Virus record (IMG/VR): IMGVR_UViG_3300021197_001653 | Span: 1 to 64,000 of that record | Source of the DNA: a virus | Strand: one strand, 5' to 3' | DNA: 64,000 nt | Shown: piece after piece, positions 1 through 64,000 of the stretch | Layout of the letters: the number at the start of each line of letters is the position of its first letter | How positions within the stretch are numbered: position 1 is the first letter of the stretch | Made by a program: the position numbers and the translations under genes | The notes under the pieces: model-generated | What the model saw: the letters and a program-made list of their open reading frames with translations, nothing else | Told to the model about the DNA's origin: nothing | Database searches by the model: none

Positions 1-13
1 TGTTTTAATTTTT

Positions 14-220
14 TTAATTTAAATTTATACTTCTGCTTAAAATAATTATAATAATCCATATATTAAATATAGGGATTATACTAAATATAATAGCAAATAT
101 AAATGTTTTTTTATCATATCCATATTGGAACTTTTTTATTGTACACATTAATAATATTATGTGAAATAATAATAATGATATTATATATAATATTTTTAAA
201 TTTATAAGTAATTCATCCAT
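14..220 (-). CDS. small membrane protein (early region)
   Basis: 68 aa, two hydrophobic segments, abuts the next ORF. Confidence 0.65.
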   Translation of the reverse strand: MDELLINLKILYIISLLLFHIILLMCTIKKFQYGYDKKTFIFAIIFSIIPIFNIWIIIIILSRSINLN

Positions 221-456
221 TATAAAAAATGTTTTATTTTAATATAATTTCTGTACCATATATATGATATACAAATCCATACTATAATGCTATAATAAGG
301 TTTATTACATAATATACACAATATAAGAGTAAATACACTTGTTATAAATGTATATTTAACTAATATATATTCATAATCTGATTTTATTTTCACACTAATT
401 AATACTGATATTGCAAAAATTGATGTAATTATAATTGATATTAATACTATATCCAT
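220..456 (-). CDS. small membrane protein
   Basis: 78 aa, about 3 hydrophobic segments; AACATT-ATG start context. Confidence 0.7.
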   Translation of the reverse strand: MDIVLISIIITSIFAISVLISVKIKSDYEYILVKYTFITSVFTLILCILCNKPYYSIIVWICISYIWYRNYIKIKHFL

Positions 457-475
457 AATGTTTTTATTTTTTAAT

Positions 476-670
476 TTATTCTAAATATTCATGTAATAAA
501 GCTATTATTAAAAACATTGCAATAATAAATACTATACCTATAACAAATAATCCTACTGCACCATCACTTGACAATGATGACCACATATCTAAAATACGTG
601 AAATGTACATTGATAACATTATTACATATAATAATGCAAATGATATTATATATTTTGATTTTGTGTTCAT
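476..670 (-). CDS. small membrane protein
   Basis: 64 aa, two TM-like segments; 4-nt overlap with upstream ORF. Confidence 0.7.
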   Translation of the reverse strand: MNTKSKYIISFALLYVIMLSMYISRILDMWSSLSSDGAVGLFVIGIVFIIAMFLIIALLHEYLE

Positions 671-921
671 AATATTCTTTTTATTTCGTTATTAATATTT
701 GTTTTATATTTTGCATGTAATATTCTTTTCTTAACTCTACATAATAATACTTCAAAACTTCTTTTTGTATAATAATTAAATTTAGGATAAAGCATTTTAA
801 TTATTAAATTTTTATCCCATACATCGTTGATATTCATTGATAATAATATATCTATTAAACTATCTGTAATTATAGGAGCTGTTAATTGTCTAGGTCTTGA
901 TACACTTTTTATATGTTTCAT
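667..921 (-). CDS. hypothetical basic protein
   Basis: 84 aa, coupled to neighbours. Confidence 0.65.
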   Translation of the reverse strand: MKHIKSVSRPRQLTAPIITDSLIDILLSMNINDVWDKNLIIKMLYPKFNYYTKRSFEVLLCRVKKRILHAKYKTNINNEIKRIL

Positions 922-1637
922 TATAATTTTTCTTTAACCCATTGTTCACTTAATTGTGTCCCATGAAATGTCCATGATTTCTTACAATGAGATGTATTAT
1001 ACATCGCTTGTGCACCGTCTAAGAAAGCTAATTTACATTTTACTTCCATTTCCTTTCTATCCCAACTATCCTTAATTGGATGAATAGTTATTGTGTTATG
1101 TGAATCTATTTTAAGTTTATAATCATGTAATTTTAAAGGATTATTAAATGGATTATTATAGTCCTTATTAACAGGTTTATACTCAACCATAACCTTATCA
1201 ATACCACCTTCTTTACAATATTTTTCAATAAATGCTTGTGATGGTTGAGGTAAACTATCTTTATAAAACATAGCTTTATATGTTGCAGTAGCTATTTTTT
1301 CTATTTTCAAAGATTTATCAGTAGTTGCTATGATTTTTCTACATTTATATTGTACAATTGAATTAAAATCTTTAAAATTAGACCAAACACTATTTCTATT
1401 AGTGTTACTAGTGGCTTGATATATCTTATTTAAATATATAAACCAATCACCTTCTTTAATTTCTTCATCTGTTGTGAAGTATAGGTGTTGATAAGACATA
1501 TATTTACTTGTATCAACAGCATGATTATAGAAATGTTTATTAGATTTATGTATTAATAAATCTAAACTATTATTATAAATAATATCTGTCTTTTCTTCTG
1601 TTGGTAACATTATTACCTTTGCTCTTTTAAGTTCCAT
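921..1637 (-). CDS. conserved phage hypothetical protein
   Basis: 238 aa; motifs QHLYFTTDEEIKEGDW, CRKIIATTDKSL and LPQPSQAFIEKY, recalled from Bacteroidota phage hypotheticals. Confidence 0.85.
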   Translation of the reverse strand: MELKRAKVIMLPTEEKTDIIYNNSLDLLIHKSNKHFYNHAVDTSKYMSYQHLYFTTDEEIKEGDWFIYLNKIYQATSNTNRNSVWSNFKDFNSIVQYKCRKIIATTDKSLKIEKIATATYKAMFYKDSLPQPSQAFIEKYCKEGGIDKVMVEYKPVNKDYNNPFNNPLKLHDYKLKIDSHNTITIHPIKDSWDRKEMEVKCKLAFLDGAQAMYNTSHCKKSWTFHGTQLSEQWVKEKL

Positions 1638-1658
1638 TTGTTTACTTTTAAGATTATT

Positions 1659-1936
1659 ACTATAAGCTGAGTGTTGACTTATTATATTATCATTTTATAT
1701 TGTTTCCAATATTATCACACACAATGTATTACTACATGTAGATAACATACTCACGATTTAAAGTCATCGCGACTTATTACTATAAAGTATATAAGTTCAT
1801 TTTCATACCAACTTCCTTACGGGATTCAAAGACTGTCATCTTTTAGATAAATATTATTCAATTCCTTCATATCAAGTCTTGCGAACTATTAATGTCATCA
1901 TATTGCAGATGAATAAGAGTATTGTAACTCTATAGT
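1659..1936 (-). ncRNA. putative ~280-nt structured ncRNA, family unknown
   Basis: No ORF of 60 aa or more; minus-strand hairpins AUAUUG-GAAA-CAAUAU, AUGUA-GUAA-UACAU, CC-GUAA-GG, GUUC-GCAA-GAC; terminal stem ACUAUAGAG/CUUAUAGU. Confidence 0.55.
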
Positions 1937-1980
1937 CTAGAAGTGTTTTGCTTTTTTTTTATGCTTAAAAATAAAAATAA

Positions 1981-2507
1981 ATGATTGGATTAGATAGAAG
2001 TCTCTTCTAGTTGTATATCGTACTGTCTTTTGAACAGCCAAAGATACCAACTCCTATCTATTTTCAGGTGTCACCCTTACTAACTTAATTACTATTTCAT
2101 CCCCATATTTCTATGATGATTACTATTGCAATTATAATAACAACTTCGCTTCTGACTGGCAGCTACTATCATTATTTATTAAACTATTTATTGGTAATTT
2201 CTTACCTCAATATCCCTTTCCATTAAGATATATATAACTCTCCTACTCTGATGAGCCATTCCAAATTATACATTGTTTAATACCTTTCAGTGACATGCAT
2301 ATATAAATGCATGGCAATAAGACTACTCATTTAATAATAGTTTCTTATCACTTTATTCCATTACTGGGTTATCCTACGGCTACGAAGGCTAGCCATTTAC
2401 TATTTACTGTTTGTTATTCCTTATACATCAGATTACATGTATCTCTAGCTTCTTTTTGTTTCAGGATTTCCGCTTTCCCCCCTAATACAACGCTCACTGT
2501 TGTATTA
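1981..2507 (-). ncRNA. large ornate ncRNA, ROOL-like
   Basis: ~520 nt, purine-rich on the minus strand with many stems and GNRA loops; ordered blocks GAAAUCCUGAAACAA, GUAAAU-stem-GUAGGAUAACC..GAAUAAAGUG, CUUAUUGCC..CACUGAA and UCAAAAG resemble ROOL as I recall it. Confidence 0.65.
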
Positions 2508-2711
2508 TTTTATTTTAAAAATTATTATTAATATACAACAAATTAAACCTATTATGTATATTATTGCAGATGCATTAAATAATTTATTTATTTTAGAATA
2601 TAATTTATATCCATTTTCACTCCATCCATGATCACTATATTCATAGTGACACCAATTTATTATACTTATAAGTACAATTATTAATGTTGATATTATTAGA
2701 TATTCTTTCAT
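2505..2711 (-). CDS. small membrane protein
   Basis: 68 aa, two TM-like segments. Confidence 0.65.
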   Translation of the reverse strand: MKEYLIISTLIIVLISIINWCHYEYSDHGWSENGYKLYSKINKLFNASAIIYIIGLICCILIIIFKIK

Positions 2712-2720
2712 TATTTTTAA

Positions 2721-2849
2721 CTATTGTATCATGGCACATATAAATGCTATGATGATTAATAAAAATCCAATTATGTCAGTTGTTGGATCATCTGTGTTCT
2801 CACCAAATAATAATAGTAAGATACCTATTATAAACATAAATGTTAACAT
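2721..2849 (-). CDS. 42-aa membrane peptide (below ORF-track cutoff)
   Basis: Manual translation MLTFMFIIGILLLLFGENTDDPTTDIIGFLLIIIAFICAMIQ; ATATT-ATG start context. Confidence 0.55.
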   Translation of the reverse strand: MLTFMFIIGILLLLFGENTDDPTTDIIGFLLIIIAFICAMIQ

Positions 2850-2862
2850 AATATTAGTAATT

Positions 2863-3081
2863 TTATTTTATTAAATATGTTTTAAAGCCATTATTAATTA
2901 TGTAATGATTATAAAGTGCATTAACATAATTAGCATATTTAGCTCGTCCTTCATGAACTCTTAATCTCTCCAGCTCATGTTGTTGAACTAATACTAACCT
3001 ATAAGGTTGAAATAATAGTTCTTTGATTTTATCTGCTACAGATAGGTGATTTTTATCTGATATCCAATTATTTTGTGACAC
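2863..3081 (-). CDS. hypothetical protein
   Basis: 72 aa, GTG start, co-oriented with the cluster. Confidence 0.65.
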   Translation of the reverse strand: MSQNNWISDKNHLSVADKIKELLFQPYRLVLVQQHELERLRVHEGRAKYANYVNALYNHYIINNGFKTYLIK

Positions 3082-3086
3082 TGTTT

Positions 3087-3212
3087 TTAAGATTTAGTTC
3101 GTTTAACTATTTTAATTATCCTAGATGTATTACAATTACATTTACCACATTTACATCGTCTAGTTCTAGCATGTAATGATACGGCTCGTCTTGTTCTTTC
3201 CTTTATTGGCAT
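3087..3212 (-). CDS. 41-aa basic Cys-rich peptide
   Basis: Manual translation MPIKERTRRAVSLHARTRRCKCGKCNCNTSRIIKIVKRTKS. Confidence 0.5.
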   Translation of the reverse strand: MPIKERTRRAVSLHARTRRCKCGKCNCNTSRIIKIVKRTKS

Positions 3213-3382
3213 GATATTACTATGTTAGTGAATAATAATATATCTATTGTGTATATTATTGATGATATAAATGCATATACTCCAAATGTTGTTGGATACT
3301 CTTCAGTATTTAATATTCTATCCACATATATTAATGTGAATAAGATAGTTATAAATACCATTATTGTTTTAAATATTATCAT
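3203..3382 (-). CDS. 59-aa membrane protein
   Basis: Manual translation MIIFKTIMVFITILFTLIYVDRIL...; AACATT-ATG start context. Confidence 0.6.
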   Translation of the reverse strand: MIIFKTIMVFITILFTLIYVDRILNTEEYPTTFGVYAFISSIIYTIDILLFTNIVISCQ

Positions 3383-3410
3383 AATGTTGTTTTTTAAATT
3401 AATTAAAAAT

Positions 3411-3507
3411 AACTCTCACAAGGTTCCACCTTGCTATTAACTACAGATTATAAATGTGTATTTGCAAATTATGCATTTAATAAATATCCTTACGTTGGAT
3501 GAGAGTT
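3411..3507 (-). ncRNA. intergenic multibranch, tRNA-like structured element
   Basis: 8-bp closing stem AACUCUCA/UGAGAGUU, arms UCC/GGA and UUAUUAA/UUAAUAG, and CAAGG-UGGAA-CCUUG directly 5' of the closing strand. Confidence 0.5.
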
Positions 3508-3520
3508 TTTAGTTGCATAA

Positions 3521-3721
3521 TTATGTAAATTTAAATATTGGTATATTAATATCAACATGATATGTAATAATACAATATATTATTGTTAAAGTAAGATATA
3601 TTATTGTTAAAGCACAACCACCTAATCCATTACCTTCTTGTTCCATATAACTTATATATCTTAAGAATAAAATTGATACTATTATCCATATTACCCAATC
3701 TAAGATGTGTATTGTTATCAT
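3521..3721 (-). CDS. small membrane protein
   Basis: Track ORF 3521..3742; the likely start is 3721, which follows the AATAACATT motif. Confidence 0.65.
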   Translation of the reverse strand: MITIHILDWVIWIIVSILFLRYISYMEQEGNGLGGCALTIIYLTLTIIYCIITYHVDINIPIFKFT

Positions 3722-3728
3722 AATGTTA

Positions 3729-3926
3729 TTATTTATATTCACCTTTCCATACTATAATACCTCTAAGTATTCTTACTATTAAAGCTATTGGAGCAAATAC
3801 TATATTAGCTAAAACAAAAAATGTTTGTGTTTCATAATCATCATCATAGAAATCATGTTGAGATGCATTAAATACACCATAAAATATCCAAAATGTTGTT
3901 ATTAATATTATTTCTAATGTTGTCAT
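3729..3926 (-). CDS. small membrane protein
   Basis: 65 aa, two TM-like segments with an acidic loop. Confidence 0.7.
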   Translation of the reverse strand: MTTLEIILITTFWIFYGVFNASQHDFYDDDYETQTFFVLANIVFAPIALIVRILRGIIVWKGEYK

Positions 3927-3930
3927 AATG

Positions 3931-4077
3931 TTATTGTTTTCTTAATCTTCTTGATTTTCTTACTAATTTAGCTACTTTATCAAAACCTATATCTCTGACT
4001 TTTTTACTAAATAAAGGTGTATCAGTATACCAAAATGGTACTGTCCAACCTCTAACTTTCTTTTGCCACCATTTCAT
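3931..4077 (-). CDS. 48-aa basic, Trp-rich peptide
   Basis: Manual translation MKWWQKKVRGWTVPFWYTDTPLFSKKVRDIGFDKVAKLVRKSRRLRKQ; preceded by AAAACAATAACATT. Confidence 0.6.
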   Translation of the reverse strand: MKWWQKKVRGWTVPFWYTDTPLFSKKVRDIGFDKVAKLVRKSRRLRKQ

Positions 4078-4117
4078 AATGTTATTGTTTTATATTTAAT
4101 TATGTTAATGTATAAAA

Positions 4118-4201
4118 TATAGATATTAAATCCCCTTTACTTGTCATTGACTCACACCTAATTTAAAGAGATAAAATAGTGCTTTAGTATTAATATCTAT
4201 A
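4118..4201 (-). ncRNA. structured intergenic element, possible pseudoknot
   Basis: Perfect 12-bp inverted repeat 4118-4129/4190-4201 enclosing further complementary blocks (UCUCUUUA/UAAAGGGGA). Confidence 0.4.
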
Positions 4202-4401
4202 CTAAATATAACTAAGGTGTAATCTCTATAGATTAAGTTTAACTAACTATACCTTGTTATGTGATAATGATTATTTTTAGCTATAGTATTAATGAAGAGA
4301 ATGATATTTTGATTACTTACCCGATTGGATAAATAGGTGAGATAGGATAGTACCACCCTTACATACCCTATCATATCAAACCCTTCACAATACCTTGTGT
4401 G

Positions 4402-4578
4402 TTAGTTCTTGCTAAATTTAACAAGTGGTTTATTCTTACCTTCAGTAATGGAAGTTGTAGCCATATTAAGCATACCTAAGACTTCCATTTGGTTCTCTGT
4501 ACCTCTTGAACACATTGATAATTCTAATGGTCCTGAATCAGGTCCTGTTACTGTAATAGTTAATGTTCTTTTTTTCAT
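4402..4578 (-). CDS. 58-aa hypothetical protein
   Basis: Manual translation MKKRTLTITVTGPDSGPLELSMCSRGTENQMEVLGMLNMATTSITEGKNKPLVKFSKN; co-oriented with the early cluster. Confidence 0.6.
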   Translation of the reverse strand: MKKRTLTITVTGPDSGPLELSMCSRGTENQMEVLGMLNMATTSITEGKNKPLVKFSKN

Positions 4579-4689
4579 GATAGTAATTGTTTGTTTATTC
4601 TTTTAATAATAAGTATAGTATAATGATAATAAGGAATATGTCCATAATTATAAGTTTAAGTTAGTTTATGTTCCGCCAAGGTTTTATAA

Positions 4690-4726
4690 TAAAAAAGAAA
4701 TAGAGAAGTGACTTAACACCTCTCTA
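4690..4726 (-). terminator. intrinsic terminator after first early gene
   Basis: Minus strand TAGAGAGGTG-TTAAGT-CACTTCTCTA followed by TTTCTTTTTT. Confidence 0.75.
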
Positions 4727-4752
4727 CTCTTTATAGTTCTCTAACCAACTAT

Positions 4753-5196
4753 TTAATTAGTTAATGGTTCTCCAGTCTTACTAGCAGCTACAGCAGGAAC
4801 AATCTCATCAGCAAATGCTCCAAACATAGCATCTAAACCTTCATTGTCTGTTGGTACACCACTTAAGTGAGACATTCTACCCAAGAATACATGCTTACCC
4901 TCTTCCTTAGTAGAAGGCACTTTGTTGATAGTAGTCAAATACTCACTACCAACTGCAAATGTACCATTAGCCTCAGTCATACGAGTGATAGTCTTCTCAG
5001 CTATCTGTACAGTCAACGCTATCTTGTTATCACCAACTAATACATTGGCAAGCTTGTAGCGCTTAGTTTCTTTTTCAGCATTAACATATGTCAACCAGCC
5101 TTCATCTTTCAATGAGATTGCACTGTTTAACATTGTTGTTCCAATTAAGTCAATGCTGTTGCTTAATGGGTTGAACTTTTGAATAAATCCTTTCAT
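4753..5196 (-). CDS. first early gene; possible OB-fold nucleic-acid-binding protein
   Basis: 147 aa, beta-rich with an acidic/flexible tail; visibly higher GC than neighbours; function inferred only. Confidence 0.6.
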   Translation of the reverse strand: MKGFIQKFNPLSNSIDLIGTTMLNSAISLKDEGWLTYVNAEKETKRYKLANVLVGDNKIALTVQIAEKTITRMTEANGTFAVGSEYLTTINKVPSTKEEGKHVFLGRMSHLSGVPTDNEGLDAMFGAFADEIVPAVAASKTGEPLTN

Positions 5197-5335
5197 CTTA
5201 TACGTGTTTAATGATTATACATTCGTTATTAATATTACCCCTAGAGGGTATCGCAAAAGTAAAAAAGAGTGGGGGTTGATGTTTAAGTTGATTCACGTAT
5301 CCATCAAAGTTTTTTAAAAATAATTCCTAAAAAAT

Positions 5336-5366
5336 TTTTTTATTCCAATTATTTTTTGTATCTTTG
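5336..5366 (+). promoter_or_regulatory. Bacteroidota sigma-A-type promoter
   Basis: -7 element TATCTTTG at 5359-5366; weak -33 element. Confidence 0.6.
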
Positions 5367-5391
5367 TATAATAAATTAAAAATATAATATT

Positions 5392-5631
5392 ATGATAATA
5401 GAATTTAAAGAGGAGAATTGGGAGGAAATAGAGGCATTAAAGATTGCTAGACTTAATCAAGTAAAGGAATACATGAAAGAAGAAGGTTTAGACATTAATA
5501 CTTATAATATGGGTCTTATTAAGTCACCAGCTACTGAACTAATAGAGATAGACCTATCTAAAGTAAACCCTAAGCAATTTAGACATATAAAAAGAATACT
5601 TTCAGGTAAATATGATAAATTTGAAAAATAA
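5392..5631 (+). CDS. hypothetical protein
   Basis: 79 aa, downstream of promoter. Confidence 0.7.
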   Translation: MIIEFKEENWEEIEALKIARLNQVKEYMKEEGLDINTYNMGLIKSPATELIEIDLSKVNPKQFRHIKRILSGKYDKFEK

Positions 5632-5643
5632 ATCACTTTTTCC

Positions 5644-5674
5644 TTGTATATGTCAAATATTTTTCGTACCTTTG
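5644..5674 (+). promoter_or_regulatory. Bacteroidota sigma-A-type promoter
   Basis: TTG(5644)-N20-TACCTTTG(5667-5674). Confidence 0.8.
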
Positions 5675-5705
5675 CATAAGTATTAATAAAAAGATATAAA
5701 TAAAG

Positions 5706-5939
5706 ATGTATAAAATATTTGAAGATATACAAGTACAACTCTTGTATTATAAGTATCACTATTATGAAAAGAGTGAATCAGTAGTAACAGATCATCAGTA
5801 TGATGTATTAGAAAAGATAAGTAAAGATCTAGCTAAAGCATTAAATATAAAAGATACCTGCTATAGTTGTATTCACAACATGGTAGGATTTAGTAAGAAT
5901 AGCCCTTATTGGGACAAAGTAAAAGAAAGATTAATATAA
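5706..5939 (+). CDS. stand-alone NAD-dependent DNA ligase Ia-like domain protein
   Basis: YHYYEKSESVVTDHQYDVLEK matches the LigA Ia pattern YY-x5-6-(I/V)(S/T)DxxYDxL; later VG motif. Confidence 0.65.
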   Translation: MYKIFEDIQVQLLYYKYHYYEKSESVVTDHQYDVLEKISKDLAKALNIKDTCYSCIHNMVGFSKNSPYWDKVKERLI

Positions 5940-5940
5940 T

Positions 5941-6390
5941 ATGAAAAACATAAAACTAATATTACTAGGATTATTAATGTCAGTAAGTTCATACTCCCAA
6001 AGTAAAGTAGGTATAAGTAAAGAAATAGATAAATATGCCTTGGAATTTGTAAAAGAATCTGAAAAAAGAGGCGTAGCTATTAAAAGATTAATAATTGATA
6101 GAGTAGATTATATAGTAATATCTAATAAATTACCAAATAGTTTATATGGTGTTACTTTTTTTGATAAACGATCAATTTTTATAAATGAATCTATATTAAA
6201 AGATACTATAAAGACTAAATTCACAGTATTTCATGAATTAGGTCATGCTTTAACAAATAAACTACATGTATGTCAATTGTGTGATCACATTATGTCTGAA
6301 AAAGTTAAAGATTTTACACCATACTCTAATAAAAAACATTGGGATAATACATTAGATGTATTTTTTAAATGGTTATATATTAATCTATAA
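5941..6390 (+). CDS. secreted zinc metallopeptidase (metzincin-like)
   Basis: Signal peptide MKNIKLILLGLLMSVSSYSQ; HELGHALTNKLH motif and downstream IM turn. Confidence 0.75.
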   Translation: MKNIKLILLGLLMSVSSYSQSKVGISKEIDKYALEFVKESEKRGVAIKRLIIDRVDYIVISNKLPNSLYGVTFFDKRSIFINESILKDTIKTKFTVFHELGHALTNKLHVCQLCDHIMSEKVKDFTPYSNKKHWDNTLDVFFKWLYINL

Positions 6391-6549
6391 TAATTAAATA
6401 ATGGAACAGAAAGATTTAAAATACATGGGTTTAGAAGCTGATTTTAACCCAAATGACATATTACTTGGTTTTAAAGCCATATTAGGTATAACAGAAGATA
6501 ATAAGGATATTGAGATGTATAGTCTTGGTTTTATCTTTATAACATTTAC

Positions 6550-6978
6550 GTGGATATGGCAGGAGAAGTAGAAAAGTATTATACACCAACTATAGAAGAG
6601 TTTCATGTTGGGTTTGAGTATGAGATAATGGATGAAAGCAATGGTCAGTATGGTAGTTTTATAATTAAAACTCAATCTGATTTAGTGCATGCTACAGCCT
6701 TTGCTGATTACCAAGAGCCCAGAGTTAAATACCTTGATAAGGATGATATAGAGGATTTAGGGTTTGCAGTGGAACATAGTCCGCTGGCACCTGATAATAT
6801 TATATATAAAAGAGGTGAGGGAGGATTTAATAGGTATGTAAATAGTAATTTTACAATGCAGCATTATACGTCTCAAGATAGATTAGTTATAGCATCACCA
6901 CTTTCTATAATATTTAACGGAACTATCAAAAACAAATCAGAACTTAAAAGGTTATTAAAACAATTAAATATAAAGTAA
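6550..6978 (+). CDS. conserved phage hypothetical protein
   Basis: KYYTPTIEEFHVGFEYE and RVKYLDKDDIEDLGF motifs; start may be 6556. Confidence 0.8.
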   Translation: MDMAGEVEKYYTPTIEEFHVGFEYEIMDESNGQYGSFIIKTQSDLVHATAFADYQEPRVKYLDKDDIEDLGFAVEHSPLAPDNIIYKRGEGGFNRYVNSNFTMQHYTSQDRLVIASPLSIIFNGTIKNKSELKRLLKQLNIK

Positions 6979-7217
6979 TGGATAATTATTTAGAGTTAGT
7001 AACGTTAGTGATGGGATTTTCATTACATTTAGACGATAAGGAAGAGATTATAGCGACTGTGCTAAGTATTAAAGGGGATTTATTTGAGCAGAACGATGAT
7101 GAGGAGTACTATGGTTTAAATATACTTAAAGATGGAATAGCGGTCACGTATGCGAATGGAGATTATTCATTAAGAATGGAAAATTTAATAAAAATTGAGA
7201 AAAATGGGAGTAAGTAA
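6978..7217 (+). CDS. hypothetical protein
   Basis: 79 aa, TAATG coupling. Confidence 0.7.
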   Translation: MDNYLELVTLVMGFSLHLDDKEEIIATVLSIKGDLFEQNDDEEYYGLNILKDGIAVTYANGDYSLRMENLIKIEKNGSK

Positions 7218-7452
7218 AATAATACCTAAAACAATAGGTTATACAGTAAAAGTATATGTTCAACATGGTTATTTTGAATATACAGTAAAAGATATGGCAT
7301 CAGCATTAGCTCATGGGCAAGCTATTATGTCAACGGGTGTTTATAGAAGCGGAACAACGGAAGATAAGGTTGAATTCCATAAAGCATATAAAGTTAAGGT
7401 GGAAGGAAAAGGATTGGCTTCAGAATATCCAGATACATTTAAACGAACATAA
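7195..7452 (+). CDS. hypothetical protein
   Basis: 85 aa; likely start at ATG 7204. Confidence 0.7.
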   Translation: MRKMGVSKIIPKTIGYTVKVYVQHGYFEYTVKDMASALAHGQAIMSTGVYRSGTTEDKVEFHKAYKVKVEGKGLASEYPDTFKRT

Positions 7453-7486
7453 TAAAATCTTTTTTTAAAAATAAATAAGAAAAAAC

Positions 7487-7517
7487 TTGTATATGTCATT
7501 TATTTTTTGTATATTTG
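7487..7517 (+). promoter_or_regulatory. Bacteroidota sigma-A-type promoter
   Basis: TTG(7487)-N20-TATATTTG(7510-7517); shares CTTGTATATGTCA with the 5644 promoter. Confidence 0.8.
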
Positions 7518-7544
7518 CATTAATATAAGTAAAAAACATAAATA

Positions 7545-7886
7545 ATGTTAACAAAAGAAATAATAGAAAGTAAGAACTTTACATATACTAATACAATAGA
7601 GGAATATGTAGCATCAGGTAATCAAACATTGATAATTGATGAATATCTAGGATTAGCAGTTATAGAAAGAGAAGACGAGGATAATATAGAGTTTCCAGTT
7701 AAGTTAGTGTATTACACTTCAACAAGCGAATTAAGTATACAAACCTACTATAATAATCCTAAATTTTATAATGAGTTCTTTTATATATCAATAATAAATA
7801 CAGAAGATGAATTAGATGAAGCGTTAAGCAAATTAAGGTTTACTGTAGAAGAAATAGATTTAGACAAATTAAATGAATATGAATAA
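7545..7886 (+). CDS. acidic hypothetical protein
   Basis: 113-aa ORF after promoter. Confidence 0.7.
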   Translation: MLTKEIIESKNFTYTNTIEEYVASGNQTLIIDEYLGLAVIEREDEDNIEFPVKLVYYTSTSELSIQTYYNNPKFYNEFFYISIINTEDELDEALSKLRFTVEEIDLDKLNEYE

Positions 7887-7906
7887 ACCACAACACATAT
7901 TTTGGA

Positions 7907-8209
7907 ATGAAGAGTGGAACACAGATGAAGATGAAAGGACAAAATGTATTTGATAAATATTTAGAGATAAAACAAGATTTAATTAATAATTTACATGATA
8001 TATTCTTAAGACAACATACATATACACATAAGTATAGAGGGAATATATTAACAGATGTAAACGTAGGATTATACGTTACAGAGGATAGAAAGAAGGTAGT
8101 TCAGATATTTGTAAGGAATAACGGACTATGGGTGAGGGATAGATTAATATTTGATAAGTCAGGTATTATAGACACAGAATTTAAAACAAACATAAATTTA
8201 TATGAGTAA
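7907..8209 (+). CDS. hypothetical protein
   Basis: 100-aa ORF in operon. Confidence 0.65.
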   Translation: MKSGTQMKMKGQNVFDKYLEIKQDLINNLHDIFLRQHTYTHKYRGNILTDVNVGLYVTEDRKKVVQIFVRNNGLWVRDRLIFDKSGIIDTEFKTNINLYE

Positions 8210-8495
8210 GAAAGGGACGATGAGGTATTTATTAGACGAAGAAGTATTCACTGTATTTAACAAGGAAGTAGCTTCAATTAATGCTAATAATAATGGATTA
8301 TTAAATGAATCAGTATTAGATAAACGTAAAAGACTTTTATTAAAAACTGCTGTAGAATATTTAACAGATGAAGTAGTAAAAGTTAAAAGAGGGTATCCAG
8401 TTAAAGATATACAAGATGTTGGTCTTGAAGTAGACTGCGTGATAATGAATAGAGAAACATTTAATATTATTAAAAATTACATATATGAGAAATAA
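8202..8495 (+). CDS. hypothetical protein
   Basis: 97 aa, overlapping operon ORF. Confidence 0.7.
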   Translation: MSKKGTMRYLLDEEVFTVFNKEVASINANNNGLLNESVLDKRKRLLLKTAVEYLTDEVVKVKRGYPVKDIQDVGLEVDCVIMNRETFNIIKNYIYEK

Positions 8496-8727
8496 TCATT
8501 ATTTAAACATACATGTACCTAATGAGATTAAGTACAGAGTTGAGAAAAGAAGATGTACCATTATAGGTATAGAGAATAATAACTTAATAGGTTATAATTA
8601 TAAATATAATCAAGATGAGCTTAACGAGAGAGAAGTAAACATTGTATTCTCAATAGCATTACCTATTGGTAAATGGGTTGTATCTGAGAAGCAAGAATAT
8701 GATACTGTAATTTTAAATAGAGCATAA
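8485..8727 (+). CDS. hypothetical protein
   Basis: 80 aa, overlapping operon ORF. Confidence 0.65.
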   Translation: MRNNHYLNIHVPNEIKYRVEKRRCTIIGIENNNLIGYNYKYNQDELNEREVNIVFSIALPIGKWVVSEKQEYDTVILNRA

Positions 8728-8990
8728 TGAGTGGATTTTTAAGAAAAGGAAGACGAAAGGAAACCAAACGGATCAAGAAGCACGTTAAAGAGTTCTATAA
8801 GATTATAGGGGAGATGGATGACGTAGCACAGAAGATTGTAAAGAACAAACGAGTAGATGAAGTTAATGAAGATACTATAGAAGATATAGCATTTGATTAT
8901 ACTAATAGAAATATAGGGAATATGGAAAAAATGCTCCTTTTATCAAAACTAAATAAAGATGGAGGAAGTGTACCAGATAAAAAGAAATAG
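8727..8990 (+). CDS. hypothetical protein
   Basis: 87 aa, TAATG coupling. Confidence 0.65.
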   Translation: MSGFLRKGRRKETKRIKKHVKEFYKIIGEMDDVAQKIVKNKRVDEVNEDTIEDIAFDYTNRNIGNMEKMLLLSKLNKDGGSVPDKKK

Positions 8991-9150
8991 TATAGTAGAA
9001 TTGTTAAATCAGATAGATGAATTTAAAGATAAAATAGATTCTTTTATTGAAGATCATGATGATTATAATTATGATTTAGAGATAAATAAATTAGTTGAAA
9101 ATAATGAAACGAAGTGGATAGCAAAATTAGTAGTAATTAAAGATGAATAA
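8959..9150 (+). CDS. hypothetical protein
   Basis: 63 aa, acidic. Confidence 0.6.
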   Translation: MEEVYQIKRNSIVELLNQIDEFKDKIDSFIEDHDDYNYDLEINKLVENNETKWIAKLVVIKDE

Positions 9151-9466
9151 TAAAGTATATATAACATATTTAAAAAAACTGTTTGGGTTTATGGACTACC
9201 ATAATAGAATGGCTCCATTCCCTTATTATGATACAGAATATGTAAGCGATGTAAAAAATAGAATAAAAGAGATGGAAAATAATGATAAAATAGACTATGA
9301 CTCTATACCAGTGGCTGCATGTAAATATTGTCACAAATTAAGGATACAACAGGATGAATATGATAATGACGTATGCATGAATTGTGGATCAGTAAATGAA
9401 TTAGTTATATATGATACAATATTTACATATTTAGATAAAAAGAGAGAGTTGGATGAAAGTGATTAG
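9143..9466 (+). CDS. Zn-ribbon protein
   Basis: CKYC...CMNCGS motif pair. Confidence 0.75.
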   Translation: MNNKVYITYLKKLFGFMDYHNRMAPFPYYDTEYVSDVKNRIKEMENNDKIDYDSIPVAACKYCHKLRIQQDEYDNDVCMNCGSVNELVIYDTIFTYLDKKRELDESD

Positions 9467-9734
9467 ATACGGTGATGTTTATAATACTATAGAGAATGAA
9501 GATGGGGAAATGGAAGAGGTTTTAATAAGGGGTGATTATACAATGCCTATTATATTAAACCCTTATAAAATAGAAAGTATAGAACCTTACATAAGCATTA
9601 ATTGTAAACAGTTTAAAAACGTATCTATCATAACATATGACTCAGGTAAACAGTTTAAAGTAGTAGGTAACTATAAAGCTTTAAATGAATATAAAAGCAG
9701 TAATCAAAGAACAGTAATAGGATATGGGAGATAA
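9453..9734 (+). CDS. hypothetical protein
   Basis: 93 aa, overlapping operon ORF. Confidence 0.7.
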   Translation: MKVIRYGDVYNTIENEDGEMEEVLIRGDYTMPIILNPYKIESIEPYISINCKQFKNVSIITYDSGKQFKVVGNYKALNEYKSSNQRTVIGYGR

Positions 9735-10386
9735 ACCTAATAAGGATAAGAGAAAATTAAAAACTGAACCACGATTAAAAGTTCAGTTAAATAATGAGCA
9801 AAAAGAAGTAGTTAAAAAATTCTATGAATATGACGTAAACTTTGTATTAGGGGATTTTGGAGCAGGTAAATCATTAGTAGCAGTATATACAGCTATATCA
9901 GCTTTTAGAAAGAAACAATTTAATAAAATATGGATTACTAGACCCATGATCAAAAATAATCTAGCCGCGTTACCAGGAACAATGGATGAAAAAATGTTTC
10001 CTTATGTATTTCCTATACTACAGAATTTAAATGTATGTCAAAGCGCTGAGGTAACAACTAGAATGCAAGATAGAAAAGATCTTGAAGTAATGCCAATTGA
10101 GGTAGCTAAAGGTATTACTTTTATGGATTCAGTAGTTATTGTTGATGAATTTCAAGATATGAATTATCAAGACTTCAGGACAATCATAACACGATTAGGT
10201 AAAGATAGTAAGATTATCTTTTGTGGTAGTGAACAACAAATTGATAAGAACTTCACCAAGTCTTCATGCATTAATGAAGCGATGAAGCTTAGAGATTCTG
10301 GGTTAGTGGGGTTTACTGAACTAACCTCCAACCACAGAAATCCTGCATTAACAAGTATAATAAAGTATATGGAAGATGAAAAATAG
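9724..10386 (+). CDS. phoH: PhoH-like ATPase
   Basis: Q motif (NNEQ), Walker A GDFGAGKS, ITRP, LPGTMDEK, VDEFQD, TRLG, GSEQQID, NHRNP. Confidence 0.9.
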   Translation: MGDKPNKDKRKLKTEPRLKVQLNNEQKEVVKKFYEYDVNFVLGDFGAGKSLVAVYTAISAFRKKQFNKIWITRPMIKNNLAALPGTMDEKMFPYVFPILQNLNVCQSAEVTTRMQDRKDLEVMPIEVAKGITFMDSVVIVDEFQDMNYQDFRTIITRLGKDSKIIFCGSEQQIDKNFTKSSCINEAMKLRDSGLVGFTELTSNHRNPALTSIIKYMEDEK

Positions 10387-10756
10387 TAAAATAGCAAACC
10401 TTAATGTTGATATAAAGGGTTTATTTAAGAAATGGTTAGAAGTAACCAAGTGCTTTCATAAGCTTACTAATCAACAGCAAGATGTATTATCTCTATTATT
10501 GTACTATCATTATATAAATAAGAAGGAGATAACAAATGATAAAATACTATGGAAGATTGTATTTGACTATGATACTAAAGCATTAATTAAAGAAGAATTA
10601 AGTATTAAAGATCAAGTGTTTCAAAACATATTATCTAAACTTAGAAAGGATAATATTATAGTTAATAACAAAATAAGTAATTTTTTCATACCAGAACTAG
10701 AAGATAAAACAAATAATTTTAAAATAATATTTAACTTTAATATTATAGATGGATAA
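10376..10756 (+). CDS. putative winged-helix DNA-binding protein
   Basis: IKEELSIKDQVFQNILSKLRKDNII is HTH/wing-like; position typical of crAss-like phages. Confidence 0.55.
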   Translation: MKNSKIANLNVDIKGLFKKWLEVTKCFHKLTNQQQDVLSLLLYYHYINKKEITNDKILWKIVFDYDTKALIKEELSIKDQVFQNILSKLRKDNIIVNNKISNFFIPELEDKTNNFKIIFNFNIIDG

Positions 10757-11042
10757 AACAGATGAAATTAAAGTAAAACAGCTAATTCATAAATTAGGGT
10801 TAAAATATAATTTAAGGGATGAAGAGATAAAAGAAATAGTTAATTCACCTTATTTATTTGCAGCAGAAAGGTTCAGAGAGATGGATTTGAAAAAAGTAAC
10901 AACAGAGGAAGAACTGAGTAGTATGAAGACAAACTTTTTATTTAAAGGGTTTGGTAGATTGTTAGTAAGTTTTGCTCTAATTAATAGACGTAATAAACAA
11001 AAATTAAATAGTTTTAAATTAAATAATAAATGGAAGAAATAG
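10749..11042 (+). CDS. HU/IHF-like DNA-binding protein
   Basis: Helical N-terminus plus NFLFKGFGRLLVS (IHF GFG motif). Confidence 0.6.
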   Translation: MDKTDEIKVKQLIHKLGLKYNLRDEEIKEIVNSPYLFAAERFREMDLKKVTTEEELSSMKTNFLFKGFGRLLVSFALINRRNKQKLNSFKLNNKWKK

Positions 11043-11398
11043 CAAATTTAACACACGAAGATGTAATGGAAATTTTAAAAAATGATTTCCCAGTACAACC
11101 ATTAAAACACAGAGCCATTATAACAGTAAATGTTAATGATGCAAATGATATAATGTTTGAGGATAATAGTTTCTCAGAATCACAATATATAATGGCAGTA
11201 GGAGATTATTTTAAAAATGTTAAACCTGGTACAAAGGTTCTTTTAGATATAGAAAAGATGATGGAATTTGTGGAAGCAGATGAGAACACACATGAAAGAC
11301 GAGGTCATATTAAGATTAAACCAATTCAGGTAAATGGTAGAATGTATGCTATTATTACAGATAGAGTAATAGAAGCAATTGATAATAGAGTAGAATAA
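11030..11398 (+). CDS. groES: GroES-like co-chaperonin
   Basis: QPLKHRAII, IMAVG, VKPGTKVLL and NGRMYAIITDRVIEAI follow the Cpn10 motif order. Confidence 0.65.
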   Translation: MEEIANLTHEDVMEILKNDFPVQPLKHRAIITVNVNDANDIMFEDNSFSESQYIMAVGDYFKNVKPGTKVLLDIEKMMEFVEADENTHERRGHIKIKPIQVNGRMYAIITDRVIEAIDNRVE

Positions 11399-11421
11399 TA
11401 AATAAAAAATAAGGAGAAGTA

Positions 11422-11595
11422 ATGAATGATCAAGTAAAACAAGCATTAGCTATTTTAGAACAAGTAGTAGATGCATCAACAGCACAAGGGGTATTTAAGA
11501 AAGCATCTGAAGCTGCTATGGTAGCGCAAGCATTAGTTATTGTATCAAATGCACTAACACCAATTGAAAAAGAAATTAAAAAAGTTAAAAAATAA
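11422..11595 (+). CDS. 57-aa helical hypothetical protein
   Basis: Manual translation MNDQVKQALAILEQVVDASTAQGVFKKASEAAMVAQAL...; AAGGAG upstream. Confidence 0.7.
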   Translation: MNDQVKQALAILEQVVDASTAQGVFKKASEAAMVAQALVIVSNALTPIEKEIKKVKK

Positions 11596-11598
11596 CAT

Positions 11599-12168
11599 AT
11601 GAAGTTATTTGAAATGAAAGATTGGGTTTTAACAGTCTCCGAGGAAGCTTGGGGGCTAGAACCTTTTCATAGGATATTAAAAAGGGATAAGACCAAACAT
11701 AAAACAAAGGCATTAGCTGAGATGTTATTTGTTTGGTATTATTGTGATATAAAGTCAAATTATTTAGTAATGGCAAAACAAGTCAGAATAGATAATTTAA
11801 AGAAAGATATTAATGGGTTATCTCCTACATGGAAGCCTGATGAAATTATATGGGATGCTATAAAGTTTTATTCTCAATTTAAAACTATTACTCAAAAATT
11901 ATACGAAGATGCTTTAACATCAGCTACAGCTATAGGTGATTACTTAAGTAATACAAAAGCATTATTAGCAGAAAGAGATGCACAAGATAAACCAGTATAT
12001 GATATATCTAAGATTAGTGCGTCAGTACAAAGGATGCCTAAATTAATGCAGGATTTAAAAGTGGCTTATAAAGAAGTTGTTAAAGAACAAGATGATAACT
12101 CTGGTAAAAAGAAAGGTAGTAAAACATTTAATACATTTGAACAAGGATTAGATTTTGAAAATGAATAA
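11599..12168 (+). CDS. putative terminase small subunit (conserved crAss-like protein)
   Basis: 189 aa helical protein upstream of terL; assignment by synteny. Confidence 0.5.
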   Translation: MKLFEMKDWVLTVSEEAWGLEPFHRILKRDKTKHKTKALAEMLFVWYYCDIKSNYLVMAKQVRIDNLKKDINGLSPTWKPDEIIWDAIKFYSQFKTITQKLYEDALTSATAIGDYLSNTKALLAERDAQDKPVYDISKISASVQRMPKLMQDLKVAYKEVVKEQDDNSGKKKGSKTFNTFEQGLDFENE

Positions 12169-13582
12169 AGAAATTATAAAAGGAGAAGAACTTCAAGCAG
12201 CATTAAGAGCTGGTGTTGATACACTAGCATCTGCTGTACTTGAAACAATGGGACCTAATGGTAGTACAGTAGGTATTGTAGATGAAACAGGTAAACCTTA
12301 TATAACTAAAGATGGGGTTACAGTTGCTAGACATGTTGATTTGGATAACCCAATAGAACAATATGGAGCTGAATTATTAAAGGAAGTAGCCAATAGAACA
12401 GTTGAGCAAGCAGGAGATGGTACAACAACATCTATTTGTTTAGCTCAATCTTTTATTAACGTAGGTTTTGATTTACTTAATAATGGTATACCATATAAAA
12501 GTATTAAGAGTGCTTTAGAGAAAATAGAAAGTGAAGTTATAGCAGAATTGAAGAAGACTTCTATTAAATTAGAACCAAAGAATATTGTTAATGTGGCAAC
12601 AGTGTCAGCTAATAATGATTCTGTTATAGGAAAGTTAATCCAGACAGCTTATAATCATTCTACTATAGTTAAAGTTGAGGAATCTGATTCATTAGAGGAT
12701 ACTTTAATCACTATAGATGGTATGAACTTAAGGTCTAGTTATTTTAGTAAAGCTTATATTAATAATGCTAAGAAACAATCTATTGAATATGGTACGTCAA
12801 AACTTATTATAGTACAAGGGAAAGTAACTGACATTAAAGATATAAAAGATTTATTAAAAGGTGAACAAGATATGCCAATTATTATAATGGCAGATCATTT
12901 CTCTGATAGTGTTAACTCGATTATTAAAGAGAATTATAATAAAGGCTTTCTTAAGATAGGATTAGTTAAGTCACCTGGTTTTGCTACTCATAGAAAAGAT
13001 CTTATTAATGATATTATATATTATACATCAGCTAATAGAGTTGGAACAACTAATAAATATGTAGGAATTATAGATAAAATTTATGCAGATAAAGATACTA
13101 TAGTTATAACACAAGAAGATAAGGTTAGGGACCCATCAAGATTAAATGATTTAAAAGAAGCTTTTGATAGTGAACCTAAAGGAGGAGCTAAAGATCTCTT
13201 AAAAGACAGAATAGATACCTTAAATGGGACAGTTTCAATAATTAAAGTAGGAGGTAACTCTGAAATTGAAATGAAAGAGCGTAAAGATAGAATAGATGAT
13301 GCTGTATTAGCTGTTAAATGTGCACTAGAAGAAGGTATTATAGAAGGAGGTGGTCACGCCTTAAGAAATATAGCTAAAAATATGTTATACACTAAAACAC
13401 CTATCATTGAGTTGATTGGTTGTTTACATGAGCCTTACTATATAATTGACGTTAAGAAGATAAGCAACAAGATTGTTGATCCAGTAAAGGTTACTAGATG
13501 TGCATTACAGAATGCTATATCAGTATCCAAAACTATATTATCAACTACAGTTATTGTTAGAGGAAGAAATATATGGAATTAA
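12155..13582 (+). CDS. groEL: GroEL-like chaperonin, shortened
   Basis: TMGPNG, ITKDGVTVA, AGDGTTT, VATVSANND, KSPGF, KERKDRIDDA, ALEEGIIEGGG, DPVKVTRCALQNA. Confidence 0.95.
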   Translation: MKMNKEIIKGEELQAALRAGVDTLASAVLETMGPNGSTVGIVDETGKPYITKDGVTVARHVDLDNPIEQYGAELLKEVANRTVEQAGDGTTTSICLAQSFINVGFDLLNNGIPYKSIKSALEKIESEVIAELKKTSIKLEPKNIVNVATVSANNDSVIGKLIQTAYNHSTIVKVEESDSLEDTLITIDGMNLRSSYFSKAYINNAKKQSIEYGTSKLIIVQGKVTDIKDIKDLLKGEQDMPIIIMADHFSDSVNSIIKENYNKGFLKIGLVKSPGFATHRKDLINDIIYYTSANRVGTTNKYVGIIDKIYADKDTIVITQEDKVRDPSRLNDLKEAFDSEPKGGAKDLLKDRIDTLNGTVSIIKVGGNSEIEMKERKDRIDDAVLAVKCALEEGIIEGGGHALRNIAKNMLYTKTPIIELIGCLHEPYYIIDVKKISNKIVDPVKVTRCALQNAISVSKTILSTTVIVRGRNIWN

Positions 13583-15810
13583 AACTAAATAAATATCAAA
13601 CAGTTCTTTCCAAGGAACTAAAAGAGAAATTACCAAAAGAAGTTTGGGATAATATACTTGAATATATATCTCAAGTAAAATTTATACGAAATATTATAGC
13701 ACCTGCATCAGAAAGGGGTTTAATTGCTGATAGAGCGATAATGACTTATGAAAACGATGAGGGTGAACTAATTGAGTATGAAGATGGTAGAAGAATAATA
13801 GATTTAACTAATCCTCATATATTAGAGGATATGGATTATTTTAGAGAAAGAGCTATCTTTTTTGAGGAGAATGGTAGATATACAACTCTTACTCCTAATC
13901 CCAATCCTAAATCTGACTTTGCTCAATTCTGGAAAGATGAATTACATAGATGGAAATACGGGATGGTTCGCCCTGATGGTGAATGGATACCTGGTGAACT
14001 ATACTTTTATTGGAATTATACATCTATACCAATTACAGAAACAGATTCAAACACTAAGAGTAAGAAGAGAGTGGAAAGGGTTAAGAGATTCCCTAAACCT
14101 TGGTTAGGTGATTACTTATTTCATCACTATGTACATGCAGCTAAAGAGAATGGACAACATGGTAAACTATTAAAGACAAGGGGTGTAGGATTTAGCTTAA
14201 AGGCTGCATCATGGGGTCCACGTAATATGTATGTATTACCAGGGACACAAAACCCTAACTTCTACTTAGCATCTGAGAAATCCTTTTTATCTGGTGATAA
14301 AGGTTTATGGGGTAAGATATTAGATAATCTGGATTGGATTGCTACACACACTCCATTACCTAGAATGAGAATAGTAGATGGTAAAAGGTCTATGGAAGTT
14401 CAGTTAGGTTATGAAGATGAGTTTGGTATTAGGAAAGGTTTATTATCTTCCTGTTTTGCTATATCATTAAAAGATAACCCAGATAAAGCAAGGGGTGTAA
14501 GGGGCCCATTCATTGATTATGAAGAAGATGGATTATTCCCTAACTTAGAAAAAGCATGGAACGTAAATAGAAAAGCTGTGGAAGATGGGGGTGTTGCTTC
14601 TGGATTCATGCTTGCAGGTGGTACAGGTGGTACACAAGGCGCTTCATTTGCAGGATCAGAGAAACTATTTTATAGACCTGATGCATATAATATCTTTGGT
14701 ATTCCAAATGTATTTGATAGAAATAATAACGGTGATACAGAGTGTGGGTTCTTTTGGGGTGCGTATATGAATAGAAACCTTTGTTATAATGAAGATGTTG
14801 GTGAACCAGATATTATTAAAGCTTTAATTGAAATATGCATGGACAGGCATAAAGTAAAATATAGCTCTTCTGATGCTAATGCTATTACACAAAAGAAAGC
14901 TGAGGAACCTATTACACCTCAAGAAGCTATTATGCGTACAGAAGGAACTGTATTCCCTGTAGCTGATTTAAAAGAATATTTAGAAACAATATCAGTTAAA
15001 AGAGATGCTTTCTTAGCTGAGAATTATGTAGGTCATTTGGTATACAATGCAACTGGTGAGGTAGTATGGAAACCATTAGGTGATAAATTCCCGCTAAGAG
15101 CATATGATGTTGCAGGTAGTGATAGAGCGGGGTGTCTTGAAATATTTGAAATGCCTAGAAAGAATAGTAATGGTGAAGTACAACGTGGTAGATATATTGC
15201 AGGAATTGACCCTATTGATTCAGATACAGGGCAATCACTATTTAGTATGTTAATTATGGATACTTTTACAGATAGAATTGTAGCAGAGTATTCAGGTAGA
15301 CCTAGAAAGGCTGTAGAAGCATATGATATAGCTTTAAAATCTTTAAAGTTTTATAATGCTGAAGCTAATTATGAGAGTAACTTAAAAGGTTTATTTAGTT
15401 ACTTTGATCAAAAAAATGCTTTACATTATTTAGCTGATGTACCACAAATACTTAAAGATATGGATATGGTTAAACAAACTAATCTATATGGTAATAAAGC
15501 TAAAGGTACGCATGCAAATAAAACTATTAACTCATGGGGTAGATTATTACAAGCGGATTGGCAAGTAACTAAAGCTTATGGTGATGATGAAGATACACGT
15601 TTGAATTTACATAGGTTAAGGGGTCTAGCTTATATTGAAGAATGTATAAAATGGAATGCTGATGGTAACTTTGATAGGGTTTCAGCAGGTATAATGTTAT
15701 TTATACTAAGAGAAGATAGAGCTAAAAGAACTAATTCAATTAAGAATAGAGATGTTAATAAATTTAAAAGTTTATCTAATGATCCATTCTTTAATAAAAA
15801 TTTTAAATAG
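13573..15810 (+). CDS. terL: terminase large subunit
   Basis: LKTRGVGFS Walker A variant, YEEDG Walker B, GGTGG coupling motif, IAGIDP nuclease motif, GNFDRVSA. Confidence 0.93.
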   Translation: MELKLNKYQTVLSKELKEKLPKEVWDNILEYISQVKFIRNIIAPASERGLIADRAIMTYENDEGELIEYEDGRRIIDLTNPHILEDMDYFRERAIFFEENGRYTTLTPNPNPKSDFAQFWKDELHRWKYGMVRPDGEWIPGELYFYWNYTSIPITETDSNTKSKKRVERVKRFPKPWLGDYLFHHYVHAAKENGQHGKLLKTRGVGFSLKAASWGPRNMYVLPGTQNPNFYLASEKSFLSGDKGLWGKILDNLDWIATHTPLPRMRIVDGKRSMEVQLGYEDEFGIRKGLLSSCFAISLKDNPDKARGVRGPFIDYEEDGLFPNLEKAWNVNRKAVEDGGVASGFMLAGGTGGTQGASFAGSEKLFYRPDAYNIFGIPNVFDRNNNGDTECGFFWGAYMNRNLCYNEDVGEPDIIKALIEICMDRHKVKYSSSDANAITQKKAEEPITPQEAIMRTEGTVFPVADLKEYLETISVKRDAFLAENYVGHLVYNATGEVVWKPLGDKFPLRAYDVAGSDRAGCLEIFEMPRKNSNGEVQRGRYIAGIDPIDSDTGQSLFSMLIMDTFTDRIVAEYSGRPRKAVEAYDIALKSLKFYNAEANYESNLKGLFSYFDQKNALHYLADVPQILKDMDMVKQTNLYGNKAKGTHANKTINSWGRLLQADWQVTKAYGDDEDTRLNLHRLRGLAYIEECIKWNADGNFDRVSAGIMLFILREDRAKRTNSIKNRDVNKFKSLSNDPFFNKNFK

Positions 15811-15823
15811 CTATTAGATAATG
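15805..15823. promoter_or_regulatory. palindromic motif AAATAGCTATTAGATAATG upstream of portal promoter
   Basis: Near-identical copy at 18302 with the same spacing to its promoter. Confidence 0.55.
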
Positions 15824-15854
15824 ATTTATAATATAAAACTAAAACTAAAAGTAC

Positions 15855-15885
15855 TTGACTTTTATGTTAAAAAGTATTATATTTA
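15855..15885 (+). promoter_or_regulatory. portal promoter
   Basis: TTG(15855)-N20-TATATTTA (one mismatch to TAnnTTTG). Confidence 0.65.
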
Positions 15886-15925
15886 CAGGTTAACAAAAAT
15901 TATTATAACGTTTTAATAATAAAAA

Positions 15926-18307
15926 ATGAGTAGAACACATACATTTAACATGCCTATTCAAAGGCTTTCTCTTTCTAGAAAAACAAAAGAATGGAGAAAA
16001 GATAATGTGGATGCTGGTGATAAGCATTCATTTTATAACAATGAATCAGTAAGGCAAACCCTTAGAAATAAAATTATAAATTATAAGTTATATAATGGTA
16101 TAGTTGATATTAAAGATTTAGTAAGTGTTACTAATCCTTATAATCAAGATGCTAGTTTTATACCTGACAATATACCCCATAATCCAATTCTTGTACCAAA
16201 GATAGACTTACTATTAGGTGAAGAGATTAAAAGGAGGTTTGATTGGAGAGTAGTTGTCCAGAATAGTGATGCTATTTCTAAGAAGGAAGAAGATAAAAAA
16301 GCAGAATTACAACGTAGGGTTACAGAATTTATTCAAGCTAATTACGCTGAAGAAGAGCAGGATCAAAGATTTCAAGAGTTAGAGGACTTTATGAAGTATG
16401 ATTGGCAAGACTTGAGAGAAAAAATGGCTAGTCAGATACTTCGTTACTATTATCAATATGAAGAATTTGATAGAAAGTTTAATGAAGGGTTTAAAGATGC
16501 TCTATTAGTTGCAGAAGAAATATATAACATTGATATCGTTCATGATGAACCTATTCTTGAAAAACTAAACCCCTTAAAAGTACATGCTATAAGATCTGGT
16601 AAATCATCTATGATAGAAGATTCATCTATCATTATAATAGAGGATCACTGGAGTCCGGGTAGAGTTATAGATCATTACCATGATGATTTAAAACCTGCGG
16701 ATATAGATTATATAACTGAATACAATAGTAGCTCTAGAAGTGGTAGTTATTCAGATGATCAAAATAATCATGCTCTTCTTAGGGATAACTTAGGTAGTGA
16801 AGGTGTTGATGATTTCTTAAACATTGCAGAGATTAATGGTCATTACTTTAGTTCTAATTATACAGATGAGAATGGTAATATTAGAGTACTTAGAGTATAC
16901 TGGAGATCTATTAAAAAAATAAAGAAAATTAAATATTACACCACAGAAGGTGAAGTTGAATATAAGATAATGTCTGAAGAGTACATCCCAAACAAATTAA
17001 TGGGTGAAGAAGAGACTGTCTTATGGGTTAATGAATGGTGGGAAGGAACTAAAATTGGAAAAGACATATATGTTAATATGCGTCCTAAAAAAGTTCAATA
17101 TAATAAATTAGAGAATCCATCTAAGTGTGGTCCCGGTATTGTTGGTCAAGTATATAATACTAACCAAGGTAGAGCTGTATCATTAGTTGATAGAATGAAA
17201 AACTATCAATACATGTACGATGCTATATGGGATAGACTTAATAAAGCTATAGCAAGTAACTATGGTAAAATAATGGAACTGGATTTAGCCAAAGTACCTG
17301 AAGGATGGGAAATGGAGAAATGGTTGCATTTTGCTGTAGTTAATAAAATAGCTGTAGTTGATTCTTTTAAAGAAGGTAATAAAGGTGCTGCTACTGGAAA
17401 ACTAGCTGGTGGTATGAACACTCAAGGTGGTAGAGTAATGGATATGGAAACAGGTAATTATATCCAACAACATATTCAATTATTAGAATTCATTAAGAAT
17501 GAAATGTCTGAGATAGCAGGTGTATCTAAACAAAGAGAAGGGGCTATTCATCAAAATGAAACTGCACAAGGTGTTGAGAGATCTGTAAATCAATCTAGTC
17601 ACATTACAGAATTTTGGTTTGATACTCATGAAAGAGTTAAACTTAGAGTGATGACAACTTTCTTAGAAGCAGCTAAGATTGCTTTACAAGGTAAAAGTAA
17701 AAAAGTACAATATATATTAGATGATCAGACTATCCAACTATTAAACATGGATGGTGAAGATTTATCTGAAGCAGATTATGGTATTTTAATGACCTCTTCA
17801 TCTAAAACACAAGAGTTAGAACAAATGTTAAAAACAAATGCACAAGCTTTTGTTCAGAATGGTGGTAGTTTGTCTACAATCATAGATATTTATTTTAGCC
17901 CTAGTATTTCAGATATGAGACGTAAGTTAGAGTTAGCTGAAGAAAAGATGAATGAGAGAGCAGCTAAACAAGCTGAGGATCAGAATAAATTAACTCAACA
18001 AGCACAAGATCAACAATTACAGTTAGAGCAAGAAAAAATGCAGTTAGATAATCTTAAGAATGAAAGGGATAATGAAACTGCAAGATATATTGCTGAGTTA
18101 AAAGAGCAAGGGGAAAGTGATACAATTGATGATGGTGTGGAGAACCCATTAGATAGAGAGAAGTTAAATTTAGATGTTAAAAAACAAAGAGATGATTTAA
18201 TGACTAAAATTAAAGCTCTGGATAATGATATGGTAAAACATCATGATAAAATGACACGTGAAGATAAGAAAATAGCTGTTTCAAAAAGTAAACCAACATC
18301 AAAATAG
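15926..18307 (+). CDS. portal protein
   Basis: 793 aa directly after terL; IAGVSKQREGAI motif; C-terminal coiled coil. Confidence 0.9.
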   Translation: MSRTHTFNMPIQRLSLSRKTKEWRKDNVDAGDKHSFYNNESVRQTLRNKIINYKLYNGIVDIKDLVSVTNPYNQDASFIPDNIPHNPILVPKIDLLLGEEIKRRFDWRVVVQNSDAISKKEEDKKAELQRRVTEFIQANYAEEEQDQRFQELEDFMKYDWQDLREKMASQILRYYYQYEEFDRKFNEGFKDALLVAEEIYNIDIVHDEPILEKLNPLKVHAIRSGKSSMIEDSSIIIIEDHWSPGRVIDHYHDDLKPADIDYITEYNSSSRSGSYSDDQNNHALLRDNLGSEGVDDFLNIAEINGHYFSSNYTDENGNIRVLRVYWRSIKKIKKIKYYTTEGEVEYKIMSEEYIPNKLMGEEETVLWVNEWWEGTKIGKDIYVNMRPKKVQYNKLENPSKCGPGIVGQVYNTNQGRAVSLVDRMKNYQYMYDAIWDRLNKAIASNYGKIMELDLAKVPEGWEMEKWLHFAVVNKIAVVDSFKEGNKGAATGKLAGGMNTQGGRVMDMETGNYIQQHIQLLEFIKNEMSEIAGVSKQREGAIHQNETAQGVERSVNQSSHITEFWFDTHERVKLRVMTTFLEAAKIALQGKSKKVQYILDDQTIQLLNMDGEDLSEADYGILMTSSSKTQELEQMLKTNAQAFVQNGGSLSTIIDIYFSPSISDMRRKLELAEEKMNERAAKQAEDQNKLTQQAQDQQLQLEQEKMQLDNLKNERDNETARYIAELKEQGESDTIDDGVENPLDREKLNLDVKKQRDDLMTKIKALDNDMVKHHDKMTREDKKIAVSKSKPTSK

Positions 18308-18320
18308 CTATTAGTTAATG
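18302..18320. promoter_or_regulatory. palindromic motif AAATAGCTATTAGTTAATG upstream of scaffold/MCP promoter
   Basis: 18/19 identity to the copy at 15805. Confidence 0.55.
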
Positions 18321-18350
18321 TTTAAAAATAAAATAATATAATAAATTAAT

Positions 18351-18381
18351 TTGGAATTTATAACTTTTTTTATTATATTTG
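18351..18381 (+). promoter_or_regulatory. scaffold/MCP promoter
   Basis: TTG(18351)-N20-TATATTTG(18374-18381). Confidence 0.8.
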
Positions 18382-18402
18382 TACAATTAAAGGGAGAAAA
18401 CT

Positions 18403-19530
18403 ATGAGTAAAGAAAATGAAAATTTTGATATGAGTCTGTTTGAATCAGATTCATTTGAACTAAATATGGGTGATGATAATCCATTTTTAGATACAGCAAT
18501 ATCGGATGATACTACAGATGATAATCTAAATCCAGATAATGTTGATGATAAAGACAATATAAATCCTAATGAGGGCGCAGATGACCCAGAGAAAGTAGTT
18601 AAGGATGAGCTAGAGAATAAGGGTAATGAAGATTCAAATGATGATACTTCTCCCAATATTTATTCTTCTTTTGCATCTGTGCTAAATGAACAAGGTTTAT
18701 TACCCTCTCTAGAAAACAATGATGAAATTAAAACGGTTGATGATTTAACAGTAGCTTTAAAGTCTGAGATTCAAAATCAATATAAAGATTTCATCATAGA
18801 TAAAATAGGAGAAGATGGATTTGATGCATTAGAAAAAGGTGTAAGCCTTGCTGAGTTTCAAGAACATCAAGATAATACACTTGTATTAGAAGGTATTCAA
18901 TCAGATAAACTAGGTGAAGATTTAGAATTAAGTAAAAATATCATATTACAAGATTATTTAGCTCAAGGATTATCTGAAGATAGAGCATTAAGAATATTAA
19001 AAAAGACAATTGATTTAGGGGACGAAGCAATTATTGAAGATGCTCAACAATCTTTAGAAAGTTTAAAAGAGTTCCAAGGTGCTAGATTAGAAAAACTTAA
19101 AGCAGAAAATGCACTTAAAGTTGAGAAAGATCAATTAGCTCAAGAAAAAATAGATAATGACTTAAAAAATTCTATTTATAATGTTAATGAAATTATAAAA
19201 GATATTAAGTTAAATAAAACAAATAAGGATAACTTATATAATAGTATTACTAAAATAGTAAGTAAAAGTCCTGAAGGAATGCTAGAAAATCAGTTAATGA
19301 AGGATAGAAGAGATAATCCAATTGATTTTGATATTAAAATGCATTACTTCTATAATTTAACAAATGGTTTTAAAGACTTTAGTTCAATTACAAGAAAATC
19401 AACAAGTAAAGCAGTTAACAATTTAGAAAGTGCTTTACGTAACAATAACCCTAACGAACATTCTGCTCAACCTGGATTTTTAAATGATCCTGATAGTTAT
19501 GGTGGGTATGGAGATGAGTTAGTATTTTAA
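18403..19530 (+). CDS. putative scaffolding protein
   Basis: Acidic disordered N-terminus plus helical region, between portal and MCP. Confidence 0.65.
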   Translation: MSKENENFDMSLFESDSFELNMGDDNPFLDTAISDDTTDDNLNPDNVDDKDNINPNEGADDPEKVVKDELENKGNEDSNDDTSPNIYSSFASVLNEQGLLPSLENNDEIKTVDDLTVALKSEIQNQYKDFIIDKIGEDGFDALEKGVSLAEFQEHQDNTLVLEGIQSDKLGEDLELSKNIILQDYLAQGLSEDRALRILKKTIDLGDEAIIEDAQQSLESLKEFQGARLEKLKAENALKVEKDQLAQEKIDNDLKNSIYNVNEIIKDIKLNKTNKDNLYNSITKIVSKSPEGMLENQLMKDRRDNPIDFDIKMHYFYNLTNGFKDFSSITRKSTSKAVNNLESALRNNNPNEHSAQPGFLNDPDSYGGYGDELVF

Positions 19531-19563
19531 GAGTAAATAATAATAATAAAAATTAATTAAATT

Positions 19564-21072
19564 ATGAGTTTAGGTAAATTTGTCATGACGAAAGGTAAAT
19601 CTTGGTCAGGACTAACATTAAAGAACCACATTGGAGCAATCTTTGGAAGTAGACCCCAATTGGTATCACCACTTACCACTGTACTTTTACAAAATTCAGG
19701 GATGAAAAATCTGGACACTACTTTATCGTTGTTTCCAGAAAAAACAATAGAAACATCTGATGATTTTATTTGGAAAGTAGTAGGTAGTGATGAAAGGAAT
19801 ATTCCTTTAGTAGAAGCAAGAGCAGCTGGTTCTGTAATAACAGGTGGAGACACTGGGGTTGGTGCAGCGCGAGGTATAATTGAACTTGTATTCGCTGAGA
19901 AATACTTTACAAAAGTGCATGTAATTGCTGGTAATAAACCAGACTTATATCAATTTAGAATTTTAAGTGAACCAACTGAAGAAGGTGGAAACTATGTTTA
20001 CGAAGTAGAGTTATTTGGTGGGCAAGAAACATTAGCTGGTGTACCTGGTACAGAGTTAGTTGTTGGAAATAGATTCAGTATGGAATCTGCTTATGTAGAA
20101 GATGAACTATCTACTTCGGGTGCTGGAATTCAATTCACATCTCCATATACTATGAGAAACAGTGTATCTACACTTCGTTTTGAACATAAGGTATCTGGTG
20201 CTATGATTGACTGTAAAGTTAAACCAGTTTATTTTGCTGGGATTGAAACAAGAGATGCTAATAGCGGTAAAGTTCATAAGTCTGTTACATGGATGCAAGA
20301 AGTATACTGGCAATTTGAAAAATCAATTTCTCGTCTTAAGGCAAGAACATTAATGTTTGGTAAAACAAATAGAGATGAAAATGGTAGATTCCTTAATAAA
20401 GGTGATTCTAACATTGAAATCAAAGCTGGTTCTGGAATTAGAGAACAAATGGAAGTGTCTAACACTACTACTTATAATAAGTTCTCAATTAGATTACTAG
20501 AAGATTTGTTATCTGAATTATCTGAAGGTAAATTAGACTTTGGTGAACGTAAATTTATGTTACGTACTGGAGAAAGAGGTGCTATTCAGTTTAATAAAGC
20601 AGTTGCAAAAGAAGCGTCTGGATGGGCAGCATTAGGATTTGATAACACTGGTACACATGGTGTACAGAAAGTACAATCTAAATTCCATAATAATGCATAT
20701 TCTGCTGGATTCCAATTCACAGAATGGAGAGCTCCTAATAACATTCATGTAATGTTAGAGGTTGATCCTATGTATGATGATAAAGTAAGAAATAAAGTAT
20801 TGCATCCAGATGGAGGTGTTGCTGAATCTTACAGATATGATATTTTATATATCGGTTCTATGGAAGAGCCTAATATCCAAAAAATAAAAGTTCGTGGTGA
20901 AGACGAAATGAGAGGATATAAAGGTGGTATTAGAAATCCATTTACAGGACGTAGAGGTGGAACAATGGAACATATGGAAGACTCTGCAATTATGAGTGCT
21001 ATGTGTTGGACAGGTTCAATGGTGAAAGATCCATCAAGAACTGCAACATTGAAACCATCATTATTAAGTTAA
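19564..21072 (+). CDS. major capsid protein (crAss-like HK97 fold)
   Basis: 502 aa; WSGLTLKNHIG, GSGIREQME, HPDGGVAESYRYD motifs; synteny. Confidence 0.9.
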   Translation: MSLGKFVMTKGKSWSGLTLKNHIGAIFGSRPQLVSPLTTVLLQNSGMKNLDTTLSLFPEKTIETSDDFIWKVVGSDERNIPLVEARAAGSVITGGDTGVGAARGIIELVFAEKYFTKVHVIAGNKPDLYQFRILSEPTEEGGNYVYEVELFGGQETLAGVPGTELVVGNRFSMESAYVEDELSTSGAGIQFTSPYTMRNSVSTLRFEHKVSGAMIDCKVKPVYFAGIETRDANSGKVHKSVTWMQEVYWQFEKSISRLKARTLMFGKTNRDENGRFLNKGDSNIEIKAGSGIREQMEVSNTTTYNKFSIRLLEDLLSELSEGKLDFGERKFMLRTGERGAIQFNKAVAKEASGWAALGFDNTGTHGVQKVQSKFHNNAYSAGFQFTEWRAPNNIHVMLEVDPMYDDKVRNKVLHPDGGVAESYRYDILYIGSMEEPNIQKIKVRGEDEMRGYKGGIRNPFTGRRGGTMEHMEDSAIMSAMCWTGSMVKDPSRTATLKPSLLS

Positions 21073-21094
21073 TAATAGATTACATATAAAAGTT

Positions 21095-21128
21095 TAAAGG
21101 GGGTTTTTCAATCCCCTTTATACTATTT
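21095..21128 (+). terminator. hairpin after MCP, probably a leaky terminator
   Basis: TAAAGGGG...CCCCTTTA stem with a weak U-tract. Confidence 0.6.
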
Positions 21129-21150
21129 AAAATTTAAAAAGGGAGAAGAC

Positions 21151-22005
21151 ATGAGTACAAAAGAAGCAACAAAGGCATTTGAGTTGCCTAATAAAAAGGT
21201 AACTGTAAAATTTATTAAAAGGCGTAGAGGTATGGCAGCTAATGTTAGTGAAGGCCATATTATTTCTGGAGGGATGCTACCCAATTCAAAAAAGAAATTT
21301 TCTGCACCAGTAAAACAGAATGGTACAATAGCTAATATTCTTACTAAGCAAGAAAAAGAATATTTAGAAGACTTATTACAATATAAATTATCAGTATATG
21401 GAGAATTTTGGGAAACATTCCAAGTATCTTTATTTAAAGATGATGCTAGTAATAGATTTGATTTAAGTGATCCTATAGATTATATTTCTGTTAGATTACT
21501 TAGTAAATTAAATGAAATAGCACCTAATTGGAAATCTAGAAATGACGATCAGAGTTATCAGTTCGCTATTGTAGAAGATGATGAAATACAAAATGAAAGA
21601 AAAGTTAAACTTGACATTAAAAAAGAAGCTTTCAAATTGTATGGTAAAATTGAGGATGATAAAGATAAATTATTATCAGTATTAAAATTATTAACAAATC
21701 AACCAATATCTAAGAATTCAAAATTAGATTGGATTCAAGGTAAAGTTGAAGATTATGTAGATACTACACCAAAGGCGTTTGTAAGTATTTTACAAGACCC
21801 AACATTTGATACTAAGGTATTAATAGTTAAAGGTGTAGAAGCTAAGATAATTATTAGAAAAGGTAATAAATATTCAACAGTAGATGGATTAGACTTATGT
21901 TATGATGGTCAAATTGCATCTTATAGTAACGCAATAGCTTATTTGGAAGATCCAAAGAATCAAGACGTAAGAACTCTTATAGAAGCTAAAATTAATTCTA
22001 AATAA
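21151..22005 (+). CDS. conserved crAss-like protein downstream of MCP
   Basis: 284 aa; synteny. Confidence 0.75.
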   Translation: MSTKEATKAFELPNKKVTVKFIKRRRGMAANVSEGHIISGGMLPNSKKKFSAPVKQNGTIANILTKQEKEYLEDLLQYKLSVYGEFWETFQVSLFKDDASNRFDLSDPIDYISVRLLSKLNEIAPNWKSRNDDQSYQFAIVEDDEIQNERKVKLDIKKEAFKLYGKIEDDKDKLLSVLKLLTNQPISKNSKLDWIQGKVEDYVDTTPKAFVSILQDPTFDTKVLIVKGVEAKIIIRKGNKYSTVDGLDLCYDGQIASYSNAIAYLEDPKNQDVRTLIEAKINSK

Positions 22006-22748
22006 TGACACAAACTGAATTTAGTAATGAATTTGATATATACTATAATAGTATAGCTAGTAATAGTGCACCCGGTTTAGATTTGTATGAAAAATCATCT
22101 TATCTTACCAAGTCACAATTAGAGATAGTTAAAAACTATTTTAATCCTAAAGGTAATAAATATCAAGAAGGGTTTGAAGATTCATCTAAAAGAAGAAATG
22201 ATTTGAATGAATTAATTAAATCTTATGAGTCAACTACTATAATTGATTCAACTAAAGGTTTATCTAATGATTCAAAATTTTTTAAGGTTCCTACTGACCT
22301 ATTTTTAATAGTTCAAGAACAAGCTGTAATATCTTCATCAGACACATGTATAAATGGTACTACATTAGATGTAATTCCAAAAACATATGATGAGTATAAC
22401 ACACAAAAAAAGAATCCTTTTAAGAGCCCTGATAAGTCAGTGATATGGAGAATGGATTTTTACTCACAGAATGGAAGTGATAAGAATGTTGAATTAATTA
22501 ATCCTAATACGATTACAAAATATCAGGTGAGATATATTTCTTATCCTGAGCCAATTATATTAACAGATTTAACTACTGCTTTTGAAGGAGAAGGTTTAAG
22601 TATAGATGGTGAAACTGCAAGTAAAACATGTAAACTTAGTGAAAGTATACATAGAGAGATTTTAGATAGGGCTGTTGAATTAGCTTTATCTGATTATAAA
22701 CAAAATAATTTAGCTTTAAAAACACAGCTAAATTCTAGAAATGAATAA
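22005..22748 (+). CDS. tail ring / head-tail adaptor protein
   Basis: EFSNEFDIYYN..APGLDLYEKS..LTKSQ, PEPIIL and HREILDRAVELA motifs typical of crAss ring proteins. Confidence 0.7.
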   Translation: MTQTEFSNEFDIYYNSIASNSAPGLDLYEKSSYLTKSQLEIVKNYFNPKGNKYQEGFEDSSKRRNDLNELIKSYESTTIIDSTKGLSNDSKFFKVPTDLFLIVQEQAVISSSDTCINGTTLDVIPKTYDEYNTQKKNPFKSPDKSVIWRMDFYSQNGSDKNVELINPNTITKYQVRYISYPEPIILTDLTTAFEGEGLSIDGETASKTCKLSESIHREILDRAVELALSDYKQNNLALKTQLNSRNE

Positions 22749-22772
22749 TAACAATAATTAAAATTAAAAAAA

Positions 22773-23774
22773 ATGAGTGTATTTGGTCCAAACCAAGTGG
22801 AAGAGTTAATCATAGGTGATGCGGTTGCAGCGGAAACGACTGTAGCTACCTTTATTGCTTCTGCTTCAGACAATGAAATCGCAGTATTATCTGCGGACGG
22901 TAGTGCAGTAGCTGCTGGTGAAAAATTTAAATTACTGCAAAAAACAGCTGGAAGTGCAGCTAAAGGATTAAACTTTGAATTTTCAGATTTAATCAATCCT
23001 AGTAAAGTTGATAAGATTATCTTAAAAGAACATTCTGCTGAGGTAAACAAATCTGCAACTGCAACAGTAGGCTCTGCAAGTGCTAATACTACTTATGTAT
23101 TAGAATGTAGATTGTATAATGATGGTGGTACTTTATCACCTGAAAACTTTGCTATTGTATCTGGTTATTATGTAACTGGTGGTAGTGCAGGAACTATACA
23201 GGCTATTAGAGATGGTTTAATTACATCTTTACAAGCTAATCTAACTTTACGTGGCGGTGGAGAATTAAGTGTTACACCTAGTTCAACAGATGCTATTGTA
23301 ATTGCTGGTATAGCTCAAGATGTAGTAGCTGGTAAAATCACAGGTAGACAAATTGAATTTGAAGTAGCTGGTAAATCTTTTGCTGAATCTCAATTAGTAC
23401 CTGAAAATACAGAAGCTATTACAGTAGTAGTTGCTAATGAAAACTTCCCTGGAGTTGGAACTGGTAAATATGCTGTGAATTTAGAATGGTTTACTAAAGG
23501 TTATAAATATGAAGTGTATAGAGCTACAGGTTACCCTGCTGATTTTGGAGAAAGAACTCCTTATTATGCAAGTGCTGCTAGTACTTATAATGCTATTCAT
23601 ATTAAATATAAGAGTGATAGAATTTCACCAACTGTAGAAGAGCAACCAAAAGTACTTACTATATTAGTTGTAAAAACTGATTTAGCAAGTAATGTTAATA
23701 CTAATAATGTATTAGCTCAGTTAAGAACAGCAGTAGGGACAGAAAATGTACCTTCTGATTTAGCTGTAGTATAA
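22773..23774 (+). CDS. auxiliary capsid (decoration) protein
   Basis: 333 aa, Ala/Thr-rich; GTGKYAVNLEWF..YR..GYP motif; followed by a terminator. Confidence 0.65.
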   Translation: MSVFGPNQVEELIIGDAVAAETTVATFIASASDNEIAVLSADGSAVAAGEKFKLLQKTAGSAAKGLNFEFSDLINPSKVDKIILKEHSAEVNKSATATVGSASANTTYVLECRLYNDGGTLSPENFAIVSGYYVTGGSAGTIQAIRDGLITSLQANLTLRGGGELSVTPSSTDAIVIAGIAQDVVAGKITGRQIEFEVAGKSFAESQLVPENTEAITVVVANENFPGVGTGKYAVNLEWFTKGYKYEVYRATGYPADFGERTPYYASAASTYNAIHIKYKSDRISPTVEEQPKVLTILVVKTDLASNVNTNNVLAQLRTAVGTENVPSDLAVV

Positions 23775-23799
23775 TAGTAAGTAGCTTTTATTAAATATT

Positions 23800-23834
23800 A
23801 AGGGGGTGAGATATAAAACCTCATCCCTTTTTTT
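23800..23834 (+). terminator. intrinsic terminator
   Basis: AAGGGGGTGAG-loop-CTCATCCCTT followed by a T-run. Confidence 0.85.
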
Positions 23835-23846
23835 AATTTACAGAAT

Positions 23847-24416
23847 ATGATAACAATAAACACATTACAAATTTCAGTAGATAGATTATCAATGTCTGTG
23901 TCTTTGACAGCAGAGGTAGGTGATCTTTTTACTTCAGTAAATCTTTGGACAGAATCTACATTTAAAGATTATACTCAAGCTATAGATTTTTCATCTAAAT
24001 TAGCTGGTTCAACTAATACTGAATCATTTACTATTTTAGCATCAGATTTAAATATACCTGTATTTGATGGATTATATTTTTTAGAATTTGGTGATAATGC
24101 AGCTAATTTACAATTAGGTTCTGTAGCAGAATTAACAACCTATAAAAAATGTCTTTTAGATAGTACATTAGAAATATTAGGTTCTAATGTTAATGTATTA
24201 AAAGGGGAGGGTTGTAATAATACAGATTTTAATAAAGTTATATATGTTAATGCTATATTAAATGCATTGCAAGCAGCTATGATATCTGGATATTATGGTG
24301 AAGCTATAGATTTAATAGCTGTTCTTAAAAAGTTTTGTACAGAATGTCCTGATTGCCCTACATTATCAAGTATCCTATCTTTAGGTACTTTAAATAACAA
24401 CCTTATAATAATATAA
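23847..24416 (+). CDS. tail hub/collar-like structural protein
   Basis: Beta-rich N-terminus and helical Cys-containing C-terminus; synteny. Confidence 0.5.
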   Translation: MITINTLQISVDRLSMSVSLTAEVGDLFTSVNLWTESTFKDYTQAIDFSSKLAGSTNTESFTILASDLNIPVFDGLYFLEFGDNAANLQLGSVAELTTYKKCLLDSTLEILGSNVNVLKGEGCNNTDFNKVIYVNAILNALQAAMISGYYGEAIDLIAVLKKFCTECPDCPTLSSILSLGTLNNNLIII

Positions 24417-24421
24417 TTAAT

Positions 24422-25711
24422 ATGGATAATATAGTATTATACGACATCTTAGTTGGCTCTATGAGCGTAGCTCTTAGTAAAGTTAAATCAACTGGTAAAT
24501 TAGATGTTTATGATTTACATTTACTTACTATATTTGGAAAGTTATTAAATGATTTTAATAGTACGATAACTTTAACTGACAGAAATACATTAGAAGAATC
24601 TATTAGGTTATTACAAAATAAAAATAGTTATATATGTAATTATAAAAATATTAGTGGTGTAACAATTAATAATGTAATTAATGTTAAACCGGTTGTAACC
24701 AACTTAGCAATAGAGGTTGATGATTTATCTCGCTTCTTTACTTTTGAAGATTTTACATCAACATTTACAGATGTTAACGGAGACTTACCAGACAAAATAA
24801 GAATAAACACTTTACCTACAGAAGGTAATTTAACTTTAAATGGTAATGCAGTATTAGTTAATGATGAATTTACATCAAGTACAATTACATCACTATTATA
24901 TACATGGACTGATTATACAACTCAGACTGATGCTTTAGTATTTCAAGTAAGTGATAACAATATAAATAACCCTTTATTCAGCGATATGACAACAATGACA
25001 ATAAATATTAATGCTACTGTTAATTTACCACCTTCTCAAACAGGTGTATTAACATTAAACATTGATAATTCATCTACGCATATATTTACTCAAGCTAATT
25101 TTACAACAGAGACAGTTCCTGTTTATTTAGATCCTGAAGGTGATAATGCAAATAATATAAAAATAACACAATTAACTACAAATGGTGTTTTACAAAAAAA
25201 TGGTATACCAGTTAATACAAATGATAACATATCTTTTGTAGATATAAATGCTGGTAATTTTGCATATGTTACAAATGCAGCTGATCAAACTTTACATGTA
25301 GATACTTTTAATTTTAGTATATCAGATGAAGGTAGTGATCAGTTTACACCAGGTGGGAGTGGTGTAATTAATGTAGCTGCATATGTAAATCAAGCTCCTA
25401 CTACAGGGGATGGTTCTACAAATGTTGATGAAGGTAGTATATTAACATTTACTAGAGAAATGTTTACATCTTCTACTACACCCCCATATGCTGATCCTGA
25501 AGGTGATGTGGCTACTAATTGGAGAGCTGCAACTCTTCCTGCAACAGGTTTAATAAAATTAAATAATGTAAATATTAATGCATTACAAGTTATTACTTTT
25601 GCTGATATAGATTTAGGATTACTTACATATGTTCAAGCAGTTAGTGCTGGTGGTACTATGCCAGCGTTTAATTTTAATATACAAGATTCAGAAGGTAACT
25701 GGTCAAGTTAA
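24422..25711 (+). CDS. fibre/decoration protein with three cadherin-like repeats
   Basis: Three repeats of FT..F...DxxGD..I..LP..G.L..N...V......I.F. Confidence 0.7.
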   Translation: MDNIVLYDILVGSMSVALSKVKSTGKLDVYDLHLLTIFGKLLNDFNSTITLTDRNTLEESIRLLQNKNSYICNYKNISGVTINNVINVKPVVTNLAIEVDDLSRFFTFEDFTSTFTDVNGDLPDKIRINTLPTEGNLTLNGNAVLVNDEFTSSTITSLLYTWTDYTTQTDALVFQVSDNNINNPLFSDMTTMTININATVNLPPSQTGVLTLNIDNSSTHIFTQANFTTETVPVYLDPEGDNANNIKITQLTTNGVLQKNGIPVNTNDNISFVDINAGNFAYVTNAADQTLHVDTFNFSISDEGSDQFTPGGSGVINVAAYVNQAPTTGDGSTNVDEGSILTFTREMFTSSTTPPYADPEGDVATNWRAATLPATGLIKLNNVNINALQVITFADIDLGLLTYVQAVSAGGTMPAFNFNIQDSEGNWSS

Positions 25712-25716
25712 TATAT

Positions 25717-27009
25717 ATGGCAGAATTTAATATTAATATAAATGCGGAAGGGGGTGTTAAAGCACCTCTTTTAGATACAGCTATAGCAGGTGAAGATTTG
25801 TTTAGAGGTACATTATGTTATTTACATACAGATGGTAAATACTACAAGAGTGATGCTAGTGATATGGCTAAGGTTTCTACTGAGTTAAGGATAGCTCAAG
25901 TAGATGTTCTTGCTGATGCTGAAAGTACTTTTATTGAACAAGGTACATATGAAACATTAGGTTTAACAATAGGTGTTAGGTATTATGCATCAATTACTCC
26001 TGGTGAATTTACTACAACTAAATACGATCCACCTAATATAATTAGATATATTGGAACAGCTAGTTCAGCTACAGAGTTACAATTTAATCCAATGGATATA
26101 GCTCAAGATTCTGTATTTAATAGTTCTTTAAGTCCTACTTTAGCTATACCAGTTGATTGGGAGGAAAATAATGAAGGTATTACTATAGCTCAATTACAAC
26201 TTAAAAATACTACGGAATTAATAGAAACCCTATTCTTCCCTGATGTTGCTGCATATATAGCTACAAATGCTTCTACAGGTATATCAGGGCAGAATACTTC
26301 TAATTTAGAAGTAGGTACTTCATCTGTTCAGAGCATAACGGTTACTTTAAATTTAGGTCAAATTAACAATGGAGATAATTCAACAGCAGGTGATGTTGTT
26401 GGAAATATGACATCTCTAACTGTTAATGATCCAGATTCAGCACAAGCTTATTTAGATGCTTCACCCGCTTCTAATTCTGAAGCTATTGTATTACCAGGGT
26501 TTAATGTAAACCATTCAACTAATACATGGACTATAATTGTAACTAACGCAGCAGGTACTACTACATATGTTAATAATAAAGGGGATGCTACACCTGTAAC
26601 ATCTATAGAAAATGCTAAAGCTGATTTAACAAGAGATAATGTAACATTTAGTTTAACCGGATTATATAATAGGTGGCATTACTTAGGTAATCAAAATACA
26701 TCACCTACTACTTCTGGAGGTGTTAGAGCTTTAGGAACAAATGCTTTTTTATCTACTAGTAATACAGGTAATTTTAATGTATTAATACCCACAGCAACAC
26801 AAGAGTTTACTTTTTATTGTCCAGCAGGAAAAACAATTAATGTAATAGATTTAGGAAACTTAAATAATGATATAACTAGTAGTTTTGTTACTTCTGCCAT
26901 TACTGTTAATGATGCTGAAGCTATACCTACTAATTATGAAAAACACACAATATTTTTAGGGTTAGGAGGATTCTTATCTGATACTAACTTTCAAATAACA
27001 ATATCGTAA
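25717..27009 (+). CDS. tail fibre-associated beta-rich protein
   Basis: 430 aa, Thr/Asn-rich, within the fibre cluster. Confidence 0.65.
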   Translation: MAEFNININAEGGVKAPLLDTAIAGEDLFRGTLCYLHTDGKYYKSDASDMAKVSTELRIAQVDVLADAESTFIEQGTYETLGLTIGVRYYASITPGEFTTTKYDPPNIIRYIGTASSATELQFNPMDIAQDSVFNSSLSPTLAIPVDWEENNEGITIAQLQLKNTTELIETLFFPDVAAYIATNASTGISGQNTSNLEVGTSSVQSITVTLNLGQINNGDNSTAGDVVGNMTSLTVNDPDSAQAYLDASPASNSEAIVLPGFNVNHSTNTWTIIVTNAAGTTTYVNNKGDATPVTSIENAKADLTRDNVTFSLTGLYNRWHYLGNQNTSPTTSGGVRALGTNAFLSTSNTGNFNVLIPTATQEFTFYCPAGKTINVIDLGNLNNDITSSFVTSAITVNDAEAIPTNYEKHTIFLGLGGFLSDTNFQITIS

Positions 27010-27010
27010 T

Positions 27011-30000
27011 ATGGCGCAATTAAATTTACCTTTTGGTATATATAGATCAACTAGAGGAGACTTAGATGAAAAATTTAGAGTAGTAGATAATACTGCTAGG
27101 GATTTGTTGATTACATTAGATTTAGTAGATAAGGGTCATATAATATATAATGAGTCTACATCTACACATGAATACTTAAAAGAGTATCCTACATTTGGTT
27201 CTTTAACAGGTGTATTATGGGAAGCTGCTGGTACAAGTCAAGTTAAAATATCATCTAATGATACTACGCAAGGTTTTTTAGAAGATAAAATAACTGCTGG
27301 GGATGGTATAATTAAAACCATTAATAATGAAGGTGGTAATGAAAATGTTAATCTAGAAATAGGTCCTCATTATTTATCATTAGCTTCAACAGGTATAAAT
27401 ACTGGTGGAGGGTTGAGTATTGGTGTTACTACTGGTACTTTTGATATAACAGAAGGAGAAGGTTTTTTTATAGATGCTAATGCAGATTTTAATAATATTG
27501 AATTGAATTCAGTAACAATTGCAGCTAGAACTAATATAGCTATTACTAATATTCTAACAAATCCTGTATCATATATATCTGTAGATAAAAATGATAATAT
27601 AATACAATCAACAACATTTCCTACAGCTATAGAAAGAAGGGCTGCTATATTCTTAGGTGTAGTGGTTCATTCAGATAATGTAACTGTAAATGCTACTAAT
27701 AATTTACCTATTATAGCTAATAACCCAATGTCCCAGATGTATGATAGATGGATGTCACAAGGGGATTATTTTAATATAAAAGGTAATTTATTTTCATTTA
27801 ATGGAAATAATTTAAATATAAATAAATCAATAGGGGATGTTTTTAAAACTAGTATTAATTATGATACAGATAAAAATAATCCTCATATAAAAACATTTAG
27901 TGCAGATAATGCATTAACATTTAGATATAGGCTTCAAAATTCAAATGAAGATGCTGATACAATTGTAATAGATCCTAATAATTATGATGTAGGCGGTATT
28001 AAAACAACAGTGCCATCAAATAAATATACTATACAAAGAATAGATATATTTCCATCAGGGCTTGTTAGAATACAATATGGTCAAAATTTATATGATAGCT
28101 TAGAAGATGCTGAAGCAAACGTTGCTTTAGAACCTTTTGTAATTGAGCCTAATATTAATGAAAATGGCTTACTTAGATGTCATTTAATTATTGAAGAAGG
28201 TTCTACTGATTTATCAGACCCATTACGTGTTAAATTTATTGAAGCTTCTAGAAGTGGTGTAGCTAAAGAAACTAATGTTGGTGGAGCTATATTTAGAACA
28301 CAACTTTTAAATGATGCTTCTACTGGGGTTAGAGAAGGTGGTGTATTGTCTGTAAATGGAGGTAACCCTTCTTTATTAGATATAACTTCTGGTACAGGTA
28401 GAGTAATAGATAATACAACAGATTCAAACAACCCTACTTTAAAAGAAGTTAGATGGAGTTCTTTTACAGCAGAAGCTCTTCCTAATATTGCCACTAATGT
28501 AATTACTTATATTGCTATAGATGAAAATGACACTTTAATTAAACAAAGTTCTGATTTTACACCACAAGAATATAGAGAATTAGTTGTTTTAGGTAGAGTT
28601 GGGCATATTGATAATGTAAATATAACTAGTATAACTAATTTATCAGTACCTTTTGTAGATCCATTACTTACTACTGTAGATTTATCTAACGCTGTAGGTA
28701 ATATTAATACAAGTGGTAATATTTTTACAGCCCAAGGAGGAAATTTAATTTTAAATAAATCTGTAGGTACTCAATTTAGATTAGGTTCTAATAAACATAT
28801 TGATGGTAAAAATCCCCATTCATCGACACAAGCTTCTTTAACAAGTGTTACTTTTGTACCAGTATATAGAGACGGCTCTGGAGGTGTTAATATTGAGGCA
28901 CCAACAACCTTAATTGATCCAGATCAATGGGATGATGGAAGTGGTATATTACAAACTGTACCTAATAATAAATTTACAGCACAAAGAATTGTACATTTTT
29001 CTTCTAATGTTGTAGTTATTGCATACGGGCAAACAATTTATAATAATATTGAAGAAGCTATTGCTGGGGTATCAGCAGATCCTTTTGAAACACCAGGGGG
29101 TGTAACTGGGGGTATAACTAGAGCTTCTATTGTTATTAAAAAAGGAACAAGTGATTTATCTAATTCCACAACTACTAAAATAATACAAGGTAGTAAGTTT
29201 GGAGAATTTACTGGTGGTGGTGGTGGAGGTGGAACTACTTCTAATCTTCAAACTATTTATAATAATTCAACACCTAATCCTGAAATACAAACTAATGCAA
29301 CTAACGGGTCATTTACTTTAAGAGTTGGATCAGGTTCGGATTTAGATAATGTTTTTGAATCTCAAAACACAGCAGGAACACCTACATTTCAAATAAATGG
29401 TGATGGTGATGTTATTATTAGTGGGGATTTAACCATACAGGGTGATAGTACTACAGTTAATTCAGAAATAACAACATCTGATGCAGTATTAGATATGAAT
29501 TTTGGAGAAACTGGACCTGGTGTTACATTAGGTTATTCTGGTTTAAATATTGAAAGAGGTACTGTTAATAACTTCTGGTTTGGTTTTGATGAAGTAAGAG
29601 ATAAGTTTACAGTTGGTACTATAACAGCATTAAATCAAGTTCAAATTGCAACAACGCAAGTTTTAGCAACAAGAGCTGATTCATTAACTGACCAATCTAT
29701 TGTTAAATGGGATAATTCATTAAATCAATTTATAGATAGTGGAAAATTAATAAGTGATTTGGATAATGTTGCATATACTAATATCAACAACAATTTCTCA
29801 ATTACTCAAACATTTGGGGGAATAGTAACACTAGGTTCTGGAGCTAATGGAGGTACTTTAAACTGGAGTGGAACAGACTTTTGGGTTCGCTCAAAAACTG
29901 GTAAAGGACTTATATTAGGAGCTAACGAATCTCAGCATTACACTATTGACGTAAATGGTCACAACACTTGGGTTGGTAATGGTCAATTTGGTGGAACAGT

Positions 30001-33000
30001 TAAAATAGATACAACATCTGGGTTACCTTTTCACTCTAAGACAAATCAAGCAAATGCACAATTTAGAATAGAAACTACACATCCAAGCGGTATTCCTAAT
30101 TTAGAGCTTAAAGGTTTAAGTAGCGCAACTATAAGATATATAGATGAAACAGACACAATTCAAGCAAGAATTGACTTATCTGATTCTGGATTCAATTTCT
30201 TTGATGGAGCGAGTTCAATATATAGTATTGTAAATGGACACAATACATGGACAGGTGGAGGTCAATTTGGTGGGTCATTATTAGTAAATTCTGGAATAAC
30301 AAATACGGCATTAACTTTAATAAGTACTGATACTGGAACTACTTTAAGGTTACAGGACTCAATAGGTAATGGAGGTTTGGAATATAATTCTAATACACTG
30401 TATATAGATTCAGATAAAGATGAAACTGTAGCTAATTCTCAAATTAAAATGAGAGTAGATGGTTCAACTAAATTTACTCTTGATTCAAATGGAGTTATTT
30501 TTGGAGGGATATTATACACTAAAGGAGGTTTCAGTGAGCCTAATATAGAGACAGGGTATCAGATAAAATTCTCTGATAATGGCGGAACTCATAATGATGT
30601 AGGAATAGGTTTAGCGGGTACATTAGGTAGCGAGCAAATATGGTACAACACAACTCCGACAGGGAAACATAGATTTATGTTTGGTACTGCTGGTGAAAAA
30701 ATGTCAATCAACAGTACAGGATTAACTGTAGTAGATGGAGCTACTTTTGGAGGTCAAACTAACTATACTAAACCTGCGGTATTAAATACAGATGTTGTAA
30801 TGTCTCAGTGGGGGGATTCAACCAATGGTATTCAAATGGTTCAGCATTGGCATGCAGGTGGTATTGATTGGAAATTAAAGAAAGGTAATGGAATTGAATT
30901 TGTAACGTTTAATCAAAATGGCTCAACTTATTTTGGAGGTAATATTTCAATTGCATCAACAAAAGAGATTAGATTTTTAGGGAATGGATTATTAACTACT
31001 AGTAACAACGTGTTTGATATTCATGCAGACGATAATGCAAACGGTATCGGTCAAATTAGATTAAGAACTAGTGGAGGAGATTCAGCCCACTTTTTATCTA
31101 CAGGTATAAATTTCTATAAAGAATTAACATCTACATTAGGTGCTACTTTTGGAGGTCAGACTATACATAATGGAGGTATTCAATTGAATGGTCAATCATT
31201 GAGATTTGACGAGTCTGGTATTAGGTCGTGGTTAATACAAGTTAGTGGAGGTAATCTACTTTATAATTCTGGTGATGGATTAGGTAAATCAATTTTCAAT
31301 CATGAAGTTCAAGCAGATAAGTTTATTGGTGATGGTTCTCAGTTAACTAATATAGCATCTGGAGCATTGCCAAGTAATGTAGCTTATACTAATGTCAATA
31401 ACAACTTCTCAGTAGACCAAGTGTTTCAAGCAGCAATATCTACAAAAAGTGGATTTGCAGTACTTAATAAAGCAGAAACAGGATATATAACTTGGGCTAC
31501 AAGAAATACAACTGGAAGTGAGGCTGTTTATGATTTAACTAATATGGGTTCAGCTACTTTTAAGGGTATAATAAAGTCTGAATCAACAAGTCCTCAAGTG
31601 CGAGTTAATACTTCTTCGGGGACTGGAACAGGTTATTACATATTTGGAGATGTTTTAGATGATGATGTAGCGTGGATTTCATATCAACATTCAGACAACT
31701 CTATGAGATTTAGAGTTAATGCTAATGAAAAAATGTCAATCAACAGTACAGGATTAACTGTAGTAGATGGAGCTACTTTTGGTGGAAATACCGATATTAA
31801 CGGTAGATTATCTATAAATAAGGATTTAGCATTATCTAGTTCTAGGATAGACTTTTACGACAATAATACAGCAATGGCGTATCTAGGTTACGGGACACAA
31901 GCTAATGGTTCATTATCTTGGGTTAGAGACGGTAGTGAACTATTTAGATCAAGCACATCTGTATTTAACATAAATACAGCATTAAATGTTGGAGGTGTCG
32001 CTACATTAGCAAATGCTTTAAGTTTTGAAACTGGGAATACAGATTTCCAAATATATAATGTAGGTACTAACTTATGGATTAGGGATAATACAAATACCCA
32101 AGATTTATTTAGATTTAGTAATACTGGGGTTCAGAGCTATAAGGACTTAACAGCTCCTAATTTTATAGGTAATTGGAATGGAAATACAGAAGCTCAGTTT
32201 GATGCTAAGTATGATTCAAGTAATTTTATAGCTGGTATAGATTATAATCCTACAATAGGTACTAATACAGATATATTACCAACTGGAACAGAGATTATAA
32301 GTTCAATAATTTTGACAAATGGGGTAGTTACTGGTTCATCTAAATTTAATTTAACTTTAGCGCATTTAGGATATACTGGTGATACAAATGCTAATTATAT
32401 AACTAATAATAATCAATTAATAAACGGAGCTGGATACACATCTAATATAGGTACAATAACAAGTATAGCTACAGGAACTGGTTTAGATGGGGGTACTGTT
32501 ACATCAGGAGGTATAACTATATCTTTAGATTTAAACGAATTAGGTAACGGCGGTACATTATTAGGCACTGATTATTTAGTTTCTGTAAACGGTACAGTGT
32601 CTCAAAAACAACTAATCTCATCAATTCCTTTATCAGTATTTAATAACGATGCTGGGTTTATCACATCAGTAAGTTCTGATTATGTTAAGAAAAATGAAAT
32701 TACTGATTATACAAAACAACATTACTTTACCCCTCAAACATTAACTTACGGGGCTAATATAACGTGGGATTTAGATAATAAACAAAAAGCTAAAGTATTA
32801 TTAACAGGTAATGCTACAATAGATAACCCTGGAAGTGGGGATATTAAACCAGGCGCCACTTATACATTAATAGTTGAACAAGATATAACAGGTGGTAGGA
32901 CTTTAACTTGGGGTAGTTATTTTGATTTTGGAAATGATGGAACACCTACTTTAAGTATATCAGGAAATGAGTATGATATCCTTGTTTTTGAAGGTAGTCA

Positions 33001-33058
33001 TTACACTAATGTTTTATGTTTCATAGGAATTAAAAAAGGATTTACATCAGCAGTATAA
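27011..33058 (+). CDS. large modular tail fibre / receptor-binding protein
   Basis: 2015 aa, Gly/Thr/Asn-rich; duplicated ~300-aa domain; xFGG-delimited modules; C-terminal QDITGGRTLTW domain. Confidence 0.85.
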   Translation: MAQLNLPFGIYRSTRGDLDEKFRVVDNTARDLLITLDLVDKGHIIYNESTSTHEYLKEYPTFGSLTGVLWEAAGTSQVKISSNDTTQGFLEDKITAGDGIIKTINNEGGNENVNLEIGPHYLSLASTGINTGGGLSIGVTTGTFDITEGEGFFIDANADFNNIELNSVTIAARTNIAITNILTNPVSYISVDKNDNIIQSTTFPTAIERRAAIFLGVVVHSDNVTVNATNNLPIIANNPMSQMYDRWMSQGDYFNIKGNLFSFNGNNLNINKSIGDVFKTSINYDTDKNNPHIKTFSADNALTFRYRLQNSNEDADTIVIDPNNYDVGGIKTTVPSNKYTIQRIDIFPSGLVRIQYGQNLYDSLEDAEANVALEPFVIEPNINENGLLRCHLIIEEGSTDLSDPLRVKFIEASRSGVAKETNVGGAIFRTQLLNDASTGVREGGVLSVNGGNPSLLDITSGTGRVIDNTTDSNNPTLKEVRWSSFTAEALPNIATNVITYIAIDENDTLIKQSSDFTPQEYRELVVLGRVGHIDNVNITSITNLSVPFVDPLLTTVDLSNAVGNINTSGNIFTAQGGNLILNKSVGTQFRLGSNKHIDGKNPHSSTQASLTSVTFVPVYRDGSGGVNIEAPTTLIDPDQWDDGSGILQTVPNNKFTAQRIVHFSSNVVVIAYGQTIYNNIEEAIAGVSADPFETPGGVTGGITRASIVIKKGTSDLSNSTTTKIIQGSKFGEFTGGGGGGGTTSNLQTIYNNSTPNPEIQTNATNGSFTLRVGSGSDLDNVFESQNTAGTPTFQINGDGDVIISGDLTIQGDSTTVNSEITTSDAVLDMNFGETGPGVTLGYSGLNIERGTVNNFWFGFDEVRDKFTVGTITALNQVQIATTQVLATRADSLTDQSIVKWDNSLNQFIDSGKLISDLDNVAYTNINNNFSITQTFGGIVTLGSGANGGTLNWSGTDFWVRSKTGKGLILGANESQHYTIDVNGHNTWVGNGQFGGTVKIDTTSGLPFHSKTNQANAQFRIETTHPSGIPNLELKGLSSATIRYIDETDTIQARIDLSDSGFNFFDGASSIYSIVNGHNTWTGGGQFGGSLLVNSGITNTALTLISTDTGTTLRLQDSIGNGGLEYNSNTLYIDSDKDETVANSQIKMRVDGSTKFTLDSNGVIFGGILYTKGGFSEPNIETGYQIKFSDNGGTHNDVGIGLAGTLGSEQIWYNTTPTGKHRFMFGTAGEKMSINSTGLTVVDGATFGGQTNYTKPAVLNTDVVMSQWGDSTNGIQMVQHWHAGGIDWKLKKGNGIEFVTFNQNGSTYFGGNISIASTKEIRFLGNGLLTTSNNVFDIHADDNANGIGQIRLRTSGGDSAHFLSTGINFYKELTSTLGATFGGQTIHNGGIQLNGQSLRFDESGIRSWLIQVSGGNLLYNSGDGLGKSIFNHEVQADKFIGDGSQLTNIASGALPSNVAYTNVNNNFSVDQVFQAAISTKSGFAVLNKAETGYITWATRNTTGSEAVYDLTNMGSATFKGIIKSESTSPQVRVNTSSGTGTGYYIFGDVLDDDVAWISYQHSDNSMRFRVNANEKMSINSTGLTVVDGATFGGNTDINGRLSINKDLALSSSRIDFYDNNTAMAYLGYGTQANGSLSWVRDGSELFRSSTSVFNINTALNVGGVATLANALSFETGNTDFQIYNVGTNLWIRDNTNTQDLFRFSNTGVQSYKDLTAPNFIGNWNGNTEAQFDAKYDSSNFIAGIDYNPTIGTNTDILPTGTEIISSIILTNGVVTGSSKFNLTLAHLGYTGDTNANYITNNNQLINGAGYTSNIGTITSIATGTGLDGGTVTSGGITISLDLNELGNGGTLLGTDYLVSVNGTVSQKQLISSIPLSVFNNDAGFITSVSSDYVKKNEITDYTKQHYFTPQTLTYGANITWDLDNKQKAKVLLTGNATIDNPGSGDIKPGATYTLIVEQDITGGRTLTWGSYFDFGNDGTPTLSISGNEYDILVFEGSHYTNVLCFIGIKKGFTSAV
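30694..30750 (+). repeat. 57-bp exact direct repeat, copy 1
   Basis: TGAAAAAATGTCAATCAACAGTACAGGATTAACTGTAGTAGATGGAGCTACTTTTGG. Confidence 0.95.
31726..31782 (+). repeat. 57-bp exact direct repeat, copy 2
   Basis: Identical to 30694-30750 and in the same frame (1032 nt apart). Confidence 0.95.
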
Positions 33059-33384
33059 TGTTTAGCGTACCAATACATATAATAGCAGGGGATGTTGAAG
33101 CCCCAACAACACCTATTAATTTAGTTGTTACTGATCAAACTACTCATTTTAATATAACTTGGAGTGCATCTACAGATAATATTGGGGTGACAGGATATGT
33201 TCTTGAAAGAAGAAAAGGTTTAGCAGGTTTATGGGAATTAACATTATACACTGGATTAAGTAGAGATTATGACGATACTCCTATAGAAAATGATACTTAT
33301 TATTATAGAACTAAAGCGTTTGATGATAGCGATAATTTTTCTGCTTATAGTAATATAGATTCAGAAGTTTGGACAGGAAGTTAA
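33058..33384 (+). CDS. fibronectin type III domain protein
   Basis: DVEAPTTPINL...ITWSASTDNIGVTGY...YYYRTKAFD..NFSAYS. Confidence 0.85.
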   Translation: MFSVPIHIIAGDVEAPTTPINLVVTDQTTHFNITWSASTDNIGVTGYVLERRKGLAGLWELTLYTGLSRDYDDTPIENDTYYYRTKAFDDSDNFSAYSNIDSEVWTGS

Positions 33385-33402
33385 AAATAAATAAAATATA
33401 CA

Positions 33403-33735
33403 ATGAAAAAAATATACAAATGGATAGCTGAAAAAGCTAAATGGACTACAAGAAATACACCTAGATCAGATTATTTAGCTCATTCTTTTTGGGGTGATAT
33501 ATTATGGTCTAATATAGGATATTTACCATCTATAATATTAACATTATTCATACCTAGTTATTGGTTGATAATATTACCTATTATATCAAATGTAGTTCCA
33601 GCAGGATTAAAAGAATTAAGTGATGGTAATGGTAATGGTAATAAAGATAAATATGATTTCTTTTATACATTAACATCGTTACCTTTAAAAATAATAACAT
33701 TATTAATAATAACATATTTAAAACTAAATGGCTAA
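33403..33735 (+). CDS. membrane protein, holin candidate
   Basis: 110 aa with 2-3 hydrophobic segments. Confidence 0.5.
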   Translation: MKKIYKWIAEKAKWTTRNTPRSDYLAHSFWGDILWSNIGYLPSIILTLFIPSYWLIILPIISNVVPAGLKELSDGNGNGNKDKYDFFYTLTSLPLKIITLLIITYLKLNG

Positions 33736-34849
33736 TTTTATAATAAATATTGATCATAATGATATTAATTATACTAATAAATTGTCGTATAATTTATATG
33801 AGAGATGCGTTAATGAAATTAATATAAGTGAGGGTATTCAAATATTAAATTTAAATGATATAACATTATCTCTTTTGTCAACTTATAATGGTGATGCTAG
33901 AAAAAATTTAGTAATTACTTCAATAGTAACAAATCTTATAAATGTAACATATTTAACTAATGTTATAACCAATATTGATTTACCTATATCAATTAATATT
34001 ACAGGTTTAAATGATACTACATTAATTCCTGATTTATTATTAGAAGGTGATATTACTATAGAAAATAATCCTGAAGATAATTTAATAAGTAGTGTTAATA
34101 TAACTTATTATATTGAAGATGAAAATGATCAAAAAGGAGATACTATAACTAGTTCTTTCCAATTTATAACCCAACCATGTAGTTCATTATCATCTATAAC
34201 AAGTTCTTTACCTATTATATCTAACGGAAGTGGTGTTGTTAATTATCAATTAACAGCAGATAATCAAGTATTATATTATAATATTAGTGGCTTACCAAAT
34301 GGTATAACTTATAATATAAATACTGGTTTAATAACAGGTACATCAACATTAATAGGTGTTCATAATATTATAATTTCAGTTTATAATGAAAAAGGTGTTA
34401 ATGAAGTAAATACAACTATTGAAATAATAAACCCTATAATTGTACCACCTGTGATTACAAGCCCTTTACTTTTAACAGTAGAAGAAGATTTTATAGTAAC
34501 ATATAAAATTGAAGCTACTAATAATCCAACTTCATTTCAATACATATTACCCCCTGAATTAGATTTTTTACTTAGGGTTGATCCTATTGATCCTAGTGTA
34601 TTGAAAGGTAAAGTTAGGAGTAGAGATACCGGTATTTATAATATAACTATAACTGCAACTAATGATGGTGGTATAGATATTGAAACATTAATCTTAGATG
34701 TAAGTATACCTACAGATGATTATCTAGATGGTTTTGAATTTGAAGAAAATGGCGGTGGTAGTAATGGTACAGATGGTAATACTTGGGATAATGATGATAG
34801 TAATAATAAAGATTATTGGGATTTAAGAAGGGAAAATGATGTATTTTAA
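33728..34849 (+). CDS. structural protein with two putative Ig (He_PIG-like) domains
   Basis: SGLPNGITYNINTGLITGT and PVITS..YKIEATNNPTSF..YNITITATNDGG. Confidence 0.75.
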   Translation: MANFIINIDHNDINYTNKLSYNLYERCVNEINISEGIQILNLNDITLSLLSTYNGDARKNLVITSIVTNLINVTYLTNVITNIDLPISINITGLNDTTLIPDLLLEGDITIENNPEDNLISSVNITYYIEDENDQKGDTITSSFQFITQPCSSLSSITSSLPIISNGSGVVNYQLTADNQVLYYNISGLPNGITYNINTGLITGTSTLIGVHNIIISVYNEKGVNEVNTTIEIINPIIVPPVITSPLLLTVEEDFIVTYKIEATNNPTSFQYILPPELDFLLRVDPIDPSVLKGKVRSRDTGIYNITITATNDGGIDIETLILDVSIPTDDYLDGFEFEENGGGSNGTDGNTWDNDDSNNKDYWDLRRENDVF

Positions 34850-34860
34850 TAAATAAAATA

Positions 34861-35277
34861 ATGATAAATAAATTTAAATTTTGGAAAAAAAATAAAGCTA
34901 TTAATAAATTCAAAGAAATTAATAGTACACCTGCTATTAAAACAGATGCATTAATAACTTTTAAACAATTAGAAGATATCCCTATTAATATAGTTAATCA
35001 AATTTTACCTGATAAAAAAGGTTCTATTGAAACTACTCGATTATATAATGAAACAGAAGATTTAACTTTTAGAGTTCATATGAAAAAAGATGAAGTATGG
35101 AACTTTCATCATCATGATTGTGAAGAAATAATATTAATACATAAAGGTAAGCTTAAAGTATCAATATCTGAAAAAATTTATAATAAAGGGAATATATTTA
35201 AAATATATAAAAATATTAACCATAGTGTTAAAGCCCTTGAAGATTCAATATTTTATGTTGAATTCAAAAAACCTTAA
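34861..35277 (+). CDS. cupin-domain protein
   Basis: HHHDCEE...GKL...HSVKALEDS metal-binding cupin motif. Confidence 0.8.
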   Translation: MINKFKFWKKNKAINKFKEINSTPAIKTDALITFKQLEDIPINIVNQILPDKKGSIETTRLYNETEDLTFRVHMKKDEVWNFHHHDCEEIILIHKGKLKVSISEKIYNKGNIFKIYKNINHSVKALEDSIFYVEFKKP

Positions 35278-35302
35278 TAATAAACAATAAAAAATAATCA
35301 TA

Positions 35303-35668
35303 ATGAAAAATTGGTTTGTTGAAAATCTAAACTTTATAATAATTACTATTATACTACCTTTAATAGGGTGGTTTGGCTCTAAAAAATACTTTCAAGATAG
35401 AGAACTTAAAAGTAAAGATATTGAAAATGATTCTGGTATATCAGAGGTTTTACATAAAAACTTAAATTTATATCAAAGAATGTTGGATGATATTGAAGAA
35501 AGGTATGAAGATAAGTTAGCTAAAAGAGATATAGATATAGAAAATTTAGAAAACAAAGTTGAAAGTTTAGATACTGAAATAATATTGTTGGAAGAAGAAA
35601 TTAGTGATTTAGAGACTAAAATTTCTAAATTAAAAGCTAAAATAAAAAAATTAGATAATAATGTTTAA
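35303..35668 (+). CDS. TM plus coiled-coil protein (holin/lysis accessory candidate)
   Basis: N-terminal TM and heptad coiled coil; overlaps the endolysin gene. Confidence 0.55.
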   Translation: MKNWFVENLNFIIITIILPLIGWFGSKKYFQDRELKSKDIENDSGISEVLHKNLNLYQRMLDDIEERYEDKLAKRDIDIENLENKVESLDTEIILLEEEISDLETKISKLKAKIKKLDNNV

Positions 35669-36077
35669 TCCGTATACTATAGATGATTTTAATATATCTA
35701 AAGAAGAATTATCTGAAGATATAAGTGATAAAATATTAGATTATCATATGATACCCGCATGGGAATTAGCTATTGATTTAAATGCTTACCCATCTATGGA
35801 TAGTAGTTATAGATCTATTCAGTGGGAGTTAGATCATGGTCGAAATGGTAATAGTCAGCATACTTTTAAAGGTAAAGGAGCTACTGATTGGACATGTGAT
35901 AAATTTAAAGATAATAAGGATGAATTACTTAAAAGATTAATTAGTGACACTGAATATACTAGATTTGCAGTTTATAATACATTCATACATTGTGATTATA
36001 AACCAACTAATAATAATAAAAGGCAACTTTTTGATTCAGATCCTAATAGTAAATGGACATTTAAAAAATTTGTATAA
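35661..36077 (+). CDS. endolysin, peptidase M15 family
   Basis: SYRS...SQH..GKGATD...FIHCD Zn-binding motifs. Confidence 0.85.
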   Translation: MFNPYTIDDFNISKEELSEDISDKILDYHMIPAWELAIDLNAYPSMDSSYRSIQWELDHGRNGNSQHTFKGKGATDWTCDKFKDNKDELLKRLISDTEYTRFAVYNTFIHCDYKPTNNNKRQLFDSDPNSKWTFKKFV

Positions 36078-36670
36078 TGAATATAATAAAAAATAATTGG
36101 AAAAACTTATTAATAAGTGCTGGAATCGTTTTTGGGATGTTATATTTTTTAAATCCTAAAATAGAAGAAGTTGAAGTTCCTGTTAGGATAGAGGTGAAAG
36201 TTCCTGTAATAGAGAAAGTACATGATACTATAGAAAAACCTGTGCCTTATAAGGTATTAGTAGACTCTCCTGTTAACGAGCAATTGAGAGATAGCCTTAG
36301 TGAAGCTAAATCGGTTATAGACTCTCTAAGGGCTTATAAAGCATTTACTGTTAAAAGACAATACACACAATCATTTGATGATGAAACCCAAACAATAACT
36401 GTATTTGCTGAGACTACTGGTACATTAGATAAGTTACAGGCTAGTTATAAGACTAAACCTAAGACTATATTACTTGATACAGTATTAACAATAAAAGTTC
36501 CTAAATATAATAAGTTCTTTGGTGGTATTAGTGTAGGTGTCCCTGTTAATAATAATATAAAACCTATATTTAAGGCTGATTTATACTTAAAAACTAAAAA
36601 TAATAATCTTTGGAACATATCTTTTGATACACAAAGGATAGTGTGGATAGGGCATGCGTGGGAATTTTAA
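36077..36670 (+). CDS. spanin-like / membrane-anchored lysis protein
   Basis: N-terminal TM, coiled coil, C-terminal amphipathic beta strands ending in Phe; follows the endolysin. Confidence 0.5.
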   Translation: MNIIKNNWKNLLISAGIVFGMLYFLNPKIEEVEVPVRIEVKVPVIEKVHDTIEKPVPYKVLVDSPVNEQLRDSLSEAKSVIDSLRAYKAFTVKRQYTQSFDDETQTITVFAETTGTLDKLQASYKTKPKTILLDTVLTIKVPKYNKFFGGISVGVPVNNNIKPIFKADLYLKTKNNNLWNISFDTQRIVWIGHAWEF

Positions 36671-36710
36671 TATAAATAATAAAATAAATTAGAAAAAAGT
36701 ACTAAAATAT

Positions 36711-36741
36711 TAGGATATTAAAGAAATATTTCGTACCTTTG
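36711..36741 (+). promoter_or_regulatory. Bacteroidota-type promoter
   Basis: TAG(36711)-N20-TACCTTTG(36734-36741). Confidence 0.7.
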
Positions 36742-36772
36742 TATTAAATAACTTAATTAAAATAAAATAAAT

Positions 36773-37723
36773 ATGGGAGAAACTACAATAAGTAGAGAAG
36801 AAATAATAGAATTTTTACTGAATAAAAAAGGATATTTAAAAGAGGGGGCTAAGAGATTAAGAAACCATTTATATAATAAAGGATTTATAACAAGTGTAAA
36901 AACATGTAAATTAGCATTAAAAGAAGCTAGAACAAGAGAAAAAGAAAAAAATATTAAATTAAATAGTAAGAGCGCTAGAGTTCTTATATATGATATAGAA
37001 ACTAGTCCTAACTTAGGTTGGTTTTGGAGATCAGGATATAAATTAAACATTACACCTAATCAAATAACTAAAGAAAGAGCTATTATATGTGTATCATATA
37101 AATGGTTAGATGAAGATCAAGTATATAATCTGGCTTGGGATAAAAATCAATGTGATAAATTTTTAATAGAACAATTCACAGAGGTTTTAAATGAAGCTGA
37201 TTTAATAGTTGCTCATAATGGTGATAGATTTGATATTAAATGGTTAAAAACTAGAGCTTTATTTCATAGAATACCAATGTTACCTAATTATAAACAGTTT
37301 GATACATTAAAAGTAGCTAAGAGTAAATTACTACTTAATTCTAATAGATTGGACTATATAGCTAAATTTTTAGGTCATGAAGGTAAGAATAATACATCTA
37401 TTAATTTATGGTTAGATATTATGTTTAAAAAGTGTAAGACAGCAATGAATACAATGTTAGAATATTGCGATGAAGATGTTAGACAACTAGAAAATATATA
37501 TAATGAATTAAAATATTTAGATAACCCTAAATTACATTCAGGAGTTATTCAAGGTAAAGTAAAACAAACTTCACCTATTGATGGAGGAGTTAATATTAAA
37601 ATGATTAAATCTGTTACCACTAATAGAGGAACAATTAAATACATAATGCAAGATTTAGATAATAAGAGATTTTTTGAAATGTCTGAATCAAATTATAAAA
37701 AATACATTGAGATTAATAAATAA
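36773..37723 (+). CDS. RNase H-like DEDDy 3'-5' exonuclease
   Basis: DIETS, AHNGDRFD, DTLK, LDYIAKFLG, YCDED. Confidence 0.85.
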   Translation: MGETTISREEIIEFLLNKKGYLKEGAKRLRNHLYNKGFITSVKTCKLALKEARTREKEKNIKLNSKSARVLIYDIETSPNLGWFWRSGYKLNITPNQITKERAIICVSYKWLDEDQVYNLAWDKNQCDKFLIEQFTEVLNEADLIVAHNGDRFDIKWLKTRALFHRIPMLPNYKQFDTLKVAKSKLLLNSNRLDYIAKFLGHEGKNNTSINLWLDIMFKKCKTAMNTMLEYCDEDVRQLENIYNELKYLDNPKLHSGVIQGKVKQTSPIDGGVNIKMIKSVTTNRGTIKYIMQDLDNKRFFEMSESNYKKYIEINK

Positions 37724-37733
37724 TATATAAACT

Positions 37734-37778
37734 AAGCCCTAAGAGCGTTTTAAAAATGTTCTAAGGGCTTTTATTTTT
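37734..37778 (+). terminator. intrinsic terminator
   Basis: AAGCCCT-AGAGCGTT/AATGTTCT-AGGGCTT followed by TTATTTTT. Confidence 0.8.
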
Positions 37779-37784
37779 AAAAAT

Positions 37785-38465
37785 ATGGCAAAGGTTAATG
37801 AAATAATATATGACGTTAGAGAAGCTTTAAAACAGTTTTCTGATGATAGTGAGATATCTGATAGATATATTTTATATTTATATAATAATAAAAGATCTAA
37901 ATATCTACGTCAAGATTTAAATAATTACTTAAAGACTGCTGATAATTCTATACAACAATCATTTTGTATTAGTATAGAAGAAGTATCTGTAAATGAATGT
38001 AGTATATCTTTTGATTGTGAGACAATTATGAGGACTACAACAAAGATACCAACACCTTTAGAGTTACATAGTAAGACAGCAATTACAAAAGTTAAACCAT
38101 CTATTAAGATAGCATTACCTTTTAACTTCATAAGTAAAGAGAAGGCTTATTATTTAGAAGGTTCAAAATTCCCTAATTCAATATATAGTTTTTTAGATGT
38201 TGATGGTTATATATACTTATATAGTAAATCACCAGTAGCTAAATTAATGGAATGTATTAATATAACAGGTATATTTGAAAATCCTTCATCATTATCTGAT
38301 TTTAGAGAGGGTTGTAGTGATACTAGCCCCTCTTGTTTTAATGAAGCTATTTCAGAATATCCTTTACAACCACATTATATTGACTTAATTAGAAAAGAGA
38401 TTGTTCAAGATCTTATGAATGAGAGTCAAAATAAAGAAGATAAAACTAATAACTCAACTGATTAA
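37785..38465 (+). CDS. tail ring protein
   Basis: SDDSEISDRYI...GIFENP...YPL motifs; crAss tail block synteny. Confidence 0.7.
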   Translation: MAKVNEIIYDVREALKQFSDDSEISDRYILYLYNNKRSKYLRQDLNNYLKTADNSIQQSFCISIEEVSVNECSISFDCETIMRTTTKIPTPLELHSKTAITKVKPSIKIALPFNFISKEKAYYLEGSKFPNSIYSFLDVDGYIYLYSKSPVAKLMECINITGIFENPSSLSDFREGCSDTSPSCFNEAISEYPLQPHYIDLIRKEIVQDLMNESQNKEDKTNNSTD

Positions 38466-38971
38466 TGGATAAAAGGATACATAAAAATAAAAAGGATTAT
38501 GGAATAACAGATTATAGAATTTATTATAATAATAAATATAATAAAGATATATCTAAAAGCTTATATAATAAAATTATAACTGATTTTAATAATGAAATTA
38601 AAAATATGATTATAAATAATAATCTTATTTATAAAATGCCTTCTTTAAATTTAGAAATATTAATTAAAAAAGAAAAAAGAATTCCTATAATAAAGAATGG
38701 TAAGCTGATTAATAACATACCTCCCGATTGGAAAAAAACTAATGCATTATGGGCTAAAGACCCTGAAGCTAAAGAAAAGAAAATATTAGTAAGATATAAT
38801 AATTCACATACATCTAATTATATATATAGGATATATTGTAAGAAATTTAATTGTAATATTAAAAATAAGAATTTAATTAAGTTTAAACCTAATAGAACTT
38901 TTCAAAGAGATTTAGCTAAAAGAATAAAAGATAAAAATCAAGATAATTTAAATGCTTATCTATTATATTAA
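38465..38971 (+). CDS. IHF-like basic protein
   Basis: PPDWKKT...HTSNYIYRI...FKPNR motifs; conserved position in the crAss tail block. Confidence 0.65.
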   Translation: MDKRIHKNKKDYGITDYRIYYNNKYNKDISKSLYNKIITDFNNEIKNMIINNNLIYKMPSLNLEILIKKEKRIPIIKNGKLINNIPPDWKKTNALWAKDPEAKEKKILVRYNNSHTSNYIYRIYCKKFNCNIKNKNLIKFKPNRTFQRDLAKRIKDKNQDNLNAYLLY

Positions 38972-39008
38972 TATGGAAGATTTAACAACAATTTAAAAAT
39001 AAAATAAA

Positions 39009-39725
39009 ATGTATAACGGACAAACAGTTTCTTTAAAAGAAATACTATGGAAAACACTAAATCATCCTTTAGCTGCGGATTTAACTTATGAAATAGCAGC
39101 TGAGAGTGCAATAGAGTGTCTAAGATTAATAGGAGCACCTTTATTATTTGAGGATAAAGTTACTGATCCTAAACTAATTGTTGAGAATCACAAAGCTTTA
39201 TTACCAGCAAATATAATTGAATTAAGAGGTGTAAGATTAATACAAAAAGATGATTATCCTGAAAGAAGTGCAATTGCATTACGACATGCTACAGATATAT
39301 ATCATAAATCCAAAAATAAAAATACTTTAGAAGAGTTTACTTATACTACTCAAAATGGAGTTATATATACTTCTTTTCCTGATGGTTGTATTGAAGTTTC
39401 TTATAAAGCACTATCATGTGATAAAGATGGTTTTCCACTTATACCAGATAATGTTAAAGTTAAATTAGCAATAAGATATTATATATTATATGAATATTTA
39501 GCGCCATTAGCTGATATAGGTAAAATAACAGATAAAGCATTTCATAGAATAGAATATAATTCTAATTGGTATATGGGTGCTGCTCAAACATCTATGCAAT
39601 TACAAAGTATGGATCATTTAGAATCAGCAATGAATGCTATAAATAGAATAATAGTTAATACTGACTTACATAAGCAATTTTATAAAGGTTCAGGAGAAAA
39701 AGAAAGAATTAAAAGATATAACTAA
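39009..39725 (+). CDS. tail ring / tubular protein
   Basis: IYTSF..G.IEVSYKA...DKDGFPLIPDN motif; synteny. Confidence 0.75.
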   Translation: MYNGQTVSLKEILWKTLNHPLAADLTYEIAAESAIECLRLIGAPLLFEDKVTDPKLIVENHKALLPANIIELRGVRLIQKDDYPERSAIALRHATDIYHKSKNKNTLEEFTYTTQNGVIYTSFPDGCIEVSYKALSCDKDGFPLIPDNVKVKLAIRYYILYEYLAPLADIGKITDKAFHRIEYNSNWYMGAAQTSMQLQSMDHLESAMNAINRIIVNTDLHKQFYKGSGEKERIKRYN

Positions 39726-42700
39726 TGAATAAACAATCTAAATTTACATATAGTGGGTTAAATCAAGATATTAGTAAATCTAAACACCCTCTTCAATTCT
39801 ATTACGATGCTAAAAATATTAGAATTGTAAATACAAATGACCAAAGTTCTGAATCAATAAGTAATGATAAAGGTACTTTATTCATATTAGAAATACCTAA
39901 TGTAACTATTAATAGTGATAACAATAGTATTGATTATAATAATAAACAGTTATCATTTACAAATAGTCCCGGTAATCAAATATTAAATAGTTCTTTACCT
40001 TCATCAAGTAATAATCAAAAAATTATAGGTCATACAGTAACTAATAATAGTATTATATTATTATCAACAGACGATAATGGTTTTGATTGTATTTGGGAAG
40101 TAAAAGAATTATTTGAAAACATATTTGATTTAGAATTATTATACTGTAGGGATTTAAATTTTTCAATTAATAACCCTATTCAAATACTTTTTAATTATGA
40201 AAATGAAAAAATACAGAAAATATATTGGGTTGATGGTGTAAATCAATTAAGATTTGTAAATATAATGCATAGTATAACTAATGGGGATTTAGAGAATTTA
40301 ATCGATATAAATTCAAATTCTCTAAATATAGTTAGTGATTATACATTATCTCAACCTGTATTGGATAGTATTTCAGGTGGTGGTGACCATACATCTGGTA
40401 TGATACAGTATTCATATAATTTATATAAATTAAATGGTTCACAAACTACAATTTCACCTTTTAGTGAATTAATATATTTAGATAAAGGAGCTACATTGGG
40501 TGGTGGGGACACTAATGAAATAGTTGGTAGTATACCTTTAGTAAAAATTAATGTATTAGATGATAATTATACACATATAAAAGTATATGCTATAAAATAT
40601 ACATCTTATAATGAAATACCTTCTATATCTCTTATTAAAGATGAGGAAATAGATTCTTTTTCTAGTTATAGTTTTACTGATGATGGTAATAAAATTAGTG
40701 ATTTAAGCACATCTGAATTTATATTTTTAGGATCAAACCCTATTACACCTAAACATATAGAATCTAAAGATAATAGATTATTTGTTTCTAATTATACAGA
40801 GACAGCTTATGATTTAAATATAGATATGAGGGCTTATGGTCATGATTCATTAGGTTCATCTAAATTATATACAGGTAATGTTTTATTTGTAAATAATGTA
40901 TTAACAGGTAACTTTCAATCATTTAGCGCTGGTCAAGAATTATCATCTTATAATTATAGTACTAAATTAGATGCTATTAATCCAAATTATGATACATATA
41001 AATATCAGAAGAATGGTTCTATAGTAGGTGGTGAAGGTTTATATGTTACGTATGAATTAGTTCAAAAAGTATCTAGTCAATTACGTGGTAATATAAAATA
41101 TAATAGATTCTTAAAAGATAATGAAATATATAGAATTGGTATTCAATTTTATAATAAATTAGGTCAAAAAACTGATGTTAAATGGATAGCTGATTTTAAA
41201 ACTCCTTCTGGAAATTTACAAGGTAATTATAATGTACTTAAAGTTGATATTAAACAAACTGAATTTAATGATTATATTAACTCATTAAACTTAACAGGTA
41301 ATGATATACCTACTGGATATAAAATAGTAAGGGCAGAAAGGAATATAAAAGATATGACAATACTTTGTCAAGGTTCTTTAACTGGTATGATGCTTCAGAC
41401 AACACAAGATGCTAAAAATTATAATTATTGGAAAACAGAGGTTAATAGAGCTAATCATTCTAAAAATGAGGTTAAATTACCTATACCATTAAGTAGAGGT
41501 TTTGTATTACCTTCTACAGAAACATCTTTATTTCCTACTTCTAATTTAACACAAATGAATGAAGGTAGGTCTGAAAAACTTGATGAAATATATAGAGATA
41601 ATGATACTGATTATAAAAGACAACAATCTTGGCAATATACTAAAATGATGCAAATGCATTCACCTGATATATTATTCAATACAGGTTTAGTATTTGGTAA
41701 TGGTTTAAGTTTAAGAGTTAAAGGTATGGTTCAACATACTACAACACATCATAGATATAATAAAATAAATACAGTTAGTAAATCTATTGTAGAAAATGAT
41801 GTTTATTACAATATAAATAATTTAAGATCTAGAAGAAAAGCTGAATCTTTTGGTACGTTTGGACCAGTATATGATGGTGAAACGGATAATAGGACTGATT
41901 TTTTATCATATAATAGAAGATATGGTTATTATATAAATGGTGAGAATGAAGATAATATTATATATGGTAGTCCAGAAATAACTGAGAGAGGACAGGGTAC
42001 AACTGCTTATAATGGAGATAGTAGATATAATTATACAAATAGTTTAGAATCAGTTATATCAGACCAATATAAAGGTAGTAGTAGAGATGATGCTGCTATG
42101 GAAGGTATTAATAGTTTTGGTGAGAGGTGTTTAACTATAGTTCTTGGTGCAGACAATTCTCTTGAAGCAGATAGACCTGCTATGGAAGATATTGTACCAT
42201 CTAACATTGGTAATATAAACGGATTACTATTAACTGAAGTAGTAAGACCAACATCTTATATTTATACAGGAGATATATATGGTGGTTTATCTGTAGAAGA
42301 TAAATCTAGAACTACTTATATTGAGATAGGTCCTTATAATGATATTTCTGCTGTAGCTGAAGATATAGAGAACTGTGGTGATATATATGTACAATTATAT
42401 AGATTTGGTAGACTATTAAAAACAGATACTGAAGTGTATGATCCTACAAAATTACAATTAACTGAAATTATAGAGCACCCTATTGAATCAACAGTTAACC
42501 TATTGAATAGAAATGATATTTCTTTATTAGGATGGGATAATAAATTTCAACCTAGATATGATGAGTTTCATAATTATAACAGAGTGTATAGCCAATTGTC
42601 TAATTTAATAAAAGCATCTACTGATTCATTTAAATTTAAAAAAATAAATCAGTTTAGCACAAGAATTATATCATCTAAACTTAAAGTTCCTGGTGAATTT

Positions 42701-43699
42701 ATAGATAGTTGGACAGACTTTTTAGAAAATGAGACAATGGATTTAGATGGTAAATATGGTTCAATTAATAGTTTAATTAACGCTAATGATATGATATATG
42801 CTTTACAAGATAGTGCTATATCAAAATTAAGTATTAACCCTAGGATTCAAACACAAGGTAGTGATGGCTTAGGTATTGAATTAGGTACAGGTGGTATATT
42901 ATATGACTATAACTATATATCTACTAAATCAGGTACAGTAAATAAATGGTCTGTTTTTAACACACCTTATGGGTTTTATTACTTTGATTTATTAAATAAG
43001 AGTTACAATAGGGTAAGTAAAGGTATAGAAAATTTATCTTCATTAAAAGGTTTACATGCTCATTTTCAAAATAATATAGACTATACGCAATTAATTAAAG
43101 ATAACCCTTTATTACAACAAGGTGTTGTAGGTGGTTATAATAATATTAATAAAGAATCTTTTTTAACTGTATTACAAGGTAGTGAAAGTTTTACTATTGG
43201 ATTTAATGATAAAAAAGATTACTTTACTAGTTTTTATGATTTATTACCTAACATGTATATAAATAAAGGTTTTAAATCTTTGCTTATTAATCCTGATAAT
43301 AATAAGTTATATGATTTAGGTGAGGGTGAATATAGTAATTATTTTGATGTTAAATATCCTTCTTATATAACACTAATACTTAATCCTGAATCAGATTTAG
43401 ATTGTATATTTGATAATATAGAGTTTAATTCTGAAATTTATTTAAACGATATAGATCAACCTAATAATACATTAACTCATATACAAGCATATAATGAATA
43501 CCAAAATAGTGGTAAGATACCATTAATATTAGGAAGAAGTACAAATTTAAGAAGGAAATTTAGAAAATGGAGAGCTGATATACCTAGAGAAGGTAGGAAT
43601 AGAATAAGAAATCCTTGGATATTTTTAAAATTAGAATTAGATAGTGAAACAAATTATAAAATGATATTACATGATATAGTTGTAAATTATACAGTATAA
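39725..43699 (+). CDS. muzzle / tail stabilization (nozzle) protein
   Basis: 1324 aa; GLNQDISK..YYDAKNIR, IYWVDGVNQLR, EIYRIGIQF, RRKFRKW motifs. Confidence 0.85.
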   Translation: MNKQSKFTYSGLNQDISKSKHPLQFYYDAKNIRIVNTNDQSSESISNDKGTLFILEIPNVTINSDNNSIDYNNKQLSFTNSPGNQILNSSLPSSSNNQKIIGHTVTNNSIILLSTDDNGFDCIWEVKELFENIFDLELLYCRDLNFSINNPIQILFNYENEKIQKIYWVDGVNQLRFVNIMHSITNGDLENLIDINSNSLNIVSDYTLSQPVLDSISGGGDHTSGMIQYSYNLYKLNGSQTTISPFSELIYLDKGATLGGGDTNEIVGSIPLVKINVLDDNYTHIKVYAIKYTSYNEIPSISLIKDEEIDSFSSYSFTDDGNKISDLSTSEFIFLGSNPITPKHIESKDNRLFVSNYTETAYDLNIDMRAYGHDSLGSSKLYTGNVLFVNNVLTGNFQSFSAGQELSSYNYSTKLDAINPNYDTYKYQKNGSIVGGEGLYVTYELVQKVSSQLRGNIKYNRFLKDNEIYRIGIQFYNKLGQKTDVKWIADFKTPSGNLQGNYNVLKVDIKQTEFNDYINSLNLTGNDIPTGYKIVRAERNIKDMTILCQGSLTGMMLQTTQDAKNYNYWKTEVNRANHSKNEVKLPIPLSRGFVLPSTETSLFPTSNLTQMNEGRSEKLDEIYRDNDTDYKRQQSWQYTKMMQMHSPDILFNTGLVFGNGLSLRVKGMVQHTTTHHRYNKINTVSKSIVENDVYYNINNLRSRRKAESFGTFGPVYDGETDNRTDFLSYNRRYGYYINGENEDNIIYGSPEITERGQGTTAYNGDSRYNYTNSLESVISDQYKGSSRDDAAMEGINSFGERCLTIVLGADNSLEADRPAMEDIVPSNIGNINGLLLTEVVRPTSYIYTGDIYGGLSVEDKSRTTYIEIGPYNDISAVAEDIENCGDIYVQLYRFGRLLKTDTEVYDPTKLQLTEIIEHPIESTVNLLNRNDISLLGWDNKFQPRYDEFHNYNRVYSQLSNLIKASTDSFKFKKINQFSTRIISSKLKVPGEFIDSWTDFLENETMDLDGKYGSINSLINANDMIYALQDSAISKLSINPRIQTQGSDGLGIELGTGGILYDYNYISTKSGTVNKWSVFNTPYGFYYFDLLNKSYNRVSKGIENLSSLKGLHAHFQNNIDYTQLIKDNPLLQQGVVGGYNNINKESFLTVLQGSESFTIGFNDKKDYFTSFYDLLPNMYINKGFKSLLINPDNNKLYDLGEGEYSNYFDVKYPSYITLILNPESDLDCIFDNIEFNSEIYLNDIDQPNNTLTHIQAYNEYQNSGKIPLILGRSTNLRRKFRKWRADIPREGRNRIRNPWIFLKLELDSETNYKMILHDIVVNYTV

Positions 43700-43731
43700 T
43701 AATATTTATTATAAATAAACTATAAATAAAT

Positions 43732-43762
43732 TTGGTTTATTCAATAATTTTTAGTATATTTG
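43732..43762 (+). promoter_or_regulatory. promoter of cargo/RNAP operon
   Basis: TTG(43732)-N20-TATATTTG(43755-43762). Confidence 0.8.
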
Positions 43763-43812
43763 CAGTTCAATTATAGAATTTAAACTCATTTTATAAAATT
43801 TAATTAAGTTAG

Positions 43813-43847
43813 TATAGGGGTATTATAATAAATATCCCTATATTTTT
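43813..43847 (+). terminator. terminator-like hairpin in the cargo operon leader
   Basis: TATAGGGGTATT-loop-AATATCCCTATA followed by TTTTT. Confidence 0.65.
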
Positions 43848-43857
43848 AAAATAAGAT

Positions 43858-45738
43858 ATGAAAAATAAATATTTAAATGAATTTAATGAAGGTGGAAAAC
43901 ACTCTCAAAATCCTTTAGGTGGGATACCTCAAGGAATTGGTAGTAATGGTAAGCCTAATTTAGTTGAACAAGGTGAGACATCCTTTGATAGTAAAAATGG
44001 TAAATACATTTTTAGCGACAGTTTAGAAACAAATGACATTATGAAAATAGATTTAATTAGCGAGTTTAATTTACCTAAATATATTAAGGGTAAATCTTTT
44101 TCTGAAGCTAGCAAAGCTATTAATAATAAGTTTAAAGATAGAAATGATAAAGCGTCTTTAAATACACAAAAAGAATTATTAAATAGACTTACAGAAGCCC
44201 AAGAATATACTAAAATGCAGAAAGCATTAAAAAATAATTCACAAGAGGTACCTGATAATATGAATGGGGTTGTTCCGGAAGGGATGAATCAATTCAATGA
44301 AGGTGGTTTTTCTAATTTTATAAAAGAAAATGGTGAAGGTATTGCTTCTGCTGGAAGCGGGGCATTAAAGATGATTGGTAATTTAAGTGGCGAGGGTGTT
44401 TCAACTAATGCTGCATCTGCTGGATTATCTGGGGCTGCTGAAGGTGCAATGGCTGGAGCTGCTTTAGGTCCATTAGGAGCTATTGGAGGAGGTATATTAG
44501 GAGGTGTAACAAGTTTAATTGGATCTGGTAAAGCTAAAAAAGAGCTTTTAGAGAAAAATATGAATGATACACAAGGTTTTAGAAATGACAAATTAAATAC
44601 ATTTAAGTATGGTGGTAGTTTAAGATCTAATAAATATGCATTAGGAGGTCAAATAGATCCTAATGATAGTAGAATTCCTGAATATGCCCAAGGTGATAAA
44701 AGATTTGAAGGTGTGCCATTTAGAAGTAATAGGTACGAAAGGTTATTATCTGATATAAAGAAAAAACATAATACTTCAATTGATACAAGTGGTGTAAGTG
44801 ATTTATATAGAGCGGCACCATTAGCTAAATCAGTACAAGGTGGTTCACCAAGTGCATTAGGAACATATAGAGATTTACTTATGAAAGGTCGTAAAGGTAG
44901 ACCAGAAACAACCCCTATTACAGAAGCTGATATGAAATTAGATCTTTTAAAGGGTATTAATAGCACAACATCTAATTCATTTAGAAATGGTGGATCTATA
45001 TCATCATTAAAACCATTAACAACAAAAGAAGATTTACAATTTAGAGCTAATCCTTTAGATAATTTAAATACACCCACTTTACAAGGTAGACCATCCCCTG
45101 AATTACCAAAAGAACAAAGTAATTTTAGAAAACTATTAGGTCAAGGAGCTAGTTATTTAAAAGATAATGCACCTAAATTAGCAAGGTTAGCTCCTGTAGC
45201 TACGAATGCATTACAATTATCTAACTTAAAAAGACCTCAACATGAATCTTTAAATAGATTAAATACTAGATATAAAAGAGATTTAGTAGATGAGAAGACT
45301 TTACAAAATTTAGTTAATGAACAATACGGCGGTACAGCTGAAAAACTTGCTAATGCAGCAGGTGGCTCAACAAGTGGGTTGAGAGCTAGTTTATTAGGAG
45401 CTCAATTAAACAAATCAAAAGCTTTATCAGATGCTTTTTCAAGAGCTGATCAAAATAATAGATCTGAAAATGAATTATCTCAAAAATTTAATTTAGGTGT
45501 TGATAAAATTAATTTACAACAAGATAATTTAGAAGGTGATATAAATGCTAAGAATAGAGGATCATTTGAAAGTAATAAGTCTAAATTAATATCCCAACTT
45601 GGTACTGATGTGGGTCGTATTGGTAAAGAAGCTAGTCAAATGGCATCAGTAGCTAAAATGTTTGGTTATACTTGGGATGGTAAATTCATGAGAGATAAGA
45701 AAGGTAAAATAATTAACCTTAATAAAGGAACTAAATAA
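43858..45738 (+). CDS. ejected cargo protein 1 (glycine-zipper TM)
   Basis: GGKHSQNPLGGI..VEQGET N-terminal domain; GAMAGAALGPLGAIGGGILGG; no Cys. Confidence 0.75.
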   Translation: MKNKYLNEFNEGGKHSQNPLGGIPQGIGSNGKPNLVEQGETSFDSKNGKYIFSDSLETNDIMKIDLISEFNLPKYIKGKSFSEASKAINNKFKDRNDKASLNTQKELLNRLTEAQEYTKMQKALKNNSQEVPDNMNGVVPEGMNQFNEGGFSNFIKENGEGIASAGSGALKMIGNLSGEGVSTNAASAGLSGAAEGAMAGAALGPLGAIGGGILGGVTSLIGSGKAKKELLEKNMNDTQGFRNDKLNTFKYGGSLRSNKYALGGQIDPNDSRIPEYAQGDKRFEGVPFRSNRYERLLSDIKKKHNTSIDTSGVSDLYRAAPLAKSVQGGSPSALGTYRDLLMKGRKGRPETTPITEADMKLDLLKGINSTTSNSFRNGGSISSLKPLTTKEDLQFRANPLDNLNTPTLQGRPSPELPKEQSNFRKLLGQGASYLKDNAPKLARLAPVATNALQLSNLKRPQHESLNRLNTRYKRDLVDEKTLQNLVNEQYGGTAEKLANAAGGSTSGLRASLLGAQLNKSKALSDAFSRADQNNRSENELSQKFNLGVDKINLQQDNLEGDINAKNRGSFESNKSKLISQLGTDVGRIGKEASQMASVAKMFGYTWDGKFMRDKKGKIINLNKGTK

Positions 45739-47549
45739 TGGCTAATAGATATACAAATATAACAACTTCTCAATATGATCCTATGTCGTTACAGGAATTA
45801 ATGGCTGCTCCATCTTATTTAAGGAAGCAACATGATGATTTAGAATCACAAGCTAGTAAATTAGGAATAATTGATTCTAATAGATTGGATGTAGATAATG
45901 AGTTAGTTACAGGGGAAATAGGTAAATTTGAAGAAGGTGTAGGTTCTTATGTAGATCAATTAGCTACAGAAGGTTTTAATCCTACTAGCAAAAGAGGTTT
46001 ATATAAACTAGCTAAACAAAGAAGAGATTTATTATCACCTGAAGGTTCAATAGGTAAAGCAAAAAAAAGTTATGATGCTCATGCTAAAAATAAACAGGTT
46101 CTTTCTAAAATGTATCAAAGTGGTAAAATTAGTAAAGATAAATATGAATTAGGTATAGCTAAATCATTACAAGATTATACTAATACTGGTGGTATTGCTA
46201 ATCAAGGTGTTTATAATGACTTTAATGCAGTTAAGGATACGGATGTTATTGAGAAGGCCAGAAAGGTAGCTTTAGATATACAAAGGAATCCTAAAATATT
46301 AGAATCATTTGGTCTTATAAAAAAAGGTGATAGATATTATGATATTAAAACTAGAAAAGAATATACTCAACAAGGAGCTATAAAATTTGGAATTAAAAAT
46401 ACATTAGCGTTAGATCAAGATGTAATGTCTGATTTAAATCAGAGAGAACAATTAGGAATGCTTGGTGATAATACAGCTAGTGATTATTTAAATACATTAG
46501 GGTCTTTAGATGAAGTAATATACTCTAAAAATAAACAAACACAAACTAGACGTGGTTTCTTTGATCCTTTGGAAATAGCCGCTAAGAAGAAAGCATTAGA
46601 TAAAGCATACGAGACTAAAAATGTTGATTTTGAAGGGTTTGTTACTGGAAAACAAGTAATATATGATGAAGATTCAATAAATGATTTACAAAGGATAGTA
46701 AGTGGTAAGACACAAATTGATGAAACTAAATATGTAAATCATGGTGATGCATCTTTCTTATCAGCAATAGCAGATATATTTTCAGGTAAAGCACCAAAAA
46801 AACCTATAGTATTTAAGGAATTAAGTGGTGAATTAAAAACTAAAACTGAAAATATATTTAATGGTTTAAAAAGAACAGGTGTGCTTAGTGAAAATGCGTT
46901 AATAAATGATAAAGCTACACTTAAAGCTGTTGTAAATTATATGCAAAATAACCAAGCTGTTGTAATACAACCAAATCTTATTAAACATGGTGATGTGCTT
47001 AAATCTGAAAAAATTGGTAAAGACATTATTAATAATGCTTCTAGTAGAGAGTTTTATAATACTAAAACTGGTAAAATAATGACATATGAAGATATGATAG
47101 ATAAAGGTTACCTTACTGCTGAGAAAAATGATAATTATAAAGCTACAACATATAGAGGTAGTTTAGGTGCAGATAATATGTATTCATTAAAAGTTCCTGC
47201 ACATGCAAGAGCTGGTTATATTACACCACATGTACTAAATATAAAAGGTCAAGAGTTTTTAGTTCCTGGTAGTAGATCTCAATTAAATAGTCAGAAACAT
47301 TTAATGGATTCTAAATTTAATAGAGTATTCCAAAAATTAGCTACTCAACCTGGTTTACCAACCAATTTTCAATGGAAAGATCCACGTAATCAAAAAATTA
47401 GAGACGTTGAAATAATGAGATTATCTAAAACGAGTGAAGAATATCAAAAATATGGAGCACCTTACTTAATGAATATAGATGGTGTTTTAAAACCAATTAG
47501 CGAAGGTATTTTTAGAAGAATGCAAGCTGATTTAAATATGCAAAACTAA
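45738..47549 (+). CDS. ejected cargo protein 2
   Basis: MANRY...YDPMSLQEL start; no Cys; synteny. Confidence 0.7.
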   Translation: MANRYTNITTSQYDPMSLQELMAAPSYLRKQHDDLESQASKLGIIDSNRLDVDNELVTGEIGKFEEGVGSYVDQLATEGFNPTSKRGLYKLAKQRRDLLSPEGSIGKAKKSYDAHAKNKQVLSKMYQSGKISKDKYELGIAKSLQDYTNTGGIANQGVYNDFNAVKDTDVIEKARKVALDIQRNPKILESFGLIKKGDRYYDIKTRKEYTQQGAIKFGIKNTLALDQDVMSDLNQREQLGMLGDNTASDYLNTLGSLDEVIYSKNKQTQTRRGFFDPLEIAAKKKALDKAYETKNVDFEGFVTGKQVIYDEDSINDLQRIVSGKTQIDETKYVNHGDASFLSAIADIFSGKAPKKPIVFKELSGELKTKTENIFNGLKRTGVLSENALINDKATLKAVVNYMQNNQAVVIQPNLIKHGDVLKSEKIGKDIINNASSREFYNTKTGKIMTYEDMIDKGYLTAEKNDNYKATTYRGSLGADNMYSLKVPAHARAGYITPHVLNIKGQEFLVPGSRSQLNSQKHLMDSKFNRVFQKLATQPGLPTNFQWKDPRNQKIRDVEIMRLSKTSEEYQKYGAPYLMNIDGVLKPISEGIFRRMQADLNMQN

Positions 47550-50500
47550 TGGAAGATGAATTTGACATAGAAAATTTATACCCTGAATTAGACCCAGCTA
47601 CATTATCTAACCCAGATAATGTTTCTTCTATTATACAATATAATAGTAAACTTGGGGAATCTCAATATGATGATGGGTTTTTAGCACACTTACATCAAGA
47701 TGAAGGTGATATAGATACCGCTTTAAATTCATATAGAGCTAGTAAACAATCTGGTTGGGATCAATTAGGTAATTCATTAGGTAGACTTACTAATATTATA
47801 CCAGAAGCTATTGGTGGGATTGCATCAGCATTTGATTTTGAAGATTATTTTAATTCTAATCAGGAAGTTGGTAACTGGTTAACTACAATGATGGATGAAT
47901 GGAAAGAAACTACAACTGAAGCTTTACCAATATATAGAGAAAATCCTGGTAAGTCATTAGATTTTGGTGATTCAGGATGGTGGTTTGAAAACGGTTCATC
48001 TTTAGTTAATTCTATAGGTGGATTTGCTATATCTGGTGGTGTTATAACCAAAGGGTTAGGTGGTTTAAGTAAACTTTCTAGAGTTGATAAGCTAGCTAAA
48101 ATGATAGGGGGAGTAAATAAAGCTAATAAAGTAGGTCAAGTTGCTCAAACAGCTACTACAGCTACAATGCTTAACCAAGCTGAATCTATAATGGAAGCTA
48201 CCCAAGTATTTGATTCAACATATAAATTTGAATTTGATAAATTAAGTGCTGCTAATGATCCAGATGCTGAATCTAAAGCTAAACAAAAAGCTGCTGATGC
48301 CGCTAAATTAACTATTAATGCTAATAGAGCTAATATAATTTTAAATTTATCATCTGCTAATTTATTTTTAAAAGCACCTAAATTAACAAGCAATATACTT
48401 AAAAAGGAAACATTTAGAAGTAATTTAACTAGAGGTGGTGTTGAAGGTGTTCAAGAATCAGCTGAGGAAGTTATAAATTTAATAGCTGGTGATATAGGTA
48501 GAGCTTTTGGTGAAGATAAAGATTATAGTTTAAGTGCGGTATTAAATAATTTAAATGCAGCTGAAGCTACTGAAGCAGCCTTATTAGGTTTTATAGGTGG
48601 TATGGGTCAAACTGTTATCACAAAAGAAGGTGTTAATAGACTTAATAAAACTATTGATCCTGATACAGGTGAAAAAATATCAGTTAGAGATTATAATAAA
48701 AAACAATATGATCAACAACAAGAAATAATACAAGAATATGATGATAATGCTAAGGAAAATAATATTAAAACATTTACAAATGCATTTGATAGTATAAAAG
48801 ATAATTTGATATTACAAAAAGCTTATAAAAAAGCTATTAAAAATGAAGATAATGAAGAGGCTCAGAGACTAGCTAATTTAACATTAGGTGTCCAATCATT
48901 TCATGCTTTTAAAAATGGTACTACTGAAAACCTTATTAAATTATACGAAGAATTAAAAAAAGGCCCTCAGAAAGAGGGAATGGGTGAAGATTATAAAGAA
49001 AAAGCTTCTGCTGCTATTTCTAATATTAAAAAATTAGAAAAATACTATAATTTTTCACAAGAATTTGCTAATAATAAAGAGGTATATCTTAATAGGAACA
49101 TAGATGTAGAATTAACTAATGAACTTAATAATTATAATAATTTATTAACAGAAAAAGAAGGTGATTTAAATAGTAAAATAGAGCATAAGTTAAAATATAA
49201 GAGATATGCTAAATTAAACTTTCATCCTCAAGATAGACCTAAAATAAGCCCAACTCCTGTTACTGCTAGTGATTTAGATACTGAAACAGAAAATGTTTTA
49301 AAAAATAAGTTTAAATCTACTATAAAGAAGTTACCTGAGTATAAAGCCTATGTTGATACTCAAAATAAGATTGATGATATATTATCTAAAATTGATAAAA
49401 ATGACAATGATTTTAATAAAATAACATCTGATAAGTATCAAACATCTTACAAAAAGAAGATTGAATCTATTGATAAAGCTATTAAAAATTCTATTGATAA
49501 ACAACAAGCTAAAGTAGAAAAAGAAATTAAAACAGAAGAAGCGGAAGCAATTAAAGAGGAAGAAAAAGCTGTTAGAGCAGAAAAAGTTACTACCCAAGCA
49601 GTTGATGCTGAAACAGAAAATATTACAAATGATGTGCATAAAGCAGTCTCTAACTTAAAACCATATGATATTTTTACTATACCTGAAAGCCTTAGTGCTA
49701 CACATGCAGGTAAACAATTTTATTTAGATGGTAGTTCATCAACAGATGATATAAAAGTATTAAAAGATACTAATACTGGAAGTAATATTATTATTGAAGT
49801 ACCTACTTATAAGAAAACTCAAGCTAATAATTATGATATAGATGATTATGCTACATCTGAAGGTGGTGATATTAATAGAGTAGTTACAAATAATGAAAAT
49901 ACTTTAGATACTAATCCTGATAAAATAGGTAATGGTTCTAAATTAATAAGTACTGATAATAAAGGTAAAGCGTTTGATTTTATCAAAAAAGATTATGCAG
50001 CTTATTTAGATTATGAAAAAGAACCTATTGATAAGATTGGAACTATTGTAAAGTTCAGTTTAAATACAAACGATTTAAAGAATCCTAAATGGACAAAGGC
50101 TACGGCATTATATAAAAAAGGTATTAATACCTTAAATGATACTGAAATTGAATATTTAATAGATTATTTACCAATTGATGCTGTACTTACAGATAAAATT
50201 AAGGCTCCTATTGAAACTATACCTACTACTGAACAAGATCCAGTTAGATATATCAACAGTTCTAGAATATTAAGAAAGAATATTATTAACGAATTAATGA
50301 ATGGTAAATCTCTTAATGAGCTTAATACAACTATTGAAGGTCAATATGAAGGTGTTTTAAAAGTTGATGAAAAAGTTGATGGTAAGGTTCTTGAAAACTC
50401 CATAATGGACTTACATTTCTTAAAAGGTAAAAGTAAGGCTGATAAAATTAAAACAATTAAAGAAAATATAGGTGTTGTTAATGATAATGGTGATATTACA

Positions 50501-51715
50501 TTTGTAAATGGTGCAAAAGTACCAATGAAAGTTAGTTCTAAAGGTGAATTTTACTTAAGAATGCCAATGGCAAACGGTAAACCTTTCTATTTAAAACTAA
50601 ATAGTAAGAAAATATCTATTGATCATGCTTCATTATTACATGATTTATATTCTGTTAGAATAAATGATACTGACTTAACTAAATCTACAAGAATTAATGA
50701 GTTAGAACCATCACTAGCATCTAAAATTAATAATGTTTTAAAAGATGAGGTTAATCTTATAGGGACTAAAGGTGATTTAACAATAAAAGATGTTATTGAC
50801 TTTTTAGTATGGGATGGGGCTAAGTCAATTAAATCTAGAATTAAATTAGAAGGTACTGGAACTGAAGGAGGAAGGCAATTTATATATGGTAATCCTGGTT
50901 TAAATGGTGCTATAGTTAATAAAGGTGAGGTTATTAATAAAGAAAATTTTACTAATTGGCTAACTTCTGATAAAAGATATTCAATATCATTTAAACCTAA
51001 GAAAGGTCAACAATCTAAAGCTAGTATATCTATAAATGATAAATATTTAGAATACTTATTAGATAATAAAATATTAAATACAAACGCTGTTGTTGGTGAG
51101 AATAATCCAACTTTTCAAGGTTTTACAACAATTTACTTAAATAGTAATGGTATAGAGAAATCCAAAGTATCGCCAAAGTTTGATTCTAAAGTAGATGGTG
51201 ATTCTGATGATTTAGTTAGTAGAATTGTAGGTTCAAATACTTATCTTGCATCTATTAAAAGTGGTAGGCTGTTTTCAGTAAATAAAAATATTGAATCTCT
51301 TCATACTAGAATAATGAGTAATGCAGAACTAGTTAGTAGTGTAGTTAAAGATAATAAGATAATAGATCAATTTGAAAAAGAAAATAATGCGGATGACTCA
51401 TTTGATTTATTTCAAGATAGAGTTCTTGTAAGTTTAACTAGATATAGTGCACCAACTCCTAATTTAAAAGAAAAACTTGAAATTAAAGAAGTACAAAAAA
51501 AGAAAGAGAAAATAATACCTAAAGATGAAGTTAATGTTTCTGATAGATTAATACAAGATTTAACAATACATTTAGCAACAGCAGGATTACTTAGATTAGA
51601 TAAACAGTTTGAAAAAACATCTAAGAAAGGTAATAAAGCATTATTTGAATATTTAAAAAATATAGCTGATTCTAATAAAGAAGATATAGCTGCAATTATT
51701 AAAAAATGCCAATAA
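47549..51715 (+). CDS. large virion cargo protein preceding the RNAP
   Basis: 1388 aa; Gly/Ala-rich hydrophobic helices and EGVQESAEE motif; immediately upstream of RNAP. Confidence 0.75.
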   Translation: MEDEFDIENLYPELDPATLSNPDNVSSIIQYNSKLGESQYDDGFLAHLHQDEGDIDTALNSYRASKQSGWDQLGNSLGRLTNIIPEAIGGIASAFDFEDYFNSNQEVGNWLTTMMDEWKETTTEALPIYRENPGKSLDFGDSGWWFENGSSLVNSIGGFAISGGVITKGLGGLSKLSRVDKLAKMIGGVNKANKVGQVAQTATTATMLNQAESIMEATQVFDSTYKFEFDKLSAANDPDAESKAKQKAADAAKLTINANRANIILNLSSANLFLKAPKLTSNILKKETFRSNLTRGGVEGVQESAEEVINLIAGDIGRAFGEDKDYSLSAVLNNLNAAEATEAALLGFIGGMGQTVITKEGVNRLNKTIDPDTGEKISVRDYNKKQYDQQQEIIQEYDDNAKENNIKTFTNAFDSIKDNLILQKAYKKAIKNEDNEEAQRLANLTLGVQSFHAFKNGTTENLIKLYEELKKGPQKEGMGEDYKEKASAAISNIKKLEKYYNFSQEFANNKEVYLNRNIDVELTNELNNYNNLLTEKEGDLNSKIEHKLKYKRYAKLNFHPQDRPKISPTPVTASDLDTETENVLKNKFKSTIKKLPEYKAYVDTQNKIDDILSKIDKNDNDFNKITSDKYQTSYKKKIESIDKAIKNSIDKQQAKVEKEIKTEEAEAIKEEEKAVRAEKVTTQAVDAETENITNDVHKAVSNLKPYDIFTIPESLSATHAGKQFYLDGSSSTDDIKVLKDTNTGSNIIIEVPTYKKTQANNYDIDDYATSEGGDINRVVTNNENTLDTNPDKIGNGSKLISTDNKGKAFDFIKKDYAAYLDYEKEPIDKIGTIVKFSLNTNDLKNPKWTKATALYKKGINTLNDTEIEYLIDYLPIDAVLTDKIKAPIETIPTTEQDPVRYINSSRILRKNIINELMNGKSLNELNTTIEGQYEGVLKVDEKVDGKVLENSIMDLHFLKGKSKADKIKTIKENIGVVNDNGDITFVNGAKVPMKVSSKGEFYLRMPMANGKPFYLKLNSKKISIDHASLLHDLYSVRINDTDLTKSTRINELEPSLASKINNVLKDEVNLIGTKGDLTIKDVIDFLVWDGAKSIKSRIKLEGTGTEGGRQFIYGNPGLNGAIVNKGEVINKENFTNWLTSDKRYSISFKPKKGQQSKASISINDKYLEYLLDNKILNTNAVVGENNPTFQGFTTIYLNSNGIEKSKVSPKFDSKVDGDSDDLVSRIVGSNTYLASIKSGRLFSVNKNIESLHTRIMSNAELVSSVVKDNKIIDQFEKENNADDSFDLFQDRVLVSLTRYSAPTPNLKEKLEIKEVQKKKEKIIPKDEVNVSDRLIQDLTIHLATAGLLRLDKQFEKTSKKGNKALFEYLKNIADSNKEDIAAIIKKCQ

Positions 51716-51718
51716 AAT

Positions 51719-54700
51719 ATGGGAAAAATATGTAATAGACTTGCTGTAACTAATAACCAGCATTCAGAACTATTTAATACTTTACTTAGTATTGCTAATA
51801 ACAATGAAGAGTTAGCAGATGAGTATTATGCTTTTTTTAAGAGTGAAAGATTTATTAATGATTTTGGTGATTATCAAGATCAATATACTAATTTTGATGC
51901 TGCTAATTTAAAAATTAGTGAAAAAAGATTAGATATTAATCATGAACCTAAGTTATTTCTTGATAAAAAATATAATAGTTATTACTATAAGAATAAACAT
52001 CATAAAAAAGTATATTACCCTAGTAGTACTAGAAATTTAAATGTATATTATTCAAGTGAAGCTATTGACTCTATATCTAAAATTTTAGCATTAGACTTTT
52101 TAAAACCAAGAATAGGTGATGATTTTAATGATTTAAATCTAAATAAAGAAAAAGGTAGATTAATAGATAGTATTAAAAATAAATTAGAGTCTAAAATTAA
52201 AGAACTTAAATCAGGCCCTAGTATTATAGAAAAAACTAAAGGTGGGGTATTAGAATTAACATTACCTCACTTAAATGAATGGGTTAAGAATGTTGAAGAT
52301 TATTATAAATCTATTAATTTAAACTACGTTGAAACAACTGAACAAGATGATGTTGATGAAGATACATCAGCCCCTGGTCATGCATATGGGTTATCTTCTT
52401 TTGAAAAGAATTCAAAAGATAATGTTACGAGTAATATAAAACTTAGACTTTCTTTATTGCAACATGGGACAGAGGTGGATTATTTATTTTATGAACCTAT
52501 ATTAATATCTTTTGATGAAGTCAATAGTTCTTTACAGAAAACTTTAACTAATAGTATTGCTTTAATGAAAAATGGTCAACAAGAAGACTTGTTTGAAATA
52601 TATAAGCAAGAGATACATACATTATCATTAAAAAAACCTTATTTAAAATCTTTAACAGCTCAATTAGATAATATTACTGATATTAATTTAAAGTCTCAAT
52701 TTGTAAGAGCATTTAATCTAGATAAAAATAATTTTATAGGTACAATATATGATATAACTAAAGACAATATTATTGTAGATGTATTAAATTTATCTGATGT
52801 TGGCTCTAAAACCAATATGGTTAAAAATAACTGGACATATTCTTTTATTAAAACTGTATCAAATTCTAATCTTGAGATTGATGAGGCATCTATTACTAAG
52901 ATAAATGATATAGAATCTGCTTTTAAAGGATTTTATGGTGATAAAAATAGTGGTTTTAGAAAAGATGTATATAAAGGTACTGTAAACCTAGAAAGGGCTA
53001 GTGATGAAATTAGAAATATATTAAATGACTTAGGTATAAATACAACTGAAAATGGATTTAATCATTATTTAGATGGTTTAGAAACTAGTACAGCTGATAA
53101 AGATTTAAGAATAGAAAACTTAAGTAATTTATTATCTAGTGTTAATTATTTATTTAAGAGTTTAAAAACTATAACTACTAAGAATTATAAAGATATTTTA
53201 AATAGTCAGAATGAAATAACAAACTTAGCTAAGGCTGAGTCATTCTTTATTTCAGAAGGTTCTGACGCATCTATATTTTCAGTAGGTAAATCTAAATGGG
53301 TTTATTCTAACCCTTCTTACTTATCTAATAAGGTAAAAGAATGGAATAAGGATATTACATATTTAGATAATCATTTCAATGCTAGTGAATTTAATAAAGG
53401 TTCTCATTATATGTCTACCATGTTAAACACTCCTAGTTTAGTTAAAAATCTTACTTTAAATGTATTTAATTCACTGCAAGTAAAAAATGACGCTGTCAAT
53501 GCTAGTGATGGTAAAACATTATCTAAGAATGATGCACTTGCAGATTCATATAATAAAATATTAGGTTATAAAAAACCAGGTGGGAAGTCTTATTTTAATA
53601 CTCCTACACCAGCAGATAAATCAACTCAATATCAAATAGGTATTCCTAATGAGCTAATGGTGGAAACTAATGCTTCATTTGATAGAGATACTAATCAAGT
53701 TGTTATAAATGATTCAGCTTATGAAATATTAGTAAGCTATATTGTATCTGAACATAATAGAATGAGAAAAGTTCAGAAGGAGATTGATTCTGGTACAACT
53801 ACAATGATAGAGCATTACCATATAGGTAGAAAGAATGGTATTAAGTTTCAAAGTATTCCTGAATTAAACCATGATAATTTTAAAAACTTAGGTTTTAATT
53901 TTGAACTATATGGTGAGAGTGGAGAAGTTTTAGATATTGATTTAACTGTTGAAGCTAAAGCTCAAATTAAAGAATATATTAAAGATATAGTATCTAAAAA
54001 CATTAAAGTTTTTTATGATACATTATTTGATAAGAAGTTGTTATCATATAATGCAGATGGTGTGATTATCAATAAAGGTATTGACAGTAGTATATGGTCT
54101 TCATATGATTCTAGATTTAGACCATTAAAGGTTGCGTCAGATATATTTATAAATGGTTTAATATCTCAGATAGAATATTCTAAAATGTTCTCTGGTGATG
54201 TAGCTTATTATAAAAATGCAGATGATTATAAGAAAAGAATACCTGCTACATATACAGATGGGTTGCAGTTATACACGCAATCATATGATAACCCTGTTGA
54301 TCAAAATAAAGAAAATTATTTTAACATTGCTGTTATCAATAATGTAGTAGTAAAAACACCTTATTATGAAGAATTAGTAAAATTAGTAGGTGAAGATATA
54401 GCTAGTAAATATTCTGACATTAACTCTACTGATGCACAAGCATGGATTACTCCTGAAAGATGGAAGTTTTTAATGGTAAGGTTAGGTAAATGGTCAAATG
54501 TACATGATTCAATTTATGACAAGTTTAATAACCCAAATGCTGAATATACTTCTACTGAATTAAAACAAGTAGCACAACCCTTAAAAGGTGTGTATTTTGA
54601 GATTAATAATGGTGTACCTGTTTACTTAAAGTATTCACAAGCTGTATTAGTTCCTAATATGGTTAGAAATAATAAAGGGTTGCAGACATTAGTTAATAAA

Positions 54701-57700
54701 ATGAAGGATGCTGATATACAAGAACTTATTACAATTGATGGTGTAAAAGTTGGTGCAGCAAAACCTGTTAAAACTCATACTGATGAAGGTATTGTTTTAA
54801 ATAACTTTGAATTAACACCATATCAATTAAAGAATAGTGGTTGGAAACTTCAACAAGATTTACCTATTAAGACATTCAAGTTAACTGAAGTAGGTTCTCA
54901 GATTCAAAAGAATATATATGCTGGTTTATCAAGTAATTTAGATAAAACATTTGATGTTAATGATATTGAAATGAGTGGTTCTGAATTAATAGAATACATT
55001 AATAATATAGTAGCTCAATTATCTAATAAAGGTAAGGATAGATTCACAAAGGAATTTGATGTTGATGATAATAATAAAATCAATAATATAGACGCTCTTA
55101 CTGATACACTATTAGATGAATTAAAAACTAGAGGTGCTTCTAAAAATGTCATACAAGCATTAGAAAGTGGTATTACCCCTTATGCTATACCTGGATATCA
55201 GCAAAAAATACAGAATGTATTTGCATCTATTGTATTAAAGAGATTAGTTAAAATTAAGACTAATGGTGGTTCATTTATTCAGATGTCTAACTATGGTTTA
55301 AATAAAGATGAAGCTGATAATAAAGGTGTTATATGGACTCCATGGGCTAAGGAAACTACACATGAATATGAGGTTATAGGTGAAAAGAATGGTAGACAGA
55401 TAATTAGACCTGCTGGTATGTTAATCAGTGGTAGTTTAATAGCTAAATATATACCTAACTATAAGAAATATAGTACTGCTCAATTATTTGGAACAAAAGA
55501 GAATGATTATAAAGATGCAATGATAGATAAGAGAATTCTAGATTCAATAATAGGATATAGAATACCTAATCAGCATTTAGCGTCTAATGATGCATTAGAG
55601 GTTGTTGGTATATTACCAGAAGAAATGGGTGATACTGTTATTGCTTATACAGGTATTACAACTAAGACTGGTAGTGATTTTGATATTGATAAGATGTATC
55701 TAATGATTCCTTCAATTAAAGCTATAAGAAAAGATGGTGACGTATCTAAATTAAAGTATGTAGAAGATGAAGGTCTTAGTTTGGAAGATCAATCATTAGC
55801 TCAGTTACAAAATAGTTTAATTCAAGCTTATAAGGCTGTTATATTAAATGAAAATGTGATTGAAGATGTAATGACACCCATTGATTTTGATTTTATTAAA
55901 GATGATATATTAGATTTATTTCCTAAAGATCCTATTGAAGCATATGATACATTTAATATCAATAAAGATGTAGATTTAAAATATGAATTTATGGCTGGAA
56001 ACGCTGGTATTGGTCAAACTGCAAATATGCTAGTTGATCATAACAGAGGGTTAATGGCTGATATATATTTAAATGATACTGATATTGGAATGGGTTTTAA
56101 AAATGATAAAGGTTTCACTACATTTGACACAGAATACTCTGAAGTATTAAATGAAATAAAAGACCCTAAATTAAAAAGTATTAAAGTAGCACATTCTTTA
56201 TCTGCAATAATGAATGGTTACGTTGATATAGCTAAAGATTCATATATAACAAGAGGTAACTGGACTACACAAACAGCTAATGTTGGATTTATGTTAATAA
56301 GAGCTGGTGTACATCCATTTAAGGTGAATGCTTTATTAGGACAACCTATTATTAGAGAGTATGTTGATTTTATAACTAACTCAGAATCTAAGATAATTAA
56401 TGAAACTAGTAATATTAAAGATAAGTTTAAACAAGAACAAATAAGAAAATTATTAGAAAACGATACATCAATAATTACAATTAATGGTATATCATTAACT
56501 AAACGTAAGATATATAAATTAGTAGATAGTAAACCAACCCTTAATAAATTAGCTACAATATTTAAATTAAAAGAAGCTGATGAAGAAGTGTTAGATTTAT
56601 ATAAGCATTTAAAGTCATTAGATAAATTATTTGAAGATACTAAATCTGCTAATGCTAGTAACTTATCATTAAAAGATCTTAGATACAATGTAAAGAATCC
56701 TAAGTCTGCTAAGTTACAACCTGAGATATTAAATTGGTTCTATGAATTAGTAGATAACTCTAAGAAACTAGTGGAGAACATTAATGCATCTAAAGTTGAT
56801 GTGAATGGTTACGGTAAGAATATTGGATCTTTAATTGTTACAACTAATCTAATAAATAAATTATTAAATGAGAAAGAAAGTGGTAGTTTTATGGGGTATG
56901 CTTCAAAGCTTCATTATAATAATGAACCAACAATACTAGGGGCTTATACTGAGAATTCAGTTAATTATATTAAAGATGTAATGCAAGCTAATCCATTATT
57001 TTTTGCTACGGCTAATCAGTCAATAATTAATACATTTAATGATATTTCTAAGAGTATTACTAATGAAAATTTAATGAATCCTAAACTAGCTGATAAATTA
57101 GAAAAAGATTTTTATTCATATTTATTAAGTGGTTTTGAACCATTAAAAACTAGCCAAGAAGAGAAAGAAGATTTAATAAATAATTTACCTGATAGATTAA
57201 TGGCTTATTCTAAAGAAAATGAAAACTTATTCATAAAAGAATTAGATATTAAATTAGGGGATGATAGTATTTTTTATATTACAATGAATAATAAGAAAAA
57301 AACTCCTGAATATCAAACTGAATTAACAAATGCATGGTTAGATTTAATAGTTGAAAATAAAAAATTAGGTAATGATTTAATTAAATATTCTTATTTAACA
57401 TCTGGATTTAAAATGAATATAAATCAGTTTTATACTTATATACCATATCAATTCTTTGCTGAAGGGCATATAGATGAGTATATTAATGAAACATTATTTG
57501 AGTTGAGTAATTCAGATATATCAGATAAACAATTTAGTACACAATTCTTTTCTCATAATATTACTGATTACCAACTTGTAGGTAAAATACATGGTAGTCA
57601 ATTGAATAAAAAAGGATTATCTAATCCAGCAGGTGTTATTTTAGAACCTAATGAAAACTTCAAAGGTGTTAAAGAATATTATGTATATGAAGTTAGTAGT

Positions 57701-58141
57701 GAAGTTGAAGGTAAAATAAAGAAAAGAACATTATTATTTAAACTATTAGGTTATGATAAAGATAATGCAGCTATTTTAAAAAGAGTACCTGTTCATGGTA
57801 AGAAAGATTCAAAAGGACATAGGATAGTAGAATGGTCATTTGGTAATGAAATAACTACAAAAGACAATGATATATTAATACAACCTACCACTGAAAATTT
57901 ACTTGAATTAGAAAACCAAATAGATGAAAGATATAATCCTGATAAAACCAAAGAAGATGATTTTGAAAATATGTCTGATTTAGATGAGAATATAACACAA
58001 GAAGTAAAAGAATTATGGGCTTTTCATTCCAAAGTAATATTAGAGAAACATAGTAATGTTACTATACAAGATTTCGCTGATATTGTAAATAAGAATGATA
58101 AGGAAGAAGTAGAAAACTGGATAAAAAATTGTTATGAGTAA
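51719..58141 (+). CDS. virion-packaged single-chain two-barrel RNA polymerase (phi14:2 gp66-like)
   Basis: 2140 aa; YRIPNQ and catalytic GSDFDIDK; TDAQAWI, QPLKG, LKYS, VKVG, YVDIAKD. Confidence 0.93.
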   Translation: MGKICNRLAVTNNQHSELFNTLLSIANNNEELADEYYAFFKSERFINDFGDYQDQYTNFDAANLKISEKRLDINHEPKLFLDKKYNSYYYKNKHHKKVYYPSSTRNLNVYYSSEAIDSISKILALDFLKPRIGDDFNDLNLNKEKGRLIDSIKNKLESKIKELKSGPSIIEKTKGGVLELTLPHLNEWVKNVEDYYKSINLNYVETTEQDDVDEDTSAPGHAYGLSSFEKNSKDNVTSNIKLRLSLLQHGTEVDYLFYEPILISFDEVNSSLQKTLTNSIALMKNGQQEDLFEIYKQEIHTLSLKKPYLKSLTAQLDNITDINLKSQFVRAFNLDKNNFIGTIYDITKDNIIVDVLNLSDVGSKTNMVKNNWTYSFIKTVSNSNLEIDEASITKINDIESAFKGFYGDKNSGFRKDVYKGTVNLERASDEIRNILNDLGINTTENGFNHYLDGLETSTADKDLRIENLSNLLSSVNYLFKSLKTITTKNYKDILNSQNEITNLAKAESFFISEGSDASIFSVGKSKWVYSNPSYLSNKVKEWNKDITYLDNHFNASEFNKGSHYMSTMLNTPSLVKNLTLNVFNSLQVKNDAVNASDGKTLSKNDALADSYNKILGYKKPGGKSYFNTPTPADKSTQYQIGIPNELMVETNASFDRDTNQVVINDSAYEILVSYIVSEHNRMRKVQKEIDSGTTTMIEHYHIGRKNGIKFQSIPELNHDNFKNLGFNFELYGESGEVLDIDLTVEAKAQIKEYIKDIVSKNIKVFYDTLFDKKLLSYNADGVIINKGIDSSIWSSYDSRFRPLKVASDIFINGLISQIEYSKMFSGDVAYYKNADDYKKRIPATYTDGLQLYTQSYDNPVDQNKENYFNIAVINNVVVKTPYYEELVKLVGEDIASKYSDINSTDAQAWITPERWKFLMVRLGKWSNVHDSIYDKFNNPNAEYTSTELKQVAQPLKGVYFEINNGVPVYLKYSQAVLVPNMVRNNKGLQTLVNKMKDADIQELITIDGVKVGAAKPVKTHTDEGIVLNNFELTPYQLKNSGWKLQQDLPIKTFKLTEVGSQIQKNIYAGLSSNLDKTFDVNDIEMSGSELIEYINNIVAQLSNKGKDRFTKEFDVDDNNKINNIDALTDTLLDELKTRGASKNVIQALESGITPYAIPGYQQKIQNVFASIVLKRLVKIKTNGGSFIQMSNYGLNKDEADNKGVIWTPWAKETTHEYEVIGEKNGRQIIRPAGMLISGSLIAKYIPNYKKYSTAQLFGTKENDYKDAMIDKRILDSIIGYRIPNQHLASNDALEVVGILPEEMGDTVIAYTGITTKTGSDFDIDKMYLMIPSIKAIRKDGDVSKLKYVEDEGLSLEDQSLAQLQNSLIQAYKAVILNENVIEDVMTPIDFDFIKDDILDLFPKDPIEAYDTFNINKDVDLKYEFMAGNAGIGQTANMLVDHNRGLMADIYLNDTDIGMGFKNDKGFTTFDTEYSEVLNEIKDPKLKSIKVAHSLSAIMNGYVDIAKDSYITRGNWTTQTANVGFMLIRAGVHPFKVNALLGQPIIREYVDFITNSESKIINETSNIKDKFKQEQIRKLLENDTSIITINGISLTKRKIYKLVDSKPTLNKLATIFKLKEADEEVLDLYKHLKSLDKLFEDTKSANASNLSLKDLRYNVKNPKSAKLQPEILNWFYELVDNSKKLVENINASKVDVNGYGKNIGSLIVTTNLINKLLNEKESGSFMGYASKLHYNNEPTILGAYTENSVNYIKDVMQANPLFFATANQSIINTFNDISKSITNENLMNPKLADKLEKDFYSYLLSGFEPLKTSQEEKEDLINNLPDRLMAYSKENENLFIKELDIKLGDDSIFYITMNNKKKTPEYQTELTNAWLDLIVENKKLGNDLIKYSYLTSGFKMNINQFYTYIPYQFFAEGHIDEYINETLFELSNSDISDKQFSTQFFSHNITDYQLVGKIHGSQLNKKGLSNPAGVILEPNENFKGVKEYYVYEVSSEVEGKIKKRTLLFKLLGYDKDNAAILKRVPVHGKKDSKGHRIVEWSFGNEITTKDNDILIQPTTENLLELENQIDERYNPDKTKEDDFENMSDLDENITQEVKELWAFHSKVILEKHSNVTIQDFADIVNKNDKEEVENWIKNCYE

Positions 58142-61100
58142 GATAAGTTGTATAAATATAAATAATAAGGAATATAAGGCTTTAGTAGAGGATAGTAATC
58201 TATCACCTATTGTAGTTGAATTTAAGATTGCTAAATGGCAAAGTGAGACAGGTTTAGACAGGTTTCCTTCTAAAGATGAATTAATGTCTTTTGATGGGGT
58301 TAGTTATAATTTAAAAGCTGTAGATATATTATCTTCTGATAAGGCTATACAAGTCTTTAAAAAGGGTAATAAGAACAACTGGGAGTTATCTAAAATTCTT
58401 ACAGAGCTTCAAATACCTAAAGAGCAGAAACAACTTATATTAGATAAGGGTTTGACTAATAAAGATGAAATCATATTAGCTTTATTAGCTGATAATAGTT
58501 TTGCTGTTGAAATTAATATTGCTACTACTAAATCAGCTAATAGTGTGGATGATTATGATACAGCCTATGAGCAGCAGTATGGTCAAGGAGATATTGTAGG
58601 AAGTAATACACAGCATTACTCAAATTTAACAGTTCCAGGTGGTATTAATTATACAGAAAATGAAATATCTACACCTGCTATAACACCTAATATTAAAGGT
58701 CATGCTCAATTTAGTACTAATCAAGGTATCGGATGGTTTAGGAGCGATGAACAAAAAGAAGATTCTAATTTAAGTATAGAAAAAGGACGTTTAATAGATA
58801 ATAAAATTTATACTAAAACTCGTAGAATACTAGAATTACAATCTGATTTATTTCAGAAAGGTAGAGATTCTAAGTTATTAGTTGGTGAGAGGTCAATAGA
58901 TGGAGGTGGTACATTTAATATAAAAGATCATGAATACAAAAGAAGTATAAATGGTGAATTTAGTGTAAGATCACCTGAAGATGGTTCTGATACTGTTGAA
59001 GATGGTGGTATTGTAGTAATAAAAAATATTTCAGAATCAGAATATTTTGATGCATTAAGAACATTAAATAATACTAATGAAGATAATCAATTTCTACAAC
59101 TTTTAAATAAAAAAGGTAATTGGGTTAATTTCTTTATTCAATCTATAGTACAAGATAGTATTAAGAAAGGTTATAAAAAAGTATTATTTCCTACAGGTAA
59201 TACTGCTGCTACTGTTGAAGGTCATACTACTATAGCTGATGATATAAAGAATACAAATAAAATAATAAAGATATTAGAAGATAATAAAGTAGAAAAAAAT
59301 CCTGATGTTGAATCACCTAGGCAAGCTTATAGATTTAAAATAAGTGAACATAATGATTATAACTATGCCGCAACACAATCTGAAGCTGAAGGAGATAGAA
59401 AAGCTAAAATTGATTACTTAAAATATAGAAATAAAGAAAGAAAAGAACAAGGTGTTGAAAAACTTGCTCCAATTGAAGCTTTTTATAATAATAAAGTAAC
59501 GAGAACACTTGATAAACTATATGCAGTAAATAAAATTACTGATAAATATGGTAACACTTGGAATGAAATAGATTTATCTCAAGATATAAGTCAAACGATA
59601 TTATTAAAAGATTTATTAAATGAGAATATAAAAGATAGAGTATTTGAAAATAACGTTACAACCCCTACATTTAATAATGATCCTAATTTAAGAGGTGATT
59701 TTGTAAAGACTATGAGGTTATTATTTAACAATAAGACATCTAATGTAATGGCTACAGATGTTTTAGAGAACATATTGAATAATTTTGAGGATATATCTGA
59801 TATATCTAAACCAGTATTGGAAAAGGTCTTAAAAAAACTACAGGTAACTAATGCTAAGGTTCTATTTGTTGGTCAAAGTAAAATGGCTACTGAAGGAGCT
59901 GTAATGCAATATAACCCTCATGATAAGACAATTAGAGTTTCTAAGAAGTTTTTAACAGGATTAGATCCTAAATTTTTAAGTAGAGTGTTTATACATGAGG
60001 TAGTGCATAGTGTAACCCACCATGTAATAACCAAACCTACCACAATGGAAGATAAGATATTTGGTGATTTCATCAAGAAGTCTTATGACTACTATAAATC
60101 TAAAATAGACAATGCGGATTCATATAACGGTTTCAAAAATATTGATGAGTTTATGGCTGATTTCTTTACTGATAAGGATTTTGCTAATAAAATTAAAGAA
60201 GTTGATAAGAAAAATAAAAATAAATCGTTTTTATCAAAATTAATATCATATCTTAAAACATTATTTGGTATAAATAAAAATGAAACTCCTGCTTATAATA
60301 AAGTAATGGATTCTATTTTATCTAATGCTAAAGTTGATGTATTAAACAAGAATTGGAATGATGTTGTTTTTGAAAAGAACATAACTGAAATTCCTGCTTA
60401 CTACAAGTTAGGTAGTATTGATAAAAAATTAAATTATTTTATTGATGGTATTAAAGATAATTTAGAAGAAAATATTAGAAATTATGATAATCTTATAAAG
60501 AAAGTTAAAAAACCTCAATCAATTAAATTATATAACGATAAACTAAAAGAATTATTATTTCATATTAATGAATTGGATGAAGGTAATAAATGGCAAGGTA
60601 TTTCTTTATTTGTAAATCAAATGAATAATAGTATTAATTCTCTTAAAGCAAAACTTCATACTGAAAACTTTCAAAATAAAGATGTAGTAACTACTATTAA
60701 TCTATATAATAAGTATTTAGAATCATATGATATTATTGAAGATATAAGACAATTTCTATCCGACACTAAAGCAGAAATTAAAACTGGTAAAGAAAATATT
60801 CCAGTTACTCTTGAAGATATTATAGCAATAAATGATGTATTAGAAGAAGCTAGTGGTCAATATAATGGTTTAAAAGGTGATGTATTTTCATATCTTAAAA
60901 AAGCATTCATTGAAAAGTATAATAAAAAAGAATATGCTACTGAAGTATTATATAAATATAGAAAGAAGCTAGGTAAACAATATAAAGATTTAAAGATTAC
61001 AGAATCTAAAAAATCTTGGGTTGCTAAACAAATGAATGGTCCTTATAAAGAAGAGATTGCTCAAAAAGTAAAAGAACATGTAACTGGTATTGTAGAAGAT

Positions 61101-63527
61101 CATGCATTTGATATAACAACAGCTACTGCTGTAATGAATACTAGTATTAATACTAATTCAAAGTTAGTTCAGATGTTACATAATTTAATTGCTAAAACTA
61201 GAGATGTAATTATAACAAAAACTAGAAAGAAGGATTTAGATTTAATTTCATTACATGATAAATTTATTAAAGATAAAGGTAATAAAAAACCTTCTGCTTT
61301 ATATAGTGAATTAATTGAGTATGATAAGGTTAGCGATAATTATTATCTAAAAGGTGAATATTCAATTAAGTTTAAACAAGAACATGATAAACAATTTAAT
61401 AAATATATTGAAGAACTTAAAGAAATTGCAACCAATAAAGGTACTAATTCTGATGAATATAAATATTACTTTGATAATTCTAATTTTAACAAATGGTTAA
61501 AAGATAATGTTGTTAAACAAGGTGATGTAGAAAGACCTTCTAATAAATGGAAAAATGATTTATCTAAGTTGTCTAATATAGAAAAACAAGTATTAAATGA
61601 ATTTACAAGTATTATTAAAGATACACAAAAGAAAACATTTAAAATAAATAGTTTAATTTCTAGACCTTTAAAAGGTGCTGTATATATGAAGTTACCATCT
61701 ATTACTAAGAAGGATTTAGAAAGAGCTCTAGAAGGTAATATAAAGGGTTTTTATAAAGACAAAATAAAAGATTTAACAAAAGTTAGAGTTGATGATATTG
61801 GTTATGAAACTAAACTAGTTAAAATGAATAATAAACCACTTAATAATGTTAAGATTAATTTTAGAGGTGATTTATCTAGTGACCAACAATCTTTAGACCT
61901 ATTTACTATAATGGCTTTGGAATATAAAAATGGTATTAATTATGAAGAAAAACATAAACTTGAAAATGATGCCCATATATTAAAAGAAATAGCTAAAAAT
62001 AAGAAATATTATGTTACATCTGCCGCTAGTAGGGTTCCAATTTTAGGAGCTCATATAAAGAGAAATAAAAGACTTATACAAGATGGTTCTACGAGTAATA
62101 CTTATAAAAGAATTAATAGCCTTATAGAGTCTAATGTATATGATATTTTACATAAAAATTCTGGTAAAATAGGTAAATACGATGTAAATAAAATTATTGG
62201 ATTTGTAAATGGATGGACGGGTGCTGTTGGTATGACATTAAATGAAGTTACAGCTACAGCCAATGTATTAAATGGTAAAGCTCAATTATTTTTAGAAGCT
62301 ATATCAGGTTCACATATTAAAGCTAAATCTATTGCTAAAGCTGAGAAATTATATTTTAGTAATTTAGGAGAAATCGTAAAGGATATAAAATCACCAGTTA
62401 AAAGATCATTTACTAATCAACTTACTGAAATGTTTGATACATTTGGTACAGTTAGTGTAGGTCAAAAACAAGCATTTATTAAAAACACAATGATAAAAGC
62501 TATTGGAAACTTTGGGTCTGGTCAATTTATGCAAGATTCAGGTGAACATTGGATGCAATCTGTATTAACAATGGGTGTTTTAGATAGTGTAAAAGTAATG
62601 AATTCAGATCATAACTTTATTGATAAAAATGGTAAAGTGGTTAAAACTGAAAAAGAAGCTGCTTCATTATTAGATATGATATCATTAGTAAATGGTGAAT
62701 TAAAAGTTAGTAAAAAATTCTTATATACATCTCATACACCTAATGTAGCATATAATGAAGGTGGTAAAGAATTAATAGATAAGTTTCTTAAAAAGAAAAT
62801 ATTTGATACAATGGGAGCGTATGATGTTAATATGCAACCTGAAGCTCAAAGACATGCTTTTGGTAAATTAACTTTAATGTATCGTAAATTCTTAGTTCCA
62901 ATGGGTGTAGCTAGATATAGAGGGTTTAGTACATTTAATAAATCATATGATGAGTTAAGACCAGAACAAAAATTTTTCTCAGAAGCATTACAAGAATATG
63001 AAGAAGGTTATTATACTTCAGCATTAAGATTTGTAAGTACAACTGCTTTACCTGCTCTAAAAGAACTTAATTATAAAATAATAAAAGAAAACTGGAGTGA
63101 ACTTACTGATTATCAGAAGAAGAATATTCATAAAGCAGTTACAGAAGTAGTTATTACAGCTGTCTTATTACCTTTATTATCTATAATATTACAATCAATG
63201 GCAGATGATACTGAAGATGATGAATTTTTATATTTTTTATTATTAGAATTTAGAAGATTAGAATCTGAATTGTCATCATATAGAAATTTAAGTGAGCAAT
63301 GGAGAATATTAGAGTCACCAATTCCTTCAGCAAGAATGGTTCAAAACTCAAGTAAACTTATACTTAGATTAATCAATCCTAGTCAATGGGGTGAAAGGTA
63401 TAAATCAGGTACAAATAAAAATATGTTTAGAATAAAAAGGGAAGTTGAAAGATTAACACCAATTTTAAATTCAAGAAGTATTACTTATAAAGATAAATAT
63501 AATTATATGTTAAAAATGGTGCAATAG
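58134..63527 (+). CDS. large polyvalent virion cargo protein with zincin metallopeptidase domain
   Basis: 1797 aa; FIHEVVH...DEFMAD zincin motif; N-terminal PGGINY..H..R..ELQSD domain; hydrophobic segment near C-terminus. Confidence 0.8.
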   Translation: MSKISCININNKEYKALVEDSNLSPIVVEFKIAKWQSETGLDRFPSKDELMSFDGVSYNLKAVDILSSDKAIQVFKKGNKNNWELSKILTELQIPKEQKQLILDKGLTNKDEIILALLADNSFAVEINIATTKSANSVDDYDTAYEQQYGQGDIVGSNTQHYSNLTVPGGINYTENEISTPAITPNIKGHAQFSTNQGIGWFRSDEQKEDSNLSIEKGRLIDNKIYTKTRRILELQSDLFQKGRDSKLLVGERSIDGGGTFNIKDHEYKRSINGEFSVRSPEDGSDTVEDGGIVVIKNISESEYFDALRTLNNTNEDNQFLQLLNKKGNWVNFFIQSIVQDSIKKGYKKVLFPTGNTAATVEGHTTIADDIKNTNKIIKILEDNKVEKNPDVESPRQAYRFKISEHNDYNYAATQSEAEGDRKAKIDYLKYRNKERKEQGVEKLAPIEAFYNNKVTRTLDKLYAVNKITDKYGNTWNEIDLSQDISQTILLKDLLNENIKDRVFENNVTTPTFNNDPNLRGDFVKTMRLLFNNKTSNVMATDVLENILNNFEDISDISKPVLEKVLKKLQVTNAKVLFVGQSKMATEGAVMQYNPHDKTIRVSKKFLTGLDPKFLSRVFIHEVVHSVTHHVITKPTTMEDKIFGDFIKKSYDYYKSKIDNADSYNGFKNIDEFMADFFTDKDFANKIKEVDKKNKNKSFLSKLISYLKTLFGINKNETPAYNKVMDSILSNAKVDVLNKNWNDVVFEKNITEIPAYYKLGSIDKKLNYFIDGIKDNLEENIRNYDNLIKKVKKPQSIKLYNDKLKELLFHINELDEGNKWQGISLFVNQMNNSINSLKAKLHTENFQNKDVVTTINLYNKYLESYDIIEDIRQFLSDTKAEIKTGKENIPVTLEDIIAINDVLEEASGQYNGLKGDVFSYLKKAFIEKYNKKEYATEVLYKYRKKLGKQYKDLKITESKKSWVAKQMNGPYKEEIAQKVKEHVTGIVEDHAFDITTATAVMNTSINTNSKLVQMLHNLIAKTRDVIITKTRKKDLDLISLHDKFIKDKGNKKPSALYSELIEYDKVSDNYYLKGEYSIKFKQEHDKQFNKYIEELKEIATNKGTNSDEYKYYFDNSNFNKWLKDNVVKQGDVERPSNKWKNDLSKLSNIEKQVLNEFTSIIKDTQKKTFKINSLISRPLKGAVYMKLPSITKKDLERALEGNIKGFYKDKIKDLTKVRVDDIGYETKLVKMNNKPLNNVKINFRGDLSSDQQSLDLFTIMALEYKNGINYEEKHKLENDAHILKEIAKNKKYYVTSAASRVPILGAHIKRNKRLIQDGSTSNTYKRINSLIESNVYDILHKNSGKIGKYDVNKIIGFVNGWTGAVGMTLNEVTATANVLNGKAQLFLEAISGSHIKAKSIAKAEKLYFSNLGEIVKDIKSPVKRSFTNQLTEMFDTFGTVSVGQKQAFIKNTMIKAIGNFGSGQFMQDSGEHWMQSVLTMGVLDSVKVMNSDHNFIDKNGKVVKTEKEAASLLDMISLVNGELKVSKKFLYTSHTPNVAYNEGGKELIDKFLKKKIFDTMGAYDVNMQPEAQRHAFGKLTLMYRKFLVPMGVARYRGFSTFNKSYDELRPEQKFFSEALQEYEEGYYTSALRFVSTTALPALKELNYKIIKENWSELTDYQKKNIHKAVTEVVITAVLLPLLSIILQSMADDTEDDEFLYFLLLEFRRLESELSSYRNLSEQWRILESPIPSARMVQNSSKLILRLINPSQWGERYKSGTNKNMFRIKREVERLTPILNSRSITYKDKYNYMLKMVQ

Positions 63528-63551
63528 GCATCGTTCATAGTTAAAGGGTCT

Positions 63552-63591
63552 AAAAAAAAGGATAGTGTCAATTAAGATGCTATCCTTTTTT
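63552..63591. terminator. bidirectional intrinsic terminator
   Basis: A-run-GGATAGTGTC-AATTAA-GATGCTATCC-T-run between convergent genes. Confidence 0.9.
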
Positions 63592-63641
63592 ATGTTTAAT
63601 ATAATTACAATTATTAAACTCTGCGTATTCTTTTTCTTTTT

Positions 63642-64000
63642 TTACAATTCTCCCTGTGTGCGATTTTTTTCTTTTCTAACATGTGTTTTATACAATGTAT
63701 AAAAATTTCCTGTATAATATTGTTTAATATTTTTATAATTCTCAATCATGAATTTACAGAATAATGGATGTTTATTATAGTTACTAACTAAATTCATAAA
63801 CGCATTCATAAAGAACATTTTTACTTTATATTTATCAAGTTTTATATGGTCTGGATGACCTATAATATATTTTGTTAATGTATCTATATATAATCTATCT
63901 GTAACAGCTCTTAACTTATCTACAAAATCTAGTTGTAAAAAATTATCATCAATTATATTATAAAAAGTTATCTCCCATACATAATTATATTCTGAGTTAT
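63642..64000 (-). CDS. partial hypothetical protein (start outside window)
   Basis: Open frame from the window edge: NSEYNYVWEITFYNIIDD...KNRTQGEL*. Confidence 0.6.
   Translation of the reverse strand, partial: NSEYNYVWEITFYNIIDDNFLQLDFVDKLRAVTDRLYIDTLTKYIIGHPDHIKLDKYKVKMFFMNAFMNLVSNYNKHPLFCKFMIENYKNIKQYYTGNFYTLYKTHVRKEKNRTQGEL

Follow-up and report, generated by a model that had tools for sequence, protein, structure and literature searches.

The window analysed here comprises 64,000 nucleotides (positions 1 to 64,000 of the IMG/VR virus record IMGVR_UViG_3300021197_001653), and the minus strand of its positions 1659-1936 raises the question of what kind of RNA is encoded there. The preliminary description of this stretch had left three options: a novel non-coding RNA without a family, a partner of a larger neighbouring RNA that was called ROOL-like, or the 3′ domain of one RNA of ~850 nt. 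We assign a probability of about 0.8 to the reading that 1659-1936 covers the greater part of the conserved 3′ domain within one phage non-coding RNA of ~845 nt (~1662-2504, minus strand), which belongs to a known class, GOLLD, in a divergent form below the catalogue cut-off. The ends of this RNA are approximate; it could be aligned over its full length with one relative (L165) and 24 other loci. It occupies the gap between the minus-strand ORFs 2505-2711 and 921-1637. No ORF of at least 30 aa was present inside 1659-1936, and a coding reading of the element was rejected on this ground and on that of its G-U covariation.

The GOLLD model of Rfam (RF02032, for which Weinberg et al. 2009 is reportedly the reference) aligned end to end (model positions 1-416) with positions 1664-2058 of the minus strand, with a score of 64.1 bits and an E-value of 5.8e-16 (1e-17 at whole-genome scale). 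The Rfam gathering score of this family is 150 bits, and the score of the window falls below it; at the gathering threshold the whole window gave no match to anything, and GOLLD surfaced only in E-value mode, in which no other family did better than an E-value of 2. This alignment does not support the view of the element as a novel RNA without a family. The match spans the hairpin with the UCAAAAG loop (2058-1993), the A/U-rich "spacer" and all of 1659-1936, and roughly three quarters of the ~98 model pairs are formed in the window by a hand count of the alignment. All ten pairs of the model's 10-bp closing helix are present (1936-1927 with 1779-1788), with a sequence unlike the consensus. The main misfit is a GAAA tetraloop hairpin in place of a larger, 11-nt loop; the second helix is shorter than in the model, and five model pairs are mismatched. 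As a specificity control, RF02032 was run on 100 other phage records (~5 Mb), 50 with relatives of the downstream ORF and 50 with a TerL 56-80% identical to that of this phage, and yielded a single match, a canonical GOLLD of 300 bits. The ROOL model had no match in the window at its gathering score, nor at E ≤ 10 in 1400-2800. Identity with ROOL was therefore rejected, and the idea of a ROOL-like partner is not supported.

Further features of the class were found in the RNA. The motifs shared with GOLLD lie at equivalent places, namely the UCAAAAG loop, AAAGCAAAA at the linker end, the CGCAAG loop, GAUAA-N4-GGAAA and the terminal CUCAGC. The size and layout also agree (~845 nt, against ~850 nt for GOLLD), with two domains and a variable linker able to hold a tRNA, and the order of helices in the 3′ domain is the same: a closing helix, a CGCAAG-capped stem, two three-way junctions and a terminal hairpin. 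GOLLD RNAs usually lie in or beside tRNA arrays, a setting that is frequent, not universal; the RNA in the window has no such neighbourhood.

Relatives were not obtained by overall similarity, as blastn with the RNA as query matched none of 50,697 GenBank phages. When RF02032 was run on the 50 downstream-ORF and 50 TerL relatives, and a clade-specific model (R1, a covariance model of the clade's 158-nt core) on the 50 TerL relatives, the RNA was absent from all of them bar one unrelated canonical GOLLD. Synteny could thus not supply homologues, and motif scans did. A pattern of three GOLLD-consensus motifs retrieved 17 loci from IMG/VR, comprising 13 canonical GOLLDs and the loci L165, L162, L172 and L175. 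The canonical loci scored 250-328 bits and lay beside tRNA arrays, five of the 13 also beside a tmRNA gene; in these five (L174:5315-5713, L168:7805-8203, L176:10738-11137, L169:1899-2296 and L167:8787-9186) the tmRNA gene was located ~0.2-1.2 kb away on the opposite strand. L165 scored 68 bits with RF02032, similar to the window, and could be aligned with it over the whole ~850 nt, including the 5′ domain, with compensatory changes. The other three had no Rfam match: L162 was recognised by R1 as a clade member (118 bits), and the pattern matches in L172 and L175 look like chance.

Two clade-specific patterns, one per domain, matched 37 loci. In total, the IMG/VR motif scans provided ~27 distinct relatives; after duplicate removal, 25 distinct 3′ domains and 24 distinct 5′ domains remained. 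The RNA of the window shared at most 65% of its 3′ domain and at most 58% of its 5′ domain, by identity, with any other member. Ten relatives were run with RF02032, of which six scored 52-89 bits and four had no match at E ≤ 0.01 (no match was given in L179/L184, L196, L212 and L162), which places the whole clade under the Rfam cut-off. Counting the window, seven members matched the model over its full length with E-values of 1e-14 to 1e-26. R1 found clade members strongly, such as L214 (163 bits) and L162, which the Rfam model had missed. The latter (L162:1291-1446, plus strand) lacks the exact 5′ motif and is not matched by the Rfam GOLLD model at E ≤ 0.001, and its membership indicates that the pattern scans understate the breadth of the clade. 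The 5′ motif occurred once in 185,579 prokaryote species genomes, on a 4.6-kb lake MAG contig (L214:638-797, minus; RFNS01000086.1). This contig is binned into an alphaproteobacterial MAG from Lake Lanier and is probably a misbinned phage fragment.

Along the RNA, a 5′ domain of ~450 nt is followed by a hairpin with an A-rich loop and an A/U linker, and then by a multi-branch 3′ domain of ~275 nt with two long-range helices of the pseudoknot type. The 5′ domain (2059-2504, minus; RNAalifold, 24 sequences) is the "ROOL-like RNA" of the preliminary description and contains the 5′ motif of the clade at 2375-2352, in which AGGAUAA and AUAAAGUG flank an ACCA-GUAA-UGGU hairpin. The hairpin that opens the Rfam model (1993-2058, minus; model positions 1-68) is predicted to consist of an outer helix (2058-2051 with 2000-1993) and an inner hairpin (2037-2023), and carries the A-rich loop UCAAAAG at 2033-2027, in which CAAAAG was invariant in 24/24 sequences. 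It is followed by the variable A/U-rich linker (1945-1992, minus; 48 nt), which differs in length and sequence among homologues and ends with the conserved AAAGCAAAA at 1954-1946. In the published GOLLD numbering, the hairpin approximately corresponds to P13/P14 and the linker to J13/15. The A/T spacer of the preliminary description is real, and it is this linker.

The 3′ domain begins with a multi-branch sub-domain (1779-1936, minus) that was delimited by the Rfam alignment, by covariation helices 1-2 and 4-10 and by the specific model R1. Within its closing 10-bp helix, it holds a hairpin (1912-1895), a two-part stem (1894-1868) with the loop CGCAAG (1883-1878), and a three-way junction (1867-1793) with the hairpins 1843-1828 (loop GACA) and 1824-1814 (loop CGUAA). 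The pseudoknot 5′ strand AUACUC (1917-1922, minus) pairs with GAGUAU at 1752-1747, with 97.3% of cells paired and double changes in five of the six pairs. Its 3′ strand directly follows a CGCGAU/AUCGUG hairpin (1771-1752), so that the two together occupy 1747-1771 on the minus strand. The three-way sub-domain (1686-1746, minus) has a closing helix (1746-1741 with 1691-1686) and two hairpins, 1740-1720 with the loop AGUAAU and 1712-1697 with the conserved GAAA tetraloop; its helices 12-14 were 94%, 97% and 82% paired, with 6, 5 and 6 double-change pairs. The last element is a 3′-terminal hairpin (1662-1682, minus) with a conserved ACUCAG in its loop, which is helix 15 (96.7% paired) and equals the last hairpin of the Rfam model.

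The folding energies of these sequences were not usefully better than chance. The z-score of the minimum free energy was -1.18 for the minus strand of 1659-1936 and +0.21 for the plus strand, and -1.82 versus -0.86 for the whole 845-nt RNA. The case for non-randomness therefore rests on covariation and on the covariance-model match. RNAalifold on the 3′ domains returned 58 pairs, 49 of them with compensatory changes. When the Rfam architecture was carried over to window coordinates (15 helices and 74 pairs, including the pseudoknot 1922-1917 with 1752-1747), 90.3% of cells were paired in the 25 homologues, compared with 36-48% when the partners were slid by 1-3 columns. Double changes were present in 63 of the 74 pairs, and the covariation score was 0.615 versus ~0.1; none of 500 shuffles reached the observed values. 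For the 5′ domain, RNAalifold on 24 sequences predicted 86 pairs; double changes occurred in 68 of them, and pairing reached 96.4%. Conserved G-U pairs were frequent in the 3′ domain (e.g., U-G in 23/25 and 25/25 sequences); as these fit the minus strand only, the RNA strand is the minus strand.

Two findings had been named as speaking against the element, a folding energy no better than that of shuffled controls and a lack of conserved, covarying homologues. The first was observed, whereas homologues of this kind do exist, so that the stems are non-random by covariation and covariance model and not by energy. That they are chance products of AT-rich spacer DNA would agree with the weak z-scores and with promoter-like matches at background level, but this explanation is refuted by covariation in excess of all controls, and the covariance-model E-value of 1e-17 with clean negative controls leaves it a vanishingly small probability.

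Most stems that had been picked out from the sequence alone proved to be conserved. Six of them, all located on the minus strand, persist through compensatory changes, with 82-97% paired per helix across 25 distinct homologues: AUAUUG-GAAA-CAAUAU (1712-1697), AUGUA-GUAA-UACAU (1737-1724), CC-GUAA-GG (1823-1815), GUUC-GCAA-GAC (1886-1876), UCAUC/GAUGA (1912-1908 with 1899-1895) and ACUC/GAGU (1920-1917 with 1752-1749). CGCGAU/AUCGUG is present in the window (1771-1766 with 1757-1752), but was only 64% paired in MAFFT columns. Folded alone, the segment had this hairpin as its best fold in 15 of 25 sequences, and on this basis and by inspection of the alignment the shortfall looks like an alignment offset, not a missing helix. 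The proposed pairing of the two ends did not stand: 1930-1936 can pair with 1659-1665 in the window, but only 29.9% of cells were paired across the homologues, equal to shuffled and slid controls, and the conserved partner of 1927-1936 is 1779-1788.

The 3′ domain was found at a fixed distance from the 5′ motif in 30 of 30 informative loci, i.e., those with at least ~780 nt downstream of that motif. The two parts are also joined by an 8-bp helix, whose 5′ strand lies at 2003-2010 and whose 3′ strand lies at 1937-1944 (both minus), directly 5′ of the 1659-1936 feature. Each of its positions paired in 20-24 of 24 sequences, with many pair types (e.g., C-G 7, G-C 13, U-A 2), compared with only 2-5 of 24 for the flanking positions. 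This linker-closing helix is new. It closes the variable linker and crosses the P13 helix (2058-2051 with 2000-1993), and must therefore be a pseudoknot or else, if the RNA oligomerises, a connection from one chain to another. As it joins the halves either way, the 5′ and 3′ parts constitute one folding unit. The fixed distance and this helix bear out the option of a 3′ domain of one ~850-nt RNA.

A scan for sigma-70 promoters and terminators gave matches at background level, with no such signal in the spacer, and the sole terminator-like match on the RNA strand was an internal hairpin of the RNA. Two independent RNAs of ~520 and ~280 nt, separately transcribed or processed and acting as partners, are very unlikely in view of this lack of signals, of the co-occurrence at fixed distance in every informative locus and of the covarying helix that bridges the spacer, which the Rfam 3′-domain model itself also crosses (2058-1664). 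What could be said for two molecules is that a processing site could lie in the variable A/U-rich spacer, that the ends at 1662 and 2504 are approximate, and that a GOLLD 3′ domain alone can fold and oligomerise (PMC12990946).

In several other members of the clade the linker is longer than the 48 nt of the window. The most divergent member, L210, carries a tRNA within it (Asn, anticodon ATT; ARAGORN) at L210:10519-10594 (minus), inside the RNA at L210:10160-11188, and unlike most of the clade it sits in an array of 11 tRNAs. In L165 (L165:250-420, minus) the linker has an insert of ~70 nt with a T-arm-like GGGTTCGACTCCC at L165:335-347, which corresponds to the tRNA T-arm consensus; after it comes ...CACUGCCCA, which may be the 3′ strand of an acceptor with CCA. 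ARAGORN called no tRNA on this insert, which may be a remnant or else a tRNA-like domain in permuted form.

The record is a viral genome of 104,434 bp with 27% G+C that was judged complete (100%, CheckV), so that the RNA is phage-borne, as GOLLD is. Its TerL was 38-42% identical, over nearly the full length, to those of crAss-like phages of Bacteroides, Flavobacterium and Cellulophaga, and the RNA sits in a leftward block of small ORFs. A literature search found no paper linking GOLLD with crAss-like phages. The 64-kb window contained no tRNA; the only one in the genome, a tRNA-Met (CAT) at G000:C1:99928-100002 (minus), lies on the same strand as the RNA, and on a circular genome it would be located ~6 kb downstream of it. 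Across the clade, 19 of 29 loci had no tRNA in their flanks. A sequence UAAUUUG (2535-2545, minus) was noticed ~35 nt upstream of the first RNA helix, within the end of ORF 2505-2711. We take it to be a near-match, one base short, to the Bacteroidota -7 promoter element TAnnTTTG, and it may serve as the start signal of the RNA. Antisense to the 5′ domain there is an ATG ORF of 74 aa (2307-2531, plus), which is probably spurious given the covariation of the RNA there.

As in GOLLD, the occurrence of the RNA among related phages is sporadic. RF02032 and R1 detected none in the 50 closest TerL relatives, nine of which were at least 90% complete. The TerL of four other carriers was only 25-28% identical to that of this phage and a fifth had no TerL match; none of the window's flanking proteins was shared with the flanks of other carriers. 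The ORF downstream of the RNA (921-1637, minus; 238 aa, phrog_15656, unknown function) lies outside it, and only one of the 50 phage records with homologues of this ORF carries any GOLLD. That the RNA ends ~25 nt before the start of this ORF, on the same strand and with no terminator between, would be expected of a cis-acting leader or regulator. Such a role is nevertheless extremely improbable, since the ORF homologues in 49 other phage records come without a GOLLD match and neither this ORF nor any other flanking one has a homologue in the other carriers; to our knowledge, a two-domain structure of 845 nt is also far beyond any known leader. The absence from the 50 closest relatives and the unshared flanking proteins instead point to a mobile accessory module of uncultured phages.

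The relationship of the clade to canonical GOLLD is remote. A sequence-only nhmmer profile of the clade found no canonical GOLLD at E ≤ 10, so that no primary-sequence similarity is detectable by a profile HMM, and R1 found none with default filters. With filters off, its best two matches fell inside canonical 3′ domains and were marginal (E-values of 0.076 and 0.3). The clade motifs were not found in a truncated and gapped copy of the published GOLLD alignment, which says little. The 5′ motif is AGGAUAAAGUG in canonical GOLLD and AGGAUAA-hairpin-AUAAAGUG in the clade, at a similar distance from the 3′ end; an extra hairpin thus splits the shared motif. Differences from GOLLD further include the score of 64 bits (cut-off 150) compared with 250-328 bits for canonical phage copies, the lack of a nearby tRNA array or tmRNA, and the crAss-like host phage. 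With ROOL the RNA shares a large, ornate, phage-borne structure with many GNRA-type loops and often a similar genomic setting, and ROOL also forms cages, which are octameric (PMC12286853). It differs from ROOL in having separate domains joined by a linker, as GOLLD does.

These distances allow for large phage RNAs that form a family of their own, related to GOLLD as a sister group or similar to it by convergence, which would have the same 3′ layout and may assemble differently or not at all. The clade members tested are below the Rfam cut-off or without a match, canonical GOLLD is not recognised by nhmmer and only marginally by the reciprocal covariance-model search, and the loci differ in their surroundings, where tRNAs are few or absent. 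We nevertheless consider a separate family improbable. Seven members, counting the window, match the full-length model at E-values of 1e-14 to 1e-26, the helix order is the same with conserved loop and junction motifs at the same places, the 5′ motif is common to both, and a tRNA is embedded in the linker of one member. GOLLD is moreover already known with variable 5′ domains (PMC12286853).

GOLLD RNAs assemble without protein into cages of 12 or 14 copies, as determined by cryo-EM for a 14-mer from env-38 and a 12-mer from S. agalactiae; rings are built from the 3′ domains and caps from the 5′ domains, with the linker directed inwards (PMC12286853, PMC12990946). The 3′ domain alone can form decamers (PMC12990946). 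Contacts in the cage are made by loops of three kinds, one A-rich (L14), others GNRA-type or self-complementary (PMC12286853, PMC12990946). The RNA of the window still has the UCAAAAG loop, which is A-rich, a GAAA tetraloop that is conserved and sits on a covarying stem, and, in the first three-way junction, the paired hairpins. By homology with GOLLD, it is somewhat more likely than not that the RNA of the window forms a cage as well. In this proposal, the RNA 1662-2504 would fold without protein and its copies would assemble into a closed homo-oligomeric cage, with the 3′ domains as equatorial rings, the 5′ domains as caps and the linker pointing inwards, and the cage would be made during lytic growth of the crAss-like phage. 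One contact may be altered: the loop GACA (1837-1834) of the window lacks a GC dinucleotide that is present in most clade members, and by an approximate numbering (L21a) it is this dinucleotide that mediates a loop-loop self-contact in the env-38 GOLLD structure.

A coherent clade below the Rfam cut-off, without tRNA-array context and present in a crAss-like phage, is new. It is possible, though doubtful as a joint claim, that it represents a distinct, uncatalogued clade of GOLLD-type cage RNAs that has lost its link to tRNA arrays, has altered contact loops and has a stoichiometry or geometry unlike the solved 12- and 14-mers. On this account, the clade would comprise at least 27 distinct sequences, almost exclusively from uncultured environmental phages of ~100-120 kb and including one crAss-like phage, and the GAAA tetraloop hairpin, the GACA in place of a GC-containing loop and the extra 5′ hairpin would lead to a different assembly; the linker-closing helix could then join separate molecules instead of forming a pseudoknot.

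The result joins the "ROOL-like RNA" and the "second RNA" of the preliminary description into one known kind of object. GOLLD is among the very few natural RNAs known to build cages without protein, and a divergent clade provides independent covariation data that can separate contacts essential for the cage from those specific to a lineage. The Rfam cut-off misses a sizeable part of the GOLLD class in environmental phages. That the RNA is decoupled from tRNA arrays argues against a function that needs neighbouring tRNA genes, and its presence in a crAss-like phage, together with its absence from the 50 nearest relatives, indicates an exchangeable accessory module.

Follow-up and report, generated by a model that had tools for sequence, protein, structure and literature searches.

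A stretch of phage DNA very probably encodes, on its minus strand, one GOLLD-family RNA of ~735 nt that belongs to a divergent, A/U-rich branch below the Rfam curated cut-off. The RNA occupies positions 2398 to 1663 of the window, by which we mean the whole stretch analysed here, which corresponds to the initial 64 kb of an IMG/VR virus record of 104,434 bp, complete according to CheckV. The G+C content is 22–34%. As judged from its predicted proteins, the source of this DNA is a crAss-like phage: matches in phage PHROG families were obtained for its large terminase (TerL), its portal, and its major capsid protein (MCP). The closest cultured relative, Cellulophaga phage phi14:2 (Crassvirales, Steigviridae), has an MCP with 62% identity to that of the window, and the MCPs of Bacteroides crAss-like isolates show 48–49% identity to it. 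The RNA locus lies inside a minus-strand block of small ORFs (14–5759), from which the plus-strand structural genes diverge.

Family assignment and extent of the RNA

A preliminary description of this DNA had placed a ROOL-like RNA at 1981–2507. We searched positions 1600–2800 against all 4227 Rfam families using a permissive cmscan (E ≤ 10). The results showed a GOLLD (RF02032) match at 1664–2058 on the minus strand, which covers model positions 1–416 of 416 with a score of 64.1 bits and an E-value of 5e-16 (1e-17 per genome). This match took a large composition correction (bias 40), and its score does not reach the RF02032 gathering score of 150 bits, a threshold that is operational rather than biological; no Rfam family reached its gathering score anywhere in the window. 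ROOL gave no match in the searched interval even at E ≤ 10, and the ROOL identity was replaced by GOLLD on these grounds. A ROOL RNA or ROOL-like relative, suggested by a similar size, GNRA-rich stems, and carriage by a phage, is now extremely improbable, because cmscan lists GOLLD and not ROOL and the 5' region is homologous to stretches that lie upstream of GOLLD 3' domains. Other parts of the preliminary description held: the region contains no credible ORF (only frames of 37–74 aa); the reading of the locus as a large ornate non-coding RNA, encoded on the minus strand by a crAss-like phage, was correct; and GOLLD, like ROOL, is known to build RNA-only cages.

In GOLLD RNAs, conservation is higher in the 3' region than in the 5' region, and the linker is variable (PMC12286853); the RF02032 model covers the conserved 3' region only. 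Together these suggested that 1981–2507 contains the 5' domain and that its U-rich tract is the linker. Searches of viral contigs with nhmmer agree with this layout. In at least 14 loci (best E-value 9e-18), the sequence immediately preceding the GOLLD 3' domain matched the region first described; the 3' half matched at least 22 loci (best E-value 6e-32 among the matches listed), and the two matches were contiguous in every homolog, giving RNAs of 720–800 nt.

The fold of both halves is under clear covariation. For the 5' domain, an alignment of 14 sequences yielded 68 RNAalifold pairs, with 95.7% of cells paired versus 33–50% when the partners were slid by 1–3 columns; 51 of the 68 pairs were compensatory versus 11–15 in the slid controls, and none of 500 shuffles was as high. 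The same helices were recovered with 29 sequences (65 pairs, 54 compensatory), so that a 5' domain of 335 nt with 65–68 covarying pairs lies directly upstream of the 3' domain, as in the GOLLD-type layout. For the 3' domain together with its pseudoknot, the 29 sequences gave 87 pairs and 94.5% paired cells versus 38–45% after sliding, 78 of the 87 pairs being compensatory (0/500 shuffles as high), and the helices found de novo by RNAalifold coincide one-for-one with the Rfam consensus structure. Collecting homologs and looking for covariation, as the preliminary description had proposed, hence supported a structured RNA, with 94–96% of cells paired versus 33–50% in the slid controls. Taken alone, folding of the single sequence is weak evidence (minus strand, z = -1.9; plus strand, z = -0.7). 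It is covariation and the covariance-model match, not the stems themselves, that argue for a structured RNA.

As for these stems, all those listed earlier are present on the minus strand, and most are conserved with compensatory changes. The conserved helices include GGCUA/UAGCC at 2378–2394, GGUA-GAAA-UACC at 2193–2206, CAUA-GAAA-UAUG inside 2099–2121, and the nested hairpin at 1993–2058. The CAUGCAU/AUGCAUG stem at 2294–2313 is real but sits in a hairpin region of variable length, where the homologs show in their alignments two shorter GNRA-type hairpins, and the hairpin at 2483–2507 is conserved in no homolog. The GAAA-capped hairpin H7, whose context is invariant (Table 1), may be the counterpart of L11a, a conserved GAAA loop of the solved GOLLD (PMC12286853).

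The limits of the RNA differ from those first proposed. Homology begins near 2398, only a few bases ahead of the hairpin at 2394–2378, and 2400–2507 is conserved in no homolog; the RNA thus runs from 2398 to 1663 instead of covering 1981–2507. Its 5' end is uncertain and could reach ~2480. The stretch 2399–2507 is probably a leader, a promoter, or the end of the upstream gene, outside the conserved RNA. Positions 2400–2520 bear a weak, equivocal resemblance to the upstream element of one group of relatives, and a scan for promoter and terminator consensus sequences found no convincing promoter and nothing above shuffle level that fits the RNA ends. The 3' end is the terminal hairpin; U-runs follow it in several relatives and are absent in the window, where the start codon of the next ORF stands 27 nt past the RNA end.

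Group-specific elements were seen upstream of the RNA in some relatives. One group of loci (L321, L342, L238, L196, L256, L328, L348, L363, L354, L308, L338, and L327) has a conserved element of ~75 nt, AUAAGUACACAAUGUUGUUACCCUCAGAGUU...GGUGUGUACGUUAAG, before the first GOLLD hairpin. A second group (L322, L349, L315, L311, and L309) has a different element, likewise of ~75 nt, containing a covarying hairpin, CUAAGG-UGAGAAU-CCUUGG. The 5' ends of the RNAs of these groups may accordingly lie further upstream.

The A/U-rich tract at 1945–1992 had been taken for a terminator tail marking the end of the RNA, followed by a second tandem RNA of ~280 nt at 1659–1936. The tract does resemble a spacer or terminator tail, and the GOLLD 5' and 3' domains are separate in the solved structure (PMC12286853). 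However, a pseudoknot helix (2010-2003/1944-1937), in which 8 of 8 pairs are compensatory and 91% of cells paired, crosses the outer stem of the first 3' hairpin, encloses the tract, and ties the two halves together, while a single Rfam model covers 2058–1664 and the halves are contiguous in every homolog. Two tandem RNAs separated by an A/T spacer are therefore most improbable; the tract is an internal linker, the RNA continues to ~1663, and the presumed second RNA is the rest of the same molecule. In the first 3' hairpin, the outer stem is 95% paired (7 of 9 pairs compensatory) and the inner stem 99%. The linker varies among homologs in both length and sequence. In six loci (L322, L315, L325, L311, L359, and L302; alignment columns 100–135) it contains a conserved hairpin, GCCAUUAGAUUGGC and variants, suggesting that the linker is not always unstructured.

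The copy in the window is intact. It forms 146 of the 152 consensus pairs (85/87 in the 3' domain and 61/65 in the 5' domain) and keeps 178 of the 190 columns whose conservation in the other sequences is 90% or more (97/103 and 81/87). These values argue against a decaying relic, or a long structured leader of the g004-like gene that follows, with no function of its own. Such an origin might be thought of because the closest relatives of the phage have no such RNA and the gap to the next gene is only 27 nt, but the homologs lie beside unrelated genes and compensatory change reflects selection on the fold itself, so that we consider it highly improbable.

Table 1. Coordinates of the GOLLD-family RNA, its structural elements, and selected genes in the window
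Feature	Position	Strand	Basis or remark
Whole GOLLD-family RNA (very probable), ~735 nt	1663..2398	-	contiguous nhmmer matches to both halves; Rfam GOLLD 1664-2058
Upstream stretch with 2483-2507 hairpin	2399..2507	-	hairpin overlaps stop of ORF 2505-2711; no homology in any relative
5' domain, 11 conserved helices	2066..2398	-	covariation, RNAalifold
H1	2394-2390/2382-2378	-	
H2	2367-2365/2360-2358	-	
H3	2282-2274/2185-2177	-	
H4	2271-2263/2240-2232	-	
H5	2256-2253/2248-2245	-	
H6	2231-2224/2218-2210	-	
H7	2206-2203/2196-2193	-	
H8	2176-2169/2143-2136	-	
H9	2163-2161/2150-2148	-	
H10	2121-2112/2107-2099	-	
H11	2077-2075/2068-2066	-	
Motif GAUAANCCAGYRAUGGNAUAA, holds H2	2353..2373	-	exact-pattern IMG/VR scan
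Two length-variable hairpins, 2351-2314 and 2313-2294	2294..2351	-	RNAfold of window segment
GAAA-capped hairpin (H7), invariant context UUGAG-stem-GAAA-stem-CAAUA	2193..2206	-	pair types GC/CG/UA/AU, 29 sequences
First 3'-domain hairpin, UCAAAAG loop	1993..2058	-	Rfam model positions 1-69; inner stem 2037-2033/2027-2023, outer 2058-2050/2001-1993
Pseudoknot helix 2010-2003/1944-1937	1937..2010	-	8/8 pairs compensatory
A/U-rich variable linker, ~48 nt	1945..1992	-	aligns to unpaired variable stretch of RF02032
3'-domain core	1663..1936	-	RF02032 positions 119-416
Closing helix of 3' core	1936-1928/1787-1779	-	
3'-core hairpins	1912-1895; 1894-1868 (UCGCAAG loop)	-	
Three-way junction	1867-1793	-	
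L21a-equivalent hairpin, loop UGACAG	1828..1843	-	dinucleotide A1836 C1835; RF02032 positions 233-245, consensus loop cGCAAg
L21b-equivalent hairpin, loop CGUAA	1814..1824	-	dinucleotide G1820 U1819
3'-core domain	1747-1685	-	
Terminal hairpin	1681-1663	-	
238-aa gene, phi14:2 g004 homolog	921..1637	-	42% identity, E 5e-36; phrog_15656
GroEL-like chaperonin gene, 475 aa	12155-13582	+	phrog_5725, E 3e-101; directly before large terminase gene

A GOLLD branch in uncultured phages

Having located the RNA in one phage, we describe here its distribution. A blastn search of window positions 1600–2600 against GenBank phages returned no match. When IMG/VR was scanned for three signature words of GOLLD, at least 118 loci were found; the scan used a loosened pattern, since an earlier three-part DNA pattern was too strict and missed a canonical GOLLD. 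The 21-nt motif of the 5' domain occurred in 81 stretches in a complete IMG/VR scan, and 65 of the 68 newly fetched loci matched the profile of the subgroup. With both scans combined, at least 55 loci match the 5' half of the window RNA and at least 77 its 3' half. Overall, homologs with 51–63% identity are carried by at least ~80 IMG/VR contigs, and 28 full-length relatives, likewise 51–63% identical to the window RNA, were left after removal of sequences more than 93% identical. Among the 22 nearest contigs in the matches listed, 19 gave full-length RF02032 matches of 56–123 bits, 3 gave none at E ≤ 0.01, and not one reached the cut-off of 150. Because the scored relatives all fall below the cut-off, this branch is invisible to routine annotation; a large branch of the GOLLD family thus escapes Rfam. 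Among the matches listed in literature searches on GOLLD and phage and on crAss-like phages, we found no mention of GOLLD in crAss-like phages.

The same motif was also scanned for in 185,579 bacterial and archaeal genomes, giving 14 matches versus ~17 expected by chance (an estimate). These included no canonical GOLLD; one 4.6-kb MAG contig holds a real member of the subgroup.

The branch is carried mainly by uncultured crAss-like phages, many of them distant from the window phage. Homologs of the window MCP are encoded by 27 of 70 contigs with the subgroup RNA, at identities of 46%, 41%, 39%, 30%, 30%, and 29%, plus ~20 contigs at 23–28%. All five complete genomes (105–123 kb) of the weak-identity group encode a full-length portal homolog (E-values 4e-72 to 2e-22), and in the three genomes checked (G094, G101, and G120) it is located a few kb before the MCP gene, as in the window. 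The RNA lies ~12 kb from the MCP gene, on the opposite strand, in two closer carriers and 17 kb from it in the window. Partial matches also occur in some jumbo-sized contigs that lack an MCP gene of this kind, indicating that the branch extends beyond crAss-like phages.

The close relatives of the window phage present a different picture. No GOLLD was found in any of 44 IMG/VR contigs whose MCP is 77–86% identical to that of the window, seven of which are at least 90% complete, and phi14:2 gave no GOLLD match. A BLAST search of these MCP relatives with positions 900–3400 matched the downstream gene only, and in one of them a gap of 234 nt lies upstream of the syntenic downstream gene. The lack of the RNA in the closest relatives suggests that it is dispensable, as an accessory gene would be. 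Its presence in the window phage and absence in close relatives offer a natural fitness comparison.

Neighbouring tRNAs are frequent in the GOLLD family, though not obligatory. In agreement with the preliminary description, no tRNA adjoins the window RNA: ARAGORN found none in the 64-kb window, and no tRNA lies within 1.5 kb at 44 of 52 subgroup loci. The so-called tRNA-shaped element of the preliminary description at 3411–3507 (minus strand) was not called as a tRNA by ARAGORN, and there was no Rfam match in 2700–6200 at E ≤ 0.1. The only tRNA of the phage, tRNA-Met(CAU), is located outside the window (genome positions 99,928–100,002, minus strand); it is on the GOLLD strand and would lie ~6.8 kb upstream of the RNA if the genome ends were joined. 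At individual loci of the subgroup, a tRNA-His follows the extracted RNA region after 5 nt in L349 (6565–6639) and after ~250 nt in L315 (1002–1076), and an array of at least 8 tRNAs stands just downstream of the RNA in L339 (3263–4582).

Paired variation of the L21a and L21b loops

Two symmetric kissing loops join the halves of the solved GOLLD cage, forming the homotypic bridges B8 and B9; L21a alternates between the palindromes GC and CG, and L21b is conserved (PMC12286853). The self-complementary L21a and L21b loops of GOLLD are not found in the window RNA. Its equivalent hairpins carry the dinucleotides AC (L21a) and GU (L21b), neither of which is palindromic, and which are complementary to each other.

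To follow these loops through the subgroup, a small covariance model of the three-way junction was built without loop-loop pairs and used to align 67 members, resulting in 50 distinct rows. In this model-fitted alignment of 50 distinct sequences, the first loop-loop pair was GC in 35, AU in 10, and CG in 2, and the second was CG in 44 and GC in 2, with one unpaired cell; overall, 98.9% were paired. The dinucleotide states (L21a/L21b) were GC/GC in most members, AC/GU in 10 rows, CC/GG in 2 rows, and GG/CC in 2 rows, plus 4 further GG/CC rows in which the model assigned the UGGU loop to insert columns. By our reading of the alignments, the AC/GU rows belong to at least three separate sequence groups.

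Canonical GOLLDs are not detected by the junction model, and their loops were read by regex and RNAfold extraction. In these (30 distinct sequences among the matches listed), the palindromic loops vary independently: ~10 combine a CG L21a with a GC L21b, and one combines GC with AU. Independent palindromes are what self-pairing predicts, in agreement with the homotypic bridges B8 and B9 (PMC12286853), while covarying complementary loops imply that the subgroup uses a heterotypic L21a–L21b contact.

Covariation does not distinguish pairing of L21a and L21b within a chain from pairing between chains. One possibility, which we hold tentatively and at less than even weight, is that the crAss-like GOLLD branch has rewired the joint of its half-shells, such that L21a of one chain would pair with L21b of another and the codes would switch together (GC/GC, AC/GU, GG/CC, and CC/GG). 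It is also conceivable, if rather unlikely, that this GOLLD relative forms no 14-mer cage, its L21a and L21b kissing within one chain or between two chains to give a monomeric or dimeric scaffold that serves another purpose. The non-palindromic dinucleotides cannot form the homotypic bridges of the solved structure by Watson-Crick pairing, the two hairpins are neighbours only 3–4 nt apart, and covariation is blind to which mode is used, all of which would fit such a scaffold. On the contrary, the rest of the 3' domain, including its other conserved loops, is kept, and intrachain kissing of two adjacent short hairpins appears sterically awkward; the GC/GC state of most members is compatible with either mode. 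If the rewired joint between chains is real, the shell would have a chain-to-chain connectivity, and perhaps a copy number, unlike those of the solved 14-mer, and mixed assembly between the RNAs of co-infecting phages would be code-specific. The paired switch of the two bridge loops may therefore serve as a natural test of the cage joint.

Genomic neighbourhood, proposed role, and known systems

The 238-aa gene downstream of the RNA is a homolog of phi14:2 g004 (Table 1). The flanking proteins have no Pfam match and were not found beside other GOLLD copies, whose neighbours are unrelated genes; because they are not conserved there, no protein partner is suggested. A search for relatives of the RNA by way of the 238-aa protein yielded homologs of only 24–41% identity, and 1 of the 50 contigs carries a GOLLD, which is canonical. 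This copy (L082, 1501–1904, minus strand, 299.8 bits) is on a 75-kb viral contig, ~11 kb from a distant homolog of the 238-aa protein.

In phi14:2, g004 belongs to an early block, the early genes are made by a virion-packaged RNA polymerase, and transcripts of the gene-free stretches next to g004 are present from the first time point onwards, persist, and exceed those of most genes (bioRxiv 10.1101/2020.03.07.982082). By analogy, a placement of the window RNA in an early operon, as proposed in the preliminary description, is plausible; the role in host takeover suggested there is speculative. We also observed a tmRNA in the phi14:2 region 2905–4601 (NC_021806.1), from which two abundant early long non-coding RNAs had been reported. 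By ARAGORN, it lies at 4031–4500 on the plus strand, with the tag GSSVQKLAMVA*, and RF00023 scores it at 46 bits versus a cut-off of 47 (E-value 2.9e-16). The tmRNA accounts for part of 2905–4601 and not for 2905–3590.

On these analogies, a course of events can be proposed whose steps differ in likelihood. The window RNA would probably be transcribed within the minus-strand small-gene block, the counterpart of the phi14:2 early block, and accumulate during infection. We lean slightly towards its self-assembly, free of protein, into a hollow multimeric shell that encloses the linker, like GOLLD env-38; this step is extrapolated from one solved and distant member of the family. An interchain L21a–L21b contact might then connect the half-shells, with the tentative weight given above. 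As to function, our best guess, a speculative and doubtful one, is that the shell would sequester or organise part of the translation machinery during infection.

The known system closest to the window RNA is GOLLD itself, of which the 833-nt marine member env-38 forms a 14-mer cage with D7 symmetry by cryo-EM (Kretsch et al., Nature 2025, PMC12286853). The window RNA shares with it the helices of the 3' domain and the signature loops UCAAAAG, AAAGCAAAA, and UCGCAAG together with the terminal GUCAACACUCAGC hairpin. The two also have in common that the structured 5' domain and the linker behind the first 3' hairpin are variable, that they measure 0.7–0.8 kb, and that phages carry them. It differs in its scores (64 bits for the window and 56–123 for the subgroup where matched, versus a cut-off of 150), in its carrier, which is a crAss-like phage of virulent type instead of a prophage, and in having no adjacent tRNA. 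A further difference concerns the bridge loops: L21a and L21b are mutually complementary in the window (AC/GU), whereas each canonical loop is self-complementary. The bridge-loop code, as read from the sequence, is of a different kind from that of the solved family member.

To our knowledge, GOLLD is one of very few natural RNAs that build a protein-free cage. ROOL, an 8-mer RNA-only cage with a disordered internal linker, resembles the window RNA as a large ornate RNA of phages or prophages and, if the predicted shell forms, as an RNA-only cage; in sequence and fold, the two are unrelated. The early non-coding RNAs of phi14:2 (g004–g006 region) are similar in that large non-coding RNA genes stand beside a g004-family gene in a block of small genes. 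However, they belong to another RNA family, are partly tmRNA, and lie downstream of g004, while the window RNA lies upstream of the g004 homolog. Being cultured and covered by transcriptomics, phi14:2 is a possible chassis for probing the role of this RNA.
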